DNA of 63,205 nt, counting the filler, from Basidiobolus ranarum (Eukaryota): the NCBI GenBank assembly GCA_040143965.1. It is 19 parts of 19 records of this genome, joined end to end, with 100 filler letters (N's around TTAATTAATTAA, not from the genome) between each part and the next. Parts side by side here need not be neighbours in the genome. Positions count along the whole stretch, not along the records: positions 59,984 to 63,205 come from JASJQH010009512.1; 18 more parts are not named here. The stretch is one strand, 5' to 3'. A program made the position numbers and the translations under genes. Positions 1 to 63,205 of this stretch are shown here, one piece after another (position 1 is the stretch's first letter; every line of letters starts with the position of its first letter). A model generated the notes under the pieces. That model had not been told where the DNA came from, ran no database searches, and saw only the letters and a list, made by a program, of their open reading frames with translations.

Positions 1-1383
1 TACACCTTCTCTTCAGATGCTCCAGTTAAATTAACTTGATAAGTTCTCATTCCAATGGCATCCAATATGTGGTCATCTCCCATGAAAACCTTTCTGATTG
101 AGATTTCTTCACAATCCACAAACCTATGTTTTTCATTTATGAAATATTGAGAAGCTCCAGAATCAATATATCTCATCTGAGAATCCTTGTTGTTAGTCAT
201 AGGTAGAGCAGATATGAACAAGTGATCTTCTGATGTAACCACATTTTCAGATTCACTATGTTTTTCTTGTTTTACAGTTCTTTTAAAGCAATCTTTGCTT
301 AAAATGCCAGTTCTTTTACAGTAATCATAGAATGTGTTATTTTTCTTCTTAAAGTGCTTTCTATCTTTATAGGTAGGTTTACCATAGCCTATTAAAGCAT
401 ATTCTTCTTTCTTTTGGTTGGATCTCAATATGCATAAATCTTCATCCCAAAGTCTGCCATATACAAGATTTAAGGTTAAATTTTTGGTTCTTGATTCTAG
501 AGCCATTACTAGGCTCTGAAACTCATGTGGCAGGCTATACAGGACTGTCACTATGATATTTTGATCAGTAGTAGGTACTCCAATGCATTCCATTTCAGCC
601 ACTAAAAGAGTCACTCTATTAATAAGTGATTTAATGTCTTTTCCTGGCTTCCCCTTTATGTTAAAAAATTGTCTTCTTGGAAGCATCTTGTGGACAGCAG
701 AACTTGTTTAGTAGATGTCTTCCAAGGCTTTCCATATATTCTTGGTAGTTTAATCTCTTGAACATTGAATCCACAATTTGTGTTTAACATTAAGACAAAT
801 TGTGTTAAAGGTACTTTGTTCTTTTTTAACCTGGAGTAAAGCTTTGGTTTCAGATAGTTTTGCATTGTTTCCTTCTCCTACAACAGTGTCCCAAAGTTCT
901 TTTTCTTGCAGCAGCATTTTCATTTTCATTTTCCAAACTTGATAATTGGTTTCATTCAATTTTTCAGAAGAGGGAAAAGTTCCATAAGTTTGAGAAGTAG
1001 ATATCAAGAGAGTTCAAGCTTGGGGCTCATAGCATGTTAAAGTATTTTGGAGCCTGTTAGAAGAGGTTTGGGAATTAGAGGAATTGGTGGTTTTTTACTT
1101 ATTGACTTACTGAGTAGAATGTTGACATTTATAGTTTTGTCCAGATATAGACAAACTAACATGTAGAATGCTGTAAGGAAGGTCCCAGCAACATGTGCAC
1201 AAAGTTTGGGTATTCTAGCACAAGTTGGAAAAAATCTATATATCTGAGAACTTGTAAGTTGGTAAAAACATTCTAAGTAAGTTCCAATTGAGAGTAATGG
1301 TTAATATCTTAGTGATTTATAAAACCACTAAGTACTGAGCTATGTATGACTATACAGGTGTTTAGGTAAAGCTAATATTGACA
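1..1383 (-). mobile_element. Degenerate Ty1/copia family 1, 5' part (5' LTR, PBS, gag, protease)
   Basis: Gag start EKLNETNYQVWKMKMKMLLQEKELW (750-1007), decayed zinc-knuckle and protease sequence towards position 1, LTR at 1035-1383; many stops and frameshifts. Confidence 0.92.
1035..1383 (-). repeat. LTR of copia family 1 (about 349 bp, TG...CA)
   Basis: Related copies at about 1790-2010, 3037-3241, 11142-11489, 14440-14789, 14799-15146, 15463-15810, 18110-18442, 26160-26604 and 34440-34640. Confidence 0.9.
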
Positions 1384-1559
1384 ATTATAACTAAAGTTGG
1401 TGGAGTTGTTAAAAAATGATGAATTATTCAGCCAAATGGTGTTCACAGAAACATCTTGTCAGCTGAAGAACATAATTGGTAGGTGTTTTCTAAGGCTTAC
1501 CATACCATCTTGGCAGTTTTTGCATGCAAAAATTGAGTTAGCTAGTGGTCTTTGACATT

Positions 1560-2010
1560 AAGACATATTTTATTTGAAGGCATTTTGTTCTTATTGAAAC
1601 TAGAGTAAAACTTAGGTTTCAGATAGCTTTGGATTGCTTTCTTCTCCTAAAACAGTGTCCCCAAGTCCTTTTTCTTGAAGCACTATCTTTGTTTGATAAT
1701 TTGTTCCAACTAACATTTCAGAAGCAGGAAAGTTCCTGATATTTAGCAAGTACACATTATGGAGACAACAAACCTGGGGTTAGTATCCTGCTAAACAATT
1801 ATTGGAGGATATCAGCAGTGTCTGGAGAATTAAAGAATTTGGTGGTTGTCACTTTTGATTCATTGAGTTAAAAGTTGATATTTTTGGTTTTGTCATATTG
1901 TAAGCAAATCAATATGTAGAATCTGTTAAAGAAGATGCCAGGAACATGTGTGCAAAGTTTGGGGGTTCTAGCACAAGTTTGAAAAATCTTTATATCTGAG
2001 AACTTCTAAA
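1560..2010 (-). mobile_element. Older, more diverged copia family 1 gag start plus partial LTR
   Basis: Aligns by eye with 795-1255 at lower identity. Confidence 0.75.
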
Positions 2011-3241
2011 GCACAACATATAAATCTACATGTTGAACATCTCAGTGAGTGGCCTTAACCTCAATCGAAGCATTGATACTGCTTGCTTTTTTCCTTGCAT
2101 ATTGCTTATTTTCTTTATAAAATATTGATGGTGATGTAGTTGACATTAACACTATGAAAGCAAGAATAAGCAAAGTGGACATGGTTTTTAGTGACTTGGT
2201 GACTGCTGGCCTTTGCTCTGTTGGCCATTACTTGTGAGTAATGCATTCTCTGGCAAAATTTATATTAGGTTTCATGTCATCTACTCACCTCTCATAGAGC
2301 TTTCAACCTCTCTCTCATTTCCAGTATTAAAGATTTAATGGTTTTTGAATGCAAGATCTTCTTTTTTCATATCATGAATATTGCTGGCTATAGCTGTGTT
2401 GATAAATGCACTGCCCTGTTCCTCTCTCAGAGCCTTTTGCCTAATCTGAGCAGGTAGTTATGTTCAAGGCCAAAAGCCAGTTAGGATCAAACCTACAGTG
2501 CCATGGGACCTTAGAGAACTGCCATTCTGATACATATATCTGTTACTCTGGAGTATCTATTTTGTGGTTTGTTTTTATGTTTTTCTTGTTGGCTATATTG
2601 TTGCTTGCATTAATTGGAATCCTAGCATTCTTTTACATAAGTTTAATTGTAACATGTTGAACTGAGGTGGCAACAGCAGTGCAGGCATAGCAATTACCTG
2701 GTCCATAGCGGCACTGTGTACATGATTTATTTCCATATATTCCCAACCATGCTGTATTAGGAGTAATAAAGATATTCAAATATTTTCCTGGGACAGATAT
2801 GCAATAATTATGTTAGTCAGCATATCTTGTATTTTGACAAGTATGCATCCATATTGCAAATATATATACAGTGTATAACTTTGCTGGGATGAAACTTATC
2901 TTTTTCCTACTGCTTACTAGGCTGGTATAGAGCTAACACACTGGTGAAGGCATTAGCCTGGATAGCTATTCCTTGTGCAGTCTCTAAGTAGGCTATCATG
3001 AATCTGTGATGTGCTAGCGGAATTCGATTCTTCACATTGTTGAAGTATTTTGCGAGTATGTAGAAGTGTTTTGGATAACTAGAAGAATTGATGGTCTTAA
3101 CTTACTGATTGATTGAGTAGAAAGTTTACATTTTTGTTTTGTCATACTGTAAACAAATAGACATGTATAATGTGTTAAGGAAGGTGCTAGGAACCTGTGT
3201 GCAAAGTTTAGGGCTTCTTGGAAAAGTCTAAATATGTGAGA

Positions 3242-3341
3242 NNNNNNNNNNNNNNNNNNNNNNNNNNNNNNNNNNNNNNNNNNNNTTAATTAATTAANNN
3301 NNNNNNNNNNNNNNNNNNNNNNNNNNNNNNNNNNNNNNNNN
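3242..3341. other. Artificial 100-nt contig linker (44 N + TTAATTAATTAA + 44 N), first of 18
   Basis: Identical linkers start at 3242, 6583, 9924, 13264, 16603, 19938, 23272, 26605, 29938, 33271, 36602, 39932, 43260, 46587, 49913, 53237, 56561 and 59884. The core gives stop codons in all six frames, and the contigs between linkers are sorted by length. Confidence 0.98.
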
Positions 3342-4597
3342 ATCGAGAGTGGCATGAATTTCATGATAAATTTCTATGAAAATCATGAATAAACCTTTCG
3401 AGAAGCGGTTAAAATTTTTGACAAATATAGAGAAAATGGTATAAATATAGAGAAAATGGTATAAATATACCAAAAGTATATTAAGCAATGATTCTCCACA
3501 CGAAATTCATGAAAATGATAACTTATAGCCCAAAAGATATGCCACTCACCGTGACGTCTGCTCACCGTGACATCTGCTGTGCCCCATTGAAGGAGGTCAG
3601 GGTGATTGATTAGATTGGTGAGAATTCTAACTGGTCACTAGGCATGAGCTATACGACTGGCTAAGAGGAATGGATTTCTAGATATCATTACGTAGACTAA
3701 ATATATCAGTTGATCGAACTTTGGTCTCAAACTACTAATTGGAGTGAGTAACTACTAAACTAGGTCTAACCCCGATACCTTTCCAACATAGAAGCTCATA
3801 CGCGCTAACGATCTGTGGTGATTTCTTGGTTGTCTGCCATGTGGGTCTACTCTCTGGATCTAGCCAATGAGACGATTAAGGCAAACAATTGTAGCACACA
3901 CTTTAGCAGTCAAGGTAATACGCGTTAACACCAAGTGAATCTCCCTTAAACAGAGATTGAATAGGCGGCTGGGACGAGGACAAGGACAGACCCATTTCAA
4001 AGAAAAGCCCGCACCAAAACTTGGCCAAAATCTGCACCTCAACCCTTATTCACGTCCACATCTGCATTCCTAGATCCTTCGATATCTCCACCATAGGCTA
4101 TTAATATGATTCGAAGTATCTAATGGAAAGGAGGCATCTAGACTGATGAATAAATATAGTAGAGATAGGTTGCTCATTTGCGGTGACCAAGGAAATCTCC
4201 CTACTTACACGAACTTCTTGAATAGTAAAATCTACTCATCTGCTTCGAAGTCCTAAAAAAGAAATTGATCATTCCTAATTGGTTTTGCTTGGAAATAGAA
4301 AAAAACGTAAAAAGTTAATGTCGCGATTTTCAGAGGAAATTGAGGACAAAATGGAATTTGCCCATGCTTAACAATTACTCGCCAATTGGGTTAAGTCTAT
4401 CAGATGGTTCGCGAAACAGAATTTCTTTTCATGAATGATTCGAGTGAATACGTATTGATTTAGTAAGTCAATAAAAAATGTTTAAATAATTTTAATCACA
4501 CGTTCAGTATAAATATTAAGAAGCCAGCCGTAATTTTGTTAAAATATTCTCAACCTAATAGTTCAGTAGCTAATCCCTAGGTTAAGGCTTTGGCATT

Positions 4598-6582
4598 ATG
4601 ATAGAAAAATCCGTCAAGGCCGATAAGGTTCAGATCGAAGAGAATGAAGAGATCCTTAATAATAACCAAGAACAGAGTAGCAACTTGCCAGTAACTAGAA
4701 CCCTCACTGTCGAGTATCGTACACTCTCGGTCCGTCTCAGTGAAGCTCACACTCGGGAGACTAAGAAGGATAAGAATTTGGAAGAGGAACTTGCTATCGA
4801 TTATCACAAACTCAATTTACATGAGCTCAGTCTGCGTTTCAACACCTCGCTTGAAAATGGTTTAGATGTCGCCAATGCTGAGACCCGCTTAGCATCTCAT
4901 GGTAAAAATCAGATCTCTCCACCACCATCAAAGCTCCTTGCCAAGATCTTCGATTATTGTTTCGGTGGCTTCTGCGGTATTCTTTGGTTTGCTTCCTGCA
5001 TTTGCTTCATCTCTTGGAAGCCACTTGGTGACCCACCACAAGCTACAAATCTGGGTCTCGCCATCTTACTTTTACTGGTCATTTTTGTTCAAGCTGGATT
5101 CAACGCTTATCAGGATTGGAGTTCATCCAAGGTGATGAATTCTATCAATGGTATGTTGCCAGCAAATGCCTTGGTCAATCGTGGTGGTCAAAAGGTCAGA
5201 ATCCCGGTGAGTGACTTGGTTGTAGGAGACGTAGTGTACTTGTCATATGGTAACAAAGTACCAGCTGATGCACGTGTGATCAGTTGCTCAGATCTCAAAT
5301 TCGATAAATCTGTACTTACTGGTGAAAGTGACCCAATTGCTGCTACCATTGATATGACTGACGAGAATTACCTTGAGTCCAAGAATGTTGCACTTATGGG
5401 AACTTTGACCACCAATGGTGAAGGTGTTGGTGTCGTTGTTTCTACTGGTGACAGAACAGTCATGGGAAAGATCGCCAAGCTATCTAGTAATGCCGGTACC
5501 TCTAAGACTTTGTTGCAAATTGAAATCAGTCGATTTGTCAAGCTCATTGCCGCTATGTCTTTCACTACTGCTACTTTCGTGATGATTCTCTGGGCCGCTT
5601 GGTTACGTCGTTCATACCCCGGTTTTTTGAATCTTTCCAATGCCTTGGTAAATGCCATTGCAGTTCTTGTTGCTTTCGTTCCCGAAGGTCTTCCAGTGGC
5701 TGTCACTTTAACCCTTACTCTGATCGCTCGTCGTATGCAACAACAGAAGGTACTCGTCAAGAACTTGACTACAGTCGAAACTTTGGGATCAGTGAATGTC
5801 ATCGCTTCCGATAAGACCGGAACATTGACTCAGAATCGTATGTTTGTTAGTAGCGGTTTCGTAGGCCAACCTTTCAACATGAGCGAATGCAGAGATCACT
5901 ACACTGCCAAGATTGCCGGAGTATCCGAGTTGCTAGCAGTGTCAGGACTTTGTAATGGAGCTTCATTCGATAGTGAATCCATGAATCTTCCAGTGTCAGA
6001 GCGTAAGACTAATGGCGATGCCACTGACTCTGCTATCCTCCGATTTGCTGAAGACTACCGAATGATCAGTGAGCACAATTCCAAATTTGATAAACTCTTT
6101 GAGATTCCTTTCAACTCCAAGAACAAGTGGATGTTAACTGTCGCCAAGGGAAAGAGTACTGATAACGGATTCAGAACTGACAAGTCTGTGCTTATGCTCA
6201 AGGGTGCTCCTGACTTTATCCTAGGCAGATGTACACATATTCTCAACTTTGATGGTACTGAAAGTCCTTTTGACGAGGAAGCCAAAAACAGAGTTCTTCG
6301 TCAGCAAGAAGACTGGAGTTCAAATGGTCAACGTGTTCTTCTCTTGACTCGTAGATATTTAGAAGATGGTGAATTGGTAGATGGTATGAGCTCGGAAGAA
6401 GTGATCCCACTTGCAGAGAACATGTGCATTGTAGGACTTGTCGGTATCATTGATCCACCAAGACCTGAGATTTTCGATGTAGTACAAACCTGCCGTGGTG
6501 CTGGTATTCGTCTATTCATGGTCACCGGTGATTTCTCCCTCACTGCTGCTGCCATTGCCAGACAGGTTGGTATCTTCACCGC
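4598..6582 (+). CDS. P-type cation ATPase, Na,K/H,K-ATPase alpha-like (type IIC / fungal ACU-like), 3' truncated
   Basis: Intronless ORF with LTGES, VPEGLP, phosphorylation motif DKTGTLTQNRM, GDATDSA, EIPFNSKNKW, KGAP, DPPR and MVTGD; TATAAATA near 4508; runs into the linker. Confidence 0.93.
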
Positions 6583-6682
6583 NNNNNNNNNNNNNNNNNN
6601 NNNNNNNNNNNNNNNNNNNNNNNNNNTTAATTAATTAANNNNNNNNNNNNNNNNNNNNNNNNNNNNNNNNNNNNNNNNNNNN

Positions 6683-6865
6683 TTATTACCCCCACTTATC
6701 TATTATATATTATTACACAAACTTGTGAATATCTCAAACAATTGATTTACTTTTCTACTATATAAGTCACCATATACTCTTAAGAATAAAGTACCTAAAA
6801 ATACACTATCATAAGTTGCTTCTAATACTCAAAGTCTATCCCCATTATGTCAAGATCCTCCAACA
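6683..6865. repeat. Partial LTR, family 2 (ends CTCCAACA), abutting copia pol
   Basis: Close match to 33870-34040 and, in reverse complement, to about 14260-14435. Confidence 0.75.
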
Positions 6866-8520
6866 AGAACTTCTGATTTGAGCCATTTTTGGTCAAGTGA
6901 TGATTTGTCTCCATTGAAACAGATGATGGATTGCATTCTATCATTTTAAGCTTCTTGAGTATATCTAGGAAATATGTAGACTGGCTGAAAGTTATTTTTT
7001 TTTGATTGCTCCAACTATTTTACTTTGGAATCCAAGAAAGTATATTGGTTCACTGAGATCATTCATCTTGAATTCAACAGATAAGCTAGATTTGGTTTTC
7101 TCCAAAGTTCTCAAGTAGTTGATTTCTATAATGAAGTCATATATATATAAGGCTAATAAAGCTAAGCTTGTTCTATCTAGCTTGAAGTAGATACTATAGT
7201 CTGCATTAATCCCTTGGAATTAAAGTGTTTCCAAAAGAGTATCTATCTTGCTATTCCAAGCTCTTTGAGATTCTTTTAAGCCATAGAGTTTTTCCAAAGT
7301 CTGCAAATGCTTTTAGGGTCTGTTGGGTCCACAAATCTATCTGGCTAGTATATATAGATCTCTTCAGCAAGTTCACCATTCAACATAGTTGTTTGAACTT
7401 CTATTTGATGCATAATAAACCAAAATTCAGCTGAGTTAGTCAAAATCATTTTAATTGAAAAAAACTTTGTTGCAGAAGCAAAATTTTCTATATAGTCTAT
7501 TCCTGGTGCTTGGGAATAGCCTTTGACTAATATTCAAGTGTTATATCTTTCTACAATGCTATCAGAGTTGTGTTTGAATATAAGCACCCATTGGCAGCCA
7601 ATTGATTTTCCATCATTAGGAAAGTTAGTTAAATTACAAGCTTCATTACTAATCAAAATCTGATCCTCATCAGCTATTCCTGAAACTCCATATGATTCAG
7701 GTTAATAGGGGGCAGCAGTTTCTTGCCTATTTATGTATACTTTGTAAAAGTGATTAAATAGTATGGAAATGTATTATACATCATCATGAATATATATATT
7801 CTTAACTTTAGTTCCAGTTACAGTCTCCACCAGAGTTCTAAAGTGTATAAAGACAGAGAGAACTGCTTCTTTTATTTCCATATAGCAAACCTAATTGTAT
7901 CTTGAATAATCATCAAAAAATGTGTTTAGATGTCATTTTCCACCCCAAGATAACTTTTGCACATGTCCATACAGATCTGAATGAGTTAGATCCAATTTTT
8001 CAACAGATTTGATTGAGCTAGATAGCTAAAGTGATTGCCTGGCTCCTTTTCTATATATACAACCCTCACCAATCTCTATTTGGTTGGGGGATTAATTTGA
8101 AATCCAGTATTTGGGCAATTTTTGCTAATTGTACTCCAATAGCCATTATGGCCAAATTTTTTGCAATAATTGAATAGTTTCTTTGTGGGAATAACTCATA
8201 TATACACATCATCTACTTGACTTATATGAAGATTCTACAAGCTCCTATCCTTTTCTCCCAAAGCTGAATTTCTCCCATTTTCATCAATGAAGAATCCTGA
8301 CTTATCAAAGTTGAATTTAAGTCCTTTTGAGGTGACCTTGCATACTAATATTAAATCTTAGCAATATCTGGAGCATGAAGTTCATCCTTAAGAGTATACA
8401 CTTCCTCTTCCAAAGCACTAGTTAAATTGACTTGGATGGTTCTGAATCAAATAGCATCCAATATACAGTCATATCACACCAAACCCTCAAACTTGAAATT
8501 TCTTTTTAATCCACAAACCA
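6866..8520 (-). mobile_element. Degenerate copia pol (protease, integrase, reverse transcriptase remnants)
   Basis: Collinear with the copia RT at 12200-12770, the integrase at 20590-20860 and the protease region at 16400-16602; heavily interrupted. Confidence 0.88.
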
Positions 8521-9700
8521 ATGGATTATACGTAGGTGTTTAGACAATGCTAATTACAGCAGTTTAGTAATGATGGTATATCTATTGAAGTATTTTGGAA
8601 GTTTGAAATATATAAAAATGCCAGTGGCATTGAATTTGCAAAATTGTTAAAATATACATTTTAAATTCTCTTATCCTTGTCAATATTACAGGTTAATAAT
8701 TGTTCTAACAAATATCAAGTTTCACAGAGTAACCCCATCATTCAATAGGGATGACCTATGTTGGAGTTGTTGCAATGCTACTCAGGAAATATTTGTCCTG
8801 CCAGGCCATTAGCAATCCTCTTGGATCTATGCTATTATGAGTTCAGATATCTCTGTCAATGCTTGTAAAAATACTATCTTCACTTCATCATATATGATGG
8901 TATAGATAATTGGACATCATATATCTTAAGCAAGCTGGCTGAGAATTATATCCCACATAGGTACAAGGTGCATTTATGCAAAAAAGTATAGAAATATATC
9001 CTATGCCTTTGTGAAAGTGTTTCTGCTACAATGGAGGTTGTTTTGTAAGCGTAGTGATGGGTACTGGAACCTTGAAACAGCAAGAAATTATACTGTGATG
9101 AACCTCTCGCAGTCCATATAAAAGGGGAAATAAAGAGGAGAGTGACAAAATGGTCGTCATGAGAGTCATAACATAATTATGCCACTGATGGTGCCCCCAT
9201 AAGGTTCAAGCAGCATCATGGATGAAAGAGATGCTAAGATAAATAAGAATGAACGAAGATTGGAAAAAAACCATACAATAATTATGAAAAGTATGAAGCA
9301 GAGCTCTAAGCTATTTAACCGCTAGTACTAGGTATATAAAGTGATGAGCACAAAATGCATAGCAACATATAGAGTGATGGAGTAACTTTCATAATTTCAA
9401 AGACTACTTTTGGTTCTTTCATTAGGCTATGTGACAACTATCAAGTTATATCATGAAGTGAATACAGAGATATTGTCGTTTGAAAAGCACATGAAAAAAG
9501 ACAATTCAGCAATGAGCACCAGCGTATATGTAAGCATATTGAGCACCTACTGATTTTTCTTAGCTTACCTTACTCACTAATTTAATACAGACTCAACATA
9601 AATCTAAGATTCAAGTCAAAACTAACCATAATTTACCAAGTAGCGCTATCGCCATGTATTATTATCTAGCATACAATATCATGACCACCATTTACAAACA

Positions 9701-9923
9701 CTACAACGGAATTGGTAAGAGATTCACATCATTCAAAAATCCGATTTGCTTCCAATATGTGAGATAGCGCGAGATGAGTGACTCGTCGATGATCGGACAA
9801 TCACTAGCCAGAGTAGGTGATCTTTCGCAGGTTATCTTGGTTTCCAACCTGATGTCAACGGAGTCCGAAGGTGAACTGGCCATTTTCTCTAAATATGGTA
9901 GCAGTGTGAAAATTGGATCTGCA
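9701..9923 (-). CDS. C-terminal end of a thioester reductase (R) domain of an NRPS/NRPS-like/Lys2-type enzyme, 5' truncated
   Basis: Frame is open from the contig edge: ADPIFTLLPYLEK...DCPIIDESLISRYLTYWKQIGFL, resembling the CP.id..l...yl.yw...GFL tail of terminal reductase domains; CpG retained. Confidence 0.6.
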
Positions 9924-10023
9924 NNNNNNNNNNNNNNNNNNNNNNNNNNNNNNNNNNNNNNNNNNNNTTAATTAATTAANNNNNNNNNNNNNNNNNNNNN
10001 NNNNNNNNNNNNNNNNNNNNNNN

Positions 10024-10336
10024 AATACAAAGCCTAAAATATCTAAATAAAGGCATGCGTATTAAGTCAAATTCCTACAGCAGTAAACCCAGTAATTTGC
10101 CATTTGAAAGTTGTATTTTTTCAAAAATTGCTGGATATTCAATAATGCATGCAAAATTTGAGGATCATTGTTTTGACATGTACAAATACCATCAAAATAC
10201 TGTCAAGATACTGCCGTCACACCATCAAAATCCCTGGTAGAATGCAAGCTACCAATATTGTGACGGTTCTCTGATGGTTTTGCTCTTTTGGAGGGTGGAT
10301 CTGATCTGGATCAAATCAATTTTATTTTTGTTAGGG
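10024..10336 (+). mobile_element. CACTA/EnSpm-type transposon, transposase-side terminus (ends TGTTAGGG)
   Basis: Reverse complement of 58862-59175; similarity stops at the CCCTAACA terminus. Confidence 0.75.
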
Positions 10337-10345
10337 GGAACATAC

Positions 10346-10656
10346 TGTGGCAAGTTCAAGTGTTGGGTGTTGGTGACTACAAGGACCAATACCAAGAGGG
10401 ATGATGTAAGAATGATGTAAGGGTGATCAGGTGACCTTCCATGGAAGGTCTTGGTGTAAACACACTATGTGTAGGATGACGTGATTGGTTAGGTTTCATG
10501 GAATATTCCAAAGAACATGACTTTCATATAATGCAACCTGGATGAACTAACATAAGATTGTCAAGAAGGGATGGCACAGCAGATATGATGTTGTAATCTA
10601 ACAATAGAAAAGTTCTATTTGTAGTGGATCAGTATGCCAAGATCAGAATCATGACA
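10346..10656 (-). repeat. LTR, family 5 (TGTCATGA...GCCACA), probably gypsy
   Basis: TG...CA ends; second copy at 12822-13105 and a fragment at 56943-57010. Confidence 0.8.
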
Positions 10657-10689
10657 CCAGCTGCACAAAGCCTGGTGAATATCCTCAAA

Positions 10690-11135
10690 TGCAAATTTGA
10701 GGATTGTTGTTGTGAGAAAAACATCTCAATTTTAATCCATTTCATATTGACCATTGACTTACCATCATAAAATTATCAAGTCAGATTTGATTTTAATCAA
10801 TTTTTTCAGTTTCAGGAGTGAAATTTCAAGATCTTGCAAAATAGTTGCACATGACTGGCTATAATCTCCAAAAACACAGATCAATACATGTACAAAAACA
10901 TAACTCAAATATACTCATTTACCACTTGAATGCTAATTTGTCATCTTTGAAATCCATAATTTCTTTGCTATATTCTCCTGAATATCTTATAGAGTGCTTT
11001 ATACTCAAGGTTTAGCTCATATCTAGCACAAGTTTGTATCAATGTCTCCATCAATGCCCACCACTATATAAATGTTGCTGAATCAACATTCTTCCAGCAA
11101 TCTGGTGAATACCCTGCATTATTGTGCCACTAAGT
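10690..11135 (-). mobile_element. CACTA-type element, ORF2-side fragment
   Basis: Collinear with 20870-21320 and 37610-38060. Confidence 0.75.
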
Positions 11136-11141
11136 ATTAAG

Positions 11142-12770
11142 TGTCAAAGTGTTTTGGAGCCTGTTGGAAGTGGTTTGGAGAACTAGAAAAATTGGTGGTT
11201 TCCACTTGTTGAATTATTGAGTTAAGAGTTGACATATATAGTTTTTTCAAGATGTAAGCAAGCCAACATATCAAATGTGTTAAGGAAGGTACTGGAAACA
11301 TGTGTGTAAAGTGTAGGGCTTCTTGCACAAGATTGAAAAATCTATATACTTGAGAACTTCCAAGTTGGTGTCATTATTCTAAGCAACTTCCAATTGAGAA
11401 TAATGGATAATATCTTGATGAAGTAAAAGATAACTAAGTACTAAGCTATATATGACTATATATGTGTTTAGACAATGCTAATTTCATTACTCTCACTGAA
11501 CTAAGTAGTCATATAAGCTAATCCTAAGGAAGGTCTGAATTTTTCACATTTTTGTGTAACTAATGGTTTTGTTAATATATCAGCAATCGTGTCTTCTGTA
11601 GAACAGTAAGTTTAGTCAATAAACCTACTCTCTATTGACTCTCTAGTGAAGTGATGCTTAATATTTATATGTTTGCTTCAATCATGAAATGTGGTATTTT
11701 TAGTTAATCTGATTCCACTTTGATTATCTTGAAATACTCTAGTTGGTGAATTTTGACAATAATATAACTCTATTATGAGTATTCTTAACCATATTGCTTC
11801 TTTTGTTGCTTCACAGGCAGCAATGTATTCTGCTTCTCTTACTGAAAGTGCTTTGGTAGGTTGTTTCTTTGAATTCAAAGAAAAAGCTTTGTTACGGCAT
11901 CAAAAAAGTATCCTGTTGTAGATCTCCATCTTCAATATCTCTTCTCCAATAGGCATCAGTATATGCCATCAGATCAAAGTTTGATCCAGAATATGTGCAT
12001 TTTAAGTACAGATCCATAGTACCTTTCAAATATGCAAAAATCCACTGAACTGCTATGATTTGATCAGATCCATAAGTAAGAAGATATTAGCACATAACTC
12101 CCACAAAATATGAGATATCTGGCCATGTTCCAAGTATGATATACATCAAGCTACCAACCATAGATTGATAAGGAGATTTCTGACTTTTATTTAATCTAAG
12201 AATGTCTAATTTGAGCCATTTTTTGTCAAGTTAACATTTGACTCCATTAGTGTAGACACTAGATTACATTCTTCCATTCTAAACTAGTGTAGTATATCAA
12301 GGATATACTTAGACTGGATTAAAGTTATTGTTTTGGTAGCTCAATATATCTGAATCTGGACTCTCAGATAGTATGTCAATTCACCAAGATCAGTCATTTG
12401 AATTTGGCATATGAGCAAGATTAGGTTTTCACCAAAGTGTTCAAGTCATTGGCTGCTATGATAAGGTCATCTACATATAAGGCTAACATAACTGGGTTTG
12501 TCCTATCTGGCCTGAAGTATATACTATAGTTGGCATCATTCTTTTGAAATTTGAGTGATTCCAGAAAAGTGCTTATGTTGCTATTCCAAGCTGTTGGAGA
12601 TTGTTTTAAGCCATAGAGTGTGTCTGGAGTCAGCAAGCTTTTTTAGGGTTTTCTGGGTCCCAAAATCTATTTGGCTGGTCCATATAGATCTCCTCAGCAA
12701 GGTCACCATTCAAAAAAGCAGTTTTAACATCCATTTGATGTATAATAAACTGATATTTGCCAGAAATAGC
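11142..12770 (-). mobile_element. Copia family 1, 3' part (RT, RNase H, 3' LTR)
   Basis: [32 protein letters not shown]...EAEYIAA; LTR at 11142-11489. Confidence 0.95.
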
Positions 12771-12821
12771 TATATATAGATATTGCAGGATGAAACATAA
12801 TATACTGAATAAGGAATTTAC

Positions 12822-13117
12822 CATGGCAAGTTCAAGTGTTGTGGTGTTGGGGACTAGAAGAACCAATAAAAAGAGGGATGATGTAAGGATGGTGAGGTGA
12901 CCTTTTAATTATACTATTTGTGGGCTGACACAATTGGCTAGGTAACATGGAATGTTGCAAAGAACATAACTCCCATATAAGGTAACCTGGATGAAACAGC
13001 ACTAGATTCCCAAGGAAGGATGGCGTAGTAGATGTGATACCACAATCTAATAATAGAAGAGTTCCATTTGCAGTGGATGAGTATGCCAAGATCAGAATCA
13101 TGACAGTATCCCCTCCT
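12822..13117 (-). mobile_element. 3' LTR (family 5) with polypurine tract
   Basis: On the minus strand GGAGGGGGATAC (13106-13117) directly precedes TGTCATGA of the LTR. Confidence 0.8.
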
Positions 13118-13363
13118 TTAGTGATGGCTTCCAGACATCATAGGGCCAGGTTTTCCTATTGGGAAAATATGGGCTGTTTGGAGGAACTTTAGAAAAGTGG
13201 AGTTGTGAATAGCTTTGTGAGATAATTATTTATTGACCAGAAATTAAGCATTTATACATTTTGNNNNNNNNNNNNNNNNNNNNNNNNNNNNNNNNNNNNN
13301 NNNNNNNTTAATTAATTAANNNNNNNNNNNNNNNNNNNNNNNNNNNNNNNNNNNNNNNNNNNN

Positions 13364-13690
13364 GTCATCGCTGCTTTCTTCACCAACAACTGGCATCTCG
13401 TTCATCTTGACAGCCTCGATTCTACAGAAACCCCATTCTTGATCTTCGGTACAGAGACCGTTAGTTTCTCCGAACTCAACAGATAAGTCAAGTTCTTTGA
13501 GGTACTTGTTACGGGAGCCTTGGATGTTATCACTTTCTTTATATTGACAACGAGCTAGTGAGAGCATGGCCTCACGGGCTTGCTTTTTGGTGGTATAAAC
13601 ATGAGTTTCTACTTCGAGTTCACTTAGGGTGTCCTTGTATTCGTGAAAGACCGATGTGAGGGTGTATACAATAGAACCGTTAGCAGCCAT
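13364..13690 (-). CDS. Hypothetical acidic protein, 3' truncated
   Basis: ATG-initiated ORF of about 109 codons with normal CpG content and an AT-rich upstream region; no family recognised. Confidence 0.6.
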
Positions 13691-15146
13691 AGTGAGTAAT
13701 GTCGTGTGAAAAGGTTATCTTAGCAGCAGATGACAATATATTATATTATAATCAAAGAGCGATGAAATGCCAAAAAAAAAAACGCAAAAAAAAGGATATT
13801 TTGTAATCGTAGTCAATTATGTAATTGGGTTGAAAATTCTATATATCGCTAGGCTCGACTAAGAGTAATCCTGGGTGAAGCATCATATCAAATGCTTCAT
13901 CTTATATTCAAGTGAAACAAGTGCTATAGCATGGAAATTATTGAGCTGTCCATCTTTGTAACAGCCTTCATCATAGCCACGTTATTGATATCAGCAGGTT
14001 GGCACCTGTATATGAATATGGTTGGACTTCATTTGTACTGCAATTTATTTTTCTATACTTATTCACCTAAGCATATTATATGGCACATCTATGGTATGGT
14101 AGGTACTTGTTCAAATTTAGAACATTTATTTATTGTGTTTCTGCATAGTCCTATCAATTAGTATATTGACTTGTTTGTTGTTTTGTAAGCAAGATTATAA
14201 AGGCTATCCATGAAGTCTATAGAAAATTACAACCTCAGGAAGTTCCAGATGAGCATTTGTTGGAGGATCCAGTCATAGTGAGAATAGATTATGTTATTAA
14301 GATACAACTCATTTTAGTTGCTTCAGTCTTAACAGAATACAGTGGCTTGTATAGCAGAGAAGTAAACCAATTGTTTGAGATATTTTGGAGTTTTTATAAT
14401 ACAAGATAAATGCTAAGTGGGGGTAATAAGACGTACTAGTTATTGCAGAAGCAAGCATATCATAAATATCTATATAGTGATTTATAGCTTAGTACTTGGT
14501 TAATCCATATTTTACTAATATATCCCTCACTATTCTCAATTGGAATTTATTTAGAATAGTTTTACCAACTCAGAAGTTATGAGATATATAGACTTTTTAA
14601 ACTCACTCTAGAAGCCCAGAACTCCTCACACATGCTCCTGGGACCTTCCTTGACTTATTCTACACATTTACTTGCTTACATCTTGACAAAGCTAGAAATG
14701 GCAATTTTTTACTTCATAAAACAAGTGAGAGCCTTCATTTCTTCTAGTTCTCCATACCAATCCTAACAGACTCCCAAACTACTTCAACAGGTTATGAGTA
14801 TTCAAATTGACATTGCCTAAGCACCTATATAGTCAGATATAGCCTAGTACTTAGTTATCTTATAATTCACTAAGATATTATCCATTAATCTCAATTGAAA
14901 TTTACTTGGAATATTTTTACCAACTGAGAAGTTCTCAGATATATAGATTTTTCAAACTTGTGCAAAAAGCCCCAAACTCTGCACACATGTTTCAGGGACC
15001 ATTCTAAGCACATTCTACATGTTAGTTTGTTTAGATCTTGATAAAACTATAGTTGTCAACTTTCTACTCAATAAATCAATAAACAAAAACCACCAATTCC
15101 TCTAATTCTCCAAACCACTTCCAACAGGCTCCCAAGTACTTTAAAA

Positions 15147-15160
15147 GGTTATGAGCCCCA
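15147..15160 (+). promoter_or_regulatory. Primer-binding site complementary to the anticodon arm of initiator tRNA-Met
   Basis: GGTTATGAGCCCCA immediately after the LTR; also GGTTATGAG at 14790 and a mutated copy at 1021-1034 on the minus strand. Confidence 0.85.
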
Positions 15161-15462
15161 AGCTTGCACTCTCTGTAATGTCTACTTCTCAAATTTATGG
15201 AACTATTCCCTCTTCTGAGAAATTGGATGGAACCAATTATCAAGTTTGGAAAATAAAAAGAAAATGCTGCTGCAAGAAAAAAAACTTTGGAACACTGTTA
15301 TAGGAGAAGAAAACAATGCAAAACTATCTGGAACCAAAACTTTACTCCAAGTTAAAAAAGAACAAAGTGCCTTTAACACAATTTGTCTTAATGTTAAAGA
15401 CAAATTGCTAATTCAATGTTCAAGAGCTAAAACCGCAAAGAAGGTATGGAAAGCCTTGGAAG

Positions 15463-15810
15463 TGTTGAAATTAGCATTGCCTAAACACCTATATAGTCAT
15501 ATATAGCTTAGTACTTAGTTGTCTTATAATTTACTAAGATATTATCAGTTATTCTCAATCAGAATTTACTTAGAATATTTTTACCAACTTAGAAGTTCTC
15601 AAATATATAGATTTTTCAAACATGTGCTAGAAGCCCCAAACTCTGCACACATGTTCCTGGGACCTTTCTTAACATATTCTATATGCTATTTTGTTTACAT
15701 CTTGACAAAACTATAAATGTTAACTTTCTACTCAATAAATCAGCAAGTGAAAACCACCAATTCCTCTTATTCTCCAAACCACCTCCAACAGGCTCCCAAA
15801 TACTTTAACA
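15463..15810 (+). mobile_element. Solo LTR (copia family 1) with 5-bp target-site duplication GGAAG
   Basis: TGTTG...TTAACA flanked by GGAAG at 15458-15462 and 15811-15815; the empty site (KALEDTHQ) is present in the copy near 20500. Confidence 0.95.
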
Positions 15811-18800
15811 GGAAGACACCTACCAAACAAGCTCTGCTGCCAACAAGATGTTTTTAAGATGACAATTCTTTAACTCAATGATGAAGCCAGGAGATGACAT
15901 TAAATCACTAATTAATAGAGTCAATATTTTAGTGGATTAAATGCAATGCATTGGAGTACCTACTACTGATCAAGATATCATAGTTACAGTCCTGAATAGC
16001 CTACCACACAAGTTTCAGAGCCTAGTAATGGCTCTAGAATCAAGAACTGAAAATTTGACCTTAAATTATTTATTTGGCAGACTTCTGGATGGGGATTTAC
16101 ACTAATCAGGATTGAATCATAGGAATGAAGAAAATGCTTTAGTAAGCTATGGGAAACCTTTCTATATTGGTCAAAATCACTTTAAGAAGAAAAGTAACAC
16201 ATTCTGTGATTACTGTAAAAGAACTAGCCATTTAAGCAAAATTGCCTTAAAAGAATTGCAAAAGAAGAGAAACATATTGAATCTGGAAATGTGGTTACAG
16301 CAGAAGATCACTTGTTCATATCTGCTCTATTTATAACAACCAACAAGGATTCTCAGATGTTTCATATTGATTCTGGAGCTTCCCAACATTTTCCAAATGA
16401 AAAACATTGGTTTGTGGAATATGAAGAAATCCCAATTAGAGAGGTTTTCATAGGAGATGACCACACATTGGATGCTATTGGAATTGGAACAATTCAAGTC
16501 AATTTAACTGGAGCTTCTGAAGAGAAAGTATATACTTTTAAGGATGTACTACATGTTCCAGATATTCACAAGAATTTAATATCTGTATGCAAGGCCACCT
16601 CANNNNNNNNNNNNNNNNNNNNNNNNNNNNNNNNNNNNNNNNNNNNTTAATTAATTAANNNNNNNNNNNNNNNNNNNNNNNNNNNNNNNNNNNNNNNNNN
16701 NNAATGGCATTCAGTAAATGCTTTAATTAGAAAATCATAGCATTTCTCTCACTTATCATACAAATTTTATATAAAAACATATGCAATATATTACATCAAG
16801 CAGACAAAGCAACCGGGCATTCAATAAATACTTCAATAAATAATAAAACACAAGCATTTCTCTTACCTATGATCCATAGTGTATTTAACAATGCAGCCTA
16901 ATGTACAGCCAGATTTCTCACATAGGTATAGCTGAATTCTCCATGTATATGATAATTTTAAGCAACTGACCATCCTTTTATATTAAGGAATGCATTTCTA
17001 CAGACACAAAAATAGTCTCTGCTTGAAGTACTATACTTGGAAAAGCATAAAATGAGTTATTTGTCAGTCCTAACATGAGTTCTACATCAGCTCACAATGA
17101 TATTTAAAAATCAAAGAACTTTGTAAGTGAGTGAATGATATATCTCAATACCAATAAATTAATAGATGACAAAGTATTGATCAATAGCTCAGTGTTATCA
17201 GTGTGAAATACTCCATTTTGTTCTACATTAGCATTGCTATCAAAGTAACCAACAGGGTTTCTTCAATCTCTCATGTACAATTGATAACTACAAATTTACT
17301 GAATGCACACAATTATTGCACAATATTGATCACTTGTCACTGATAAAATACTATGGTTCAATGCTAATATAATGGTAACATCCTGATTACCTGTATCCAT
17401 GTAACCAGTCATTAATATCTGGATGGAATCTTGGCTATAACCAATAATATGAATTGATTTGTAACACATTGCTGGAAATCCAAGGAATTCTTGTTGAGAA
17501 TCTTCTTCTCCAACAAGGGAGCTTTTTGCTGAAATTGGGCTGAAATAAATCCTATTCTTCATCTAACCCACGAAATCAAATGTGTATTTGTGTCATTACA
17601 AATCATAAGCAGCATTGCTTGGTGACTTCTTGGTATATTTTTGGGCATTGTGTTTCCTGTATGTGTTCAATAAACAGTTCATCATGTAAAACTTGGAGAG
17701 GTTTATGTTTTGATTGTAATAGAGAAGGTTACATTATTTTTGGCTCTATACACCTTATTATTTGCTAGTAGTGTTTGGGGCTTTATATACTCTATTTCAA
17801 GAATTTCCAATACTCATTGTCATTTGTCAGTAATATTTAGCACTTTGTAGAATTTGCTTTGAGTGTTTCCCAAACTAATTACTTCTTAGCACCATTCCTG
17901 TCAACACTGGTTTGTGAGCTCAGCACTTTGTAAACAGTAAGTAATGTTACAGCTTATAAGATCCCCCATTTAAGCTTTGGCTCTGAAGCCTTAGTCTTAG
18001 TAACCATGTAGCTTATACATATTGTCTCTTGGTTCAGCACCCTTTATTATTTATAGTAGGCTTACCTGTTGTTAAGTGTGATTATTGCAAAAGTACTTGA
18101 GAGCTTGTCAGATGTTAAAGTACTTGGATTAGGAGAATTAGAGAACTTGATAGTTTTCACATATTAATTTATTGAGTGGAAAGTTGACATTTATAGTTTT
18201 GTCAAGATGTAAGCAAACTAATGTGTAGAATGTGTTCAGGAATGTCTCAGGAATGTGCGTGCAAAGTTTGGGGCTTCTAGCACAAGTTTGAAAAATCTCT
18301 ATATCTCAGAACTTCCAAGTTGATGTCAATATTCTAGGTAAATTCCAATTGAGAAAAATGCATAATATCTTAGTAAAATATAAGATAACCAAGTAATAAG
18401 CTATATATGACTATAAAGTTGTTTAAGCAAAGCTTATATTAATAGTTATGGTGTGCAAGTTCAAAAGGAAATCAAGAGAATGCACTATGCTGGATATGTG
18501 GGCTTCATACAAACAACTTAGTCAAACAAATATCATAGTTGATGAAGAAGAATTTATGAACATCTATATTTTATGAATCTCAACAATGAACTAAAACTTG
18601 GAAAGTTGATGCAAAAGATCAAGGTGACCAATTACACAAGTTAATATTAAAGCAATGTATCCTAGTTTTAGATATGATCCCAGTTCTGAGACATCAGTCC
18701 CTGCAGAGAAACTGTTGCTCACTATTGACATCAACAAACTCATTTAACCAGACTAGGGAAAACAACTCAGCATTGTGAGGAAAAAATCAATCAATATTTA

Positions 18801-19049
18801 TTCAGGCAAACATGCATACATCCTTCTAGCCAAAAGAATCACTATTCAAGAGTTCTTCAAGGGCACCACTGGTTGCATTTATCAATATATAATGACATGC
18901 AACTTTAATAACAGTAATGAATTATGTGGTACCAATCCTTTTGCAACACCATGCAGCTCCCTTCTGACAGCCCTGTCTTCAGGAATATTTTAATAGACCC
19001 ACTGAATGAATATCAACCAGAACTAGATTTATAACTTGCAGCAATTTAC

Positions 19050-19500
19050 CCTTCTCCATCAGAAACCACTTTGGCAGCCACTTACATCTTTGTCTCCTCT
19101 TTGCTTGGTGACATCACTGTGAAAGCCATGTTCCTTTTCTTCTTTTACCCAACCTTTACAAAGAACAAAAATGGGACCAATTGCATTGACTAGTACCCCT
19201 CCAGAAGTACTGCTGTCAGCACCACACCTTACTACAAAGCATCTGTCTGATGGGAACTAGTAATAAACTTTTCAAATATTCTTACACATTCATTAAATCT
19301 GTCTTCCATACCAGCAGGTACAGTTTTCAAAGTGGCTGGAAAGATGTCTCCATATGCTTTAGCATGTGCATATACCTCCACATACTCTAGACTGGCAGCA
19401 ATTCCATGATGATTTTTATGGTTAGGACCAGCACTGGCTGGCATGAGCAGAGAAACAGTGGCAACACTTATCAAGAAGAAATTGATCAACAACAGGATGA
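19050..19500 (-). pseudogene. Decayed gene for a small secreted protein
   Basis: Signal-peptide-like start LLINFFLISVATVSLLMPASA with no ATG in front of it, TATAAAAAG about 60 nt upstream, frame continues after a shift near 19235 (VVRCGADSSTSGGVLVNAIGPIFVLCKG); CpG-depleted. Confidence 0.4.
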
Positions 19501-20037
19501 TAACTGAGAGTGCTCAAATGACACTGGATATATGCAAATACAAACATCCAGGTCATGCTTTTTATACAGCATCAAGGAATTCATGATATTTCAAACCTTA
19601 CTGCCAGTACCCAAATCAAGGCCATAGATGATTACTAATTTTGGTTAATATTTCCTTCTTGTTTTTTCTTAACCTCTAACTCTTTTCTTGGTGGCCTTAT
19701 GCACATCAACTTATGGTCTTGAATGGTGAGTCTCAGCCAAGTATAATCATATTCAAACAATAAGTTAACTTCTACAAGAGTTAACTTGATGTATTAGCCA
19801 GCAAGGGTCATTCAAATGAGTAGGTGTTATTATCTGAGCTAGGTATGTTTTCCTTTCCAAGAAATTCTTACTTTATCTATATGTTTAACTAACCCTAACT
19901 TTAACAGAAACTAGCTTTTCACAATCACCCAACACCTNNNNNNNNNNNNNNNNNNNNNNNNNNNNNNNNNNNNNNNNNNNNTTAATTAATTAANNNNNNN
20001 NNNNNNNNNNNNNNNNNNNNNNNNNNNNNNNNNNNNN

Positions 20038-20860
20038 AATTTTAGCCCTTCTGAGGTGGCCTTGCATACAGATATTAAATTCTTGGCAATATCTGGAACA
20101 TGTAGTACATCCTTAAAAGTATATACTTTCTCTTCAGAAGCTCCAGTTAAATTGACTTGAATTGTTCCCATTCCAATAGCATCCAATGTGCAGTCATCTT
20201 CCATGAGTCCTGATTTGCATAAATCCTCATCCAGAAGTCTGCCAAATCCATAATTTAAGGTCAAATTTTCAGTTCTTGATTCTAGAGCCATTACTAGGCT
20301 CTGAAGCTTGTGTGGCAGGCTATTCAGGACTGTAACTATGATATCTTGATTGGTAGTAGGTACTCCAATGCAATCCATTTCATCCACTAAAATAGTGACT
20401 CTATTAATTAGTGATTTAATGTCTCCTCCTGGCTTCATCTTTAGGTTAAAGAATTGTCTTCTTAGAAACATCTTGTTGGCAGCAGAACTTGTTTGGTGGG
20501 TGTCTTCCAAGGCTTTCCATACCTTCTTGGCAGTTTTAGCTCTTGAACATTGAATTAGAAATTTGTCTTTAGCATTGAGACAAATTGTGTCTGGCTTAAT
20601 CAAATCTGTCAAAAAATTAGATCAAATTCATTCAGATTTGTGTGGACCTATGCAAAATTTATCTTTAGATGGAAAAAGATATTTAATCACATTTATTAAT
20701 GATAATACAAGATACACCTGGGTCTACTTTATAGAAAGAAAAGAAGAAGCTCTCTCTATCTTGAGAGATTTTAAAACACTTGTGGAGACTGAAACCAAAA
20801 CTAAAATCATGAAAGTATGTACTGATAATGGTGAAGAATATACTTCAACACTATTTAAGC
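20038..20860. mobile_element. Rearranged copia family 1: gag/protease on the minus strand (20038-20590) fused to integrase on the plus strand (20590-20860)
   Basis: Gag UBN2-like ORF on the minus strand; IHSDLCGP...TDNGEEY integrase core on the plus strand. Confidence 0.88.
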
Positions 20861-20861
20861 A

Positions 20862-22800
20862 ACCTAACAGAAATTTGAGGATTCTTATAGTAGGAAAACC
20901 ATCACAATTTTAATCCATTTGGGATTGATTGTTCAATCCCCATCATAAAATCATCAAGTTAGATTTGATTTTAATCAATTGTTTCAATTTCAGGAGTGAA
21001 ATTTCAAGATCTTGCAAAATAGTTGCACATGACTGGCTTCAATCTCAGAGAATTATGGATCAACACATGTGCAAAAAATGTTACTCAAATTTTATATATT
21101 TACCACTTGAACACTGATTTGTCACCTTTGAAATCTCTAGTTTCTTTGATATATTCTCCAGAATTTTTTTATAGAGTTCTTCATGCCCAAGGTTTAGCTC
21201 AATTCTAACATGAGTTTGTATCAATATCTCCATCAAAGCCCACCATTGTATTAATGTTGCTGAATCAACATTCTTCCAGCTATCTGGCAGATACCCTGCA
21301 ATATTGTGCCACTCTGTATTAAATTCTTCCCAGATATATGCATGGTCAACACCAGACTGAATGTCAAGTTGAATGTTCTTCTTCTGAAGCCACTTTCTAC
21401 ATGTTTGCACGGTGTTTTTCCCTTCATACTTTTGAAAATACTCCTCAAGCACTTTGACTATTTTTATACATCCTTGTAGTGTGACACTACTGAGAGTGCT
21501 TTGTGGTGTTTGTGCAGCTTTTTGCTTGCCTTTAAGTTTGAGGTTAATTTAAACACTTCAAAAAGTACCAGTTGAGGTTGGAGAGCTGTGAGTTTTATTT
21601 GCTGGTGTTTTGGCTTGTTGAAAGGTGCCAGGTGTTGGATAAACTTCCAAATTTATCACACTTCAAACTAGTGTACCCAGTTCCATGATGAAATTAAGCT
21701 TTTTTGCCAGTATATCTGACTCTGGAAATGCAGATCTTTGTAATGGTATGAAGAGTTTAATAAGTGGGACAGTAGAGCATAAACTCACTGGCTGCTTTGC
21801 TTTCTTTTCCAAGTTGATAAATATGTACATTTTTTAGATGTTTCACAAATAGGCCTCTACTAGCCCAATTGCCATTTGCTTGCATAAACCCAGGATAAGC
21901 CACATGAAGTAAGTGAAGAACCTTGAGAGTAACACCTGGTTTTTGGTTTTTCCACAATTGGCTCAAATCCAGGTGATTTTGGGCAAGATTCTGCACAGTT
22001 TCCAAAATGTTAATCCACTCATCATTAGAGCAATTGATGGCAGCTCTGACATTCAGAGTTTTTGGGTTTGCTGGTTTTCCTATGAGATTTCTACTTTCAT
22101 TTGCCTAAGCAATTTTGGGCTGTTGTGTAGGCTTGATGGTCCAACACATATTCTGCTCTGCCAGATTGCCATGGTGACATTGATATATGTAAGGTGTGGG
22201 AATGATTGAAATCCCATATGAGAATGGACAGAGGGAGCAGCATGTTGCCATAGCTCAAGTACAGCATTCTGAAGATCTTGCATCATTACTGAGTGACTCT
22301 CTAACTGTTGACTAGATTCTTCCAAATGCTGCATTAATTGCAATATTTTGGCATTATTACTTGTCATGGCCTGTATAGCAACTTTGTAGTTTTTACCCCA
22401 GATTGCATACAAAACATTACAGTGTTCTGCCTGTGATTCCCTTGTTGTACTAATTCTATCCAAATTTTCTGTATAGGGTTGTTCAATGGTCAGCAAAGTA
22501 GCCATTTTGGAAGTTGATGGTCTTGACAGTGTTTTGATTCAACTTTGCTCAACTATTGATTTACTATGCAACTGGGGGATTTCAATCTCTTCACTTGCAC
22601 TATTGCTGGAAAAGAACACATCTGGTAAATTGAATCATGCTTCAACTTTACTTGAGTTAGTTTCCAGCATGTTAATACCTTCCAAAGTGAATAGTGGATT
22701 GCTAGACTGCTCATCAATTAAGTCCTCTGTTCTGCTTGTTCTTTCCCTTTCATGTCAGCAGGCTTTGGCTTGGAAGCCAATTTTGATTTAGATCTTGAAT
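20862..22800 (-). mobile_element. CACTA-type element: terminus plus degenerate ORF2
   Basis: Begins ACCTAACAG, cutting the copia integrase; ORF pieces at 21081-21452, 21757-22005 and 22080-22505 recur in contigs 4, 10, 12, 17 and 18. Confidence 0.75.
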
Positions 22801-22984
22801 GCTTTTTGAATGGCATTGAAATTCTCAGAGGGTAAACTTGGTGTAATGAAATTTCTTAGAAACAGCTTATAGTAAATCAAAATTGCCATCCTTTCCCAGA
22901 AATAGCTTGTAAGTCCCCTGATGACTCATCTGTGACACTGTCTCAGATTCAGCGGACAATATTGATAGGCTATACCTAGAATAC

Positions 22985-23271
22985 TGTTGAAGTTTATTGT
23001 CTTTATCATATATGTTATCCCTATCTTTATACACCTAACTATTTCATATATCACATATTAGTTAGTCAACATTATTTAGTCAAATATCACTTAGCTGCAA
23101 ATCGGAACATATATTTTATATATATGTGAATTATGTGAGAATTAGCAATTACATATTGGAAATTTCAAACTCGTCCAAATTGCCCCAAAGATAGCTCATT
23201 TTACTCCCACAGATGTTCTGAACACAACCCCAGTGTTAGTTTTCTGTATTTCCACCAAAATGTATAAATGC
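22985..23271. repeat. Partial LTR, family 3
   Basis: Starts TGTTG; reverse complement of about 38360-38643; the other end also appears at 13157-13263. Confidence 0.75.
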
Positions 23272-23373
23272 NNNNNNNNNNNNNNNNNNNNNNNNNNNNN
23301 NNNNNNNNNNNNNNNTTAATTAATTAANNNNNNNNNNNNNNNNNNNNNNNNNNNNNNNNNNNNNNNNNNNNTT

Positions 23374-24066
23374 GCTAATAAATTCGAACAGGTCCATGGT
23401 ATTGATATTTCCGAGACTCAGATCGCTGAGGCTGCCCAAGCTGATAATATCACTTACTCGGTTGGCATTGCCGAGGAGTTGCCTTTTGAGGATGCTAGTT
23501 TTGACTTGGTCACGGTGGCTGAGGCAGCTCACTGGTTCAACACGAAAAGCTTCTTTAAAGAAGTCAAGCGTGTTCTGAAGCCTAATGGAACCTTGGCCGT
23601 ATGGGGTTATTCTTTATGTACCATTGAAGGCGGTTCTGACCAGGTGCGGGATGCAGTTAGAGATTTGGGATTTAATCCGACAAAATTAGGAAATTATATG
23701 GGTGATAACGCAATTCATATATTAGAAAATTTTTACACAGATTTTGGTTGGGAGGAGTTATCCCAAGAATTTAATAATGTATTAAGATATGAATCTCCTA
23801 AGAGACAGGATTCTGCACATGAAATCCCAGAAGGGAAGATGTTTGTGGAGCTAAATAGTATGGAGGTTTGGAGATTCAGGGAGTATCTCAAAACCTGGTC
23901 AGCCTACAAGAAGTACTCAGAATCCAACCAGTCTGGTAGTCACCCTGCAGATGAATGTATGGATGTCATCATAAAGGAATACAACCCAGGATCCCCATTG
24001 AAGGAGGATGATGTTCTTCCTTTATCATGGCCCCAGGTGCTCCTCTTGGCCACAAACAGAGATTAA
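23374..24066 (+). CDS. SAM-dependent methyltransferase (Methyltransf_11; Tmt1/Crg1-like), 5' truncated
   Basis: Frame is open from the contig edge: VHGIDIS...AEELPFEDASFDLVTVAEAAHWF...RVLKPNGTLAVWGY...YLKTWSAY. Confidence 0.9.
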   Translation, partial: ANKFEQVHGIDISETQIAEAAQADNITYSVGIAEELPFEDASFDLVTVAEAAHWFNTKSFFKEVKRVLKPNGTLAVWGYSLCTIEGGSDQVRDAVRDLGFNPTKLGNYMGDNAIHILENFYTDFGWEELSQEFNNVLRYESPKRQDSAHEIPEGKMFVELNSMEVWRFREYLKTWSAYKKYSESNQSGSHPADECMDVIIKEYNPGSPLKEDDVLPLSWPQVLLLATNRD

Positions 24067-24490
24067 GCCAAGATGAAGTCTCAGATAGGCATTACCACCA
24101 CTAAAAGTTGCCAAATAAAAGGAATCAAATTTTCCCATTTTACTCTTTGTTACCTAAAAGTTGAAATTTCTATTCTTGACCTTAAAGGTGAGGGAAATGA
24201 AGAGTGTTCGTACTAATTAGGACAAGTTATTACCAACCGATTCAGATAATGGCTTTGCATGATTTAAATGACATACTAACTTGATATAATGACTGCTTCA
24301 AAGCCAGTTTTTTGCAAACATGTTATTGTTCTCACAATCATTTTGGCGACAATGTCCGCAATTTGCGATATCAACAAAAACACTACTTGTTCTGACTCTG
24401 ATATCGGAGTTGTGATCTGGATTTCCCGATTTATATGATAGATTTGCTTCATTTAAGAGAAGACCCGATGTAGTACTTCTTGTCATACTA

Positions 24491-25336
24491 ATGTCAACCT
24501 TCTCCAAAGTTGCCTACAACAGCAAAGCATACGCTCAGTTCCGCCCGAGTTATACCAACAAGCTTTATCGGACCATCTACGACTTTCACAAGGGTGGATA
24601 CAGTAGAGCATTGGATGTAGCGACTGGTACCGGCCAGGTTACCAAGGCCCTGTCCAGTAAATTCGAACAGGTTCATGGAATTGACATATCCGAGACTATG
24701 TTATCTCAGGCTACGAAGGGTGACAACATAACCTACTCCATTGGCTCCGCAGAGCAATTACCCTTCGAAGACGCAAGCGTCGACCTGATAACTGTTGCTC
24801 AAGGAGCTCACTGGTTCAATACGAAAAGTTTTCTCAAAGAGGTTAAACGCGTCTTAAAACCTAACGGAACTCTCGCCATATAGGGATATTCTTTCTGCTC
24901 AGTCGAAGGTAGCTCCGAGAAAGTACGGAATAGCGTTGAAGAGTTAGGAGTGAATCCGGTCAAGCTGGGAAATAACTGGGAGGCGGGACGAGAAATATTA
25001 GATAATTTCTATCGAGATTCTGGCTGGGAAGAGCTACACAATGAATTCAGCCATGTTCTGAGGTATGAATCGCCTCGAAAAGATGCCTCGGCTCTAGATA
25101 TACCAGATGATAATATATTCATTCAGCTGCGTAGCATGGAGGTTTGGAGATTTAGAGAGTATCTTAAGACTTGGTCATCCTACAAGCAATATAAAGAGGC
25201 AAATCTGCCTGGTGATCTTGTAGATGAATGTGTAGATTCAATTAAAAAAGAGTATAACCCAAGAACCCCACTCAAAGAGGATGATGTCCTTCCATTATCA
25301 TGGCCTCAGGTGCTTCTTTTAGCCTCTAACAGATAA
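24491..25336 (+). pseudogene. Tandem paralogous SAM methyltransferase with one in-frame TAG at 24881-24883
   Basis: YAQFRPSY, ALDVATGTGQ, AQGAHWF; ORFs 24491-24883 and 24950-25336 are in the same frame; the stop replaces the Trp of LAVWGY seen in the paralog. Confidence 0.88.
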
Positions 25337-26159
25337 AATAAACCACCTTTATTCGTTGCTTTACATACGAACGAACGAACCCTAATTCTTTTTCTCATAA
25401 TCGTCATTCACCACTATCTCTCCATCGTTGCTATCACTTGCAGGTCACCTCAATCTGAGGGATACCTTGAGAAGCGGCAGCTACCCTTGAGAGAATTAAA
25501 GCGCTAGAGACTGCACAGATGTAACTAAAAAATGGATTGACATAGTTGAGTCTCTGCTCTAGTATCCGAATTGAAGTGATAGTATCTACATAAACAAGTA
25601 CTTGGTATGAATCATTGGTAGGAATAAATTAGAAGAAATAAAGTGAAGAATATATAGTAGATTAGAGAATACATCAGTTGTGTATTTGCATTATAAATCA
25701 CAAGCATGAAGCATGGCAAGGAATCGAACCTTGCATTATGGATTATCTTACGCTCCAAATGTGTCTCACCCTAAGACTCGTTTTAGTCCAGATCTGTCCG
25801 GCTAGTATCTCTTGTTTATACAGCTCTAAGATCCTGCACTTTGCCGCTTCTTGGATCAGTTCAAGACAATTCCTTTTCTCTTGGACACAGTATATCTCAA
25901 GTATTTGCTTATTTAAGACTACAGAAAAATGTAAATACTAATAAATATACTAATGCTTGTATGAACCACAATAATTCTGAAGAGAGTGAGAGAAATGTAT
26001 GGATTATAATAGAACTAAAGAGAATGGCGAAGAAGATATCATACCACCTGAAAAAATGTTGAAGGATATGGTTAGAGAAAACTTGCTAAGAAATGGTAAG
26101 GAATATCTATTGGTTTTCAGAGAGTAATTTGCACTTTGACATCTCTAGAAATGGAAAGG

Positions 26160-26604
26160 TTGTTGAAATTAGCATACCCTAAATTATTAAAGTATTTTGA
26201 GAACCAGAGAAATTGGTGGTTTTCACTTATTGCTCTATTGAGTAGAAAGTTGCCCATTATACTTTTGTCATGATGTTAGCAAACTAACATGCAAAATATG
26301 TTAACAAAGGTTCCAGAAACATGTGTAAAGAGTTTTGGGCTTCTAGCTTAAGTTTAAAAAACTATATAACTGAGAACTTCTGAGTATACTCAAATTGAGA
26401 ATAATGGGTGATAACTTACTAAGATGTAGGATAAGTGAAAAGCAAGCTTTATATGATTATATAGGTGTTTAGATAATATTAATTTCTGTTGAAGTATTTG
26501 TTGAAATTAGCATTGCCTAAACACCTATATAGTCATATATAGCTTAGTACTTAGTTATCTTATAATTCACTAAGATATTATCAATTATTCTCAATCGGAA
26601 TTTA
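26160..26604. repeat. Cluster of copia family 1 LTR pieces in both orientations
   Basis: Minus-strand LTR body at about 26185-26487; plus-strand LTR starts (TGTTGAAATTAGC) near 26161 and 26499. Confidence 0.8.
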
Positions 26605-26704
26605 NNNNNNNNNNNNNNNNNNNNNNNNNNNNNNNNNNNNNNNNNNNNTTAATTAATTAANNNNNNNNNNNNNNNNNNNNNNNNNNNNNNNNNNNNNNNN
26701 NNNN

Positions 26705-26954
26705 AGGCCTTGAAGTATTTAATATCACGTTTGCAACTTGTAATATCTGAAAGAGGATCCTTGAATACGCGACCCTGCCCATCAGGACCCGGAACAGTTG
26801 GTTGATATGCTACACCTTTAATGAAGAATTGCTTTTGGGTAACAGAATTGAAGAACTTGCTGCCCTTTATCACAATGGGGTCTATTCCGGAAGCGGAGGA
26901 GATGTACAAAGATAGACCCAAGGAGATGGTTGATAATACAGTTGATAATTTCAT
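26705..26954 (-). CDS. GAS1: GH72 beta-1,3-glucanosyltransferase (Gas1/Gel family), 3' truncated
   Basis: Signal peptide MKLSTVLSTISLGLSLYISSASG, then IDPIVIKGSKFF...QFFIKGVAYQP...DPLSD...CKRDI. Confidence 0.92.
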
Positions 26955-28170
26955 GATGGAAAGAGTCGATGTACAGCTCAATGAGAATCAAGTCGTTTAT
27001 ATATCTAGCCGCCACCTAGTACTCAAAGAAAAAGATGAACTAGAAACCGCTTACCATTGGTCATTTGGCTATGTGGGTTCCTAATTCACAACTATCCATC
27101 CATTGCCAATCAAGTTAAGCAGTAAATGCTTCTAAACATGAACGATAAAGCAGCAAATCGGGACGGCCCAGTGAAGATGTGTATAATTAGAATTTGGTCG
27201 ATACTTCTTTTACAGGAAACCACCCAACAGCGGGTCTAAACAAAGTTAGAAACGTGTACTATCCGAGAGGTGTAAATATCCAAACATGGTGTTCACAACA
27301 TGATAACTACTATATAGGGAGCTTTTAGCGCTTATCAGTGACTGTTTCAGCACTTTTGTTTATGTAAATAGTGCTCCTACTACCCTCACATTGTAGAATT
27401 CTCTTTCACGAAATTTCTCTAACACAATAATTGGTAGGTCCGATTAATCCAGGCCCTGTGAGGGAATCCCAATTTGGTTTATCCCCAACTCCTAGAATAT
27501 AAATCTACGATTTTAAAATAGAACTTACCACCTTTGGCCCAGTTAAACTGTTGACATGTTTGCTGTGACTTGATCTATTGACTGTTCTAATAGCTCCCGA
27601 ACTCTCGTTGATCTTGATACGGTTGATAATATTGCCTGGATAGTAGAATATCTTATCTTATCCTGCCACGACCAAGAGCCGATTGACACTATCAGCTGTA
27701 TCCATATGCTCAACTCACCAAGTCCATGGAGATACCGTGGATGTCTTAGGGTTAGGTGACAACATTACTAGTAAGCCTTTGGTTGGTGGAATTACGATAA
27801 TAAATATTATGGTTCATTTCCAAATACGATTCATTTAGAATCCATTTTACTCAGTGTCCATACCACTGTGTTGATTGTTTGCGATTTTGATTAGAGCTTT
27901 CGTGCTAATGGTAATCCGGTTCTACTCTTTGTGATTAATGAAAACCCTGTCCATCATGTTGTTAGCTCAGCAAATATGATTTTGGGGGTATCACTTGAAT
28001 GGCCTAAATTAAACTTTTTTTAGCTCACTAAACTTGTTAACCGCCACTACCAACTCGTTTCTCAAGTACCTTTGAAGTTGACAACCCACTACAGCAGCAA
28101 TAAGCAGTTTGACTTATTCGTAAAAAATAATAACAAATATTACGGTCCGGTAGAATTTTTCTAAACTAAT

Positions 28171-29937
28171 ATGGCGGAGGTTTGGTCTCTGGCTATGGCT
28201 TTCTTTTCTGGTGGCGCCTTTTTAACACCACTCATCTTTCTTACCATAACCTCATTATTCGTTTATTGGTGGCGAAGTCTTACTATTGACACTTCTCCAT
28301 CTTTAGCTACGCGTTTTGAGCCGTTATCAACTAACTTGGAGAAAGAGCCTCAAGAAAATGTTGTAACCTCTTGGAGCTCGAATTCAGGTTGGATACGTAT
28401 GTCAAAGGAGTTTAGAGTGGATCGTGAAGACTCGAATATCATCTCCGGTTTAATGATGCAAGGAATCAATAGCTTGATAGAAGGAAAACATGTGGGCCCA
28501 AAGCGACCAAAGGATTCCTATTTTGCAGTTCTCAAAAGTGAAACACTCTCACTATATGCTGACGAGAAGATGTTGGAACGTCAAGGGGTGATAACTCTTT
28601 CATTCTACAACGTCTCTCTCTATCCGTCGCATCTCCCAGATAATGAGGTTTTCCTGCCAGAACTACCCATCAGATTGAAGAAGAAAGTCGTAGAAGATTC
28701 CACGACAGAAGACGCGAAAAGTGACTATTACATTTTCATTAATACGCTCATTGAAAAAGAAGATTGGTTTTTCGCGTTGTGTAGAGCATCTAGATTGAAG
28801 CAGTGGGGAACCGCACATACTCTTTTCGACGAAAATCCGGCCAATTTCGAACCGACTGCAATGTTATTGCTGATAGAGAAGGTGCACTCAGATGAGCATC
28901 ATCGACAAACTCGATGGCTAAATGCATTTATTGGTCGAATATTCTTAGCAATATATAAAACTCAGGCTATCAAAGACTTCGTGACTCATAGGATACTGCT
29001 TAAATGCTCTAAGATCCCGCGTCCCTCATTCATCAAAGAATTGACTGTGAAGGATTTGCTACTTGGTGACAATGTTCCTTCAGTAACCCATCCGAAGCTA
29101 ATCGACTTGAACGCACTTGGAGAGATGAGTGCTGAGTTTAGAGTTCATTATAGCGGGGGGTTTGCTATAGAAATTGAGACTGCGTTGAATATTACGATGC
29201 CCCCATTCATCAACTCCCTCACCATACCAGTAAAGTTTGTGGTTCGAGTGAAAAGCTTGAAGGGTCGAATGCTACTTAAAATCAAGCCACCACCCACGAA
29301 TCGTCTTTGGCTTGGCTTCATAGATGATCCGAATATCTCCTTTGACATTGTACCCATTATTTCTGGTAAAGTCATACAATCCAAAGTAATTCTGAAAATC
29401 ATAGAGAGCCAGATTCGTACAGTGCTGAGAGAAGTCATGGTTTTGCCCAACATGGATGACACTGAATTTTTCCCATCTGAAGGATTGGGTGGGATATTTA
29501 ACTCTGCAGTAATCACCAAATTGCACCATGATGTGGCTCTACATCCTCAATCGGAAACTGAGGGAACGGAACATAGCACAATCAATCCCAATGAACTCAA
29601 GACTCCGACCAAGATGTTTGAATATCATATACCTGGTTATGACCATAACTCGGACCACAGTGAAGAGGAAAACGCTCCGGAATTTGATGAAAGCTCATTG
29701 ATAGCCCCTCAAATGCCACTAGAGATCCCGTTTAAAGATCCTTCAGAACTTACCGTCCCCGAAAAAAGTCACACAACCCCTGCTGTAGCTAGCTCTTCAA
29801 CTACAGATCTCACACCTAGACTTACCCCATCTAATACTGACGCGGGAAAAAGGAAATCCACCGATGACTTCATTCTAGAAGGAGGACTTCCTAACGTACC
29901 AGCTGTATCACGCGGGTACGCTATGGCTAAAAATACT
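28171..29937 (+). CDS. NVJ2: PH + SMP domain lipid-transfer protein, Nvj2/TEX2-like, 3' truncated
   Basis: N-terminal transmembrane segment, PH-like region (YFAVLK...EKEDWFFAL), SMP motifs WLNAFIGRIFL, KPPPTNRLWLGF and VMVLPNMDD. Confidence 0.88.
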
Positions 29938-30037
29938 NNNNNNNNNNNNNNNNNNNNNNNNNNNNNNNNNNNNNNNNNNNNTTAATTAATTAANNNNNNN
30001 NNNNNNNNNNNNNNNNNNNNNNNNNNNNNNNNNNNNN

Positions 30038-31790
30038 GGCTAATACCAAGTTTGATGTTAGACTGACTATATGGTGAATTGATATCAGAGATCTTGTTTA
30101 ACTCTGACTGTGCTCTTGATGGTAAAATTTTAAAGTTTAGCTTTGTATTTTGATAGTAGTAATTTGTATGCCTGATTGAGGAAACTCCATTGATTTAACA
30201 AAATCTACAGCAAGATAGTGCAATGTGCCCACAAAAACATCTACGTTTATGATGGCAGGAGTGTCACTAATACACACAAAGATATTAGCTTTAATAAGAT
30301 ATTCACCCACCTGAGCCTGATTGGATAACTGTTCAAATTTGATAATCCAAGGCTCCAATAAGGTATATATAAGCACTGGTGATTTAGGCCCAGATAAGAT
30401 GGAGGGTATCAAATTTTCATGGCTCTTATACCATTCAGAAGGAGGAAGATTTAAGTTACTTAAAAATGTTGGCCAGCAAGCCTTTCCAATGTTATTTTTG
30501 TTTAGTGAGAAACCATCCAGAGCCAATGCAAAAGCAAGATCATACATGTTCTCACAGAAACATTGACTTTTTGGATTCTGGTGGTGACATCCACCAAGTA
30601 TATTGTTAATGCCATCAGCTTGATGGTGAGTACTTTGGTATTGGATCAATGATCTATATTGGGGTGATTGCATCAAAACTTTAAGACAGGGAATCAACAA
30701 TGTGTCAGCCAAATATCAAAAATATTGACCTGACTCAAAGTATACAGCAAGGTAGTTCATTGTGGCCACAAAAACATCCAAGTTTACTAATGGCAGGAGT
30801 GTCACCAATACATATAATGATATTAGCTTTAACAAAATATTCACCCTTTGGAACTCTATTAGATAACCATTTAAATTCCACAATTAAAGGCTCCAAGAGG
30901 CTATCTATAAGCACTGGTGATTTAGGTCAAGATATAATGGATAGTATGAAAATATTATGACTCTGATACAGTCCAGAAGGAGGAAGATTTAAGTTACTAA
31001 AAATTATTGACCAGCTAGTCTTCCTGACTCTATATTAGTTTAGTGAGAAACCATCCAGAGCCAATGCAAAAGCATGTTCATACATGTTCTCCAAAAAAAC
31101 ATTGACTTTTCAGATTCTGATGGTGACATACACAAAGCATATTGTTAATGCCATCAGCTTGATGGTGAGTACTTTGGTACTAGATTAATGATATATATTG
31201 GGGTGATTTCATCAAAATTTAGATCTGGGAATCCACAGTATGTAAGCCTAATATGAACAATATTGACCTGACTCTGTGATTGCCAATTGTGTGAAAACAG
31301 TACATGACTTTGGGTTTTAGATCACTGGTGAAAGCCAAACAACCATTTGGAAATGAAGATAGTTTAATTACTGAAGAATTGTAAGTCATTCAACTGACAA
31401 GTGTTCTCCACTTGTACCAGATCTATGGCAAGTAACAGTGCCAATCTACTGTGGTAAATGATTAAGAAAACCAAAAAACACCTGGTTGCTAAGAATGGAT
31501 TGAACTTGCTACTCCTCAATAATCAAAGCTGCTTCCCTTACCGTATGTGTTATGAGTGGACTAATGTTTGCCAATAACAAAGAGTACATAACAAAACCTT
31601 CATCTTCTGATTTACTATCATCAGTACTGAAATAACCAAGGTCAACATCTAGCAGCATGTCCTCAAAGTTGTCTGGACTTACTGGTTCAACCAAAGTTGC
31701 ATTTCTACCTACATCATTCTGGTCATATTCCTGAGGTGACTCCATGGTATCTTAACTTTTGGTAGTGTTACCTAAGCTTTGAGGCAATGC
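30038..31790 (-). mobile_element. Degenerate CACTA/EnSpm (Transposase_21-like) transposase with an internal tandem duplication
   Basis: LALDGF...CWP...NLNLPPSE...LSGPKSP...SDTPA; segment of about 30229-30735 repeated at about 30765-31275. Confidence 0.85.
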
Positions 31791-31819
31791 ACACTCCACA
31801 ATGATACAAGACATTTAGA

Positions 31820-33270
31820 ATGCTGTAGATGAGCCACAGCAACATGCTGCTGCATCTGTCCATTCTCACAGAGGATTTCAATCAATCCCACACCATACAT
31901 ACAAATATCACCATGACAATCTAGCAGAGCAGAATATGTGTTAAACCATAAGTCTATACAACAGCCCAAAATTGCTAGGGCAATTTAGTGTAGAAATCTC
32001 ACAGAAAATCTGCAAACTAAAAGACTCTGAATGTCAGAGCTACCATCACTTGCTCTGATGATGAGTGGTTTAACATTTTGGAAACTGTGTACAATCTTAC
32101 CAGAAATGACCTGGATTTGAGCCATTTGTGAAAGAACCATAAATCAGGCATTACTCTGAAGGTTCTCAACTTATTTCATATGGCTTATCCTGGATTTTTG
32201 CAAGCAAATGGCAATTGGGCTAATATAGGCCCAATCATGAAACATCTCAAAAAAGTACGCAATTAACAAATTGGAAAAGAAAGAAAAGCAGCTAAAGTAT
32301 TCAAGATGCAGGAAGTTAATAAGCCCAAGTGAAAAGCAAAGGAGCTAGTCTGTTCAGGCTTTACTGTCCCTTTTACCAAAATCTTCACCATTATGAAGAT
32401 CTGTATTTCCAGAGTAAGATATCCAGGCAAAAAAATCTTAATTTCACCATGGAACCAGGTACACTAATTGGAGGAGTGCAAAATATGGAAGTTTATCTAA
32501 CACCTGGCACTTCTCAACAAGCCAAAACACCAGCAAGTAAAAGTTACAGCTCTCCAGCATCAACTGGTGCTTTTCCAAGTGTGGAAATTAGCCCTAAACT
32601 TGAAGGCAATCAAAGAGCCACAGTATCACCCCAAAGCACCCTTGGTAGTGTCACACCACAAAGATGTTTATAAATAGTCAAAGTGCTTGTGAAGTATAGT
32701 CAAAAGTAAAAGAGAAAACACAATGCAAGTATGCAGCAAGTGGCTTCAGAAGAAGAACATTCAACTTGACATTCAGTCTGGTGTTGACTGTGCAGATATC
32801 CAGGCAGAACTTCATATAGAGTGGCACAATATCACAGGGTATCTGCCAGATAGCTGGAAGAATGTTGATTCAGTAACATTAATAAAATGGTGGAGTTTGA
32901 TTGAGATATTGATACACACTTGTGTTGGATAAGAGCTAAACCTTAGGTATGAAGAACTCTATAAGAATATTCAGGAGAATATATCAAAGTAACCAAGAAT
33001 TTTAAAGGTGACAAATTAGCATTCAATTACTGTATATGTAAGATTTAAGTTACATTTGTTGCAGAAGTTTTGATCCACATTTCTCTGAGATTGTAGCCAA
33101 TCATGTGCAACTAATTTGCAAGATCTTGTAATTTCTCTCCTGAAAGTGAAAAATTGATTAAAATCAAATCTAACTCATCAACATTATGATGCCAAGTAAA
33201 TGGTCAATCCCAAATGGATTGAAATTGTGATAGTTTTCCTATGATAATAATTCTTGAATTTCTGTCAGAG
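31820..33270 (+). mobile_element. CACTA-type element ORF2 (divergent from the transposase) and terminus
   Basis: Reverse complement of about 20862-22250; the contig ends at TTCTGTCAGAG, a decayed TCTGTTAGGG. Confidence 0.75.
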
Positions 33271-33559
33271 NNNNNNNNNNNNNNNNNNNNNNNNNNNNNN
33301 NNNNNNNNNNNNNNTTAATTAATTAANNNNNNNNNNNNNNNNNNNNNNNNNNNNNNNNNNNNNNNNNNNNTGATTCAGTATTGTCACAATATCTCAAAAG
33401 ATTGATGTCTTGATTGTCACTTTGCTTAGATTAGTATTTAAGCTAAATAAAGTCTACACCATCTGGTGCTTTTCATCCCCCCCTAAGTGTTTAAATTGAT
33501 AAATATATATTACACCTTCTGGTGTTTATCATCCCCCCTAACCCTAACCTGTTCAAATC

Positions 33560-34640
33560 ATTTCAGTCAAGTGGATTTTCACATACTTGAAAGGTACAGT
33601 GGATCTGTGCTTAAAATACACATATTCTGCATCAAACTTTGATCTCATGGGATATTCAGTTGCAAATTGGGGAAGAGATATTAATGACAGGAGATCTACA
33701 GCAGGATACTTATTTCTTTGCTGCAATGGAGCTAATGTTGGTTAATTAATCTTTATTTAACAATATAGTTAACTTTAGTTGTGATACATATAGCAGAAAC
33801 AGAAAGCAATGCATCTATAGCCTCTATATTTTAAATAGGAATATCTCAATATCTATATAGCAAGTATGTCTTATTAACCCCACTTATCTATTATATGTTA
33901 TTACACAAACTCCTGAATATCTCAAACAGTTGTTTCACTTCTCTACTATATAAGTCACCATATACTCTTAAGAATGAAGTAACTAAAACATACTATCATA
34001 AGTTGCTTCTAATACCCAAAGTCTACCCCCATTATCTCCAATAGCTATTTCTTGGAATTCAAAGAAACAATCTACCATAGCACTTTTAACAATAGAAGCA
34101 GAATACATGGCTACCTGTAAAGCAACAAAAGAAGCAATATGGTTAAGAAAACTCTTAACAGATTTAGGTTCTTCTCAAAATTCACCAACTACAATATTTC
34201 AGGATATTCAAAGTTGTATCAAATTAGTTAGAATCCTATGTTTCATAATAGAAGCAAATATATAGATATTAAGCATCACTTTATTACAGAGACTATAGAG
34301 AATAAGTTTATTGACTGACTTATTGTTCTACAAAAGGCATGATTGCTAATATATTAACCAAGCCATTAGCTATACAGAAATTTGAGAAATTTAGGCATTT
34401 ATTAGGATTAGCTTATATGACTATTTTGTTGAGGGATAGTGTTGAAATTAGCATTGCCTAAACACTTATATAGTCAAATATAGCTTAGTACTTAGTTATC
34501 TTATAATTCACCAAGATATTATCCATTATTCTCATCAGGAATTTACTTGGAATATTTTTACCAACTTAGAAGTTCTCAAATATATAGATTTTTCAAAGAA
34601 GCCCCAAACTTTGCACACATGGTCCTGGGACCTTCCTAAC
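33560..34640 (+). mobile_element. Copia family 1 RNase H region, polypurine tract and partial 3' LTR
   Basis: DRRSTAGY, SWNSKKQ and EAEY motifs; GAGGGATAG precedes the LTR start at 34440. Confidence 0.9.
33736..34043. mobile_element. Solo LTR (family 2) inserted in copia RNase H
   Basis: TGTTGG...CCAATA flanked by GCTAA/GCTAT; removing it restores NGAISWNSKKQ. Confidence 0.8.
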
Positions 34641-35797
34641 CCCTAAACCTCTCTAAACTGGATGATAGGTTACTTAGTATTGAAGAAGGGCAAGACTAAC
34701 ATTGGCCCTACCATGAAATACACCCAAATATGTAACTTCTTAACAGAAAATATTGCATAAGTCTCCAAATACTTCAACCTCTCCATAGCCACACCAATTC
34801 ATTCCAGCCACTTAAAACAACGTATAGTGTTGACTCTTACCTTTTGCTTAGCTGCATGCACAACACGATCACAAAGTGCGTAGTCAAGTAGCACTGAACA
34901 TATTGGGCATTATGTTAGTGCATATAAAATTGGAATCCAGCAGATCAAAAGATGGCAAATATCTTTCCTCCCAGAAGTGTACTGTACTAACCTCCTATTG
35001 TCACACCAGGTCAACTATTGCGATGAATTCGGAACTTTACGAATACACTAGGCGAACGTGAGAGCCAATTATGTGGTAAATATAAACAGTTGTGCTGAAA
35101 TATCTTATCACAGTATGAAGGGTTCAATTCACATGATTTCATTTAATAGTACAAGCATATTGTCTTCAAGCAGTCGGATTATCTACTAGCTGCTGTTGCT
35201 CCTCTCATGTGACCTTCAAGAGTTCTGCTCATAAGCATAGTAAATATTGGGAACATCAGTTGAATTGCTCGATGTGAAAACGAGACCAATTCATGTTTCT
35301 TGGAGGTGTACAACATAGAAATCATGCTTCGAAGAATTCTACAACCCCTACATGACGCAATCTTGCCCATTATGGACGACAGCATGAATGCAAATCTGGT
35401 TTCTATAATATTGATTACTTGTGCCACCAAACACTAGTTAAATTCGGTATTGATGATTAATTACTGTTTGACAAATATAATGATTGTCCACTTCTTGACA
35501 GTAATTTCAATGGATTATTTGTGTGAGTGTCGTAAACCTGTTTTCCTCTTACAAGCCTCATTATTTCAGAGTAAATCACTGTCAAGAAAGATTTCAAGTT
35601 GCCATAATACAGCTTAAGTGGATTCTATCTCTCATCGCAATCAATAGTATATTATTTAATATGGTTCTTTTACTGATGAAAATCGTATAAATTAGTGGAA
35701 TACCAACAAAACCAACAATACATAGCTTGATATACTGAAATACAATACTTTCAACTTTCTAGCAGGCTAGCTGGTCCTCATTTCTATAGCTGATAAC

Positions 35798-36601
35798 ATG
35801 ATCTTCTCTAAGTCTTCTCTTCCTTGCTTCGCACTATTAGCGCTTGCTCCCTATGCTCTTGGGCATATGGAGATGGTTCAACCTCCCCCTCGTCAATCTC
35901 AGTATAATCCCACTTATAAAGGAACACCGGACTATGACATGTCTGCTCCGTTGGAAGATGGCCAATGGCCTTTTCCCTGCCGTGGTTTTGGGAGAGGTGG
36001 GATTGTTCAAACAGTCCAAGCTGGAAGTAGCATCCCGGTCAAGCTTGGCGGTGGTGCTCCTCACTATGGGGGACATTGCCAATTTGCCCTTTCTTATGAT
36101 GACAAAACTTTTGTCGTACTCAAGGATGTGTTTGATGATTGCTTAATTGCATCTCGTGAATACAGTATTCAGATTCCAGCTGGAGCACCTAGTGGTCGGG
36201 CGACTTTTGCTTGGGCTTGGATTAACAAGACTGGTAATCGGGAGTACTACATGAATTGTGCTGATATTCAAATTCAAGGTAGCCCATCGGGCTCCGTTAC
36301 TGGGCCCAAACTTTTGATAGCTAATCTTCCTGGATATGTAACCATTCCTGAATTTACCAGCGGTGGTTACAGTGGCAAGGATTTGTTTCCCAAGAGACCA
36401 ATTGTGAAAATAACTGGAAATGGAAGTAAGGTAGTTGCACCCGAGCCCTCAGCTCAAGAACCTACTGAACCAACTACCAATCCCACTAAGTCAACCCCTG
36501 TTATCGAGTCCACCGTACCAACAGTTACTCCTAAACCTGCCGAGCCTTCTACTCCTAAGCCCGCGGATAAGCCTATTTCACCTCCCGCTAATAACAATGC
36601 C
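35798..36601 (+). CDS. Lytic polysaccharide monooxygenase, AA11-like, with Pro/Thr linker, 3' truncated
   Basis: Signal peptide followed directly by His (ALG-HMEM), FPCRG, GGAPHYGGHCQFALSYD, GNREYYMNCADI, then a P/T/S-rich linker. Confidence 0.9.
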
Positions 36602-36701
36602 NNNNNNNNNNNNNNNNNNNNNNNNNNNNNNNNNNNNNNNNNNNNTTAATTAATTAANNNNNNNNNNNNNNNNNNNNNNNNNNNNNNNNNNNNNNNNNNN
36701 N

Positions 36702-37599
36702 CCTACATGGACTCCCTACAACTAGCATCTCTGACCAAGGACCTCAGTTTGCTTCCAAATTCTGGAAAAGTCTCCTCTATACCTTGGGTATCTCTGCTAA
36801 TCTCTCCACTGCCTTCCATCCCCAATATGATGGCCAAACAGAAAGAGTCAATCAGGTTTTGGAACAATATTTTGTATGCACTGTTAGACATAATCAGGAT
36901 AATTGAATTCAACTCTTGCCCCTTGCTGAATTTGCTTACAACAACTCTTATCATACTTCAACAAAACAAATTCCTTTCTTTGCAAATTATAGATTCAATC
37001 CTTTTTTCACAATTAACCCACTATGCAATCTACCTTGCCCTGCTGCCTAAGAATTTGCCACTTTCCTTAAGGATATCCATAAACAATTAATATCCAAATT
37101 GGAGCATGCTCAATCCCAATACAAGAACTTTGCTGATAAGAAAAGAAACTCATACCTAGATCTCAAGCCAGGAGATTACATATGGCTACTCCAAAAAAAT
37201 ATCAAGACCACTAGACCTTCTGATGAACTTGACAATAAAAGACTAGGGCCTTTCAAGATTATTAGGTAAATCAATTCAGTGACCATCTGTCTTGAACCCC
37301 CAGATCATTTCAAAGTCTGCAATATACTCCATATATCTCTCCAGGAGCCACATTCCAGAAACATCCTCCATGACCAATCCATTGACCCACCCCCAGCAAT
37401 CCAAGTAGAATAATACACAGAATATGAAGTTGGCAAAATTCTATATTCCAGAATTTATCAATGAAAGTTATAATATTTAGTCTACTGAAAGGAATACTTA
37501 ACAAATGATCTATCATGGGAACCAGCAAAAAATCTTTTCAACTCTAAAGAACATTGCCAGGAGTTTTGTGAAGCCTACCCAGAAAGACCTAGCCCTATG
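36702..37599 (+). mobile_element. Degenerate Ty3/gypsy integrase with C-terminal chromodomain (chromovirus)
   Basis: [41 protein letters not shown], then EYEVGKIL...YLVY...SWEPAKNL. Confidence 0.88.
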
Positions 37600-39931
37600 C
37601 CCCAACAGAAATTTGAGGATAGCTATCATAGGAAAACTGTCAGAATTTTAATTCATTTTGGATTGAGCATTTACTTACCATCATAAGATTGTCAAGTTAG
37701 ATTTGATTTTAATCAATTTTTTCAGTCTCAGGAGTGATATTTCAGGATCTTGCAAAATATTTCCACATGATTGTCTACAATCTCAGAGAACTAGGAATCA
37801 ATACATGTGCAAAAAACATAACTCAAATTTTACACATTTACCACTTGAATGCTAATTGGATATCTTCCAAATTCCTAGTTTCTTTGATATATTCTCCTGA
37901 ATATTTTTGTAGAGTTCTTCACATGCAAAGTTTATCTCATATCCAACACAAGTTTTATATCAATATCCATCAAAGCCCATCATTTTAGTAACATCACTGA
38001 TTCAATATTCTTCCAGGTATGTGGTGGATACCCTGCAATATTGTGCCACTCTGTATAAAGTTCTTACCAGATATCTGCATGGTCAACACCAGACTAAATG
38101 TCAGGTTGAATGTTCTTCTTCTTAAGCCATTTCCTGCATACATGCACTGTGTTTTCCCTTCATACTTTTGAAAATACTTCTGAGGCACTTTTACTATTTT
38201 CATACATCTTTGTAGTGTGACACTACTGAGGGTGGTTTGTGGTGTTTGTGCCGCTTTTTGCTTGTCTTTATTGGGAAAATATGGGCTGTCTGGAGGAACT
38301 TTAGAAAAGTGGAGTTGTGAATAGCTTTGTGAGATAATTGATAATTGTCCAGAAATAAAGCATTTACACTTTTTGGTGGAAATACTGAAATCTAACACTG
38401 GGGTTGTGTTCAGAACAGCTGTAGGAGTTAAATGAGCCATTTTTGGGGCAATTTGGACAAGTTTGAAATTTCCACTATGGAATCGCTAATTCTCACATTA
38501 TTCACATATATATAATATATACTCTGATTCCAGTTAAGTGATATTTGACTAAGTAATGTTAACTAACTTATATGTGATATATGAAAAAGTTAGGTGTTTA
38601 AAGATAGAGATAACAAATATGATAAAGACAATAACCTGCAACAGAAACCAAAAACTAGGTGTTACTCTGAAGGTTCTTGACTTATTTCAAGTGGCTTATC
38701 CTGGGTTTTAGCAAGCGAACAACAATTGGGCTAGTAGAGGCCTATTCATGAAACATCTCCAAAATTTATGCAATTATTAACTTGGAAAAGAAAGAAAAGC
38801 AGCTAGAAAAGTACTCAAGGAGCAGGAAGTTAGTAAACCCAAGGGAAAAGCAAAGGAGCCAGTGAGTTTAGGCTCTACTGTCCCACTTATCAAACTCTTT
38901 GCATCAATACCAAGATCTGCATTTCCAGAGTCAGAGATACTGCTAAAAAGCTTAATTTCACCACGGAACTAGGTACACCAGTTGGAAGAGTGCTACATTA
39001 GGAAGTTTATCTCATACCTGGCACCTCTAAACAAGCCAAAACTCCAGCTAATAAAACTCATAGCTCTCCAACCTCAACTGGTACTTTTCAAAGTGTTGAA
39101 ATTAGCTCCAAACTTAAAGGCAAGCAAAAAGCCACACAAAAACCACAATCCACCCTCAGTAGTGTCACACTACCAGGATGTACAAAAAAGTCAAGATGCT
39201 TGAGGAGTATTTTCAAAAGTATGAAAGAAAAAATGCAGTGCATGTATGCAGAGAGTGACTTCAGAAGAAGAACATTCAACTTGACATTCAGTCTGGTGTT
39301 GACTGTGCAGATATCTGGGAAGAAATTAATACAGAGTGGCACAATATTTCAGGGTATCTGCCAGATAGCTGGAACAATGTTGATTCAGCAACATTAATAC
39401 AATTGTGGGCTTTAATGGGGATATTGATACAAACTTGTGTTAGGTACAAGCCAAACCTTGGGTATGAAGAACTCTATAAAATTATTCAGGATAAAATATC
39501 AAAGAAACTAGGGATTTTGAAGGTGTCAAACAAGCATTCAAGTTGTAAATGTGTAAAACTTGCATTACATTTTTTGCACATGTGTTGAAACATAGTTCTG
39601 TGGGATTGTAGCCAATCATGTGCAACTATTTTGCAAGATCTTGAAGCTTCACTCCTCAAACTGAAAAAATTGATAACAGATATAAGGCAGATACAGCAAC
39701 TGTGCAAAGATTTTTTAATTGGATGTGAAAAACTTTATTACAGGTTTAAAGAAGATTGACTAAATCTATGCTGGTCTTCAATACATTCCCTGCTGCATCT
39801 TTCACAATGCTTAGAGATTATAGGCCCTTGCTATATATTCTGGGAGTTCCCAATGGAGCGCACCTGCAGTGAAATGATGCTCCATGTGAAATTGTTAGTA
39901 TTACCATATGCTAATCTGATTAAAAATGTAT
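37600..39931. mobile_element. Rearranged CACTA-type fragments: terminus and ORF2 (-), ORF2 (+), transposase C-terminal region (+)
   Basis: CCCCAACAG terminus at 37600; IHSLLHLSQCLEIIGPCYIFWEFPMER at 39781-39861 matches the CACTA H.L.H...GP...W.fp.ER motif. Confidence 0.82.
38269..38643. repeat. Full-length LTR, family 3, without a target-site duplication
   Basis: TATTGGG...GCAACA; matches 13157-13263 and 22985-23271; the flanks GTCTT and GAAAC differ. Confidence 0.75.
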
Positions 39932-40033
39932 NNNNNNNNNNNNNNNNNNNNNNNNNNNNNNNNNNNNNNNNNNNNTTAATTAATTAANNNNNNNNNNNNN
40001 NNNNNNNNNNNNNNNNNNNNNNNNNNNNNNNAA

Positions 40034-40127
40034 ACCCCCTGCTTTCTTTTTTACATGGGGGATTGCATCCCCCATACCCCCTGCTTTCTTTTTATACTGG
40101 GAGGACTGCGTCCCCCAGACCCCCTCT
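40034..40127. repeat. Tandem GC-rich hairpin repeat, unit about 45 bp
   Basis: GGGGGATTGCATCCCCCATACCCCC and GGGAGGACTGCGTCCCCCAGACCCCC, each preceded by CCCCCTGCTTTCTTTTT. Confidence 0.7.
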
Positions 40128-40756
40128 TTTCATCCTTACCCTTACCAGAACATCTATACCCTACCCTCCAGTCTCCAATATCCATTAGTACCGCTCCAGG
40201 CATTTGGAAGGTGTATGAAGCTGTAAATAGCCACCCCAACATTCCTATCTGGCGTAGTTCCCCTTCCTATTAAGTACTCAGCAAGGGAACAAAAAAGATG
40301 TTTATGATCTAAGTTATTGAATATAATTTAAGTTGCAGTTATCTGTAGGTTTTGAGAGCTAGGTGCATTCAAAGAGATTTCCCACACTTTGAGCGTAATA
40401 GACTACACCAACCTAACAGCTATAAGATTGGAAACGTTTATAACGAATATGATGTAAAAGCTAAGAATCAGAAGAGATGTAATTGACTGCAAGTACTCCA
40501 ATCCAACTACACGCACGATTAAAATAGAAGTCAGCAGTAGAGGCAAGCCTTTCACATAGTAGCCAAGTTAATTAAAACCCACGGGATTATTAGATGGATG
40601 AGTAAGCATAAAGTTTAGTGCGATATTGATATAAGCAGTACTCCTCTTCTCTCAATGCTATATATTATACTCTTGAACACGTTGAGACAATACTTCACAT
40701 TGGTATAAAAGCTGACTGCTCTCTATTTGTATTCTCCATCGAAAACTTGACTCATC

Positions 40757-41173
40757 ATGAAGTATTTCTCTCTTATTTTCATTCTTTCAGTCATCGCCCT
40801 AGCATCCGGCTTGGTGGATATTCGATCCAGACAATCAATACTGAGTAAGCGACAAATGTGACTTTTACTGACCATTAACTGATTACTTCTTTGGTAAATT
40901 GCAGGACTTAAAAATACCCGTAATAATGCTGTTATACAACTTCCCTTCCCTCTAGGAAGATGTGAGCGCGTGGACTTTGAGCCAGTTAATAGAGCTCGTG
41001 TTACCCCAGGACGCTCAGTTCGCTTCGTAGAAGCAGTTTTGTATCGTTCGCTATCTGACTGCTTCCGTAAACTGGAGCCTATTGCCTTGGTTCCATCCAA
41101 TCGTCGAGGTGTATCTATTGAACGTAGAGGTAGAGCTGTAAACGTAGGTGCAGTCTTCATTTCGCAACGTTAA
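40757..41173 (+). CDS. Small secreted Arg-rich protein, 118 aa, two exons (40757-40844, 40905-41173)
   Basis: TATAAAA at 40704; signal peptide MKYFSLIFILSVIALASG; 60-nt GTAAGC...TGCAG intron with a TACTGAC branch-like site joins in frame to ORF 40970-41173; two Cys. Confidence 0.8.
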
Positions 41174-42922
41174 CTCCATATGATGTGGAATTAGCCTGAT
41201 AGCAGAAATTACAAGTGATCCCAATGAAATAAAGATCATATTGATTTTACAGAATCAAGCTCTTATTTATCTATGCACCAAGGCCATTATTATTTAGAGC
41301 GGAATTAAAGGATTCAAAGTGGAGATTTTGAAAATTCATCTCAAGTTAATTTAAGGGGAGTAAATAAGGGTCTATATGTTGAATTATCACTATATAGCTT
41401 GTCCCAGCTAACCCAGCACCATTCTGCACAGCAATGCGGCTCCATTACCTATTGAAAGTTTTGGGTGATTATAGAATATCATATGAATTGCGTACCTTTG
41501 GAATAGGATTTTCTTGTATAAAAGTTCCTTTCATGAGCATCAAAACATAGTGCTCTTGGTGTTGTGGAACTAAGCTATTGACCACAGTAACTAACGAAAC
41601 GCCTTTTAGCTCCAAGCCAGTTTCTTCATACGTTTCGCCTGTTTGTGAGTAAAGAGTAAGACATTAAACTTTGAATATATAAGGACAGAGGTCTGTATAA
41701 TTCGTACGAATAGCACTGGCTTGGAAACTTTCGCCAAATTCTAAAACGCCCATAATAAGTTTGAATGTATACTGTTCATATCTAAGAAAGTACTTGAGTA
41801 ACTTTGAAAAAAAACTTACCACCATGAATCTGCCACTCACCAAAACCTATCTTGCCAGGCTCTATTCTCGTACCAACAAGAAACTTCCCAGTTGTAGGAT
41901 GACTTACAAAGGCACCGATACCAATTTCAATTGTGGAAGCTAGTGGAGCTATTAGCTCGAATAAGACTGGTTGGATATTTCAACTTGTTTATCAGAGCAC
42001 TCATTGCTTAGTGCAATTTTCAAGCTCACATATCTTCCACACCTATATATTATTCTATTACTGGAGATATTGAGAGTATCAGGAGGGTTATTTATCCTAC
42101 AGTGAGAGAAATAACTAAAATGGATGATAAATATGTCAAAGATTACAACTGAGGAATATTCCGTCCAATTCAAACCTTGGATGGAACTCTTTGTGGTACT
42201 ACCATGTATTTATGTCTAGGAGCAAGAATATCAGGTTGATCTAGGCATGTGATTATTGCAGGAGATCAATGCATGATCTCTGTTGATGACAAATATAAAT
42301 ACAAAGGAGATAATGTAACTTCTAACTCAGCCTCTATTTATAGACATCATAATACAATACATGACTTGAGAATAGTAGTGCTAACAGGATTTGTGAAGTC
42401 AATATTAGTAGTAGGCTTCTTTATCTTCATAATGGCCGTATATACGGCTGAAGCCAATGTGTTCATATCTAAACATTTAGTTAGTGATATAGCATCATGA
42501 TTTCTTCGAAGACAAAGATTGTTTCAGTAATGATAATATTGATGAGACTGGCAGACTGATCGGAATGCTTAAAATCGCTACTGTTATCTGATTAATATCA
42601 ATAAACATCTATGTTTTTGCCGGTCAAGTCTGAGCACTGTACATATATGCATTGAATAGTTGCTCATTATCCTGGAACTGAAACATTCGAGATAAACAGC
42701 TAGGCATCCATGTACTGAAATTAATACCAGAGACAAACAAATCAACATACGTTTTTTTGCAGATCAACAACATATACTTTTTTGCTGATTAAGAGCATAA
42801 AAAACGAGAGACTGCATCTAACAATCGGGATTTCCACATCAACCCGCATTGATCTACATTTTCTCCTTTCGTTAAATAGTGCGATCACTTTGATTTGAAT
42901 TCATCCAACAATTATCTCAACG

Positions 42923-43259
42923 ATGAAATACTCTACTGCTCAACTATTGCTTGTTCTCTCTGCAGTTTTAGCTATAAATGCTAGTGTAACTGAACGGTCC
43001 TACGATCCAAGCTATAACGGAGTAGGATATGGTGGCTCAGGTGGAGGAAGAACAAACAAATACGGAAGTGGTGGTGGACATGATGATTACGATGAATACG
43101 ATGGTGATGGCCATGGAAGAGGGAAAAAGTACGGCGGTAATGGCGATGGTGAGTATTTTGATGATGAATATGATGGACATGTAGGAGGAAGAGTAAGTAA
43201 ATACGGCGGTGGTGGTGGTGACTACGATGATGATGAATATGATGGACATGGTAATGGTG
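42923..43259 (+). CDS. Secreted Gly/Asp/Tyr-rich repeat protein, 3' truncated
   Basis: Signal peptide MKYSTAQLLLVLSAVLAINA; three repeats of about 20 aa of the form KYGGGGG..DDEYDG.G.GR. Confidence 0.85.
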
Positions 43260-44656
43260 NNNNNNNNNNNNNNNNNNNNNNNNNNNNNNNNNNNNNNNNN
43301 NNNTTAATTAATTAANNNNNNNNNNNNNNNNNNNNNNNNNNNNNNNNNNNNNNNNNNNNGCACTCGGCAAAATATGGCACTGCAATGGCAATTAACTCAA
43401 TTTACACCACCGACAATCCAATGGGATTCTTCTCCAGGCGGTGAATCCTCTTAAATTGGCACTTCACCCTCCTTGTTGATCATTGTTCTATTATGCTACA
43501 TATGAGTATACAGTGTGCCCGCATAGCCAGCGCCACTCTGCTTTTCCTTCCACTTGCAGCAATTCCATAAGAGAATCTAAGGAAATCTTGGATTACGTGG
43601 GTGTTGGGACGCGTGGTCACCTTCTTGTCAACATGATACTCCTGGTTTCTTCGGTCCAAATCGCTGTTTACATCCAATTTATCATTGAAAGCCGAATTTT
43701 GGCTTGGAATTAAATTGAGGAACCCACAGATTCTGAACATGTACTCTGCTAATTAGAGAGTATTTGGGCGTCTAGTAAAACACTGCTCTGTATTGCCAAC
43801 AATAATAATGATTCATATTAGAAGTTCTAGTACCTCGGGATTGGGCGGGGTCCGTTCGATCTGGCGCAGTAAGCAAGGTGGTTGAAAACGATCAAGACAG
43901 TCTCTTTGCCTGGTGCGATCATGCAGAAAAAGGATTTAAACGCAACTATCGATTGGTTCAGTAGCCTCTTTTTAGGGCTAGAGACACTCGACCGAAACCG
44001 TGGCTCATCTTGCTGACATCTTCCCATAACAGGTGAGTGAGGAGAATAGCTCGCATTTGAGAGATGCTATGCTAACTTAGTGTAGCACTAGTCGTTCTAG
44101 CTCTGGGTGTTTTCGCTTGGTGATATCTTCAATTCAATACAACGCTATCTGATTGAAGCTTTGTGAAAGGGAGAGCAATATTAACCCAGCGCTTGGGTTG
44201 AAACCATTTAATATAATGAGGTGCCGGCTACTCCTACTGGGTAATCGAGAGTTTCTTCTTTGATTTTCAGTTAGGATGTATCTAGTTGAATCAAGGTTTC
44301 AAAATCGATTCTTTTATATCTTCTTAACACGCGAGGACGTGTAAAGTAAGTTACCTAAGAAAACACACTTAATGAACTAACACTTGTTCATGTAAAATTC
44401 TCATCTCTTCATACTGGGGGTTCTATTTTCTTGTTGGAATAATAAAACTCTTCTACAGGTCGAAGATCTCTTAAACGGCCCATGACTCAAAGTGTTTGTC
44501 AAGTTCGTTGTGCTAAGGCAAATATTAATAGGAAATATTGAATTGATTCTTACAGTCTAACGTTTCAATTACTGGAAAAAATCGTGTTTATACTAGAAAC
44601 ATAAAGGTAATAACAGCATAGTGGGTTGTTTTTAAAAAATCAATATGACACTTGGG

Positions 44657-45209
44657 TTAGGCCCGAGACTTTCCTTTATTGTTCGTAAAGGAGTAATCAT
44701 CTGAATCGCTTTGCTCTTCTTCGTACTCATCCAATTCCAACTCTTCTAAAGGTTCAGGTTCAACAACCTTCACCGTCTCCCATTGTCCTATAAAAGTAAG
44801 CGTAATAATAGTTGGTTACTTGATTAAATTCAGGAAAAGCTTGGAAATGCAAATTAACATGTACCATCAATGCAAAAAGTAGCAAACAAGATTTGGTCGT
44901 CCTCCAACTCAAGTTGTATAACAGTTTTGTTGTCAGGTAGGATTTCGTAAGAAGTTGAATTTGGCTTGTTTCCTTTTGAATAGAGTCTTATCTCTTGAGG
45001 ACTTTTAGGATCTTTCAAACATTTTCCAATTTTTTCTTTTACTTTCTCTACTGTATCTTTTCCTTCAGCTTCTACAAAAACTGTGACTTTCTTGTACTTG
45101 ACACGAAAGCAGAAATTATCCTAAGGGTAATTTGGTGTTTAAAGTTCATATTATACTTAGTCTTGCACGAGAAGATTGCGCTCTTGCTAATGTCAGAATA
45201 TCTTACCAT
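44657..45209 (-). CDS. ELOB: Elongin B-like ubiquitin-fold protein, 129 aa, three exons (45209-45207, 45120-44865, 44787-44657)
   Basis: Splicing two GT-AG introns (86 and 77 nt) gives M-DNFCFRVKYKKVTVFVEAEGKDTVEKVKEKIGKCLKDPKSPQEIRLY...LPDNKTVIQLEL...G-QWETVKVVEPEP plus an acidic tail; resembles Elongin B ([24 protein letters not shown]...PPDEQRLY). Confidence 0.78.
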
Positions 45210-46686
45210 GTTTATGGGATTATTTTGTTACCACGTTATGATGTTTCCTTGTTTCTAAAGCTGACTCAAGGTGCTAGTTACTTTTGTGATGCAATTAAAT
45301 CACGTGCTTCCATGGTAGAAAAACTTCTCAGCCAACTTTGCATCAAAATAACGAGTATATATTGATTAGTCGTGAAATTTAGGCGACTTTACTGACAAAA
45401 TACGTAGATTGATTACGAGTACACCTCATCTTTGATTTGAATATGGGATAAATATACAATGGTTCAGATTCCACATCAGCTACTATTTGATAGATGTTTT
45501 ATCGTTGCCTGTCATTCCATTAATCCACCTCCCCTAAATTTATGGCATAACACAATCTCAACCTGATAACCAGATATAAGCAGCATTTAAATAGCAACAC
45601 CACCTCATATTACAAGTGTTCCACTACCACGAACTGCTGTACAGGCGTTGAGGATAATGTTGCGGTCGCTTTTATAATAACTATTTCCCCTTGGTTCATT
45701 TTTACGGATGAAATTCAATGAACAAAATTGAGTTTGTTGACATCAATTTGCACTAAATATTGTTTAGTATCTGATAACATGTGATGGACATGGTTTAGCC
45801 CAACTTACCAGTCACAATGATGTACCAATCTAGTCATTGCTGGAGACTTGCCCTCGATATTCGATTGATTCCGTGGTGTGGATTGAAGTGCAACTCTGGA
45901 AATGATCAATAGCAACACTCAATAGATTTATCGTGACAGATCCCGGAATGGGATGCTCGTCTACTTGGTTCTTTGATATAAACATTCCCGTGTAGTTATC
46001 TAACATTACGAACACTGCTAATAAAAGAGTTTCTAATGTTAGTAATGAAACTAAATACTATCTTATTGCCAACACTTGAACTTGTCCTCGCTCGGACTCC
46101 ACTTGAAGTAGCATCAATGGCTCTGCGCCCATGATTTTATTATCACAAACCTCGCACTGGTCTGGTGCACTTGATCACATAAAATACTCAGAACTAGCTC
46201 CAAGAAAGGGTGTTATCATTCATATGATCCAATTACGTACTGTTTTGGTTCAAGATGGATTGTAGACCGACCAACCGCGCTATTGGAGACTGAGTCTTAA
46301 AATGGCACGAGATACAGGGTAAAGCTTAGCCAAGGCTATCAAGATTTGACGATATAGACTCAATGAAGTCACGGTTCACTTGGCATCGTTTAGGATTCAA
46401 CCCGTTAATGATTGCTAATTGGCTATGTTATTTTTGGTCATTTTGAAATTGAAAGTGCATGTGGCATCATCCGCTATCCCCCGAGTTTCAAATAGTTACT
46501 TGAAAAATTAAACAAGCATTTTATTTACAGACAGAAGTTAAGATAATATTAAATGTCATCATCTGGCTGCTTAGTGTGGAAAGATGNNNNNNNNNNNNNN
46601 NNNNNNNNNNNNNNNNNNNNNNNNNNNNNNTTAATTAATTAANNNNNNNNNNNNNNNNNNNNNNNNNNNNNNNNNNNNNNNNNNNN

Positions 46687-47935
46687 ACCCGATTCGTCCT
46701 CTGCTGGTAACGGACGGGTCTGCCGCCTGTTGGGGGAAAGGGGTTGGTTCAGTGGCCAGTGGCCGATGAGTCCATCTGACCTTTCAGTATGAGATAAGAT
46801 GCGACATGATTGAGGTCTTGGATCTGGCTTCCCGTCCAACAGAAAAGGTCGTAGCTGACAATAAAGGCTGTTATCGATCTCCATGATTACGTTCTCATCT
46901 ATGTCTTTCATCAGGTTTTTGTTGGCAGCGGACTCCCAGATATGAGTGCCGAGGTTGGCAGAGAAATCATATGTCTTTTCAAGATACAAAGTGCGCAAAC
47001 CCTCACTATCCCATAGGGGCCAGAAATATGCAGAGTGATTTAAAACAGTGATTTCGTTTGAGAAATATGGAGCCAATTTTCCTGGCAGGACCACAGAATG
47101 ATAATTCCAGTCACCATCGAAGGATCTATACGTCTGATACCATCTTTGAATAAAGTTGGAATGAGGCCTAGCCATCATCATAGCATTACATAAGCCTACT
47201 GAACCATCTAACCGAGGCAAAAGAAAGTATTAAATAAACGAAAACCTTTAAAAAAAAGCCAAATGTAACGTTACCTACACCTTCCTGAGCCATAACGAAC
47301 TCACGATCAAGCAAATGATCTATTGGCTTTAAGGAAATCAAATCGAGGTCCAAATAGATTCCACCATATTCCTCCAAAACTTGCAAACGAACAACGTCGG
47401 CCTTATGAGCATAATGTTGTACTGGCCTATCGAAAACATTCTGCACCATAGGCACTTTGTGTAACGTGAGCATAGGACGTGCTCTCTCAAAATTGGCACC
47501 CACGGGCAAATGGTGGTAGTGAAACATGATCTTGTCTGGTTTCAAGACGTCATGCGCTGATTTGATTGCAATGTAGTGGATTAGGTCGAGTGTCGGGTTG
47601 GGATCTCTTAATCCATATATGAAGTGCACAACTTTGGGAATACGAGCACCCACCGGAACAAGGTCGGTTTCACGGGCGATCTTCAGTTCTTTCAAGCCTT
47701 TGGCATTGTCTGATGATGGCCAGTCTAATGTAATCTCTAACCATTTTGAAGTTGTCTGAGTGCTAGTGAATGAATTGGATTTGAAGATTGCGAATGGGTT
47801 AAACCAGTAGAGTAAGAAGAATAGAGTTACTGTGATCAATGCGCCTCTCATCAATATCCTCCTTCTCTGCTTTGGTGACTTCTTTGAATAAGTCTTATAA
47901 AAAGGCAATTTGCTGTCACTTTTTTTGTTGAGCAT
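46687..47935 (-). CDS. Type II membrane GT32 (DXD) glycosyltransferase, intron at 47208-47274, 3' truncated
   Basis: Basic tail plus transmembrane segment, IPKVVHF, AHKADVVRL...YGGIYLDLD; a GTAACG...TAG intron joins QEGV-D-GSVGLCNA; GLIGHWPL near the edge suggests a following LamG-like domain. Confidence 0.9.
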
Positions 47936-50012
47936 GTTTCACAAGTACATTGAATCTATGCAAGAGATAACCAGTCTTTTAGTATTGATGGAAAGAGAAA
48001 AAAATATAGAAAATTAGAGCTCAGATTTTTTTCTGGGAGAAAGATCTGATTTATACAATTGAATTGTGTACTCGTTTTTAGGCCAAATGAGGATATTTTA
48101 TCAGCAGTCTTAAGCTATCTCTAGTGGGCCATTTTTGGAAAGCAGAACTGTATGAGAACAATCCGTGACTGTTATTAAAAAGGTACGCGGATCCACACTT
48201 GTATCCAGAGTGTTTGGAAACCATTTTTGAAGAAGGATATAAAGGTCAGTATCATTCATGGTTGGGTCAGTATCATTCATGGTTGGTTTTGAAAACTATA
48301 GTTTCGTTAAACATCATTACATTGGTTCAGTAGTAGATACATTGACGAAGATTTGCAAAAGCTCATTAGGAACTCTATCTTTCTCTCAGACTTGAAAAAT
48401 AAAGGCTACCAATAGTCAAAAGATGTACTTTCCCATGAGCTAAGTACTATGCGGCTCCAGTATAGTCCAAAACTTAGTATACCTATCAGCCCTTACATAT
48501 AATATTTTACTATCTATCTTTTTGGCTAACCCGGTGTGACGGTTTGACCTTATTGTCACCAAAGGTAAGTAGTTTAGGAATGCTAGGACAAGAGTCTTCT
48601 TTTCGGTACATTTGTGACTTGAGGTTTTATTTAAACCAATCATTTTACCACAACGACCTTCTTTTCCCTTTCCCTTTTCTAACGGAAAAAAGAAGAAGCA
48701 GAAGACACGTGCTTCGAATCGTTTGTATCAAGTTCCCAGCATCAAAAGAGTTTGACTAATCAAAAGGTAAACTGTTGTATTAGAAGTTTTTTGGACATAG
48801 AGTGATGGTGGTTGCACATCTAGGCTCAAGCCACAGGGAAAAGAACCCTTGATCCTGGGGATTCGCATTGATGCCGAATCCTCCAACTATATTGCATGAA
48901 TGGCCTTGGATCATGCACACTTCGTAAAACTCAACCACATCTTTGGGCTATTCTTAAGTAACCCGCTTCTATTTTGAATAGATCAAACATCTACAAGCAC
49001 TACGGATTACTTTGTAAAGTTGATCTAAATTTGTAGCGCTATATATTCAGTTTTTGGCCATTGTATCTGTCTTTAACCCTGCCTCTGTACTACGGTTACT
49101 AGTTGATATAAAAATTCTTTTTAATGTGTATACTATTTGGGCATATCACTGTTGATATGGAATTCCGAATTATTTCTCACCTGATTGGTTTTCGGCACCA
49201 TACAAATGATATTTAGTGAGCTATAGATTGCACGTGACAAGAAAAGATTCCTCGCTAAGGTAGTGCTTTGTACTTGGTCTAGAAGTTTGATTCAATACAT
49301 TTCAAACCTTGTACCAACTTTAGAAGTTCAATCGGATAGCATCGGACTATGCGTCATTCTTTATCCTTCAGCCCATATCCTATCACTGTAACTTTATCAT
49401 TTACCAAGTAGAAGCTTACTCTTGGAGATTCTGAATGCCATCTTGATAAACATAGATATCATTTATATTCAGGGACGGAATTTGAGCCTAAATAATCAAT
49501 TATTGCGCCGAAACTCTAGCACCAGAATTCTTTATGCATTCTGATGATTGAATAATTCTTGAGATATGCCAGCTTAGGATACAGAGTGACCCAATAGTGA
49601 ATCAATGAGTGACTGAGAAGTATACCTTCTCAAGAAAATGCTAAAGTATTACTACTAGTCCATCTTCAATAATATGTATTATAGTTGAATTTCCATCATG
49701 AGTATGCTTAAATTAGTATTTTGTTACTTATTAGTGACAAGTTTACCCTCTGAATCACTCACAACTTCACGAAGTTTGTGCTAATGCCTTGATGAAAACT
49801 TAATTGGTATCTATTCTATAATACAAGTGCACAATTAACCTCACTCCCAAAAATTGGAAACACATAATGGTAGGAAAGCTTAAAATTAATTCAATTTCCC
49901 AATGCTTTATTGNNNNNNNNNNNNNNNNNNNNNNNNNNNNNNNNNNNNNNNNNNNNTTAATTAATTAANNNNNNNNNNNNNNNNNNNNNNNNNNNNNNNN
50001 NNNNNNNNNNNN

Positions 50013-50120
50013 TTAGAGCAATAAACACACGTTTTTGAATGACAGAATTGAGTACTAAATAATCAGAATATGAATAAACTAACTACTAAATAATGAGTTG
50101 CTATTTACCTAATTTCAACA
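50013..50120 (-). repeat. Partial LTR of copia family 4
   Basis: Reverse complement of about 55106-55182 with a short indel. Confidence 0.75.
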
Positions 50121-50124
50121 ATGT

Positions 50125-51030
50125 GGGTATTCAATACATTCCCTACTGCATCATGCATAATGCTTAGAGATTATAGGCCCTTGCTATATATGCTGGGAGT
50201 TCTCAATGGAGTGCACCAGCAGTGAAATGATGCTCCATGCAAAATTGTCAGTATTAGCATATGCTAATCTGATTTACAATGTATCAGCAAAATGAGAGAT
50301 GTATGTTGTTTGATGGATTAAGAAGACTCCAGAGTATACTAACCTTCCAACAAAAGGCTCTTTTCAATGTACTCATAGGTTTTGGCATAACATGAGCATT
50401 ATAACAGCAACAACACTTAATCCATGGACAGAGAATAAGTACTTCTATAATTTGCACCAACTTGTTTGTGTGATAATCCAATGGTCTTTCTAGGAAACCT
50501 GAAAAGACACACTTCTTGGTGAGATTGATCAAGAGGCACAGCATTATTGTTTTAGCTTTTAGGTATTCTATTCAATCAATGACACATCTACTTGTGGCAG
50601 GATATTTGTTGACTGCAACTTGGCAACATTTTAGCTGAGTTCCTTATGGCAATTTGCTAAAATCCTAGAGCCTATTCTCTTGTGAAAGGTTACAAGAGTC
50701 AGCCATTTGCCAAGTGTCAGTGCTATCCAAAATTTAAGATGTTTAACAATTTTCTACCATTAGTTTGCAGGTAAGGTATACCAATGTTGTTGAGTTAGTT
50801 CTGATCAGTCAAGTATATGCAAATGTAGGGACTAAACACAGTAAGATTCTTGAATTTTTGATTTTCATCATGGCTGGAATACAAAGCCTAAAATATCCAA
50901 ATAAGGGCATTTGTATTAATTTGAATTCCTTTAGCAGTAAACTCAGTAATTTGCTATTTGAAAATTAGGTTTTTGCAAAAATTGTTGGAAATTAAGCAAT
51001 GCATGCCAAATATGAGGCTTGATATTTAAC
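50125..51030 (+). mobile_element. CACTA transposase C-terminal region, degenerate
   Basis: IHSLLHHA.CLEIIGPCYICWEFSME; collinear with 59040-59883 on the minus strand. Confidence 0.8.
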
Positions 51031-52339
51031 CATTTATGAGGTCCTGTGCAGTGTCCAAAGGGTGCAAATCCATGGTTGATTAACCCTGGAATGTACTCTA
51101 ATAGACAAGTTCCATTGGACCAGGCCAGATTATGCTGCTTGATCCAGCCTGCTGTCACACTATCTGGCAAAATCTGTCAGTTACCATGGCTAGGTCATAT
51201 AACACTCAATTGAACAATATAACCAATAATATGGTGCCATCCAATGACAATTGGACACAACAATTTGTTTGGAGATGTTTTACCAGCTGGTACCAAGTTA
51301 CCCAGTTTAGTACTGTCAAATCAAGATTTTAGATGACAGATAAAGCAAGTTAATCCCCTAGTTTATAACTTATCAACTATTGAAAGTGTAACTGTGATCA
51401 ATTTATACTGACATTATGAACATCAGTAGTTTTGGCACACTGGTGGCAACTCACAGCATTGGATGATGAACCAAACTGCCATATGATAATATTGATAAAA
51501 ACTGCTTGATGCAACATTTTTAGATCAGCAAATTGTTCATTCAATTATGTAAGCTTCTAGTTGAGCAAGATTGTGAATGGATTGAGCCATATCACACCAA
51601 TATGACTGCACAAACTTTTTATTGACAAACATTTTGAATTCATTTGTAGTGCAATTGCTTTATTTAATAAGATATCATGGATTCTTTGAAATATGACAAT
51701 CTTACACTATCAGTGTTTCTTAAAGACAAAAGCAATCATGATCCAACGGAAGCAATTTATGCTATATTTAACTGCAATCTGTTTGAATTATGCATGATAT
51801 GCTATGCAGTAAAGATACATTAATGCAAGTATTTACAAGAGGGTTCAGCAGTTACCCATGTTTGAAGTGATACATGCTGATTTGCTTGTGTTACTTTTGT
51901 TGCCTCCTTGATGTGTCCACAAATAGAACTTTGCTTGAACAACTATTCTGGGTTGGTTAGTTTGATCCTGCCAAAGTTCCTCTTCCTTGGCTAGCATACC
52001 TTTTGACCACCCATGACCTGTGTAGCATGGCAGAAAGCATCCAAACATATCATCTACCTTAAGGTTTGTGTTTGACTGTTGTAGCTTCTTCAAGCTCAGT
52101 AAAACCTTCACTTTCTCTCCCAAACACCTGTTGTCTTGGTCTCCTGGAAGTATGCATTGTAATGGATTGCCATCTTGGCAGTTTGCTCTCAGATGTCAGA
52201 TCTTCATCTAACAAAGTAGAAGGTTCAACAATTCTGGCAGCTTGCCTTTGTTGCTGTTATGTGGCAGTATGTGTTACACCTTAGTATTCTCCTGCTTTGT
52301 AGCCTCTTGTCTCTTATTCTGACCATTGTCCAGTTCCTT

Positions 52340-53236
52340 ATCCTGACATGTTTATTGGGCACTCCCAGAATGTATATCCAGGGTAACTTCTTTGCCTTTC
52401 TTGCTAAACTGGAAAGCTAAATTTGGAAATACAGGCAAGTAGAGAACTTTATCCACCAAGCTTAGTGCACTAAAACAAGGATCAAATCCTACATCTACTT
52501 ATACTGCCAAAATTTGCCTTGTTGCCTGTGATCTCATTTTGAGAAAATCTGATCTGATCAGCTAGCTCCAATATGGACTTCAAGAGAACATTCAGGAACT
52601 TTAACTCACTATGGCTGCCCAGTGATCTTGACTCATCCTATAACTCAGGCAGTCAATTGTGACAACCTGGAAAACTCATGGCTCACAAAAGACAACACAG
52701 TAATGAACTGGAAGAACAAGATCATGACATTCAAGCAAGCTCTACCTCCTAGTCCATATTTGCCAATCTGCAAAGTATCCAATGTATCCTCACTCAGAAT
52801 CCTCAAAACAGCTATGAAGCCAATATCTATAGACAATGATGCTGAGGAGCTGCAGCCAACTAAATCTATAGTCTCTACATTCCCACCCACATGCTTTGCA
52901 TTCAATGATATTGTTGACAAGAAGAAATCCAACAAACTCCTAACCCAATGCCCTTACAAATACTCTATTGATCTACAAGAAGGAAAACAATCACTGATTG
53001 GGTCTATCTGTAGGCTCCCCAGCTAGAAATCAACATTCGGTAAGAGCATATAGTAGATCATCTGGAGAGGCAATTTATCTAGCATTTGAAGTCTCCAGCA
53101 GGCTCTGCAATCACATTTCTTAAGAAAAAAAATTGATCCCTCCATCTCTGTCTTGACTATCAAGGGCTGAATAGCATTACAGTCAAAAATTGATACCCCC
53201 TGCCACTAATTGTGCACTGTTAGATCAGCTTGCTTT
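52340..53236 (+). mobile_element. Degenerate Ty3/gypsy gag and start of RT, internally deleted
   Basis: Gag-like LKQGS...YTAK; RT N-terminal motifs SPAGSAITF and LCLDYQGLNSITVKN.YPLPLI. Confidence 0.82.
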
Positions 53237-53336
53237 NNNNNNNNNNNNNNNNNNNNNNNNNNNNNNNNNNNNNNNNNNNNTTAATTAATTAANNNNNNNN
53301 NNNNNNNNNNNNNNNNNNNNNNNNNNNNNNNNNNNN

Positions 53337-55275
53337 GTGATTTTTGATGAAAAAGCACATTTTTTGCCTCAAATCACTGTTCCTAATCCAGAAAACACAA
53401 ACAGGACTAGACAGGAAGTGTCTGACAAAATTCCAGCTGTATCTGAGTTCTATTAAACCAAAGTTCCGGTCCTAAATATATCAGACAATGATTCAGGACC
53501 CCAAAGATTGTCCCAAAGGAGATATAAGCCAGGGAACTGGTGGAACACTTCCAATGAGAATGCATATGCTTATGCAGCATTCTGTGAAGAGCCACATACT
53601 CTAGATCAAGCTCTGGAGTGTCCCAAATCAAATTTTTGGGTAAAGTGCATCTGATGAGTTCACTTTGGTTCAGGATGATGAAATGTGGGTTTTCAGTCCT
53701 TCACCATCTGGGAGAAAGCCAATAGATTGCAAATGGGTCTACAAAGGCAAAAGCTGAGCTGATGGAACTATAGAAAGGTACAAAGCAAGATTAGTTGCAA
53801 ACAGTTATTCCCAGACTCCAGGAGCTGATTTTAATAAAATGTTTGCTCCAGTAGGTACACTTAGCTCCATTAGTTCTATGCTGGCACTCTCAGCCATCCA
53901 TATTCTTGATTTAAATCAAGTGAGTGTAAAATAGCCTTTCTGAATGGAAATCTAGAAGAAGAGATCTACATGGAGCAACTGGATGGATTTGTTGCCTAAA
54001 ATGCCCTGATATGGTCTGTAAACTGCAAAAATGCCATATGGACTGAAGCAAGCACCCAGGGCATGTTACAATAAGATTGATACCTATGTTGAATCAATGG
54101 AATTCCAAAAATGCACAGCAGTTTGCAGTATTCACATCAAAAGAACCAGAAATAAGATCCTTATCTTAACACTCTATGTGGATGACTTGATCATAGCTGT
54201 AAATGAGCTAGAAGCACTAAATCAGACAAGAAGCAGATTATCAAACCTTTTTCAGATGACTGATGTGGGAGAACTCAGTTAATTTCTTGATATTCAAATA
54301 TAGAGGGATAAACCAAATCTGAAAATCACACAGAATCAGTCTAGATACATCCTAGATATTCTCAAATGCTTCAACATGGAGAATAGCAAGCCTATATCAA
54401 AACCAATGAAATGCAATGTGAAAATACTCAATATCTTCCCAATTTAACCCAACATGACTCACACAAAAGGCAGGAGTTCCCCTGTAAATCCATGATGGGT
54501 AGTTCAAAGTATTCAATGACTGGAACACATCCAGACATTGCTGGGCAACACCAATGGATCCCAATATGAAATTAATCAAAATTTCATCCAATTTGGCCTA
54601 AAATACCTCAAATTAAAGCCCAGAGCCCCCTTATCAATCCATGATGGATAGTTTAATGTATACAATGGTTGGAACATGTCCAGATACTGCTACGGCAGTA
54701 GGAACTGTAAGCCAATATCTCAAAAATACAGGATCTGATCACAAAACTGCAGTAAAACAAATATATTGGTGTTTGCAAAGAATTTTGGATCTAGTTCTGG
54801 AATACTCTGTATATTCTTCACAGACTTGTGATAAATTCAAAAATGTGCTACTACCATATTTGAAGATAATCAAGTAGTATTTCATTAGCTAAAAACCATG
54901 CATGTCATGCTAGAACAAAACATATAGTTATAAGGCATCATTTTGTTAAAGAAGCAATTGAGAACAATATAATTGAACTTGTCTATTGCCCTACTGAAGA
55001 AATGTTTGCTGACATCCTGATCAAACCTTTAGCTAACACATAATTTAAGGTATTCCTTTACAAGTTAGGTTTGAGAGAAGTACACAATAATTAGTTGAGT
55101 GGGTATGTTGAAATTAGGTCAATAACAACTCATTATTTAGTACTCAATTCTGCTATTCAAAAATGTGTGTTTATTGCTCTAATTGATAGAAACATTAATT
55201 AGATCACTTTTACCAATGTTCAATATTTTCTCAAAACTTCTTCTAATCAGCTCAAATTTTCACTCATGCTTAACA
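53337..55275 (+). mobile_element. Second copia family (family 4): RT, RNase H, polypurine tract and 3' LTR
   Basis: CKWVYK, RYKARLVA, YGLKQAPRA, LYVDDL, HARTKHI; GAGTGGGTA then TGTTGAAATTAGG at 55106; the LTR end is approximate. Confidence 0.92.
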
Positions 55276-55859
55276 GGCATGTTTATTATGCTCCAAGCAT
55301 GGCCAACAGTTATCCATAGTCAACTATAAATAGGACCTATGCAATTCAATAAAATATAAGTGTCAAATTCACAAATCCAAATGTCATTCAAAACACTTCT
55401 AAGTCCTCTCAACACTTTTATCAGTAACTGCATGGTATCTTAACTTTCAGCACTGTTACTAAAGCTTTGAAGTAAAGCACAGCCAATGTACTCAGTTGGC
55501 AAAACTCAAGTCAATTTTATGCACTTGTTATTATTGATACTCACCAGGCTCTGTGCAGCTGGTAGTTTTGTACAGTGACCATGCTTGAAATTATTTTTTC
55601 TATGAAGCCTCTGGCTTTTAGAGTATAAGAATTTTTGATAGTAATAACAAGGCCGCCTAAACAATATGTGTTGCAGCCTGAGAGGGATATTGTAGAAAAA
55701 GATCACCCACTATGTAAAGGTGGTATCTTAGGTATATCAAATTGATTTCTTCAGCTGATTCTGAGATGGTGGCATAGAGGAGTCATCAACTTCAAAGTTG
55801 CTATACGGGTCATCACAAGCAATAACTCGGCAATATTACAATTTTTGCAGCATTCTGAA

Positions 55860-56912
55860 ATAACCAGTTGACAGTTAGAGAGTCATTCAACTAGGATACA
55901 AGACCTTCAGAATGCTGTACCTGAGCTACAGCAACATGCTGCTCCCTATGTTCATTCTCAGAAGGAATTTCAATCTATCCCATGCCACACATATGAACAT
56001 GATAGTGATAATATAGCACAAAAGAAAATGTGTCAGACTATTAAGCCTAGACAAGAACCCAAAATTGCCGGGGCACATGAAAGCAGAAATCTCATAGAAA
56101 AACCAGCAAACCAAAAGACTCTGAGTATTCAAGCTGCTGTCACCTGCTCTGATGATCCATGGCTTGACATTATGGAAACTATGTGGAATCATGGCCAAAA
56201 TAACCTTGATTTGACTTAAAGACCAGCAGAAAGCACCACAAACATCACAAAGCACACTAAATAGTATCATACTATAAGGATTATAAAATATAGCAATTTG
56301 GAAGGTAATATATTAGCATTTGAGTGGAAATTGTGTAGAATTTGAGATATATTTTTTGCACATGTGGTGATCCACAGTTTCTGAGATTGTAGCCAATTGT
56401 GTGCAACTATTTTGCAAGATCTTGAAATTTCATTCCAAAAAGTGAAAATTGAGTAAAGTTAAATTTAACTTTTGAATAGCTGAAATACCAACGTACCATA
56501 CATTGACAGACTAGGCTAAGGTTCCCTAGCAATATAGGCATAGCATACAAGGACTGGTAGNNNNNNNNNNNNNNNNNNNNNNNNNNNNNNNNNNNNNNNN
56601 NNNNTTAATTAATTAANNNNNNNNNNNNNNNNNNNNNNNNNNNNNNNNNNNNNNNNNNNNCATTCAAGTGGTAATTGTGTAAAATTTGAGTTATGTTTTT
56701 TGCACATGTGTTGATCCATAGTTCTCTGAGATTTTAGCCAATCATTTGCAACTATTTTGCAAGATCTTGAAATTTCACTCCTGAAACTGAAAAAATTGAT
56801 TAAAATCAAATCTAACTTGACAATTTTATGATGGTAAGTAAACGGTCAATCCCAAATAGATTAAAATTGTGATGGTTTTCCTATGATAACTATCCTCCAA
56901 TCTCTGTTAGGG
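55860..56912 (+). mobile_element. CACTA ORF2 fragments (55860-56460, internally deleted; 56661-56912 with terminus), on two separate contigs
   Basis: Match 20862-22320 in reverse complement; the second piece ends TCTGTTAGGG at 56912. Confidence 0.75.
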
Positions 56913-57029
56913 ATGATATAACTTACTAAACAGGGTATATACTGTGGCAAGTTCAAGTATTGTGGTGTTGGGGACTACAAGGACCAATACAAAGGGGGAT
57001 GATATAAGCAATGATATTCCATATCTAAT

Positions 57030-59883
57030 CCATCTAACCAAGCAGTCTATCCTGCAGCTTTTCTAAAAATACCAACAGACTATCACACAAACAATTAGTC
57101 CAAATTATAAAGGTACTTACTCCATATCCATGAAATGAGTTCTGTTGCTGTTATTGTGCTCAAACAATGCAAAAACCCTTGAGCACATTCAAAAGAGCAT
57201 TTTGTTGGAAAGCAAATATAGTCTGGAGTCTCCTTAACTCATTAAATTATATCCAACACCAATTTTACTGATATAATTTTAATCAGGTTAACCCAAGGTA
57301 ATATTGGCAGTTTCACACAGAGCATCATCTTGCCATAGGGGTGCTGCATTGTAAACTCCCCAAATGTATAGCAAGGGCGTATAATATTTAAGCATTGTGA
57401 AAGATGCTAGAGGGAATGTATTGCCTACTTGCATAGATTCAGACTATCTTCTTTAAACCTGTAATAAAGTTTTTCATACATAATTCCAAAATCTTTGCAC
57501 AGTCACTGCATCTGCCTGAGATCTTTCAATGAGAGTTGAAGCTATAAGTATACATTAAAAATATCTTCAAGCAACAAAACCATCAGAGAACTATCACAAT
57601 ATTGGTGGCTTGCATTCTGCCAGAGATTTTGATGATGTGATGGTGATTTCTTGAAGATATTTCAATGGTGTTCATACATGCTAAAATATTGATCCTCATA
57701 TTTGGCATGCATCATTTAATATCCGGCAATTTTTGCAAAAATCTAAGTTTCAAATGGCAAATTACGGGGTTTACTGCTGTAGGAATTCAAACTAATGTGC
57801 ATGCCTTTATTTATATATTTTTAACTTTGTATTCCAGCCATAATGAGAATCAAAAAATAAAAGAATCTTGTTGTGTTTGATCTCTACATATGCTCATACT
57901 TGACCAATCAGATATAACTCAACAACATCAATATGCTTTACCAGCAAACCAACAGTGGAGAAATAGCTAAACATATGCTATTTTAATTAGCACTGACACT
58001 TGGCAAATAGCTGACTCTTGCTACCATTCATCATGAGAGTAAGCTCTTGGATTTTGGCAAATTTCCATAAAGAATTCAGCCAATTTATCCCCAACTTGCA
58101 GTCAACAAATGTCCTGCCCAAAGTAGATGTTTCATTGCTTGAATAGGTTTTCCCATGCCTAAAACAATAAGACTGCATATCTTGATCTATCTCACCAAGA
58201 AGTCTATCTATGGAGCATAACTAAGTGCACAAAATTGACTTTAGCTTTGCCCATTGAGTGTACTGATTGTACTTTGCCTCAAAGTTTTGGTAACACTGCC
58301 AAAAGTCAAGATACCATGGAGTTACCACAGTTATATGACCAGAATGATGTAGGTCAAAATGCAACTTTGGTCAAACCAGTAAGTCCAGACAACTTTGAGG
58401 AATTGCTGCTAGATGTTGACCTTGGTTATTCCAGTACCGCACTAAATCAACTTTAGTTTTGCCTATTGAGTCCACTGACTGAAGTTTGCCTCAAAGTTTT
58501 AGTAACACTGCCAAAAGTCAAGATACCATGGAGTTACCACAGCTACATGACCAGAATGATGTGGGTAGAAATGCAACTTTGGTCAAACCAGTAAGTCCCA
58601 ACAACTTTGAGGACTTGTTGCTAGATGTTGACCTTGGTTATTCCAGTACCAACAGTAGTATATCAGAAGTTGAAGAAGACAATGTTTTGTTATGGACTCT
58701 TTGTTATCAGCAAACATTAGTCCACTCATAACACTTACTGTAAAGGAAGCAGCTTTGATTATTGAGGAGTGAAGAGTTCAATCCATTCTTAGCAACCAGG
58801 TGTTTATTGGTTTTCATACAATTTTACCACAGTTGATTGGCAACTGTTGATTGCTACAGATCCCTAACAACAATAAAATCAATTTGATCTGGATCAGATC
58901 CACCCTCCAAAAGAGCAAAACCATCAGAGAACCATCACAATATCAGTGGCTTGCATTCTACCAAGGATTTTGATGGTGTGATGGTGGTTTCTTGACAGTA
59001 TCTTGACTATATTCATACTTGTTACAATATTAATCCTAAAATTTGGCATGCATTATTTAGTATCTGCCAATTTTTGCAAAAATATAATTTTTGAATGGCA
59101 AATTATTGGGTTTACTGCTGTAGGAATTCAAATTGATATTCATGCCTTTATTTAGCTATTTTAGGCTTTGTATTCTAGCCATAATGAAAATCAAAAAATA
59201 CATGAATCTTGTTGTATTTAGTCTGTACATATGCACATACTTGGCTGATTAGACATAACTCAACAACATAAATATGCTGTACCAGCAAACTAATGGTGGA
59301 AAAATTGCTATACATCTGAAATTTGGAATAGCACCAACACTTGGCAAATAGCTGACTCTTGTTACTGTTCACAACAAGAATAAGCTCTTGAATTTTGGCA
59401 AATTTCCATCAAATATTCAGCTAATATATCCCCAACTTGCAGTCAACAAATGTCCTGCCGCAAGTAGATGTGTCATTGGTGGAATAGATTACCCCATGGC
59501 TAAAACAATAATACTGTGTATCTTAATCTATCTCACCAAGAAGTCTTTCTTGCAGCTTTCCTAAAAATACTATTAGATTATCACACAAGCAAATTAGTCT
59601 GATTATAGAGGTACTTACTCTATGTCCATGGATTGGGCTTTGTTGCTGTTATTGTGCTCAAAGAATGCAAAACTCCATGAGCACATTGAAATGAGCTCAT
59701 TGTTGGCAGGTTGATATACTCTGAGGTCTTCTTAACCCATTGCATTACATCCATCACTGATTTTGCCGATACATTGTTAATCAGATTAGCATAAGATAAT
59801 ACTGATGATTTCACATGGAGCATCATTTAACCACTGGTGCACTCCATTGGGATCTCCCAGAATGTATAGCAAGGGCCTATAAT
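57030..59883. mobile_element. Scrambled CACTA transposase fragments, tandem duplication of about 210 bp, and terminus at 58862
   Basis: Minus-strand C-terminal pieces; plus-strand N-terminal piece duplicated at about 58237-58437 and 58448-58648 (matches 31430-31800); CCCTAACAAC at 58862. Confidence 0.78.
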
Positions 59884-59983
59884 NNNNNNNNNNNNNNNNN
59901 NNNNNNNNNNNNNNNNNNNNNNNNNNNTTAATTAATTAANNNNNNNNNNNNNNNNNNNNNNNNNNNNNNNNNNNNNNNNNNNN

Positions 59984-60564
59984 GCTTTAATCCCTAAAAG
60001 ATTCAATTTTGCTACAATACCGCTACAGCATCCGTCGACACCATTACATCCTCCATTACAACAAACATTACCTCCACCGTTATTGACACCATAGATGCTA
60101 CCATTTCCTCCACCATTATTACCACCATTGACTCCACCGTTATTTCATCCTGTGTTGCCACCATTTCCTCCACCGTTATTACCACCATTGCCTCCACCGT
60201 TATTACCACCAGTGTTGCCACCAGTACCTCCACCGTTATTACCACCATTGCCTCCACTGTTATTACCACCGCCGGTACCACCACCTAGACAGATCTTTGC
60301 ATCCACATTAATTCCGAGAGCCTTTGCACTAGCGACCAGTTCTGGACAGTCCATGCTTCCAGGATTCTTTCCCCCACCATTATTTCCGCCATTGCCAATG
60401 CAAACTTTAGTATCAATATCGGCGCCCAATAAGTTCAATTTGGCGACAATCCCACGGCAATAACCATCACCAGTCTTTGATTTATAAAAAGTGGGTGCAG
60501 CAGATGTTCCTGTCAGTAAGGCGATAGTAGAGAATAAAAGGATGGCTCTAGAATGGAACAACAT
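59984..60564 (-). CDS. Secreted C-x18-C repeat protein with Gly/Asn spacers, paralog 2; in-frame TGA at 60145-60147; 3' truncated
   Basis: Signal peptide, two complete C-x18-C modules, GGNNGG tract; the frame continues past the TGA to a third module start CSGIVAKLNLLGIK; TATAAATA upstream near 60745. Confidence 0.8.
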
Positions 60565-60647
60565 TTTTCAAGTTGGATAAAAGAAAGTTTCGAGTAGTTC
60601 AGAATTTGTTTGGTGATTAGGAAATTGAATAGATGTGATTAAATGAT

Positions 60648-60720
60648 TATAAATAAATAAATATGAACTGAATTGAATGGAATGGAATGAATGGAATGGA
60701 ATGAATTGATTGATTGATTT
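60648..60720. repeat. Compound microsatellite (TAAA)n(GAATG)n(GATT)n in the 5' leader region
   Basis: Directly visible between the TATA box and the ATG of the 60564 gene. Confidence 0.8.
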
Positions 60721-61473
60721 GTGAAGATCCGGGTGTGGCTCCAGTATTTATAGTTTACTTCTCAGGGGGGAGGAAAAGTATTAAAATGATCAAGCTAGTC
60801 TAAGGCTGGCTAGAAACGAAGAATCGCTTAGGAATCGCTTTCCCATCCACCTGCTAACCTCGCAGTTTGCATAAGTTGATTGAATCAACCGAATATGGTA
60901 ATCTTTGAAATCTCCCTACCGCTGCTAAATTCTCCTAGAAATCAATTACATCTCTACTAGTGTTAAACTAGAACGAAAGGGCGGCTCTCCTGAACCACTA
61001 ATGCAGAGAGTTTAATCATATCAATACTAATGGTTTGTCACATTCCCTTTCATTCATGTTGTTGTATGCAGTATTCGAGGAACACTCGATCCCTTAATTC
61101 TGCTTTACATACTAGCAAGTACGATCGACAGGGACACTCTTGTGCGAACGGTTTATGTACATTAGCCTTAGTATGGTAGCTATATATGTACACTGCTACT
61201 ATCTATTTAAGTATCATGTTACTAGTTGCGACCTTTCTATATTAGTATAATATCACTATTTGCGACTAAATTGCTTTCTAAATATCTCTAGATAAGGATT
61301 GAATCGTTGTTTATTTGGGATATATATATTCTAAGATGGGTTAAGCAAAGACAAATGAAAAAATGGCATTGGGAATGGTGGTGAAAATGGTATGAATAAT
61401 TTCTGATGCAGGATAATGCAGTTCTTAAGGGTGTTTTCTAACACTAGCATTAAGTGCGATCTGATTGTTGAGA

Positions 61474-62520
61474 CTAGTTACGACCTCCTAAGCATACATT
61501 AGCATTGATTTGGAGACCTAAAATATTGGCGTCAGCTACAATATCTGGACATCTGTTCCCACCTCTCATACGTGGAACTACTTGCTGATTGCTTCCTCCG
61601 TTGAGACAAACATCAAGATTAACTCTGATTCCTAGAACATTTAACCTGGCAACTACTCCTCGACAAGCGTCACCTCTAGTGATACGACCGTTCCGGCCAC
61701 CATCTCCGTTATTTCCACTTAAGCAAACATCAGCATTGACTTGGATTCCTAGTATGTTGGCGTCGGCAACGATGTCGGGGCAAGTGTTTCTACCAGAAAG
61801 GGGTCTATTTCTACCTCTATTAGCTCTACCCCCCAAACATACATCAGCATCAACTTTAATACCCAAAAGGTCCAACTTGGCAACAATATCAGGACAAGCA
61901 CGATTCCTATTGTTGTCACGAAGATTACCACCTCGATTACCATTATTTCCGTTTCCTCCGAGACAGATGCTAGCATCAAGTTTAATTCCAAGTATATTTG
62001 CGTCAGCAACAATATCAGGACAGGTTCCACCACCATTACGTCCTCTGTTACGACCCAAGTCTCTGTCAATACCTCTGCCATTGTCTCTGTCTCCACCGCC
62101 TAAGCATATGTCAACATCTGCTTTGAGTCCTAGAGCATTCAATCTAGCAATGATATCGTTACAGCCTTCATTTCTACGGCCTCGATCCTCTCCTCTGCCC
62201 CTACCTCTGCCACGGCCGTCATTGCCTGGATTATTACCAAGACAGATATTTGCATTCACATTGATTCCCAAAATATTGGCATCCACAACAACATCTGGGC
62301 AGTCCATATTCCTAGGGTTGCGTCCCCTTGAATCTCTTCCATCCTTTCCGATGCACACTTCAGCATTAATATTAGCACCAAAGACGTTCAATCTAGCTAC
62401 GATTCCATGGCAATAATCGTCACCATGATCACCCCTAAAGCGAGAAGGAGCAGCAATTGTCCCGGTCAAAAGAGACAATCCAGAAATAAGGAGTAGAGCT
62501 TGAGAGTAAAATGGTAGCAT
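61474..62520 (-). CDS. Secreted 348-aa protein with eight C-x18-C amphipathic modules and Gly/Arg/Asn spacers
   Basis: Complete intronless ORF; signal peptide MLPFYSQALLLISGLSLLTGTIA; 16 Cys in 8 pairs; TATAAATA about 70 nt upstream. Confidence 0.92.
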   Translation of the reverse strand: MLPFYSQALLLISGLSLLTGTIAAPSRFRGDHGDDYCHGIVARLNVFGANINAEVCIGKDGRDSRGRNPRNMDCPDVVVDANILGINVNANICLGNNPGNDGRGRGRGRGEDRGRRNEGCNDIIARLNALGLKADVDICLGGGDRDNGRGIDRDLGRNRGRNGGGTCPDIVADANILGIKLDASICLGGNGNNGNRGGNLRDNNRNRACPDIVAKLDLLGIKVDADVCLGGRANRGRNRPLSGRNTCPDIVADANILGIQVNADVCLSGNNGDGGRNGRITRGDACRGVVARLNVLGIRVNLDVCLNGGSNQQVVPRMRGGNRCPDIVADANILGLQINANVCLGGRN

Positions 62521-63205
62521 TGTTCAGGGATTGGTATGGATTTCTATAAGAAACAACTTTGATGCTATTGAATAGAACATGGGAAGCTTATTTATAGAAG
62601 ACATTAAACCAGATTGGTAAGGACATGCAAGAATGTCGGATGCAACCTAACCAAATGGAGTGTTCTGCAATGTCAACCCACGATCTAGTGAAACTTCTTA
62701 ATTATGGATGAATCAATGGATCTGATGACGAATTCCTCATTGATCTTCATAACTGGTGGAAGAGCTTAGTCTTTTCACGTTATTGGATCTTGATACCTGC
62801 ATCAATCACCCTGCCTCAACACGTTGGTATGCTTCAGAGTAGCTATGGCTCTAGCTAGCATACGAAGCATCTTACTCGTTTTTACTTGCACACGTTATTA
62901 AAGCGTGACTCTTGTGCAGGGTTTCTAGTTTATTGACTATACTTGCTATAATCTTAACTCCCTGAACAAGGAGGACACTAGAATTGGTTCCAGGTCACGT
63001 ACAGGAGTGTTAGACGAGAGTTAAAGCTAGGTTCCTTTCTCTTTCTCAATTAATAATCCGTACCTTTAAATTTTTAGGTAGAAAGATCAGACTAAGTTAT
63101 CTTTTCTTGAACAGCAGAACTTAAGCAAGAATACATGTTTAATCTAACAGAGTGTTATGTAGATTTTTGGATTTGCGAAAATAAGTAGCAATGTACGACC
63201 ACGGC

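Follow-up and report, generated by a model that had tools for sequence, protein, structure and literature searches.

A family of secreted proteins built from paired C-x18-C modules, apparently restricted to Basidiobolus: candidates for a coat or glue system

The window analysed here, a stretch of 63,205 nucleotides from Basidiobolus ranarum, is interrupted at 18 sites, about every 3330 bases, by joints (for example at 59884-59983) of the form N44, a 12-base stop spacer and N44. These spacers join length-sorted contigs of ~3.2 kb, so the real context of the gene studied, P0001, is only 59984-63205 (G000:C9512), and neighborhoods across the joints are artefactual. On this contig, an intronless ORF on the minus strand encodes P0001, a protein of 348 aa with 16 Cys, and a tandem paralog lies 909 nt downstream (Table 1). 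The paralog ends at an in-frame TGA (60145-60147, minus strand) within a Gly/Asn repeat, which is either a nonsense allele or an assembly error. The original observation, made from the window alone, was borne out for P0001 itself but overlooked both the neighboring paralog and the large family of which the two genes are members.

Table 1. Features of the P0001 locus, in coordinates of the window.
Feature	Position	Strand	Basis
TATA box TATAAATA, starts 76 nt 5' of P0001 ATG	62589..62596	-	
CDS P0001: signal peptide, N-type A+B unit and three internal A+B units, without capping strand	61474..62520	-	
Signal peptide, ~aa 1-23	62452..62520	-	by eye; paralogs
Module A1, aa 37-56	62353..62412	-	
Module B1, aa 74-93	62242..62301	-	
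Module A2, aa 120-139	62104..62163	-	
Module B2, aa 167-186	61963..62022	-	
Module A3, aa 209-228	61837..61896	-	
Module B3, aa 247-266	61723..61782	-	
Module A4, aa 286-305	61606..61665	-	
Module B4, aa 324-343	61492..61551	-	
TATAAATA box, starts 188 nt 5' of paralog ATG	60745..60752	-	
Tandem paralog with 139 aa, comprising a signal peptide, a single A+B unit and a Gly/Asn tract; in-frame TGA end	60145..60564	-	
Paralog's two modules	60400-60459 and 60289-60348	-	
Paralog frame past the TGA: further Gly/Asn repeat and start of a third module, truncated at contig end	59984..60144	-	

The signal peptide of P0001 is likely cleaved before Ala-Pro, at the same site as in its paralogs. It is followed by eight modules of exactly C-x18-C, as had been described, and the module pattern matched eight times in the protein compared with at most two times in 100,000 composition-preserving shuffles. 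Position 12 is Gly in all eight modules, and residues 11-12 are LG in seven and FG in module 1, in agreement with the turn residues originally named. Positions 6-9 read, in order, ARLN, VDAN, ARLN, ADAN, AKLD, ADAN, ARLN and ADAN, and from this order it follows that two module types, A and B, strictly alternate; the proposed distinction between odd modules with A[RK]L[ND] and even modules with [AV]DAN therefore holds without exception. Position 7 is R/K in 4/4 A and D in 4/4 B modules, and position 9 is Asn in 7/8. The seven spacers total 147 aa (42 Gly, 32 Arg, 26 Asn and 12 Asp), and the net charge is +19 for the spacers and -10 for the modules. All gaps between Cys residues measure 17-27 residues with no CC pairs, dibasic sites amount to one RR and no KR, and the chain stops five residues after B4. 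Two RGD triplets are also present where ~0.6 would be expected by a hand estimate, but given the composition of P0001 they are not taken as meaningful.

P0001 is a real, conserved gene, which confirms the initial observation. When its modules were compared among themselves, pN and pS were 0.27 and 0.75 for A modules and 0.13 and 0.85 for B modules; P0001 is under strong purifying selection, with synonymous sites near or at saturation and amino acids kept. A second copy of the two-gene locus (L005; G000:C12105, 67-1425) has 89% identity, with intergenic DNA 93% identical, and is a duplicated or homeologous locus; the paralog and its copy there gave a dN/dS of 0.08. Boxes of the TATAAATA type lie 40-250 nt upstream of 13/31 family starts relative to 38/494 background windows, where the family starts were picked automatically, include two false starts and do not include P0001. 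It is hardly credible that P0001 is an artefact or a dead gene, whether a low-complexity ORF, a mis-assembly or a pseudogene. The assembly is fragmented (13,754 contigs), the adjacent paralog has an in-frame TGA and stops occur inside several family matches, all of which would fit such a reading; however, the 348-codon ORF is intact and passed the shuffle test, a TATA box is present, its modules are under purifying selection, and beyond the second locus copy there are homologs in another species.

The A+B pair is supported as the true repeat unit, a domain of ~60 aa with four invariant Cys, as was originally proposed. Parity was assigned automatically and can slip in the following counts: A-to-B linkers are 16-24 aa long in 130/144 cases, B-to-A linkers range from 8 to 177 aa and exceed 30 aa in 26/81, and a leave-similar-out profile classification placed 96/120 A and 102/120 B modules correctly. 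The A-to-B spacers also end in a motif shared across the family. The earlier description of the spacers as disordered tracts thus stands for their Gly/Arg/Asn/Asp-rich composition and single RR, but not for the A-to-B spacers, which are constrained in length and end motif. Units are found in pure tandem arrays of up to eight, at one or both ends of tracts with 51-58% Gly or 24-36% Pro, and as a stand-alone domain in secreted proteins of ~110 aa (107-125 aa), of which there are a dozen intact paralogs.

In a tree of 74 units and 64 columns with many open forks, N-terminal units taken from different genes cluster with one another and not with the later units of their own genes (support 88/98, not starred). 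The N-terminal label changed twice on the tree compared with at least 14 times in 200 shuffles, in a set of 60 rows from which single-domain proteins and duplicate rows were excluded. C-terminal units, most of which have an extra strand, form a starred clade with the single-domain proteins (98/91). Units group by chain position into N-terminal, internal and strand-capped C-terminal classes; P0001 consists of one N-unit and three internal units, without the capping beta-strand with which P0002, P0003 and the L010 gene end. Modules contain 0% Trp and 0.3% Tyr, a low content unlike that of typical sugar-binding modules.

Several other features of family genes were observed. They occur in tandem clusters of two to four per contig and are apparently all intronless (L003, L010, L030, L037, L044, L059, L065). 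A Pro-rich subfamily (L034, L035, L037, L039, L045) has CxxC in its linkers and extra Cys within modules, which could make intermolecular cross-links. Two genes of L059 (403-1497 and 4050-6155, minus strand) encode one N-unit followed by long His/Gly/Lys/Asp-rich tracts of up to ~580 aa, possibly metal-binding or hydrogel-like.

A search of the B. ranarum assembly (G000) with P0001 gave 95 matches, and at least 79 distinct contigs were matched over four single-protein searches (E up to 0.001); these totals are not gene counts, because fragments and duplicates are included. In word-indexed public searches, Basidiobolus accounted for 6/6, 13/13 and 16/16 matches, and one public match, named B. 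ranarum, was identical to an ORF of the assembly. A profile search, which the original prediction had put forward as a check, was run with 66 units against 1.84 billion representatives and returned 39 matches, 37 of them with the module. Twenty-four of these are named Basidiobolus, and the other 13 match ORFs of the B. ranarum assembly by eye, two of them confirmed at 100%. The two matches without the module, P0048 and P0050, are unrelated repeats and were dropped. Because the range covers two species and the 63-position profile has limited reach, the restriction to Basidiobolus holds within these searches. Among metagenome contigs, 71 pattern matches were found and none was confirmed. Within the searches run, the family is apparently undescribed and restricted to the genus. 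A literature search, mostly without subscription journals, found no account of this Basidiobolus family; the secretome orthogroup tables of PMC9391592 may include it, and PMC13370150 cites work from 2026 that presents 19 new genomes of Basidiobolus.

The family had not been recognized at first reading, and Pfam, fold and literature searches likewise returned no characterized match. In Pfam, P0001 and its paralog had no hits at E up to 10, eight relatives had scattered weak hits only, and the 66 units weakly matched six families, each in at most nine members. One match, Urease_alpha on P0009, scored 24.7 bits relative to a cut-off of 23 but was rejected, as the score was summed over repeats with no passing stretch. 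P0010 bears the precomputed Pfam accession PF28059, an entry that may denote either this family or some tract of P0010.

Hydrophobins (PF01185 and PF06766) are likewise secreted, Cys-rich, aliphatic, multi-copy fungal proteins, and their small secreted size (a domain of ~100 aa) is matched by the single-domain relatives, while P0001 itself is a 348-aa array. The hydrophobin fold is a beta-barrel, and its eight-Cys pattern includes two CC pairs. The P0001 family lacks this eight-Cys/CC pattern and has four Cys per unit, consistent with the original remark that CC pairs are missing. Its predicted structures, of moderate confidence, are helical or alpha/beta. Pfam hydrophobin models found no match in the 2 proteins, the 8 relatives or the 66 units; against the B. 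ranarum assembly they gave 0 matches, a result that is uninformative because control searches were silent too. Since both the Cys pattern and the Pfam tests fail, P0001 is not a hydrophobin; that pattern is described as strictly conserved in the part of the hydrophobin survey cited here (10.1101/2022.08.19.504535). By analogy, the family may nevertheless act like hydrophobins at surfaces. In UniRef, six B. meristosporus relatives are labeled 'Hydrophobin', all of which are hypothetical proteins at NCBI. These labels are unsupported and look automatic; UniRef also gives P0011 the name of a xylose-isomerase-like TIM barrel.

Other known systems resemble the family in part. Minicollagens and spidroins are cross-linked, modular proteins of biomaterials in which folded end domains enclose Gly/Pro tracts. 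Distinct small N- and C-terminal domains similarly flank low-complexity chains in this family, and some of its Pro-rich members have additional Cys and CxxC, but no sequence relation to minicollagens or spidroins was found, and the end domains here are homologous to each other and to internal repeats. SAP, HeH, Ish1 and Rho-N are helix-extended-helix motifs, which share with the modules an amphipathic helix ending in x-Gly-hydrophobic and, in some members, a short capping segment before it. The family is Cys-bounded and secreted, in contrast to these motifs, and their Pfam models matched 0/66 units at E up to 0.5.

Structure prediction, also put forward originally as a check, was run on an A+B unit and on a single-domain paralog. 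AlphaFold modeled unit 3 of P0001 (66 sequences) with helices at 2-12 and 41-50 (pLDDT 74, pTM 0.56), short helices near each module's second Cys and no strands. The single-domain paralog was predicted as alpha-beta-alpha-beta-beta (core pLDDT ~76-86, pTM 0.57), with pLDDT below 45 in 3/5 models. In both models the first half of each module is an alpha-helix; they differ in the second half, which is a short helix in P0001 unit 3 versus a strand in the paralog. Of 240 modules, none has a polar residue at position 4 or 8 and 43 have a charged residue at 6 or 10; the top covarying pair across the unit is A6-A10. In the first half of the module, a periodicity of 170-180 degrees is as strong as the 100-110 degree signal, whereas the second half is a pure alternation of hydrophobic and polar residues; Chou-Fasman averages are equal (alpha 1.14, beta 1.16). 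The top two covarying pairs within the module, 5-18 and 6-17, match the register expected for a two-residue turn at Leu-Gly and recur in both A and B, in an analysis run without a phylogenetic null; they also fit a strand folding back on a helix. A helix-Gly-strand module is favored by the two models and by the polarity pattern of the family over a beta-hairpin, which is the less likely fold. The two strands per module originally proposed agree with the alternating periodicity but are an interpretation, as the first half also has helical periodicity; the proposed hairpins fit that periodicity and pairs 5-18 and 6-17, while the AlphaFold helices and the polarity of positions 4/8 versus 6/10 speak against them. 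Because beta periodicity and covariation compete with the helix signals, the modules of P0001 are ambivalent, and a helix-to-beta switch is still conceivable. The fold-back geometry, together with one isolated C-x16-C module of P0004, leads us to infer a Cys1-Cys20 disulfide within each module. No PDB match was found for the domain and the ESM Atlas gave no feature hits. A two-copy complex prediction of one A+B unit, in which the alignment was not used, scored 0.00, which counts neither for nor against association.

This ambivalence bears on a form of the mechanism first proposed, in which disulfide-closed beta-hairpins or beta-arches, either native or formed by switching, would assemble, with A stacked on B, as a functional amyloid or a rodlet-like film; we regard it as unlikely. 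Hydrophobic residues at 4/6/8/10 and 13/15/17/19, with the strong 170-180 degree periodicity, the covarying pairs in turn register, the opposite charges at position 7 and the Asn at position 9 of P0001 would all suit such stacking, and several nearest neighbors of a low-confidence Atlas model are beta-barrels, although these matches are weak (TM at most 0.39). Amyloids of the HET-s type form a solenoid of two pseudo-repeats with a flexible loop and complementary charges at matching positions. The A+B unit recalls them in its two ~20-residue pseudo-repeats and ~18-residue flexible loop, and in P0001 one matching position is oppositely charged (position 7, in 4/4 units) alongside the conserved Asn. 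However, the P0001 family is secreted, Cys-bounded and predicted to be helical, and charge complementarity is not family-wide: position 7 of A and B carries opposite charge in 10/38 units and like charge in 5/38, and positions 16 and 18 are like-charged in 12/38 and 10/38 units. Stacked hairpins are further disfavored by the helices of both AlphaFold models and by charge at position 6 or 10 but never at 4 or 8, and the same contacts fit a helix-packed strand.

Based on family architecture and on analogy, we put at about even the chance that these proteins are a lineage-specific, self-assembling coat, wall matrix or glue family, in line with the surface coat or adhesive originally suggested. 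P0001 and its relatives would be secreted and each module then oxidized. The module is predicted, with moderate confidence, to consist of an amphipathic helix over positions 1-11, capped by Gly at position 12, and of a segment, extended or beta, that folds back along the helix, and A and B are predicted, at similar confidence, to pack together as one small domain, the aliphatic face of which would drive self-association or surface binding. End domains would be supplied by N-type and strand-capped C-type units, while tracts rich in Gly, Pro or charged residues would provide flexible linkage. Uncapped P0001, with cationic Arg/Gly linkers between acidic modules, would suit an open-ended multivalent adhesive. 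Candidate sites are the capilliconidial adhesive, the conidial wall or the zygospore wall; in the Basidiobolaceae, capilliconidia bear adhesive material and zygospores are thick-walled, according to PMC13370150. A more far-reaching version is possible but rather doubtful: Basidiobolus would have evolved, independently, its own coat and glue system, equivalent to hydrophobins in its job, with a so far undescribed, disulfide-closed A+B domain that is secreted in helical form and turns beta-rich at interfaces, a grammar of N-, internal and strand-capped C-units, joined by exchangeable linkers of Gly, Pro or Arg, that tunes the material, and the uncapped, Arg-rich P0001 as a polymerizing adhesive component such as one of the capilliconidial glue.

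The A+B domain could instead be a soluble binding module, such as an enzyme inhibitor, a lipid or membrane binder, an antimicrobial or a host-interacting effector suited to living on arthropods and in the guts of amphibians and reptiles, in which arrays add avidity only; we think this improbable. The dozen single-domain secreted paralogs, the compact alpha/beta model of one of them and the large lineage-specific expansion are consistent with such a role, as is the biology of Basidiobolus, a herptile gut symbiont dispersed by insects (PMC9391592); for the secreted members with a single domain, a binding or effector role is as good a fit as a structural one. On the other hand, purifying selection is strong and B modules are near-identical despite saturated synonymous sites, which is not what a diversifying effector or inhibitor loop would show; low-complexity sequence rich in Gly or Pro makes up most of the chain in many members, and Pfam scans matched no inhibitor, lectin or toxin family. 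It is very unlikely that P0001 is a polyprotein from which Kex2-like or monobasic cleavage releases Cys-cyclized 20-mers or A+B units, as in Ustilago Rep1 and other KEPs; the cleavage into cyclic peptides offered by the original prediction is not supported. The likeness lies in the signal peptide and tandem amphipathic repeats, the Arg-rich spacers (32/147 aa) and KR or RR between units of some paralogs (P0009 has one KR and three RR). According to PMC7329392, Rep1 peptides are water repellents and B. meristosporus tops the KEP count among 1461 strains. The family lacks regular dibasic sites, however: apart from the single RR of P0001, P0012 has neither KR nor RR, and P0002 and P0003 have one KR each, directly after the signal peptide. 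Its repeats are also Cys-bounded, paired into a domain and found as stand-alone genes, and 0/25 family accessions (P0010 not among the 25) are among the 43 B. meristosporus KEPs of Table S2 of PMC7329392. Because dibasic sites are lacking and these accessions are absent, P0001 is not a KEP, although it may function like one, and the length constraint on the A-to-B linker speaks against single modules being released. Apart from the two family ORFs, nothing notable lies on the 3.2-kb contig, too short a stretch to judge the presence of a DUF3328 neighbor, a trait of RiPP-type KEPs.

A self-assembling coat or glue family would be of interest as the spore coat and glue proteins of early-diverging fungi are largely unidentified. 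In the sections cited here, the hydrophobin survey (10.1101/2022.08.19.504535) lists candidates in one of six Zoopagomycota genomes with Basidiobolus unmentioned, and PMC8588673 states that the nature of the Entomophthora adhesive is undetermined. The family supplies concrete, intronless and easily expressed candidates for such roles, built on a small domain for which these searches gave neither a sequence nor a fold match. Its single, dumbbell and array forms, capped or uncapped, offer a natural series for studying assembly, and a genus-restricted secreted family could be a diagnostic marker. Should the family turn out to be no more than a lineage-specific binding protein, it would still add a new domain family and illustrate how automatic 'Hydrophobin' labels can mislead.

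Elsewhere in the window, a secreted ORF (35798-36649, plus strand) has a His right after the signal peptide and a Pro/Thr linker at its end, and by its motifs it looks like a lytic polysaccharide monooxygenase. Judged in the same way, the other loci presumably encode a P-type ATPase (4598-6634, plus strand), an SMP-type lipid-transfer protein (28171-29985, plus strand), a DXD glycosyltransferase (47186-47935, minus strand) and a copia-like gag-pol fragment (3-686, minus strand).
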